Shown here one piece after another: positions 1 to 20,641 of a DNA stretch of 20,641 nt (within the stretch, counting starts at the first letter, position 1; every line of letters starts with the position of its first letter). The stretch covers positions 2,657,671-2,678,311 of the forward strand of contig BLXT01006878.1 in assembly GCA_019648995.1 (NCBI GenBank). Reading direction: 5' to 3'. The position numbers were made by a program, and so were the translations under genes. The stretch comes from Plakobranchus ocellatus. Lineage: Eukaryota. Under the pieces are notes generated by a model that saw only the letters and a list, made by a program, of their open reading frames with translations, did not search any database and was not told where the DNA came from.

Positions 1-198
1 CCTCCTAAATTGGATGGCCATTTCGATTATTTAACGCCAATGGGTGTACAAACTACTACTACTTCGATATGTTTTTTTTTTTTTTTTAATCATAATGATT
101 GAATGTTTCTTAAACAGCTGGCTCTATTATTATGAAAATTTGAAAAAAAATTTCATTCTCAGACCATCAGCTACATACGAAATGAAGAGGCAATATTG

Positions 199-545
199 TA
201 GATCTAGATTATTGAAGCCCACCTACTGACGTCAAATAATCGAAATGGCCGACTTCTTTGGGTGGGCAAAGTAGGGACCGCAGACCTCCACCAGTGCCTA
301 GATCTAGATCTATATGTAGATCTAGATATCTACATTCTATTGGAAAAGTTATAATATATAGATCTAGATCTAGGCCTACCGTGTGGGCCAAAATTGGGCC
401 AAGATCGTTGCCTTCTTTCGGTAAGAAGAAAAAGGAAAATTATTTAAATTGGTGTAATTGATTTTAGTGGGTTTGATTCAAAGGCTGAATCTTGAGATCT
501 CATATAGATCTATATCTAGATCTAGATCTAAATTAGGCCCCTAGA
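199..545. repeat. Cluster of short palindromic AGATCT/TCTAGA-based repeats (TAGATCTAGATCTA and variants)
   Basis: Four sub-clusters at 199-211, 299-335, 356-375 and 494-533. Each unit is its own reverse complement (BglII/XbaI-site palindromes). Isolated copies of tagatctag also occur at 15431-15441, 16003-16013 and about 13080-13200. Confidence 0.8.
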
Positions 546-781
546 TCACAACCTAGCAGACGACAATAACATTCTAAATAGATGAAATTGTATTTTCGGT
601 TTCGTTATGAGAAGCAAAGGTTTGCTTCTGAGAAAGGAGAGTTCTACGGTTGAATACAGGAATCGTAGAGATATCCAAAAACTTGTAACAGTTATGCCTG
701 TAAGTGAAATATCTCTTAGATTATGATTATAAGACTTGTTTTGATGCACAAAAATCGAATAACTCATCTGAAAAGTAAACC

Positions 782-784
<3 letters not shown>

Positions 785-858
<74 letters not shown>
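785..858 (+). repeat. (CT)37 dinucleotide microsatellite
   Basis: 74 nt of perfect CT repeats. It generates the spurious 'SLSLSL' ORF at 723-953. Confidence 0.98.
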
Positions 859-861
<3 letters not shown>

Positions 862-1023
862 CTATTCTCTTTTTTGTATGTGCGTCTCCTACTAATAAGG
901 GCAAATTTTATGCATTCTCCGAGCTACATATGGGAGTCTGGGTGGCAGGATGAAAAAAAAAAAGAATTTACAGAGGAGTTTTGATGACGGGGAAGGAGAG
1001 GAAGAGATAGAAATAAAAAAATT

Positions 1024-1042
1024 AATAAATAAATAAATAAAT
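1024..1042 (+). repeat. (AAAT)n tetranucleotide microsatellite (~4.5 units)
   Basis: aataaataaataaataaat. Confidence 0.9.
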
Positions 1043-1626
1043 GAAACAGGCATTCAATGGGGCAGAAAAGTGGGCAATATCACAAGTATGAAAAAAATTT
1101 GACCCAAAAATTGCACTCACAAAAAAAATAAATAATTAAATCGGAAAATTTGCAAACAAATTGCAAAAGAATGCTCTAACTCTAAATTAAATGAAAATAA
1201 TGTATTTAACAATCCATACCAAGAAACAGTACACAAAAAATATTTTTTAAAAACTAATGGAATTAGGACTTAAATTTCACTTGAATACTTTTTACTGCAT
1301 TAAATTTACAATGGGAGCACGATGCATTCTTAAAAAAAAAAAAAACAAATAAATAATCACTTACCTTGTTTGTTACCTCAAATCATCATCAGGTACCTTG
1401 TCTGGAACAGACATTGGCGATCATGTTCCTCCACTCAACCTATTCTCAGTTAACCTTATAAAGTTGTTATTGCTACCTTTGCCTAATGCCCATGACTAAG
1501 ACTTTCAATAAAAGTCATTCTCTGTCTACCTCTATTGCGTTTGCCTTCAATCTTTCCAGTGGTCGCTAAAAGTTCTAAACCCTTTTGTCGGCAAATATAG
1601 ACTAAAAATTGTAGTTGCCTCTGTCT

Positions 1627-1661
1627 TATGGCTTTCTTTACCTATGGCTTAGAAAGCCATA
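1627..1661. repeat. Perfect hairpin: 11-bp inverted repeat (tatggctttct / agaaagccata) with a 13-nt loop
   Basis: 1627-1637 is the exact reverse complement of 1651-1661. The loop (ttacctatggctt) itself repeats the stem motif tatggctt. Confidence 0.7.
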
Positions 1662-2243
1662 GGTCACGGATTTTATTCCGTGGGAAAGAGTCTCTATGAA
1701 TTCTTTATTTTCCTGTGTTTGCGGTGGTGTAATAAAAAAATGTAATCATTTATCTTTTATGAACAATTGTGTCAACAGAGTGGAAACTTCAACGCTCTTA
1801 GAATTTGTATTGTAAAAAATTATCCAAGCTATTTTCTGGACTTGTTTAAAAATAGACCCTACAAAAAGGTTAGAACACTAAAACTTTAAATTTTTCCATG
1901 TTGAGGTTTCGCCTCCTCCCAAACAAAATATAAATTGCTTATAAATAGAAGGTTTCATGATAGCTTGGAAAATCCAAACTCTTCTTTTAAAATGGCGAAC
2001 CGTCAAACATTTACGAAAGCCCCTCTATAGGGGCCTATGTGATTTTAGGGACAAATTAACCAACTTTTTATACAACGGAACAAATCCACTGTAAAAAAAA
2101 ATCCGTCTGTGATCTTTTAAATGCTTTCAAAGATCTGAAACATTTTTTTTTTCTGGAGATGAGCTTGCCATACTGCCTAGAACTATTTGTAACGCCCTAG
2201 ATCTCTAGCTTGTCTTCCCTTCCTATGTGTTTTGCTATGGGTC

Positions 2244-2251
2244 TATAAATA
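2244..2251 (+). promoter_or_regulatory. TATA-like box (TATAAATA) upstream of a GC-richer island
   Basis: Consensus TATAAATA about 35 nt upstream of where the base composition shifts to about 50% GC with several CpGs (2280-2560). Confidence 0.2.
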
Positions 2252-2526
2252 GATAAGGTTTTACAACTTAAATCTATCAGGACATGTTGCATCAGCAGAG
2301 TTGACAGTGGCACAAGTTGCCAGTTGTGGCGCCTTATCTCACACAGATGCCTGAAACTATTCAACACCAAAGACATCTGAGGGCTTTGTTTAGGGCGCTC
2401 TCGACTCGTCTCGAGCCAGCTGTGATGCACTCAATGTCACTTCCTCTGCTGGACCTCTTGGAGTTAATTTTTCAAAGTACCAAGCTCTGGTGTAGGAGGT
2501 AGGGAACATCAACTTGGCAGGATTGA

Positions 2527-2574
2527 AAAATTCCACTTCAGGAATTGAATGCGAGGGTGACCTTCAGCAGAAGA
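2527..2574 (+). CDS. Possible upstream exon fragment of the same gene (KIPLQELNARVTFSRR), ending at consensus donor
   Basis: Perfect donor AGAAGA|GTAAGT at 2575-2580 ending in phase 0, matching the phase-0 acceptor at 3334. It lies at the 3' edge of a GC-richer CpG-containing island (2280-2560) preceded by TATAAATA at 2244-2251. There is no in-frame ATG: the ORF-track 'M' at 2545 is TTG, and the ATG at 2549 is out of frame. The true first exon and start are therefore unresolved. Confidence 0.15.
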
Positions 2575-3333
2575 GTAAGTGCTAAAAATTTAAAAAATGC
2601 AAAACAAAAAAAAAAATTGAAAAAAGTTGCAAAATGTGCAAAAATTGCGGTCCCAATGCGACATAGCCATCAGAAGGGCTTGCCTATGTTAGGTTTTCAA
2701 CGAGAATGCTATGAATTGTTTCAAGGACTAGTTTGTTGAAGACTCCGCAGCGACTGCAACATGTACTTTTAAGCTAATGTCATAATCTTCTGTGCACAGC
2801 CTTCTGTGAGAGACTAATATAAAAAAAACTTGCTCTACAAAATAGAGCCTTAGAGCTTTCATTTGTAGTGCTTTTTTTATTTTTATTTGGGAAACTAGTA
2901 TGTTATATCTTTAATGGAATCACATACTATTGTCGTTAATATTTTTAGAAATCAAATTGAAACTAGATTTTTTTAATGTGTAATTTTCGCTTATGATGCA
3001 GCTGCTTTTAAAATTGAAATCAGATATACATTGAATTTTATCGAGTGATTTTGGATTAAAACCGTCAGACTAAAAGGCCTGTCTAGCTCTCTACAAGTCT
3101 AAATACAAACATGATGCAATTAGTTTTCAAGAAAGTATATATCTCATAGTTACACTTAAACTGTTGGTGGTTCGTGTTGCTATCTGACATAATTCAGTGT
3201 GAATATTGATGACGGCATGTACCTGAAGTAAATCTTGAGGACTTCAGCACAAAGTTTATTTCCTTGAACGGGAACCGCATTGTTAAGTTATGTATTATTC
3301 ATTGACTCTGATGTTGTTGGTTTTTTTTTACAG

Positions 3334-3613
3334 TTTCATCTACTGTTTGGAATGGATATTCTTCGTAAAATGATGAGTTTATCAAGTCATTATTCTATTA
3401 CTCCATGTCATTGTTATTCTATCGATGTCAAAATACTCACGATGATATGTATATCTTTATTGCCTTTTGGAGCCAAATGCCTTGAAAAACAAAGAAAGAT
3501 TATCTTCTTTTCTCCATCTGCTGCTTTTATTGATTTTGATGATGCTTATTTAGAAGCAGCTTTGAGTTGTTCTCTAGGAAGAGAACAATCAGTTGTTTTA
3601 TCTATCGATCAGA
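3334..3613 (+). CDS. Candidate internal exon of an unrecognised spliced gene (phase 0 to 1): FHLLFGMDILRKMMSLSSHYSITPCHCYSIDVKILTMICISLLPFGAKCLEKQRKIIFFSPSAAFIDFDDAYLEAALSCSLGREQSVVLSIDQ
   Basis: 93 stop-free codons bounded by a strong acceptor gttggttttttttttacag|T (AG at 3332-3333) and a strong donor CAGA|GTAGGT (GT at 3614-3615). Phase-compatible with the upstream donor AGAAGA|GTAAGT (2575) and with a downstream exon candidate. I recognise no homologue. By chance alone an ORF this long is expected about 0.5 times in a window this AT-rich. Confidence 0.3.
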
Positions 3614-3697
3614 GTAGGTGCTTGATTTACATATGACGTAACATTGTTATCTGCATCTATTTATTTAGCTGAATAGAAGTATTCTTAAAGCGTGCAG

Positions 3698-3817
3698 TTG
3701 GTCAGCTTTCTCTGCTCGTTGGAAATCTGCCCTTGAATTTGCTGTTCCTCAAAATCATTGAAATAAACGACGGTCTACCCATACAAGACTTCAAGTTCAA
3801 CAAGGCAAACACAACAC
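3698..3817 (+). CDS. Candidate next exon of the same unrecognised gene (phase 1 to 1): (I)GQLSLLVGNLPLNLLFLKIIEINDGLPIQDFKFNKANTT
   Basis: Acceptor cgtgcag|TT (AG 3696-3697) lies 84 nt after the previous donor. It is in the same reading phase as the exon 3334-3613 predicts. The frame is open from 3673 to 3882. Donor CAC|GTATGT at 3818. Confidence 0.22.
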
Positions 3818-4485
3818 GTATGTTGTTTCAATCAAGTTTATTCTTTCAAAGTATCAAGATAATAATGTTCAATTGTCTCTGAAACTTAAATTAATAATCA
3901 GCCCAACGCCAGATAACTTGTAAAGGAAGGATTAATACATGTATGAGGTCAACATACCTCAATCTGTATAAATAACACTCGAGCCTTTCAGTTAAGCTAT
4001 TCAAAATGTTTTTTTTCGATTACATGACTATTTCTTTTTGGATTTTTAAAATAATTAACAAGATCGGTGTTTTGCAGGATGGATTGGCTGGGCGGGGTCG
4101 ACATAATATTGGCTTATCATACTTAGCCGAGTGCTTGATTAAATACAGTAGGGAGCAGATGTCACTTACACTAGTCAAAAACATAGTCCAAACAAAAGTT
4201 TTTCTAAGAATCTAAGTCTGTTTATTTGACAATTACAAAAGTATGCAGAAAAAAATAAAGTCGTGGCAGTTGGGTTCAATTCATTAAAATTGCATGGCAC
4301 TAAAAGAGAATGTGAGAGATGTGCATAACTGTTTTGATAAATAAAATTCGGCTCCAAGTCTTTATTGGGTATAAGATTAAGACGAAACAGCAAAATATCA
4401 TTTTTATTAGGCTCACACGGACTCTTCTTGTATCCTAGAGCTATGTTTATTTTATAATTGGCTCTGAAATGCCTGATCAGAAAAG

Positions 4486-4740
4486 ATTTTTTGCCCTCTC
4501 TGTTCTCAGCATGTTTATCTTACGCTTTAAAAGCATAATGACCCGATTGCGCTTGTTTATTTGAGATCTGCGTCTGAAATTACCAGCTTGTCATTGAAGG
4601 GCCTTTTCATTTCAATCCAATATTACGCCTGAATGAAAATGACACGTTTGGCCCTCTCTTTTCTGGTCAAGTTTATCTTAGACTTAAATATATCATGTGC
4701 ATATGACCCAGTTGCATCAGGATCTGGTAGATTACACTTG
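4486..4740 (+). repeat. Pair of diverged ~85-bp direct repeats about 160 bp apart
   Basis: ttgccctctctgttctcagcatgtttatcttacgctttaaaagcataatgacccgattgcgcttg... (about 4486-4570) versus ttggccctctcttttctggtcaagtttatcttagacttaaatatatcatgtgcatatgacccagttgcatcag... (about 4650-4740). They share blocks CCCTCTCT, GTTTATCTTA, ATGACCC and TTGC in the same order. Confidence 0.6.
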
Positions 4741-4969
4741 GGTGTTCGAAATTATTTAATCGGTACATATAAAGTTTATCTGTTGGTAGATAAAGTTGAG
4801 ATCGTCGAGTCGATATTTTAAGTTATTTGGACAAGAGATATTCCATCGTTCACGTTCATAAAATTTTATTGATAGACCTCTGAAAAATGCTTAACGATAT
4901 TTAAACTTATCGTAGAACAAGGAGCATTTTTAATCAAATGTATTGATTCTAAATTTGTGAATTGTTGGA

Positions 4970-6919
4970 ATGGATAATACAGCGAACAAAAAGAGGACAG
5001 CTTGTGTTCTGCCTTGCTCTAATACAAAATCTCAACCTCCAGTAGACCATGGCTGGGCATGGTTTGTTATGTTGGGAGCAACAGTTAATGTTATGGTGCT
5101 CATGGTGTTTTTACGAGCCAGCTCTTTACTATTCATTCAATTTCTGGATATCTATCAGGCTTCTGCGACCATGACAACTCTAGTTTTCGCTCTGTCGTCT
5201 ACAACATTCTCTGTCAGCAACATCTTAGCCGCTACTGTTCTCCTGCCGCGCTACGATGTGAGGACTTTAGGCATAATTGGTGCACTGGTAAATTTCGTAA
5301 GCACTATAGGCATTGCGTTTGCTCCAAACATAGCTGTGGTGAACATCATGTTTGCTATAGTAGGATTTGCCCATGGATTGATTGTCGTTCCTCAGTTAAC
5401 GCTGCTCGGCCATTATTTCAAACGGCATTTATCTCTCGCCACAGCCACTACCACCATGGGCATTAGTCTGGCCACCATTTTCGGGACACCACTCACGCAA
5501 GTGCTACTTGATATTTATGATGTTAGGGGCACAATTCTTCTTTTAGCTGGAGTTACATTGCATTGCGTACCGGCATCTTTATTGCTTCGACCAGTCTCAT
5601 TTTATTCAGCCTCTCCTTTCTCGGTGCATCCACAAGATGAGGATGTAGCTGAAAAGAGCTCAAGTGGTGTGCTAAATAACATTTTTTATGACAAAAACAG
5701 AGATTCTATGCGACAAGGTGACAAAGCTCCTTTCTTGGTGCAAAACAATAAACTTAATCATAAACGTGAAGTTATCGTTGAGGAAGATAAAAATGAAACG
5801 TCCAACTCAGAAGATCAGTGTAAAGAGGATGACCAGAAATCGTCATCGACAATTGAAACAAGTGACAAAGATATTTGCACTCCTCGTCTACTTCAGAAAA
5901 TGCCACCACCTAGAATACGGAGCGTAAGCGAAAGCTGGCATGTTCTAGAGAATAAGATGAACAATCACAGACACCTGTACGGCAAAAATGACATTTTTAT
6001 GGAATATTCTGATACAAACGGCTCGACTGTATTAGGTCGCAAAGCGAGTTCTGCAGGCGTTAAAACCTCTCTCTCTAATATTCTTTCAGCAAGTATTAGA
6101 TACCTTGGTGACACCAGCTCTTTCTACGGCAGTTCTGTATCCCAAATCCATCACATTCACACACGCGGCATTGAAACTCGTTCAGTTATAGACTTGGGTC
6201 ACAACCAAGCTGAGATCTCAACCTTATTCGAAAACGCAAGTACCTCAAGTTCTGAAAGTGAAATCAGCGTTAAGAAAAGAGGAAAGAGTTTCTTTTGCCG
6301 TCTAAAACGCTTAGCCTCTCAGAGTGTCTTCACCCATCCTGTAGGCCTACTCATACTCTTAGCCTCCGGATTGGGCATCCATACGCAGGCAGGAGTAGCC
6401 TATATGCCTGCCACTGGCATTGAAAACGGTTGTACTGAGGAGCAGGTGCCTTTTCTCATGACTGCCGTTGGTGTAGCTGACGTGGTAAGCAAGCTTTGTA
6501 TGGGCTTCTTGGCCGACACAGGCATTATTAAACGCATTCATGTCGCGTGTCTGTCGCAATTAACTATCGGGTTGCTCTTCCAGTTAGTGCCAGTGTTCCA
6601 AGGATTTATTTTGATGATTCTATTGCAGGCACTGATAGGATTCACTGTGGGGGTGTTTCATATGCTGGTTCCAGTCATCACAGTAGATTTGCTGGGCGTG
6701 CAGCATATGGGCCATATAATGGCAGGTTATATGCTGATTAATGGCTTCACCAACGCTATTGACCATTTGGTTGTTGGCTCTCTTAGCGATCTCACTGGGT
6801 CTTTTTATGGCGCATACCACTACATGGGTTCTTTAACACTTATGTCAGTCGCTATGCTCTTATCGCAGCCACTCGTTGAACGCTGCTTAACACGTTCAAG
6901 CGCAGAAGCAACAGTTTAG
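4970..6919 (+). CDS. Monocarboxylate transporter (SLC16/MCT family, MFS superfamily), single uninterrupted ORF of 649 aa
   Basis: ATG at 4970 with an in-frame TGA immediately upstream (4958-4960) and no acceptor between, so no N-terminal extension. TAG stop at 6917-6919. The translation carries both SLC16 signature motifs: TM1 '...VDHGWAWFVMLGA' (the [D/E]G[G/S][W/F][G/A]W box) and TM5 'GHYFKRHLSLATATTTMGISLA' (the YFxK[R/K]xLAxGxxxxG box). Hydropathy by eye gives 6+6 TM helices split by a ~240-aa hydrophilic loop (SPFSVHPQDED...KRLASQSV). GC content of the ORF (~45%) is clearly above the flanks. AATAAA signals at 7037-7042 and 7090-7095 downstream. Confidence 0.85.
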   Translation: MDNTANKKRTACVLPCSNTKSQPPVDHGWAWFVMLGATVNVMVLMVFLRASSLLFIQFLDIYQASATMTTLVFALSSTTFSVSNILAATVLLPRYDVRTLGIIGALVNFVSTIGIAFAPNIAVVNIMFAIVGFAHGLIVVPQLTLLGHYFKRHLSLATATTTMGISLATIFGTPLTQVLLDIYDVRGTILLLAGVTLHCVPASLLLRPVSFYSASPFSVHPQDEDVAEKSSSGVLNNIFYDKNRDSMRQGDKAPFLVQNNKLNHKREVIVEEDKNETSNSEDQCKEDDQKSSSTIETSDKDICTPRLLQKMPPPRIRSVSESWHVLENKMNNHRHLYGKNDIFMEYSDTNGSTVLGRKASSAGVKTSLSNILSASIRYLGDTSSFYGSSVSQIHHIHTRGIETRSVIDLGHNQAEISTLFENASTSSSESEISVKKRGKSFFCRLKRLASQSVFTHPVGLLILLASGLGIHTQAGVAYMPATGIENGCTEEQVPFLMTAVGVADVVSKLCMGFLADTGIIKRIHVACLSQLTIGLLFQLVPVFQGFILMILLQALIGFTVGVFHMLVPVITVDLLGVQHMGHIMAGYMLINGFTNAIDHLVVGSLSDLTGSFYGAYHYMGSLTLMSVAMLLSQPLVERCLTRSSAEATV

Positions 6920-7036
6920 CAAAATACAATACAATTTTCATAATAATTTTTTAAAATATGAATATCTCTTTATTCGATATTTTCGTCAATTTTTTTCTGT
7001 AATTAATTTTTTTAAGCCTGAAAGAAGTCCCCAATT

Positions 7037-7095
7037 AATAAAACACTTTTTTTTACAGAATATAATTTACCATTAAATTTGCAGATCGTAATAAA
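7037..7095 (+). promoter_or_regulatory. Candidate polyadenylation signals (AATAAA x2) for the MCT transcript
   Basis: AATAAA at 7037-7042 and 7090-7095, which is 118-176 nt downstream of the MCT stop in AT-rich 3' flank. Confidence 0.4.
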
Positions 7096-7287
7096 GATAT
7101 TCTTCTCGCCAGTTAATACAATTCACTAATTAATTGAATATTAATATCAAACACGTCTCTCTAATTTACCCGTAAAGCACGCCATTCCAAGTGACTTTCA
7201 GAGACCAAAAAAGACGGGAGAGAGAGAAAAGGATGAGAGAACAGAAAAAGAGGGAGAGGGGGAGGATCAAAGAAACAGAGAGGAAAA

Positions 7288-7290
<3 letters not shown>

Positions 7291-7334
<44 letters not shown>
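7291..7334 (+). repeat. (AG)22 microsatellite embedded in a ~160-nt polypurine tract (about 7190-7350)
   Basis: Perfect AG repeats flanked by an A/G-only run (gacgggagagagagaaaaggatgagagaacagaaaaagagggagagggggagg...). It generates the spurious - strand ORF at 7161-7457. Confidence 0.98.
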
Positions 7335-7341
<7 letters not shown>

Positions 7342-10300
7342 GACGGGGGATACAGTGTACATCCTAATTTTATAAAATTTCCATGAGTGTGTGTAAAAGA
7401 ACAGGAAAACAAAGGTAAGCCTTTTGTTTTACTAAGAAAAAATGAAAGAATAAACATACCTTAGTATACGGTATTCCATAAATACTAAAAGTTTCACAAT
7501 AACAAATTATGCTTACATGGTTGGTCATCTATCACTGTCGGAACGATAACAACTACAGCCTGTGCATCCATCTCCATAACATGGATATTATTTAAAGAGG
7601 ATGGATATTATTATTATAAAATCGTTTCATATGTGCAAAATAAATCAAACTCTATGCCAAATTATTGCTTTGCTGATTTTTTTTCATTATCTTAGTAGAC
7701 TTATTTTGCAAAAAAATTGCTTGGGATAATCTCATAGTAAATAGATTGAATGGTGATAGAGATAGACACATGTAACGATAATGGTGAACTTCTTTCACAG
7801 AGGTAAAAATGAATGTGAGTAACCTTTTTGCAAACTGTTGCCAGTAAGAAATTACATAGTTGAAATTTCAAAATGAAACAATAGCAAAATAATATAAAAA
7901 CATTTCACCTTTATTTTAACTTCATCATAGCAATTACAATGATGGCATCTGACAGCATTAAAGACACAGGCTAGGAAACGTTTGTGTACTATTGAAACTA
8001 AAAGGCCAAACATTAAAAATCGAAAATAATATAATTTTGCGTTTGCTTCATTTTTAAAATACTATTATATATTTTCTAGTTCGCAACTGTTTTCTTCTTT
8101 ATATTATAATTCACTTACCTTTGCATCCTTCGGACTGAATTTTGTATTGCTTTTAGTGCTTTCTGCCTGGCGATTGGCGATTTGTCTTTTTTCCTATTAT
8201 GTGTAATAATCATTGTCTTATATTAAAACTATTTTTATCACATTGGTTTGCTTATGTACGATGTTCTGTTATTGAATGTTGAACATCTTACAAACTAATT
8301 TAGCATGTTTGTGTTTTTTTTTAAGTTTAAACTTATGAAGATTTTTGGCATAAGTTACATCGAACAGCAACCCCGTGTGCTTTCTTTCCAGTGTTACATT
8401 TCTTTCCTTTTTTAAAATGATTAAAATTCAGAATCACTCATGCCGTTTTGCTTTTGACTGAGGCAAGAAATATTTAACAAAGAATCTTATTTTTAAAATA
8501 TGATTATAGTTAACAATTATGTCGTGAAGCAAATCTTTTTAGTTGTAACAAATAATCAGATGCACATTTATGCATCGCAAACATGACTACGATGTACAGT
8601 ATATGTTTATTAATGCACATGAAAACATTGATGAATAGGTTTGCACATCATAATGTGTTATGCATCAGTTGAATTTTTGTTTTTGTGGTTTTAAAAATAC
8701 ATCCAAACCAACTGCTGTGGGGCAGAATGTATTAAGTATACATTCTTGAAAACAGCAGCTGCTGCTCAGATAAATGAGCACAAAAACAACCAAATTTTCT
8801 TTTTTTATGCTCTACCCATTAGTTTTCCCAATGCATATCATCCATCATCTTGTGTGGGACATGTGGCACCTACAGATGTGCTCCATTCCACCCTGCTCTT
8901 TCCCACCCAGCCATTTGAACTTATTCCATTTGACATAAAAATGTCATTATCAATACCACAGGTCACGAAATTCACACATACTTACCATGACTTATATTTC
9001 TTTATAACAAGAACGAAGGATAATAGTCTTCACTTGAAATATATGAAGATAAGGAAAAAAATCTTTATTTAAATCAAAAAGTTTTATGATATGAAGAAAA
9101 TACAAGAGTCATTAGGTTGTGCGATGTATATAATTTGTATAAACTGTAACTTTTCACCTATATAAAATAATAAAAAACATAAAATCACAGGGAAGTGTTT
9201 CAAAAGCCCTCCTTTTTTTATCTCTTGAACATTTTACACCCAAGGCAATACTTGGCCATGTTTTTAGCAAAAAGCATACTAAAAAAACAATGTTCGTTGT
9301 TTTTTTCCCTTTTCTCTTTCATCAAATGTACATGTTCTATGCCATATGTGCTTTTGTTTAAGGCATTCTATAATATTGTTTTACATCCAATGGCTATTCT
9401 TTATTTTTTGTATGAAATGGACATTACCTTTTGAAAAAATGAAGACAATTTCTTATTTTCATTTACCTATAACATCTGATGTGGATGTTGGTCTCCCAAC
9501 AATTAACTCCCCCAAAATGTATTGGGTGTTTTTTGTCACAATTTAACCAGCCCCTAGGATCCAGCCTGACAAGGGTTAAAAAAGCCTGACAGCATTAAGC
9601 AGTGGCCATTTATGAGACATTGTGTCTTTTATTCAGAGATAATGCTATCTTCTTTTCTATCTTAATTCCTCAGCTTCATTTGCAACTTATTAGGATTGGT
9701 TTCAGAAAAGTTAACTTTTATTCCAACCTTACTTTTTCTAGGTTGTCTACACATTCTTCAGAAATGTAAGTTGAAATTCATCATCTTTCATCTTTTTCAA
9801 TGAAACTAAAAAGCAAGTAAAAAGAATCTAAAAGCTTATAGACCTTACCCCTCGTCTCCCTCAACACAAAATTGTAAAGATTAAAAACTGAATGAAGACA
9901 GGTATAAAAAATGTTTTAACAAACCAGTTCTGCAAACAAAACTTAAATGTGTGTAAAAGAAGAATAATATTACTCAAAATACTGCAAAATCTTTTTCAAA
10001 AGCAATTGCAAAAAGCAAAAATTAAGTTATAGAAATGTAACAAACATGTATTTATAGTAAAATCAATGAAAAAATATATGTTGTGTCACTTTTTTTTTAC
10101 ATTTGTGAATGTGTTGAAAGATATATGTATTTATTTTATTCAATTTCTGGAATAAGACGTTATCTGTAACAAGGGAGGAAGTTTTTACAGAAAAAAAATA
10201 TTAAACAGAGAAATGAATTTACCACAGAGAGAAAGATATCACTGTAAATAATTGTAAAAACTGAGTACATCAAAAGTATATGAATAAACAATGTTGGTTA

Positions 10301-10488
10301 AAACAATTTAAAGTACACAAAGTCTTTTTTTTTCAAATGAATATATTAAAGACCTTTGTGACTGTGGAGACCAGTTTACAATTCTAAATGTCTTAAATAA
10401 TATATTCTATGCTTTGACCCACCTTGGAAATACAATTTTAAAAAAAGTTTCCGCATCAACCCTTATAATTCATTTTGTAGAATGTAAA

Positions 10489-10507
10489 ATATATATATAT
10501 ATATATA
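10489..10507 (+). repeat. (AT)n dinucleotide microsatellite
   Basis: atatatatatatatatata. Confidence 0.9.
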
Positions 10508-10603
10508 AAATTTCATTATCAATTATTTTCATGAATGAATCTGCCTCTAAACTCAATTATATTAAAATATGTAAACATATCAGTGCCACATTGGCATATA
10601 AAA

Positions 10604-10649
10604 GATATCAAAATTGATTTATATAAAGGATATCAAAATTGATTTATAT
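10604..10649 (+). repeat. Perfect 21-bp direct duplication (gatatcaaaattgatttatat x2, 4-nt spacer)
   Basis: Copies at 10604-10624 and 10629-10649 are identical. Confidence 0.9.
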
Positions 10650-11541
10650 TAAAAAACATTAAACATGCATACTTTAATCTTATTATACAAACACCATTGC
10701 AAAAATATAAATGTAACAACAAACCAGCACACCACTTCATATAGCTGTGAGTATAAGACAAACTTGGCAAAGAAATGGCTCTGTAATGACTCATTCTTTA
10801 TCTGTGTATACTTATAAAATCTTTTTCTGCATGTTGATGCACTGGCTTTTAAAAATTATAAACTTTCTAGGTTTTTAAAAGCCAACAGTGAGGCCAGACA
10901 ATTTCTGCATTTACTAGAAATACTTCTTGAGACACAAGGTTACACTGTTTCCATGAAGATGCAAAAAAATCTGTACACTTTCTCTTGGAAATCACAAGTA
11001 TAAGGAACCTACGGAGGATAACCTTTCCTCTGCCTTTATCAGATTCTGTTTTTTACATCATATATAAAATAGACATTGGCACAGAAAGAGTTAAGATTTT
11101 GATATTTTGACATTTCAGTTTTCTTCAGTTGTGCAGCTGTTTGGTTTAACTTTTTTTTCCGGATAAAACAGCATCATGTTAAAAAATTGTGATCCATAAA
11201 AAGAATAATGTGCTACTTTATATTGACGAACCAAACAAATTCCACTTTATGGTTTTGAAAATTAATAAAAATTTATCTAGAGTTTAATTTTGAAGGAAAA
11301 AATATAGAAAAGTGAGAAAAATATCATGATTTAACTAAGCTTTTGCTAAAACAATGGTGCTACCCCTTACTTTCTTGGTGATAATTTATTTTTTTTCTTG
11401 GTACATTCCCTGAGGATTTGTTTTTATTTTTACTTTGTCTTCTTTTTTGAAATACAATATATTGTCCTTCTAAATTATCTTTTCTGAAAGACAATATTGG
11501 ATAGATCATACTGTCTGTAGATACTGTGCAGTATATTCTGA

Positions 11542-11559
11542 TTTATTTTCCATTTTATT
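11542..11559 (-). promoter_or_regulatory. Tandem AATAAA polyadenylation signals for the MVP transcript
   Basis: On the - strand, AATAAA occurs at + 11554-11559 and + 11542-11547, which is 9 and 21 nt after the TAG stop. Confidence 0.6.
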
Positions 11560-11567
11560 GAGTAATG

Positions 11568-11690
11568 CTAATCTTGGGAGTAAGTATGGTCTTTGCCCAC
11601 AAGACCTGCAGCAGTGTTGATCAGGTTGATTGGGGAGTTGCCATCTGTTAGTAGGACACTCTCCAAGCCAAGACCCTTCAGTAAATTCAG
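11568..11690 (-). CDS. MVP: Major vault protein terminal exon: [40 protein letters not shown]
   Basis: Matches the human MVP cap-ring '[30 protein letters not shown]' very closely. Excellent acceptor caattgttttttcag|CTG (+ ctg 11691-11693), phase 0. An in-frame TGA 15 nt upstream rules out any extension. TAG stop at + 11568-11570. It is followed on the - strand by two AATAAA signals within 30 nt. Confidence 0.85.
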
Positions 11691-13851
11691 CTGAAAAAAC
11701 AATTGTCACTTAATACTTAATTTTTTTTTAAATAATTAAAGAAGATTAGTACTGGACTCTGAGCAAAATAAATAGATATACCTTGAATAAGAGGTAAATT
11801 TTTATTTTTTTTATAACCAATTTAAAAAGCCTTAAAAAGGGAACCTACAAACAAAATTATAGGACAAGATTTGCTGATATACTTCTTCTTTTTTTTTCCG
11901 TTAAGTCCTGCTCAGATCCTGGGATTCAAAATGCGGAAAAGTTAAAAACTTGAAATATTTAGCTGCCTCAAATCGAGAATGAAATAGATTTCAGCTTAAA
12001 AATTATATCAAATTAAAAATGACATAAATGGCAAATGAAGGAAAATGGTAATATTTCTTTTGAAATGGCACAAAAACATGTAAGAAAAATAGACATGTCA
12101 TAAAAAAGAATATATGTAAACCTGGTTTTGGGGTCCTGCATTTGCCATAGCCACAATAGTTGCAGGACCTAGAGCATTCACCATTTCTCTGAACTTGTTT
12201 ACCTTATGTGGACAAAAAAAGTATTGACCATTGAAAACAATTAAATTATCACTTTACTAAACATTTGAACTCATTTAAGGTAAATTAAAATACAAAGCAA
12301 AGAATCTTTGGATTTAAATGAGAAATTTCAACCTGAAAAAAATAAGCTTGGCAGCTTAACTCTAAGATTAACAAAAACCTACTACAAAAACAAACTTTAA
12401 AGATGTACAGTAATTTTGCGGCAAAATCCTGTTGAAGTGGTCTACATAATTTGAAAGCATTTGAAATATGTTTCTGTGGAGTATTCCATGATGAAAAATA
12501 TTGTTTTCCAAGACTGTGAAAATCCAATGTTCAAAAACATAAAACTCATACTTAATGTCATTCTTGTAGGGCACCACAATTCTAAGGTTTTGAGAAAAAA
12601 AAAGCATTTTAATTTGTTCTCTCATTGATGTATTTTTTAACTCTTGTATATGCAACACTTCCTTTGCATTTCTCAATTGTTTTATTAATTACTGAAAATA
12701 ATAGAAGACTTGGGACTGGTCATACACAGTCTCAAAGAGACTGAATCAAGACCTTGATTCACCGCTCATTGTAGACTAGATATATATCATTCAAACTAAA
12801 AATAAAAAAAAACCTGCTAAGACCAAAAGATTTCAGATAAGTTCCCTCTCTCTTTCTTTTCCCCGTTTGACTAACAAAGCTGACGATATATAGGTAAAGA
12901 TTTATTTAAATTGGCAAATTAATTGGGTGGATGACGTATGGCAAACAAAGCTATAATTCGCAAGGGAAAAAAAGCTTTTAAAAAACCTTAGATAAAAAAT
13001 TAGGTAATAAGTCCCTCCCCACTCCCACCCTTTCTCGCCTGATCCTGCAAAGTTCATTCCCAGAACATCAGTTATCACTAGATCTATCAAAGAACATTGA
13101 TTATCTCTTAAAAAAACAAGCTTGCAGCTACCTCATCAGAAATATGATGCTCACCTACCCATCCCACGATCTATCTTAAAAATAAGTCTAGCACTAGATT
13201 TAGATAAATATCAGGCACTCATGACAACCACTGACGGTCAGGGTTTGCATTTCTTTGTAAAGGACTTGGCAAAGTTTACATCTTTCTACCCATCTCTCCT
13301 GCACTCAGTCCCTGTTGACCACATGCCCCAAATTTGAGTGATAGACAGTTAAAACAAACAAACCTGCAAGGCATAGCGATGATAAACCCGCATATAAGTT
13401 TCATACAGTCAAAACCACTGTCACCAACCCAAATTTATGACTGGAAAGAGGCCATTAAATTTTTTTGTCCTCCTCTCTCTTTAAAAAACAAACATCAAAT
13501 AAAATGATGACAAACTTTCCATGTTAGCAAAGACTGATGGAGCAACCAATTATATTATTTTTATTTAGTGGATCTCCTTCACTATGCTATTTTGAACACA
13601 GCAATGTCAAACCTATGAATTTTTTTCTAATGATTTTGAGGTACCTGTGCTGGACTTCATTTATTAAGACTGCAAAACAGATTGAAAATTGAAACACATT
13701 GAAATGTTCCCAGAATATGTTATAAACATACCTCTATCTGTGAGAAGCTTTTCTGTTTCTCAATCTCCATAACATTAACTTTTCTGTTGTGATCTATGTC
13801 ACTTTTCTGTAACTGTAAAAACAAATTTTGAAAAGAAAAAAAATTGGACCA

Positions 13852-13852
<1 letters not shown>

Positions 13853-13884
<32 letters not shown>
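13853..13884 (+). repeat. Poly(A) tract, A32
   Basis: 32 consecutive A, lying inside the MVP intron between exons 11690 and 13996. Confidence 0.98.
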
Positions 13885-13887
<3 letters not shown>

Positions 13888-13995
13888 TCAAGAAGCCACC
13901 TTAGTCACAATCTAAAATTATACTTTTGAGGGTTGAAAGACAGTTTTTTGCACCTCCAATCGACCTTCTTTTTTTAATTAGATTTACTTGTCTAC

Positions 13996-14172
13996 AGCTG
14001 ATAGTGATGGCAACATAAATAATTTAACCAAGAATTTGGTCATTTGATCAGACATTTCTTCATACTGACATAATATGTATTTCATCTCAGCATTATTTTC
14101 ATTCTTCAGCCAGTTTTTGCCCAAATGATCCAATCTTTCATAATTTTGGTGATACAAAGTTCTCACTTTCAA
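13996..14172 (-). CDS. MVP: Major vault protein exon (divergent cap-helix segment): LKVRTLYHQNYERLDHLGKNWLKNENNAEMKYILCQYEEMSDQMTKFLVKLFMLPSLSA
   Basis: Strong acceptor tatattttgcag|TTG (+ ctg 14173-14175). Open in one frame only. Starts with KVR as in human 'QKVRELELVY...', and 'QMT' aligns with human 'KQMTEAIGP'. The 3' end was chosen at donor GCT|GTAGAC (phase 0) because the next confident exon needs phase 0. A better-looking donor GACAA|GTAAAT (exon end 13988, phase 2) exists but is phase-incompatible. Otherwise the frame runs into TAA at 13984-13986. Confidence 0.5.
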
Positions 14173-14903
14173 CTGCAAAATATATTTTGAAGGACTTGCA
14201 TTTTCACAAGCTGACAAAGATCATAATTATATTGAAACTGTAATGTTGCTTGATTTATCTAAAGGTATTGGGAACATATTATTATATAAGTCAAAAGTTC
14301 ATTTGTGTTGCAGTCCCTCAAAATGAGTTGAGTTGCGGTTTTGCATGATTAACTAAAGAGAAAAAAAAACATTCACTAGAGGGGTGAACACTATCAACCT
14401 CTCTGCATGGAAAACTTACTACAGACACACTTTAAGATTTTTGCACATGAAGCATTAGAAATTTTTTACCTCTTTACTTTAATATCTTAAGTTAATTTCA
14501 GTGATGCAGATCCGCAACTTGACCCATTTTGTGAGATTCCTCACATTCAGACAACAAAGGAATTGGAAAGACCTAGCATTTAAATTATAATTCATTTGGT
14601 CGACAAAAACATGTGATGAAGAAGAGGAAAAACTCACACACTTAAGTTTTTTCAAACAAAAGAAATTGTAATCAAAGAGAATTCTTGTCATGTGTATTCA
14701 CTCTACTGACAATAAAAGAGATTTCGAGGCACACTTTTTTTTAACTGCTCAATTTACCTTTTGATACATTTTTCCTTATAAAAATAATTGTCATATTAAT
14801 GTCAAATATGTCAAATAAGGTTACCACAATGAAGCACTGAAAAAAAAACTACTTTCAGTGTAAAAACATGCAGGCTTAAATTGCCAAAAAAAAAAAGCCT
14901 TAC

Positions 14904-14968
14904 CATAACTTTTATTGACAACAGAGAACTGTCCTCTATGTTAGCAGCTTCTGCCTTGAGTTTAGCCA
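14904..14968 (-). CDS. MVP: Major vault protein exon (phase 1 to 0): VAKLKAEAANIEDSSLLSIKVM
   Basis: Acceptor tttctttgcattag|TG (+ ctaa 14969-14972). Donor ATG|GTAAGG (+ ccttac 14898-14903). Aligns without gaps to human 'LQAKLKAQALAIETEAELQRVQKV' (AKLKA, IE, L, KV conserved). The spacing from the IEG motif of the preceding exon is identical to human. Confidence 0.75.
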
Positions 14969-16327
14969 CTAATGCAAAGAAAGAAAATACAAGAAATTTA
15001 TAGCAAAATTAGTTCAACACATTTTGTTTGAGATAAGCGACTCCAATCAAGGGAGATTCAAGATAAGCCTCTTTTTTTTTTAAAAACACTCTTAAAATAA
15101 TGTTTGGATATTTTCATCAACCTGTTGACTTGAAATTTGCCTTTGTTCATTCATTATTCAGAGAATGCCTGGATAAATAATGTTTGGACATTTTTACAAG
15201 TTGTGTATTCAAAATATTTTTAGGGAGTACTAATTATAATAAATCAGAAATAAAAACTCCTAAGCAACATTACATCAAGAAAGAATCAATTTTTCCATCA
15301 TGCAATTATAAGCTTAGTGCAACCAGAGGGTAATTCAAGCAATGACATCTTTTTTCTATGACCCTAACCTGGTTTGTGATGTGGTTTAGTCAAAATGGGT
15401 CACAGATGTAAACAATGCCAAATTTCTGTTAGATCTAGACTTATAATCTGTACAGATTTCAGAGTCTTAAAATTTCATTATAGTAAGTGTTTCAAAATTC
15501 ACAGTGATGAAAATGTGTCGGCATCAAAAAAGTGCTGTTACTGACAATGCCATGCCTTACATGTTCCTGGCTCCTAGATACTCATTTGCATAAATGAATG
15601 CCGGTTAATCACAAATATTTTTAGTCTCAATCAGACGACAAAAAAGGAAAAAAAAAAACTAAAATTTTTTTTTAAAGCCAAATTAAGGCTTTTTTTTTCT
15701 TCAAAATACTGACAATAAAATTAGCGGGTCAAAAAAAAAATTTTATTTTGATGTGCAACAAATTGTTTAAGAGATCGTGACGGTGTAAATTTAACCAACA
15801 AAAGCTTGCTGTTTCCTGGCTATTTCAGTCTTGCCTGAATCTGTATATCTATGCTATGATTAATTTAGTCACAATCAACTTGAGCAAGCGATGTAGCCTT
15901 TTGCATATACTCATGATGGACATAGTGATGAATAAACCTTCACTAACAAATCAGTTTTACTTTTAGAATTATTCGTATGTTAGGCAAGACTTATTTAAGG
16001 TCTAGATCTAATTGTAACGCAAATACACCGAGAAGACAGTTGTATCTATGAGATGAATGGTATTTGTTTACATCCAAGTCCCATTTCCTTGTTCATGCAA
16101 CTGCATCAAAATCCAAGGTCATGACCGAGTAAATATTCAAAAAAGCCTGTGGGTTTTCCCCCTTAGATATTTCCATGAACTTTAAAAAAAAAACATGTTA
16201 AAAGCATTCCTTCTCTGCCTGAAGTCATCTTGAGGGATGATTCCTCTCTATTAGTGAGTTCTTTGAAAATCTGTTTTATTTCTCAGTTTCTTTCCAGATG
16301 AAAAGGAAAATGGTAACAACATCCTAC

Positions 16328-16554
16328 CCTCAATGTCACTCTGGCCTTCAATCAGCAATCTCTCTGCCTGTGCCTGTGCCTCAGCTTTTGCTTGACCTGT
16401 TGACTCAACTGCAGCAGTCTGAGCCTTCAGCTCATATAGCTTCACTCGCTCTCGTTCAGACTCCTTCTCTGTCATCAGTATTTGGCGTTCTAGATGACCA
16501 CGAGCAATCTGCTCTTCCCTGGCTGCCTCATGAGATGCTGCTGCTTCAATAGAT
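16328..16554 (-). CDS. MVP: Major vault protein exon (phase 2 to 1): (K)SIEAAASHEAAREEQIARGHLERQILMTEKESERERVKLYELKAQTAAVESTGQAKAEAQAQAERLLIEGQSDIE
   Basis: Colinear with human MVP '[74 protein letters not shown]' (cap-helix coiled coil). Acceptor ctttgtgcag|A (+ 16555-16557). Donor GAGG|GTAGGA (+ tcctac 16322-16327). The phase-2 donor of the 19334 exon completes AAA (K) across the ~2.8-kb intron. Confidence 0.9.
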
Positions 16555-17512
16555 CTGCACAAAGATGTTCAATACAGTGCAATTCAGTTACTGTAGAGTT
16601 CTTGATTCCAGGGTAATATCAAAGAATGAGAAAGATAGAATTAATCAGAAAGCAAAATGTAAGCCACAAGCACTTGGTATGCTTCAATCTGAATCCTACA
16701 GCATATGCCATTCTGCCTTGCCTCTATTTTATTCATGCTTCTTCAAATGTTATAGTAATTAGATTGTGTAAGGGCTAAGTATCAAAATATACAAACCATT
16801 TACCCCACCACTCACCTTTTCTTAACAAAAAAAAAAACAAAAACAAAAAAAAAAAGAAAGAAAAAGAAAAAAAATTATTGATATGAAGGACTGCAAATCA
16901 GCAAGAACAAACTCCTCAGTCTCTCTCGAGTCGCCATTCCCTATTTTTAGCCTCCACAATTAACTTACTCCCTGAATCTTTCATGACAAATTGTCTTAGC
17001 TTTATATCCAGGGTAATTGTCTTGATGTCAAACCCAGAGTCAAACCTCTACATCTAATTTGTAAAATAATCTATAGAAGCCATGCTGAGCTTTAACTTCT
17101 TTTCCATCTCAATCACATTCCCAATAGGCAAAAGACTGAGTAATCTCAATAGATTTTTTGTCACAAAACAAAATAAGACTCAAAAACTGAAACAGAGACA
17201 TCACATTTATAATTATGTGATCCATATGCTAGGAAATGAGTCATTTTTCTGTAGTTGCCAAATACAAATTTAAAACACATCAGTCAAACATGATAGAAGA
17301 TACAATTTTTTTCACGTATTTCAGAAATGTAACCATTTGCAATGTACTGACAATTTGCTTTTTCAATATCTTCAATAGTTTTCACATACTTTGTTTGACA
17401 CCCTATAGGGTGCTTCCTCACAAAAAAAAACATGAGTTGTATATATGATCCCATAATTACTAATTTATCATCACAAAGGTGCTGCAAAAAAAATGTCTTG
17501 AGCAAAAATCCA

Positions 17513-17676
17513 AAAATTTTAAAAATGTTCACAAAAAAAAGAAACTCTTTTTGCATAAAAAAAAAGTCAAAAACAGCTCTGCAAAGCTATTCTTAAAATT
17601 TTAAAAATGTTCACAAAAAAAAGAAACCCTTTTTGCATTAAAAATAAGTGGAAAACAGCTCTGCAAAGCTATTCTT
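17513..17676 (+). repeat. Tandem duplication of an ~82-bp unit (about 90% identical copies)
   Basis: Unit aaaattttaaaaatgttcacaaaaaaaagaaacYctttttgcatWaaaa...aaaacagctctgcaaagctattctt occurs at 17513-17594 and 17595-17676, within the 2.8-kb MVP intron. Confidence 0.85.
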
Positions 17677-19333
17677 TGCCACAGAATCCATTTTAAAAAG
17701 ACTTGAACATTGGTTTTTTTTTGTTGTTTTTTTTAACGGTAACTGTAAAGCAAAATAAATCACCTCATGATTCATTTACATTCTCATCATCAAGTGGCAT
17801 TGATAGATATCAAATTATATTTGGTTTACTTGTAGTTATCAACACATAAGTTTCCTTTCAAGTTTGAAGAAAATAGAAACTTTTTTAAGCCATCTTTGTA
17901 AAGCAAGCTCCACCTTAGATTTAAGGGCAAGTGCTGCACTCAGGGGTGATTTTCTTTATTTCTTAAATGATACTTTTATAAAGGATTTATTTTTTATATA
18001 TGGCTCCCAAAAAGTGATATTAACAACCAAAATAACTTTTTTTTTTCAATTTACATTGGCATGGCAACAGAAAAAAATGTCGACCATCTTAAATATAAAC
18101 ATACATTTCAAAATCTTATAACTTCTAAATTAAATAAGATATCAACTTTTTCTATACCTGAATATGATTTTATGTTAAATTTGAAGGTTTTCAATTAACC
18201 TTTTAAGGTTAGACAGAAAAGGGAAATTTACATGAAATTATGAAAATTATATATAGATAAAATCAAAATTTTGGACACATAAAAATTAAAAAAAAATTTT
18301 TAGATGTGATTCCAAAAAGCCTATCTGTAAAGCAAGATAATACTCCCCTAAAACTTCATGGCAAGTTTCCAACAAATCTTATGAAAAAAAATTCAAAGTT
18401 TTAAGAACGTTTGTCTGAAAAAAATTCATTTTGAGAATATGGCCAATAAAGTCTGAGCAAAAATATTTTTGTTTTTTGACCAATTATGCGATGCCAGCTC
18501 CATATGATGGGCCTCCTTCAGCTCTCTCAAGCTCTTCCTGTTGCTTCTGTCTCCTTTCGGCCATTTTCTTATATCCAGTTCATGCTGGCGGTCACTCACG
18601 CACTAAACTGGCTGAAACTTCACTCAAAGGCCAACAAAGCATTATGTAAACAAATTAGCATAAGAACAGGTGATCTCTGTGTCACAATGAGATGTCAGAT
18701 TTTCGCTTCGATTTCATTGGGCAGTAACAGCTTGCAGGGCTGACAGTTGTGCACAAACTAAGGAACCAGAAGCCTCCATATGCAAAATCGACGCTGTTGT
18801 AATAAAAACCGTGGGAACCAGGACAGACCCTCCATATATGTTAATGGTTATGAATGGAGCTTGCTTCTTGGAAAATTTCAATTTAGATATCCATAAATGG
18901 TACTTCTGGTGGCATTGATAGGAAGGCTGCGACTTTGAACTTTCCATTGATATATAACATGCCTATGCTTTTAAAGGGGTAGCAGGCCTATATAGCTTGC
19001 ATAAACAGCAAATTTTGACACATTTTTCTTGAAAATTGGCAATCTTTCTTGGAGTAGCAATTTTGAATTTACAATAAAAGACAATTTTAGCCAAAGATAG
19101 GCCTAATAACACTCTTCAGATGATTACAAATTGGACAAACTTTACAAAACTACCTGTAGTCAAAATTTGACTCAGTGACCCAAATTAACCTCAGAACCCC
19201 CATCTCCAGAAGCCGCACTTGCCCTCAAAAGTCTAGTAGGAGAGAAAATTGTGAACGATAAATAACCATGCATCAAATGTGCAACCATCCAAACAAAAAC
19301 AAATATTCTAAATTGTTAAAATAAAAGCCTTAC

Positions 19334-19434
19334 TTTGTGGCAATTTCAATCGCTAACTGCACAGATTTGCTAAGGCTGTCTCTCATCTTGACATCAACTG
19401 GTTCAATACTTTGAACATCTACACCGCTGATAAC
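19334..19434 (-). CDS. MVP: Major vault protein exon (phase 0 to 2): [34 protein letters not shown]
   Basis: Reverse-strand translation matches the conserved MVP shoulder/cap-helix junction (human '[34 protein letters not shown]') almost residue for residue. Acceptor tgtttcag|GTT at 19435-19437 (+ strand ctg). Donor ACAAA|GTAAGG (+ strand ccttac at 19328-19333). Confidence 0.85.
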
Positions 19435-19478
19435 CTGAAACATTTAATAAGTACTAGATATTGTGAAAAGCCTCTTAC

Positions 19479-19532
19479 TCTGAGAATAGTCATAATCACA
19501 TTTTGCACAGCAGCACCAAACCTAAGCTGAGT
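19479..19532 (-). CDS. MVP: Major vault protein, tentative exon (phase 0 to 0) encoding TQLRFGAAVQNVIMTILR
   Basis: Acceptor gggtag| and strong donor CTCAGA|GTAAGA. Phase-compatible with the next exon. Weak similarity to the loop 'LPRPRDQAVFPQNGL' that precedes VVSSVDVQ in vertebrate MVP. The implied downstream intron is only 44 nt, which lowers confidence. Confidence 0.3.
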
Positions 19533-20641
19533 CTACCCAACAGGGCTATAAAATATTTTCATTCTTTTTAAGATCTGTCTTAAAAACTGGGTTCCTGCTT
19601 CTTATCAGAGAAAAAAATTCAAGAATTTCTCACAGAGCTTTTCATGGACTTGAACAGCATTTTCCATGATAATTTTGCAATACACGAACAAATAAAATGT
19701 ATGTTTAGATCAGAGAGTAAAGCAATTCATTCATTTACTATCATAAAATCCACCATAAAATAGATGGATTTAATCACTTAGCTTAAAAGCAACAGTCTGG
19801 GTGAAAGTGACGACTCTGACACACAGGAACAAGATACCTCTGATGGCCTCTAGATTTCTTATGTGATGTAAGGGCACTGCAACTCATGTTGGCAATATCT
19901 ATTTTCGTACTACAGATTTTACATCAGGGTAATATATACTAGAAGGCATTGAAGCCAACCAATATCTCAAGTGTTTGATTGAGAACCATTAATTATTTTT
20001 CTTGGCATATTCCAAAAGATATCTAATTCGGACAAATATGATAGTCAATTGACTATGGATGATGAAATTACAGATTTATGATTAACCTCTATATCCTGGA
20101 AAATATAAAGTAGGTCTATACAAGAAAGATGGAAAACAGATGTTTGTCCTGTATTTTGAAATGATATATATTAAAGACATTTTGCTTTCAAAATATATTT
20201 AAAGCTATGTTCTAGTTTAATTACATCCTATTAAAATTTTACCATTTTGAATTTCAAAATTTTAGTTTAAAAAATTTGAACATTATTTCAAATTTTGAGA
20301 ATTTATGTGACTATTCAAATGTCATCTTTGTATGAATATTGCCTCTGTAACCAAAACTTTAAAAAAAGAAACAAAAATAAAAAGCACTGTAGTTTTGCAG
20401 TGGGTAAAAAGGAAAATGTAATAATATCCATCTTTCTGTCATAAATAATTTAAATCAAAAAAATATTTCAGATACAACCTGTTGATATCAAACGTAAAAT
20501 TTCAGTCAATTCTATTTGTAGCTGAATGTAGACCTTTGCAACTCTTCCAAGAAAACTCCTAAGACAGCTTCATAAAATTGAAGCTGAGAACCTTATTATA
20601 ATAATAAAATAAGCAATTTCAACAAAAATTCCTCCCCTTGC

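Follow-up and report, generated by a model that had tools for sequence, protein, structure and literature searches.

A window of Plakobranchus ocellatus DNA (the whole stretch analysed, 20.6 kb) contains an intact open reading frame (ORF) that, judging from sequence comparison and structure modelling, is most probably a functional gene with a single coding exon that encodes a secondary transporter of the plasma membrane belonging to the SLC16 (monocarboxylate transporter, MCT) family. The gene itself is already known, as the identical protein has been deposited in GenBank under the same name ("monocarboxylate transporter [Plakobranchus ocellatus]"), and the SLC16 family with its fold and its variable TM6-TM7 loop is textbook knowledge. 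The intronless coding sequence (CDS) and the long loop are real, yet the finding is ordinary because both features are also present in related sea-slug genes. The ORF and the signals next to it are as follows:

4970..6919, forward strand: single-exon complete CDS of an SLC16/MCT-family transporter (649 codons from ATG, 649 aa plus TAG).
4958..4960, forward strand: in-frame TGA, 12 nt before the ATG, read from the sequence.
7037..7095, forward strand: two AATAAA hexamers at 7037 and 7090 (118 and 171 nt past the stop), candidate polyadenylation signals.

The 649-aa ORF, correctly described as complete in an earlier note on this DNA, is far above chance length, since the second-longest stop-to-stop frame in the window has about 125 aa. 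An N-terminal extension is ruled out by the in-frame TGA at 4958-4960 unless a splice acceptor lies within the last 9 nt. SLC16 relatives of Haliotis and Babylonia consist of one very large central exon and small flanking exons, and the ORF could by analogy be no more than the large exon of a spliced gene that has more coding exons up- or downstream. This is very improbable: besides the upstream TGA, the ORF contains all 12 helices, from the TM1 lead-in to beyond TM12, and one coding exon is given in independent annotations of four species and in two RefSeq models of Aplysia. In the alignment of six sacoglossan sequences (A1), the start Met is the same in five, with P0006 called 9 residues longer, and all six C-terminal ends lie within about 10 residues. 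The flanks between the ORF and the exons of its neighbour, the MVP gene, showed no protein- or DNA-level conservation with Elysia, and no hint of additional coding exons was seen.

Rfam and tRNA scans of the whole window gave no matches, and none were obtained in Pfam scans of the raw stop-to-stop fragments (MVP exons and other flanking frames). An exact-sequence look-up in the contig index found neither the window protein nor the Plakobranchus paralogue P0016 on record. Logan contig L009, which carries the orthologue P0006, had no poly(A) tail, and transcript and genomic DNA are indistinguishable as its origin.

The protein matched Pfam MFS_1 in two stretches (1.6e-23). All 12 sequences retrieved by phmmer from PDB at E <= 0.01 were MCT1, MCT2, MCT10 or MCT8, with MCT1 at 1.7e-23. 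The AF2 model (pTM 0.71) retrieved only MFS transporters in Foldseek; the top 14 were MCT1, MCT2 or MCT8, and the TMt was 0.83-0.87 for MCT1 and MCT2 (the best) and 0.78-0.81 for MCT8. With SLC16 proteins, and not another MFS family, as the best matches in sequence and structure, the proposed SLC16 membership holds. The predicted architecture is the MFS fold, with 12 transmembrane helices in two six-helix bundles and a cytoplasmic connecting loop, and the 12 helices expected by the earlier note were recovered as 6 + 6 in the model:

5039..5593, forward strand: N-terminal six-helix bundle, TM1-6, aa 24-208 (pLDDT >90).
6326..6889, forward strand: C-terminal six-helix bundle, TM7-12, aa 453-640 (pLDDT >90).

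The N-terminal bundle was 71-78% identical to the sacoglossan orthologues, with DNA-level conservation with Elysia at 5038-5605, and the C-terminal bundle was 65-73% identical. GC at the three codon positions was 0.50/0.40/0.42. Taken with the GenBank entry, the orthologues and the different identity of bundles and loop, this codon-position pattern points to a real gene under constraint.

In the MCT family, the consensus of the TM1 lead-in is [D/E]-G-[G/S]-[W/F]-[G/A]-W and that of TM5 is Y-F-x-K-[R/K]-[R/L]-x-L-A-x-[G/A]-x-A-x-A-G. The TM1 signature was present, as claimed, and a putative TM5 signature was located, both with small departures from the classical consensus; a charged pair was located in TM8:

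5045..5062, forward strand: TM1 lead-in signature DHGWAW, aa 26-31 (D-R/H-G-W-A-W in most relatives).
5414..5461, forward strand: putative TM5 signature YFKRHLSLATATTTMG, aa 149-164, located by alignment.
6479..6493, forward strand: TM8 charged pair D504...K508, aligned to D309...R313 of MCT1.

DHGWAW matches the consensus at five of six positions, His replacing the first Gly; its D, G and final W were at least 90% conserved among 61 relatives. YFKRHLSLATATTTMG agrees with the TM5 consensus at Y, F, L, L-A, A and the last G, and K to R is a conservative change; the deviations are [R/K] to H, A to T and A to M. The TM5 consensus of the relatives, YFxKRRSLAxAxAxxG, is nearer to the classical motif. 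R49, D504 and K508 align with Lys38 in TM1 and Asp309/Arg313 in TM8 of MCT1, and all charges are kept, two of the three through conservative substitutions. Lys replaces the TM8 Arg in almost all aligned members of the heterobranch clade described below (P0014 has Thr, and P0049 is truncated there); the Arg is kept in most other molluscan relatives. A monocarboxylate substrate is not assured, because the TM1 and TM5 signatures depart from the consensus and the presumed substrate-binding Arg of TM8 is replaced by Lys.

The two bundles are joined by a long loop carrying two conserved motifs:

5594..6325, forward strand: cytoplasmic TM6-TM7 loop, aa 209-452 (244 aa), hydrophilic, Ser-rich and predicted to be disordered.
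5912..5938, forward strand: loop motif R-I-R-S-V-S-E-S-W, aa 315-323, near-invariant in six sacoglossan sequences.
6068..6145, forward strand: loop motif SLSNILSASIRYLGDTSSFYGSSVSQ, aa 367-392, conserved, with a short helix at aa 376-380 in the AF2 model.

The earlier description of a Ser/Asp/Glu/Lys-rich loop of about 240 aa was accurate (S 16.8%, K 7.4%, E 7.0%, N 6.6%, D 6.1%). A hidden helix in the loop is absent, since its maximum Kyte-Doolittle hydropathy in a 19-residue window was only 0.54. AF2 pLDDT was below 50 for residues 232-433, and identity to the orthologues was 23-28% vs. 65-78% for the helix bundles. The loop is about 4.5 times the length of that in MCT1 (237 aa vs. about 52 aa between the same anchors), but it is not exceptionally long, as had been stated: the median among the 155 closest relatives was 164 aa, and 17 of them have loops of at least the same length. 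Such a length is typical for molluscan relatives and known invertebrate MCTs (PMC5775259). The R-I-R-S-V-S-E-S-W motif is recognisable also in P0007 and Aplysia P0009, and it resembles a basophilic-kinase site (R-x-R-x-x-S), a likeness that we infer from sequence. The region of SLSNILSASIRYLGDTSSFYGSSVSQ (6074-6149) was the sole loop segment conserved with Elysia at the DNA level, and most heterobranch paralogues retain its core S-x-[RK]-Y-[LIM]. The two loop motifs and the clade-wide TM8 Lys are minor new details.

A word-indexed homologue search yielded six proteins only; wider relatives were reached by an index-free representative search. Orthologues of 52-56% identity were found in E. crispata, E. 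marginata, E. chlorotica and two further assemblies. The close relatives with a named source were all from molluscs (Aplysia, Haliotis, Babylonia, Lottia, Patella and oysters), and the named relatives were all annotated as MCTs. The automatic names of the molluscan relatives disagree (12-like, 13-like, 3-like, 2-like), and this inconsistency argues against simple 1:1 orthology to one vertebrate SLC16 member. In the NJ tree, the gene nested inside a gastropod clade. The sacoglossan orthogroup had a bootstrap value of 100 and the heterobranch clade one of 98; the branching order among the paralogue lineages was weakly supported (internal bootstrap 37-63). The heterobranch clade indicates that the gene belongs to an SLC16 paralogue expansion specific to heterobranch gastropods, in agreement with the suggestion of a lineage-expanded paralogue. 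Literature searches found nothing relevant linking MCTs with Elysia, Plakobranchus or kleptoplasty, or SLC16 with intronless genes.

The neighbouring gene is MVP, located on the minus strand and multi-exonic. Its segment 16254-16568 (minus strand) matched residues 667-741 of rat MVP (phmmer vs. PDB, E 8e-13), and additional exons were mapped by tblastn and blastn against Elysia loci; the identification of an intron-rich MVP neighbour was therefore right. Three Elysia genomes have the same tail-to-tail arrangement of the gene and MVP. At the Aplysia P0009 and P0010 loci, an MVP exon was not found within the flanks examined. The GC content of the ORF was 0.440, compared to 0.346 upstream (1-4969) and 0.297 downstream (6920-12000), roughly as the reported 45% vs. 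30%. The contrast is not special: it is just the difference between coding and non-coding DNA, because the well-supported MVP exons have a GC of 0.43-0.49.

The absence of introns and the GC step (0.44 vs. 0.30-0.35 in the flanks) might suggest that an algal or bacterial MFS gene was acquired horizontally by this kleptoplastic slug, or that the sequence is a contaminant. The probability of either is practically nil, and horizontal transfer was rejected: the source-named close relatives are all molluscan and the gene lies inside the gastropod clade, the best structure and sequence matches are animal MCTs, the MVP exons of the same window have a similarly raised GC, and the gene sits in a conserved animal gene neighbourhood.

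The CDS is unspliced, as had been claimed, and the same holds beyond Plakobranchus. The gene range equals 3 x aa + 3, i.e., a single exon, in E. chlorotica, E. crispata, E. marginata and an ENA assembly, as well as in the RefSeq models of the Aplysia paralogues P0010 and P0009, whose CDS are uninterrupted. The more distant gastropod relatives Babylonia P0019 and Haliotis P0040 have seven and five coding exons, respectively. The introns common to both are at query aa ~32-38, 82-84, ~132 and ~603, and all four are missing in the window gene. Coding introns are absent from the heterobranch-clade members whose gene structure was mapped, except Aplysia P0013, which apparently has one near query aa 91-95. 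The P0013 gene model is doubtful, because its first exon matches the assembly at 67% identity only. This intron is compatible with retroposition, and equally with a stepwise loss or a gain at a later time.

Within 2 kb past the stop, no poly(A) remnant was detected (no A-run of at least 8; the best 30-mer was 70% A, about the 99th percentile of the window). A search of the 1.5-kb flanks for a target-site duplication (TSD) gave as the longest common word the A/T 12-mer ATTTTTAAAATA, with counts near shuffle expectation. A young, lineage-specific retrogene or processed pseudogene, recently inserted beside MVP in Plakobranchus, would agree with an intronless CDS next to an intron-rich gene and with a GC above that of the flanks. 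It is extremely improbable and was rejected, as the same uninterrupted ORF occupies the same tail-to-tail position beside MVP in three Elysia genomes, the Aplysia paralogues are single-exon too, the ORF is intact with helix bundles 65-78% identical between genera, and poly(A) tract and TSD are absent. The single-exon CDS is old.

Of the retrogene origin proposed in the earlier note, only an event that is ancient and common to Elysia and Aplysia is left: the ancestral introns are indeed absent, but no poly(A) or TSD trace was seen. That the heterobranch SLC16 expansion began with an ancient retroposition or with wholesale loss of introns is plausible, though unproven. The joint absence of at least four ancestral intron positions is best explained by an old mRNA-mediated event, either retroposition or gene conversion by a reverse transcript, in an ancestor of Aplysia and Sacoglossa, after which tandem or dispersed duplication would have followed. 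We infer the retroposition step solely from the pattern of missing introns, because there is neither a poly(A) remnant nor a TSD above shuffle expectation. The introns might instead have been lost gradually, one by one, in the heterobranch lineage. This account is possible, if on the whole unlikely; it fits the single intron that the clade member P0013 seems to retain at query aa 91-95 and the absence of retroposition hallmarks. On the other hand, all four Haliotis/Babylonia positions are jointly absent from the window gene, the CDS of Aplysia P0009 and P0010 are likewise uninterrupted, and the P0013 intron, in a doubtful model, is off the ancestral position (82-84). The full proposal, in which one ancient retroposition or reverse-transcript conversion founded an intronless heterobranch SLC16 subfamily that later multiplied and is marked by the TM8 Lys, where Arg is otherwise nearly universal, and by a long disordered loop bearing two conserved motifs of phospho type, is of low probability. 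If it is true, substrate or regulation could differ from those of classical MCTs.

The two bundles would probably operate by rocker-switch alternating access, with a small organic anion or zwitterion in the central cavity held by Arg49 of TM1 and Asp504/Lys508 of TM8. Proton-coupled transport of the MCT1-4 type may be favoured, because the retained TM8 Asp is absent from MCT8 and MCT10; the clade-wide Arg-to-Lys change may alter substrate preference. The 244-aa loop would act as an intrinsically disordered, fast-evolving cytoplasmic linker, in which the motifs R-x-R-S-V-S-E-S-W and S-x-S-x-R-Y-L are most likely phosphorylation or partner-binding sites that would regulate trafficking or activity. 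A role with photosynthate-derived organic acids in kleptoplastic slugs is speculation only. The gene has little importance past routine annotation, and the modest added value is evolutionary: the intron-free sacoglossan orthologues and two Aplysia paralogues would make a clean case for old mRNA-mediated intron loss. The TM8 Arg-to-Lys change and the two conserved loop islands may serve as testable handles for sea-slug metabolite transport.

Among solved structures, human MCT1/SLC16A1 (also MCT2; PDB 6LYY, 6LZ0, 7BP3) was the best match in both sequence (E 1.7e-23) and fold. MCT1 and MCT2 are proton-coupled lactate/pyruvate transporters. The slug protein shares with MCT1 the 6 + 6 helices and a TM6-7 loop on the cytoplasmic side, and both have the TM8 Asp (D309 in MCT1, D504 in the slug) and a basic residue in TM1 (K38 and R49, respectively). 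Unlike MCT1, it has Lys508 instead of Arg313 in TM8 and a Thr-rich TM5 signature (ATATTTMG), and the bundles of the two proteins are only about 25-30% identical. The human SLC16A1 gene is spliced, whereas the slug CDS is one exon. Two further family members are MCT8 and MCT10 (SLC16A2/SLC16A10), facilitators of thyroid hormones and aromatic amino acids; they score slightly higher than MCT1 against the C-terminal bundle of the slug protein, but MCT1 is ahead in whole-protein scores. In contrast to the Asp and Lys of the slug protein, MCT8 and MCT10 have Ser at the TM8 Asp position and keep the Arg.

The closest named non-sacoglossan relatives are Aplysia californica XP_005096468.1 (P0010, "monocarboxylate transporter 12") and XP_005089941.1 (P0009, LOC101849510), with E values of 1e-111 to 1e-113 and identities of 46-49% over matched stretches and 37-39% over the whole alignment. 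The MCT12 label of P0010 is an automatic name. Both share with the slug gene the bootstrap-98 clade, the single-exon CDS and the TM8 Lys, and their loops of 186-210 aa contain an S-x-[RK/Q]-Y-[LI]-S motif; in the NJ tree they are paralogous, not orthologous, lineages. Drosophila Chaski is encoded by a spliced gene. According to its published description, it is, like the slug protein, an SLC16 transporter of an invertebrate in which the TM6-7 loop is very long, longer still than that of the slug protein, but it comes from another phylum and its activity as a lactate/pyruvate transporter was demonstrated functionally (PMC5775259).

The ORF at window 4970..6919 (plus strand) is an ordinary, already annotated member of a well-known family, with a family-typical TM6-TM7 loop and a clade-typical intronless coding sequence. 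The observation and interpretation in the earlier note were essentially right; only three points are mildly new, namely that ancestral introns have been lost across the clade, that Lys replaces Arg in TM8, and that the loop holds two conserved motifs. The ORF runs unbroken from ATG to TAG over 649 codons and is not a chance frame, since the runner-up stop-to-stop frame in the whole 20.6-kb window has only ~125 codons. TGA is in frame at 4958-4960, 12 nt 5' of the ATG. AATAAA hexamers, plausible polyadenylation signals, follow the stop at 7037 and 7090 (plus strand). GC was 0.440 in the ORF (0.50/0.40/0.42 by codon position) vs. 0.346 upstream and 0.297 downstream. Because well-supported exons of the neighboring major vault protein (MVP) gene have a GC of 0.43-0.49, this step reflects coding vs. 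AT-rich non-coding DNA. The ORF call and GC measurement confirmed the coordinates, length, and composition given by the first reading. The same 649-aa sequence is deposited in GenBank/UniRef as "monocarboxylate transporter [Plakobranchus ocellatus]" (P0001).

Perfect dinucleotide microsatellites were found 5' of the gene, (CT)37 at 785-858, and ~370 nt 3' of its stop codon, (AG)22.5 at 7291-7335; a degenerate 19-nt purine-rich repeat (7200-7258) lies just before the latter. A minus-strand frame at 1486-1641 reads ...ATTGKIEGKRNRGRQRMTFIESL..., which we take to resemble the C-terminal end of ORF2 proteins from non-LTR retrotransposons; this stays an impression, since a Pfam search of the frame gave no match. 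GC rises locally to 0.416 at 2001-2500, where no protein-family, RNA-family, or Elysia-conserved match was detected; a repeat or a UTR exon may account for it.

The Pfam search of the ORF protein detected MFS_1 in two stretches (E 1.6e-23). In a phmmer search of all PDB chains, monocarboxylate transporters were the only matches at E <= 0.01, with MCT1 (1.7e-23) followed by MCT2, MCT10, and MCT8; the N-terminal bundle aligned with MCT1 residues 12-232 and the C-terminal one with 239-434. The AlphaFold2 model, built on 61 relatives, had a pTM of 0.71, with pLDDT >90 in both helix bundles and <50 at residues 232-433. Foldseek against PDB placed MCT1 and MCT2 on top (target-normalised TM-score 0.83-0.87) and MCT8 next (0.78-0.81). 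Recognisable versions of the classical MCT signatures, with a few substitutions, are seen in the alignment:

aa 26-31, TM1 lead-in motif DHGWAW
aa 149-164, TM5 motif YFKRHLSLATATTTMG

The Pfam, phmmer, and Foldseek matches uphold the proposed SLC16 membership. Automatic names of the relatives are inconsistent (MCT12, 13-like, 3-like, 2-like).

Orthologues with 52-56% identity were found in Elysia crispata, E. marginata, E. chlorotica, an ENA assembly, and a Logan assembly. Identity was 65-78% in the helix bundles and 23-28% in the loop, as would be expected if the transporter is functional and its linker evolves fast. On the ENA sacoglossan contig with orthologue P0002, a Transposase_1 (mariner-type) fragment lies at 3115-3447, ~6.5 kb 5' of the MCT gene.

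The hydrophilic loop comprises residues 209-452 (244 aa; Ser 16.8%, Lys 7.4%, Glu 7.0%, Asn 6.6%, Asp 6.1%), and its 19-residue hydropathy peaks at 0.54. Lengths were compared between fixed anchors, query residues 212 and 450. The window protein has 237 aa between them, MCT1 ~52 aa, and the 155 closest relatives (index-free search) a median of 164 aa; the loop reached >=150 aa in 101 of the 155 and >=237 aa in 17. In Chaski, a Drosophila lactate/pyruvate transporter, one MFS half spans aa 135-315 and the other starts at aa 685 (PMC5775259). Given these lengths, the loop called exceptionally long by the first reading is indeed longer than that of mammalian MCT1-4, yet nothing unusual for an invertebrate SLC16 protein. 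The loop holds two conserved islands:

5912-5938, plus strand, R-x-R-S-V-S-E-S-W (aa 315-323), near-invariant in sacoglossans
6068-6145, plus strand, S-N-I-L-S-x-S-x-R-Y-L-x-D-T-S-S-x-Y-G-S-S (aa 367-392), from the alignment

The first is also recognisable in two further lineages. The core of the second, S-x-[RK]-Y-[LIM], is retained by most heterobranch paralogues, with R-Y-L present in those of Aplysia, and 6074-6149 is the sole loop stretch conserved with Elysia, including E. chlorotica, at the DNA level. The loop is otherwise unalignable. The islands may be regulatory phosphorylation or docking sites, through which the disordered loop would probably control trafficking or activity.

The neighboring gene proved intron-rich, as claimed: window 16254-16568 (minus strand) matches rat MVP residues 667-741 (E 8e-13), and several exons were mapped by tblastn/blastn against Elysia loci:

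11509-16568, probably on to the window end, minus strand, multi-exonic MVP gene (rat MVP and Elysia loci)
~11578-11709, minus strand, last coding exon
~12113-12202, minus strand, exon
~13751-13820, minus strand, exon
~14886-14978, minus strand, exon
16302-16562, minus strand, exon with the match to rat MVP 667-741

MCT and MVP converge, with ~4.6 kb between the two genes in the window, and this tail-to-tail order is kept in E. chlorotica, E. crispata, and E. marginata (gap ~5.5-6 kb). Apart from the MVP exons, the ORF flanks showed no conservation with Elysia at the DNA or protein level (tblastn, blastn), which speaks against undetected coding exons. That the ORF is part of a larger spliced gene is improbable given the upstream in-frame stop, complete 12-helix coverage, and concordant single-exon models across species; the start Met is common to five of six sacoglossan sequences, the orthologue P0006 being called 9 residues longer. 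The UTRs may still contain introns.

Where the called range of a gene was exactly 3 x protein length + 3, the gene was taken to have one coding exon. This applied to E. chlorotica (607 aa), E. crispata (623 aa), E. marginata (610 aa), the ENA assembly (627 aa), and Aplysia californica P0010 (652 aa) and P0009 (614 aa); the unspliced coding sequence reported earlier is real and clade-typical. Another Aplysia member of the heterobranch clade, P0013, has an apparent single intron near query aa 91-95, but its model is doubtful because the first exon matches the assembly poorly (67% identity). P0013 falls within the range of an opposite-strand PNP_UDP_1-domain gene. The 'MCT12' paralogues P0010 and P0013 lie ~45 kb apart on scaffold KB941524.1, which looks like a local duplication. 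The Babylonia (P0019) and Haliotis (P0040) relatives have 7 and 5 coding exons, respectively, with four coincident intron positions (query aa ~32-38, 82-84, ~132, and ~603), none of which occurs in the window gene. An NJ tree built from 60 relatives nested the sacoglossan orthologues (bootstrap 100) in a heterobranch clade (bootstrap 98) that also holds the paralogues from Aplysia and another Plakobranchus gene, in agreement with the suggested lineage-expanded paralogue. From the exon maps and tree, the intronless coding sequence is a derived, old trait of this SLC16 subfamily.

The joint absence of four ancestral introns favors an mRNA-mediated origin. Gradual intron loss could also have produced the intronless state, but is less likely since the four are missing simultaneously. 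Runs of 8 or more A are absent from the 2 kb 3' of the stop, and direct repeats between the ORF flanks did not exceed shuffle expectation; as the event is old, these missing poly(A) and target-site duplication traces are uninformative. The retrogene origin raised in the earlier note is plausible only as an ancient event; a young retrocopy or processed pseudogene is excluded by conserved MVP synteny and the intact, constrained ORF. Horizontal transfer or contamination is excluded as well: close relatives of named source are all molluscan, the gene is nested among gastropods, and its GC matches that of neighboring exons.

The protein is predicted to be a plasma-membrane MFS secondary transporter of the rocker-switch type, with R49 and D504/K508 forming an inter-bundle binding site for a small organic anion or zwitterion and with proton coupling probably via the retained D504. 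R49, D504, and K508 align with MCT1 K38, D309, and R313, respectively. TM8 residues 504-508 are encoded at:

6479-6493, plus strand, from the alignment of relatives (A2)

In this alignment, the substrate-binding R313 of MCT1 is replaced by Lys in P0001-P0013, P0015, and P0016 and by Thr in P0014; most molluscan relatives outside the heterobranch clade keep Arg, and Lys is rare there. Lys-for-Arg is a clade-marking substitution, near-universal among aligned clade members, and may shift substrate preference. At the TM8 Asp position, MCT8 and MCT10 have Ser, whereas our protein has Asp, as MCT1 D309; in this respect, it resembles the proton-coupled MCT1-4 type.

Follow-up and report, generated by a model that had tools for sequence, protein, structure and literature searches.

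The 3' end of the major vault protein gene of Plakobranchus ocellatus and its short cap-helix exons

The minus strand of a 20,641-nt stretch of DNA from the sacoglossan sea slug Plakobranchus ocellatus (assembly GCA_019648995.1, contig BLXT01006878.1, positions 2,657,671 to 2,678,311; "the window" in the following) carries, with a probability of about 97%, the last six coding exons of a conventional and apparently single major vault protein (MVP) gene, encoding residues 631-855 of 855. This gene is already deposited and named and is an ordinary MVP gene, not a new one. The product of the six exons is letter for letter identical to residues 631-855, the last 225, of the entry "major vault protein [Plakobranchus ocellatus]" (P0313, 855 aa), and in a tblastn search of the window these residues map to the six exons only. 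The deposited and the present gene are the same and show no difference, with the exons for residues 1-630 absent from the window.

Six exons in colinear order

An MVP profile built from 120 MVP C-termini detected six minus-strand segments in colinear order. An earlier sequence-only reading had already assigned this strand to the 3' part of an MVP gene, with the conserved segments in this order, and the profile, tblastn and a match to PDB entries all bear this out, although two of the six segments were absent from its five-exon model. Residues 1-220 of the six-exon product correspond to profile positions 70-289 without a single indel (309.9 bits). When the spliced product was compared to the PDB using phmmer, rat and human MVP chains were found with E=1.3e-49, the aligned parts being rat residues 634-759 and 768-851, and together with the profile this shows the cap helix and cap ring to be colinear with MVPs of solved structure. 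No stop interrupts the reading frame across the six exons, the phases close and all splice sites are intact, with 12 of 12 junction sites being canonical. The exon structure as given here is a prediction from homology, from the agreement of the splice sites with the consensus and from the deposited gene model, the latter itself an RNA-seq-guided prediction: the published P. ocellatus annotation combined RNA-seq-guided AUGUSTUS and Exonerate models, which were merged by EVidenceModeler (PMC8079154).

The first exon in the window (E1, 19334-19434, minus strand as all following exons; 101 nt, phase 0 to 2) encodes 33 residues and two nucleotides of a K codon within residues 631-664, where the shoulder domain ends and the cap helix starts. 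It is bounded by the acceptor TTTCAG/GTT and the donor AA/GTAAGG, shows 100% identity to P0313 residues 631-664 in tblastn and matches the profile with E=5e-16. As it begins at 19434 behind the TTTCAG acceptor, positions 19435-19532, which had been counted as part of the feature, are intron. Residues of P0313 before 631 gave no match by tblastn or profile anywhere in 19435-20641, and the N-terminal 630 amino acids must therefore lie beyond the window, as had been predicted with an estimate of about 650.

Exons two and three both belong to the cap helix. E2 (16328-16554, 227 nt, phase 2 to 1; acceptor GTGCAG/A, donor G/GTAGGA) runs from (K)SIEAAASHEAAREEQIARGHLERQ to AVESTGQAKAEAQAQAERLLIEGQSDIE and matches P0313 residues 664-739 in tblastn and the profile with E=1e-28, and E3 (14904-14968, 65 nt, phase 1 to 0; acceptor CATTAG/TG, donor ATG/GTAAGG) encodes (V)AKLKAEAANIEDSSLLSIKVM and matches P0313 residues 740-763. 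The two introns proposed earlier as 19333/16555 and 16327/14969, where the paired numbers are the end positions of each intron, are both of the GT-AG type and were confirmed.

The following two exons were missing from the previous model. E4 (13732-13812, 81 nt, phase 0 to 0; acceptor TTTTTACAG/TTA, donor GAG/GTATGT) encodes LQKSDIDHNRKVNVMEIEKQKSFSQIE, a sequence present in P0313, and its profile match (E=8e-4) exactly fills the otherwise missing positions 200-228. Nowhere is the cap helix less conserved than here. Taken alone, E4 resembles distant MVPs only weakly (E=8e-4, with 19-37% identity to MVPs from outside the sacoglossans), and the case for it is built chiefly on its position, its phase and the orthologues in Elysia. 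Another acceptor in the same frame, 6 nt further downstream, would start the exon at 13806 and may give rise to a minor form; the upstream acceptor yields 309.9 bits compared to 303.7 for the downstream one. E5 (12122-12202, 81 nt, phase 0 to 0; acceptor CATAAG/GTA, donor CAG/GTTTAC) runs from the last part of the cap helix into the cap ring with the sequence VNKFREMVNALGPATIVAMANAGPQNQ, which includes KFREMVNALGPATIVAMANAGPQNQ. It was found by the profile (E=2e-7) and by tblastn with sponge and cnidarian MVPs, and is 93-96% identical to Elysia MVPs.

The last coding exon (E6, 11568-11690; acceptor TTTTTTCAG/CTG) comprises 120 nt and the stop codon TAG at 11570-11568. Its 40 residues form the cap ring and an eight-residue tail and show 100% identity to P0313 residues 815-855 in tblastn (profile E=2e-14). 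As also noted before, the stop is followed by two AATAAA hexamers, which can be read directly on the minus strand at 11559-11554 and 11547-11542, 9 and 21 nt past the stop codon, and which probably serve as poly(A) signals.

A monocarboxylate-transporter gene with a single exon lies in convergent orientation to the MVP gene. The 649-aa open reading frame at 4970-6919 exactly matches the P. ocellatus entry GFO34277.1, and this transporter entry and P0313 are each located on a contig of 3,009,913 bp. Rfam gave no match in the whole window, so that the introns yielded neither a vault RNA nor a snoRNA; ARAGORN found no tRNA, and apart from microsatellites and A/T runs a repeat search revealed a single tandem duplication of 82 bp.

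The open reading frame at 13996-14172

In place of E4 and E5 the sequence-only reading had a poorly conserved exon at 13996-14172. Its later introns stand only in part: 14903 as a donor and 11691 as an acceptor are canonical GT-AG borders, whereas 14173 and 13995 flank a spurious exon. Likewise, the phases 0>2, 2>1 and 1>0 were correct, but the later part of the series contained the wrong exon and omitted two real ones. The stretch shows no similarity to the MVP profile even at E<=100, its peptide is absent from the deposited protein, and a Pfam scan of this and three other long intronic open reading frames gave no match.

We consider it very improbable that 14172-13996 is a sacoglossan-specific cassette exon by which a minor MVP isoform gains 59 cap-helix residues or, more modestly, that the central cap helix, encoded by the end of E3 and by E4, evolves unusually fast in sacoglossans. 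This central part is only 48-67% identical even to the Elysia MVPs, and in all lineages compared no other internal part of MVP is conserved less. Even less probable is a rare cassette exon that would be spliced in together with E4 and E5, so that a minor isoform would have 59 more residues in its cap helix. Its splice sites would be canonical, the frame would be preserved and a model with all exons still reaches 294.7 bits, but its inclusion breaks the profile alignment in two and lowers the score, none of the 13 aligned MVPs has an insertion at this site, and the peptide belongs to no recognisable family, such candidates being common by chance. A 59-residue insert would also be expected to disrupt a helix bundle packed in 39-fold symmetry.

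There is next to no chance that the five-exon model itself is right, with 14172-13996 as a highly divergent cap-helix exon joined directly to the last exon of a lineage-specific or paralogous MVP. The 177 nt are stop-free, in frame and flanked by TTTTGCAG and GTAGAC, and the resulting spacing is roughly correct, with 59 amino acids compared to 54 for the two real exons. However, this model scores 229.3 bits against 309.9 for the six exons, a loss of 81 bits, and it omits the segment in E5 that is so highly conserved in Elysia. Moreover, the same interval offers 60 in-frame, stop-free candidates between AG and GT by chance, and the window contains 22 stop-free stretches of at least 78 amino acids.

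Conservation of the cap helix and the C-terminus

The "divergent cap-helix" described previously is an artefact, since the spurious in-frame open reading frame had been taken instead of two genuine small exons; once the correct exons are used, the region aligns without gaps to bivalve, brachiopod, sponge and frog as well as Elysia and Aplysia MVPs. Among the MVPs compared, those of Elysia are the nearest. Over all 225 C-terminal residues the alignment with Elysia crispata (P0312), Elysia marginata (P0314) and Aplysia californica (P0307) is gapless, and the identity to the two Elysia proteins is 87-100% in E1, E2, E5 and E6. The tails of the Elysia and Aplysia proteins are likewise short, with 5-6 residues past GLVG, but the last seven residues of the P. 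ocellatus protein are unrelated to theirs. Rat and human MVP (PDB 4V60, 4HL8, 7PKR and others) are homologous over rat residues 634-851 with approximately 50% identity, covering the shoulder end, cap helix and cap ring.

The supposedly short C-terminal tail is short only against human MVP: eight residues follow GLVG, compared to 1-9 in eleven other invertebrate MVPs. Rat MVP (861 aa) ends about three residues later than the slug protein, whereas human MVP (893 aa) carries a C-terminal extension of about 35-40 residues that is absent from the slug, the rat and the other invertebrate MVPs compared. As the weakly conserved part lies in the central cap helix in all these lineages, there is no sign of a paralogue or of an unusual C-terminus. 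A decaying or duplicated copy, be it a pseudogene or the divergent paralogue suggested before, could draw on the end of E3 and E4 being less similar than the family average (E4 19-37% against a mean of 39%), but is made extremely improbable by the open frame and intact splice sites, the high Elysia identity of the other four exons, a product identical to the deposited MVP, the presence of every MVP domain in that full-length protein and the finding of only one P. ocellatus entry among the 120 MVP matches listed.

Domain content and implications

The MVP domains of P0313 match their Pfam models above the curated cut-offs, with Vault (PF01505) at 174.6 bits, Vault_3 at 117.2, Vault_2 at 48.4 and Vault_4 at 34.8 for the repeat domains, which are encoded outside the window, and MVP_shoulder (PF11978) at 149 bits (cut-off 25) for residues 527-644. 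Of the shoulder domain the window contains, in E1, no more than the final 14 residues (631-644), after which come the coiled coil of the long cap helix and then the cap ring. The 225-aa tail alone has no Pfam match because Pfam contains no model for the cap-helix and cap-ring region; a sub-threshold match to DUF2807 (18 bits, cut-off 24.2) was rejected as noise from coiled-coil composition. In the crystal structure of the rat vault (PDB 4V60) 39 MVP chains form each half-vault, with the cap helices packed side by side into the cap and the cap ring closing the top. By analogy, the slug MVP would assemble into 78-mer vault particles as rat MVP does.

A protein search with a 188-aa query lacking the middle exons returned only fragments of up to 329 aa with about 52% identity, probably because hits are admitted only up to a certain length in relation to the query. 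The idea of a sponge-like or unrepresented MVP derived from this search was dropped; a 711-aa Mytilus query gave MVPs of molluscs in full length, among them the P. ocellatus entry. In two MVP entries from Mytilus galloprovincialis the similarity is lost after ...ELSYQ, and the small-exon region of MVP seems to derail automated gene models there too.

The locus thus carries little biological weight and its value is methodological. A piece of AT-rich intron that is in frame, free of stops and bounded by AG and GT had passed for a divergent exon, two short real exons had gone unnoticed, and the apparent "short tail" illustrates that human MVP is a risky yardstick for this family when used as the only one.

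MVP exons on the minus strand and two exons missed before

Translation of the minus strand revealed clear major vault protein (MVP) sequence in stop-free stretches at 19333-19443, within 16254-16568 (SIEAAASHEA...AVESTGQAKAEAQAQAERLLIEGQSDIE), within 14814-15008 (VAKLKAEAANIE) and within 11571-11705. Using these four pieces, joined, as query against the PDB, the rat and human MVP chains were matched with E=1.3e-49, and the alignment covers rat residues 634-759 and 768-851. Judged from these alignments, the recognition of MVP is a real feature well past chance level, and the sequence-only reading, which had placed an MVP gene on this strand, was borne out in this respect. Its junctions 19333/16555 and 16327/14969, its donor 14903 and its acceptor 11691 are canonical GT...AG when taken as intron ends, and its phases 0>2, 2>1 and 1>0 are correct. 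The stop codon TAG at 11570-11568 (-) is followed by two AATAAA signals (11559-11554 and 11547-11542, -).

A profile compiled from 120 MVP C-termini was run against all stop-free peptides of the window and returned six colinear minus-strand segments, namely the four known stretches and two more. One of them (12101-12253, -; profile positions 228-257, E=2e-7) corresponds to KFREMVNALGPATIVAMANAGPQNQ, seen at about 12122-12205 (-) in a frame scan, which fits the conserved MVP motif KF..M..A(I/L)G..T....A.AGP and had not been listed before. The other (13723-13887, -; profile positions 200-228, E=8e-4) fills precisely the gap remaining. The two new exons on the minus strand, E4 at 13812-13732 (acceptor TTTTTACAG/TTA, donor GAG/GTATGT) and E5 at 12202-12122 (acceptor CATAAG/GTA, donor CAG/GTTTAC), have canonical splice junctions. 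As both are 81 nt long and run from phase 0 to phase 0, they keep the frame equally well as the 177-nt exon at 14172-13996 that had been proposed in this region and described as poorly conserved.

In order to decide between the gene models we compared their bit scores against the MVP profile. The corrected six-exon model (E1 19434-19334, E2 16554-16328, E3 14968-14904, E4, E5 and E6 11690-11568) reached 309.9 bits, compared to 294.7 for all seven exons, 229.3 for the earlier five-exon model and 213.8 without the earlier exon and both new ones. Residues 1-220 of the six-exon product match profile positions 70-289 with zero insertions or deletions. The exon at 13996-14172, which lies within an ORF at 13987-14220, gave no MVP profile match even at E<=100 and no match in a Pfam scan. 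It was rejected as an MVP exon and is regarded as a chance ORF, because the six-exon model scores higher without indels. The region from the E3 donor to the E6 acceptor contains 60 in-frame, stop-free candidates of 20-80 aa bounded by AG and GT, and stop-free stretches of 78 aa or more number 22 across the whole window.

E4 is preceded by a tandem acceptor (TTACAG/TTACAG, 13818-13807, -), whose two 3' splice sites are separated by 6 nt and both keep the frame; the exon then starts at 13812, or at 13806 if the residues LQ are left out. The profile prefers the upstream site (309.9 vs 303.7 bits), which is also the one used in the deposited protein described below. About 40 nt further upstream, in the polypyrimidine region, lies a perfect T32 homopolymer (13853-13884, coding, minus strand); such a long run is liable to length errors as well as polymorphism and could have an effect on E4 splicing.

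Agreement with the deposited P. ocellatus protein

A search with full-length Mytilus MVP found a deposited 855-aa "major vault protein [Plakobranchus ocellatus]" (P0313), whose last 225 residues are identical to the six-exon product in every letter. In tblastn its residues 631-855 map to the six exons only, and residues 1-630 could not be placed anywhere in the window. Pfam assigns it the full MVP set of domains (Vault, Vault_2, Vault_3, Vault_4 and MVP_shoulder). The genome paper of P. ocellatus, a sacoglossan sea slug, appeared in eLife in 2021, and the deposited gene models are RNA-seq-guided AUGUSTUS and Exonerate predictions merged by EVidenceModeler (PMC8079154). As our model was built from homology and splice sites prior to viewing this annotation, the agreement is independent. 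The feature limit of 19532 proposed earlier lies 98 nt past the true start of E1, and 19435-19532 (-) is not exonic. In another frame this stretch reads TQLRFGAAVQN..., with a loose likeness to the ...KLRFSANNL found ahead of VISG in the slug MVP; as the frame is wrong and P0313 gave no tblastn match here, this was treated as coincidence.

Cap helix and C-terminus compared to other MVPs

The sequence-only reading had also described a divergent cap helix and a short C-terminal tail, pointing to a divergent paralogue or a lineage-specific C-terminus, and neither the cap helix nor the tail supports this. Once the correct exons are used, the alignment of this region with 13 other MVPs (Elysia, Aplysia, other gastropods, bivalves, Lingula, a sponge and a frog) has no gaps. 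Identity to Elysia crispata MVP is 100% in E1, 87% in E2, 57% in E3, 63% in E4, 93% in E5 and 94% in E6 (up to GLVG), and the mean pairwise identity among ten non-sacoglossan MVPs is 79, 69, 57, 39, 49 and 63%, respectively. The drop at E3 and E4 is a property of the whole MVP family. The slug E4 shows 19-37% identity to distant species, somewhat under the family mean of 39%, which is at most a mild lineage effect.

The slug protein ends 8 residues past the GLVG motif, compared to 1-9 residues in eleven other invertebrate MVPs and 13 in the frog, and it stops about 3 residues short of the end of rat MVP (861 aa) in the PDB alignment. Among the proteins compared only human MVP (893 aa), the yardstick used before, carries a long C-terminal extension. 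The apparent oddities result from one wrongly picked exon and a human-centred comparison.

In two deposited Mytilus galloprovincialis MVP models, P0136 (VDI74248.1) and P0272 (VDI74247.1), the similarity to MVP breaks off midway through the cap helix, after ...AQELSYQ, and unrelated sequence (ELTEWKFRKRRADIVLFNIILH) follows up to the end. No such break occurs in the Mytilus coruscus model. The two M. galloprovincialis models look like gene-model errors in the same small-exon region where the sequence-only reading went astray.

Genomic neighbourhood and vault context

The only long ORF of the window (4970-6919, +) is a single exon, and its 649-aa product contains an MFS_1 domain and matches GFO34277.1, monocarboxylate transporter [Plakobranchus ocellatus], exactly. 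This ORF is convergent with the MVP gene, with about 4.6 kb from stop codon to stop codon. No RNA genes were found in the window using Rfam and ARAGORN, and its repeats are only microsatellites, A/T runs and one intronic tandem duplication. The latter consists of an 82-bp unit (17513-17676, 94% identical) in the E1-E2 intron and overlaps a 100-aa chance ORF without Pfam match. On either side of the transporter gene lie (CT)37 and (AG)22 microsatellites in opposite orientation (785-858 and 7291-7335); a repeat finder called them long inverted repeats, which are merely simple-sequence matches.

In each half-vault the cap helices of 39 chains lie side by side and form the cap. Taking the rat vault (PDB 4V60) as a guide, we read the MVP segment encoded in the window as the last part of the shoulder domain, followed by a cap-helix coiled coil of roughly 155 residues and then the cap ring. 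The gene is annotated already and is probably a conventional MVP orthologue. Its product is homologous to the solved rat and human chains and would be expected to assemble into vaults.
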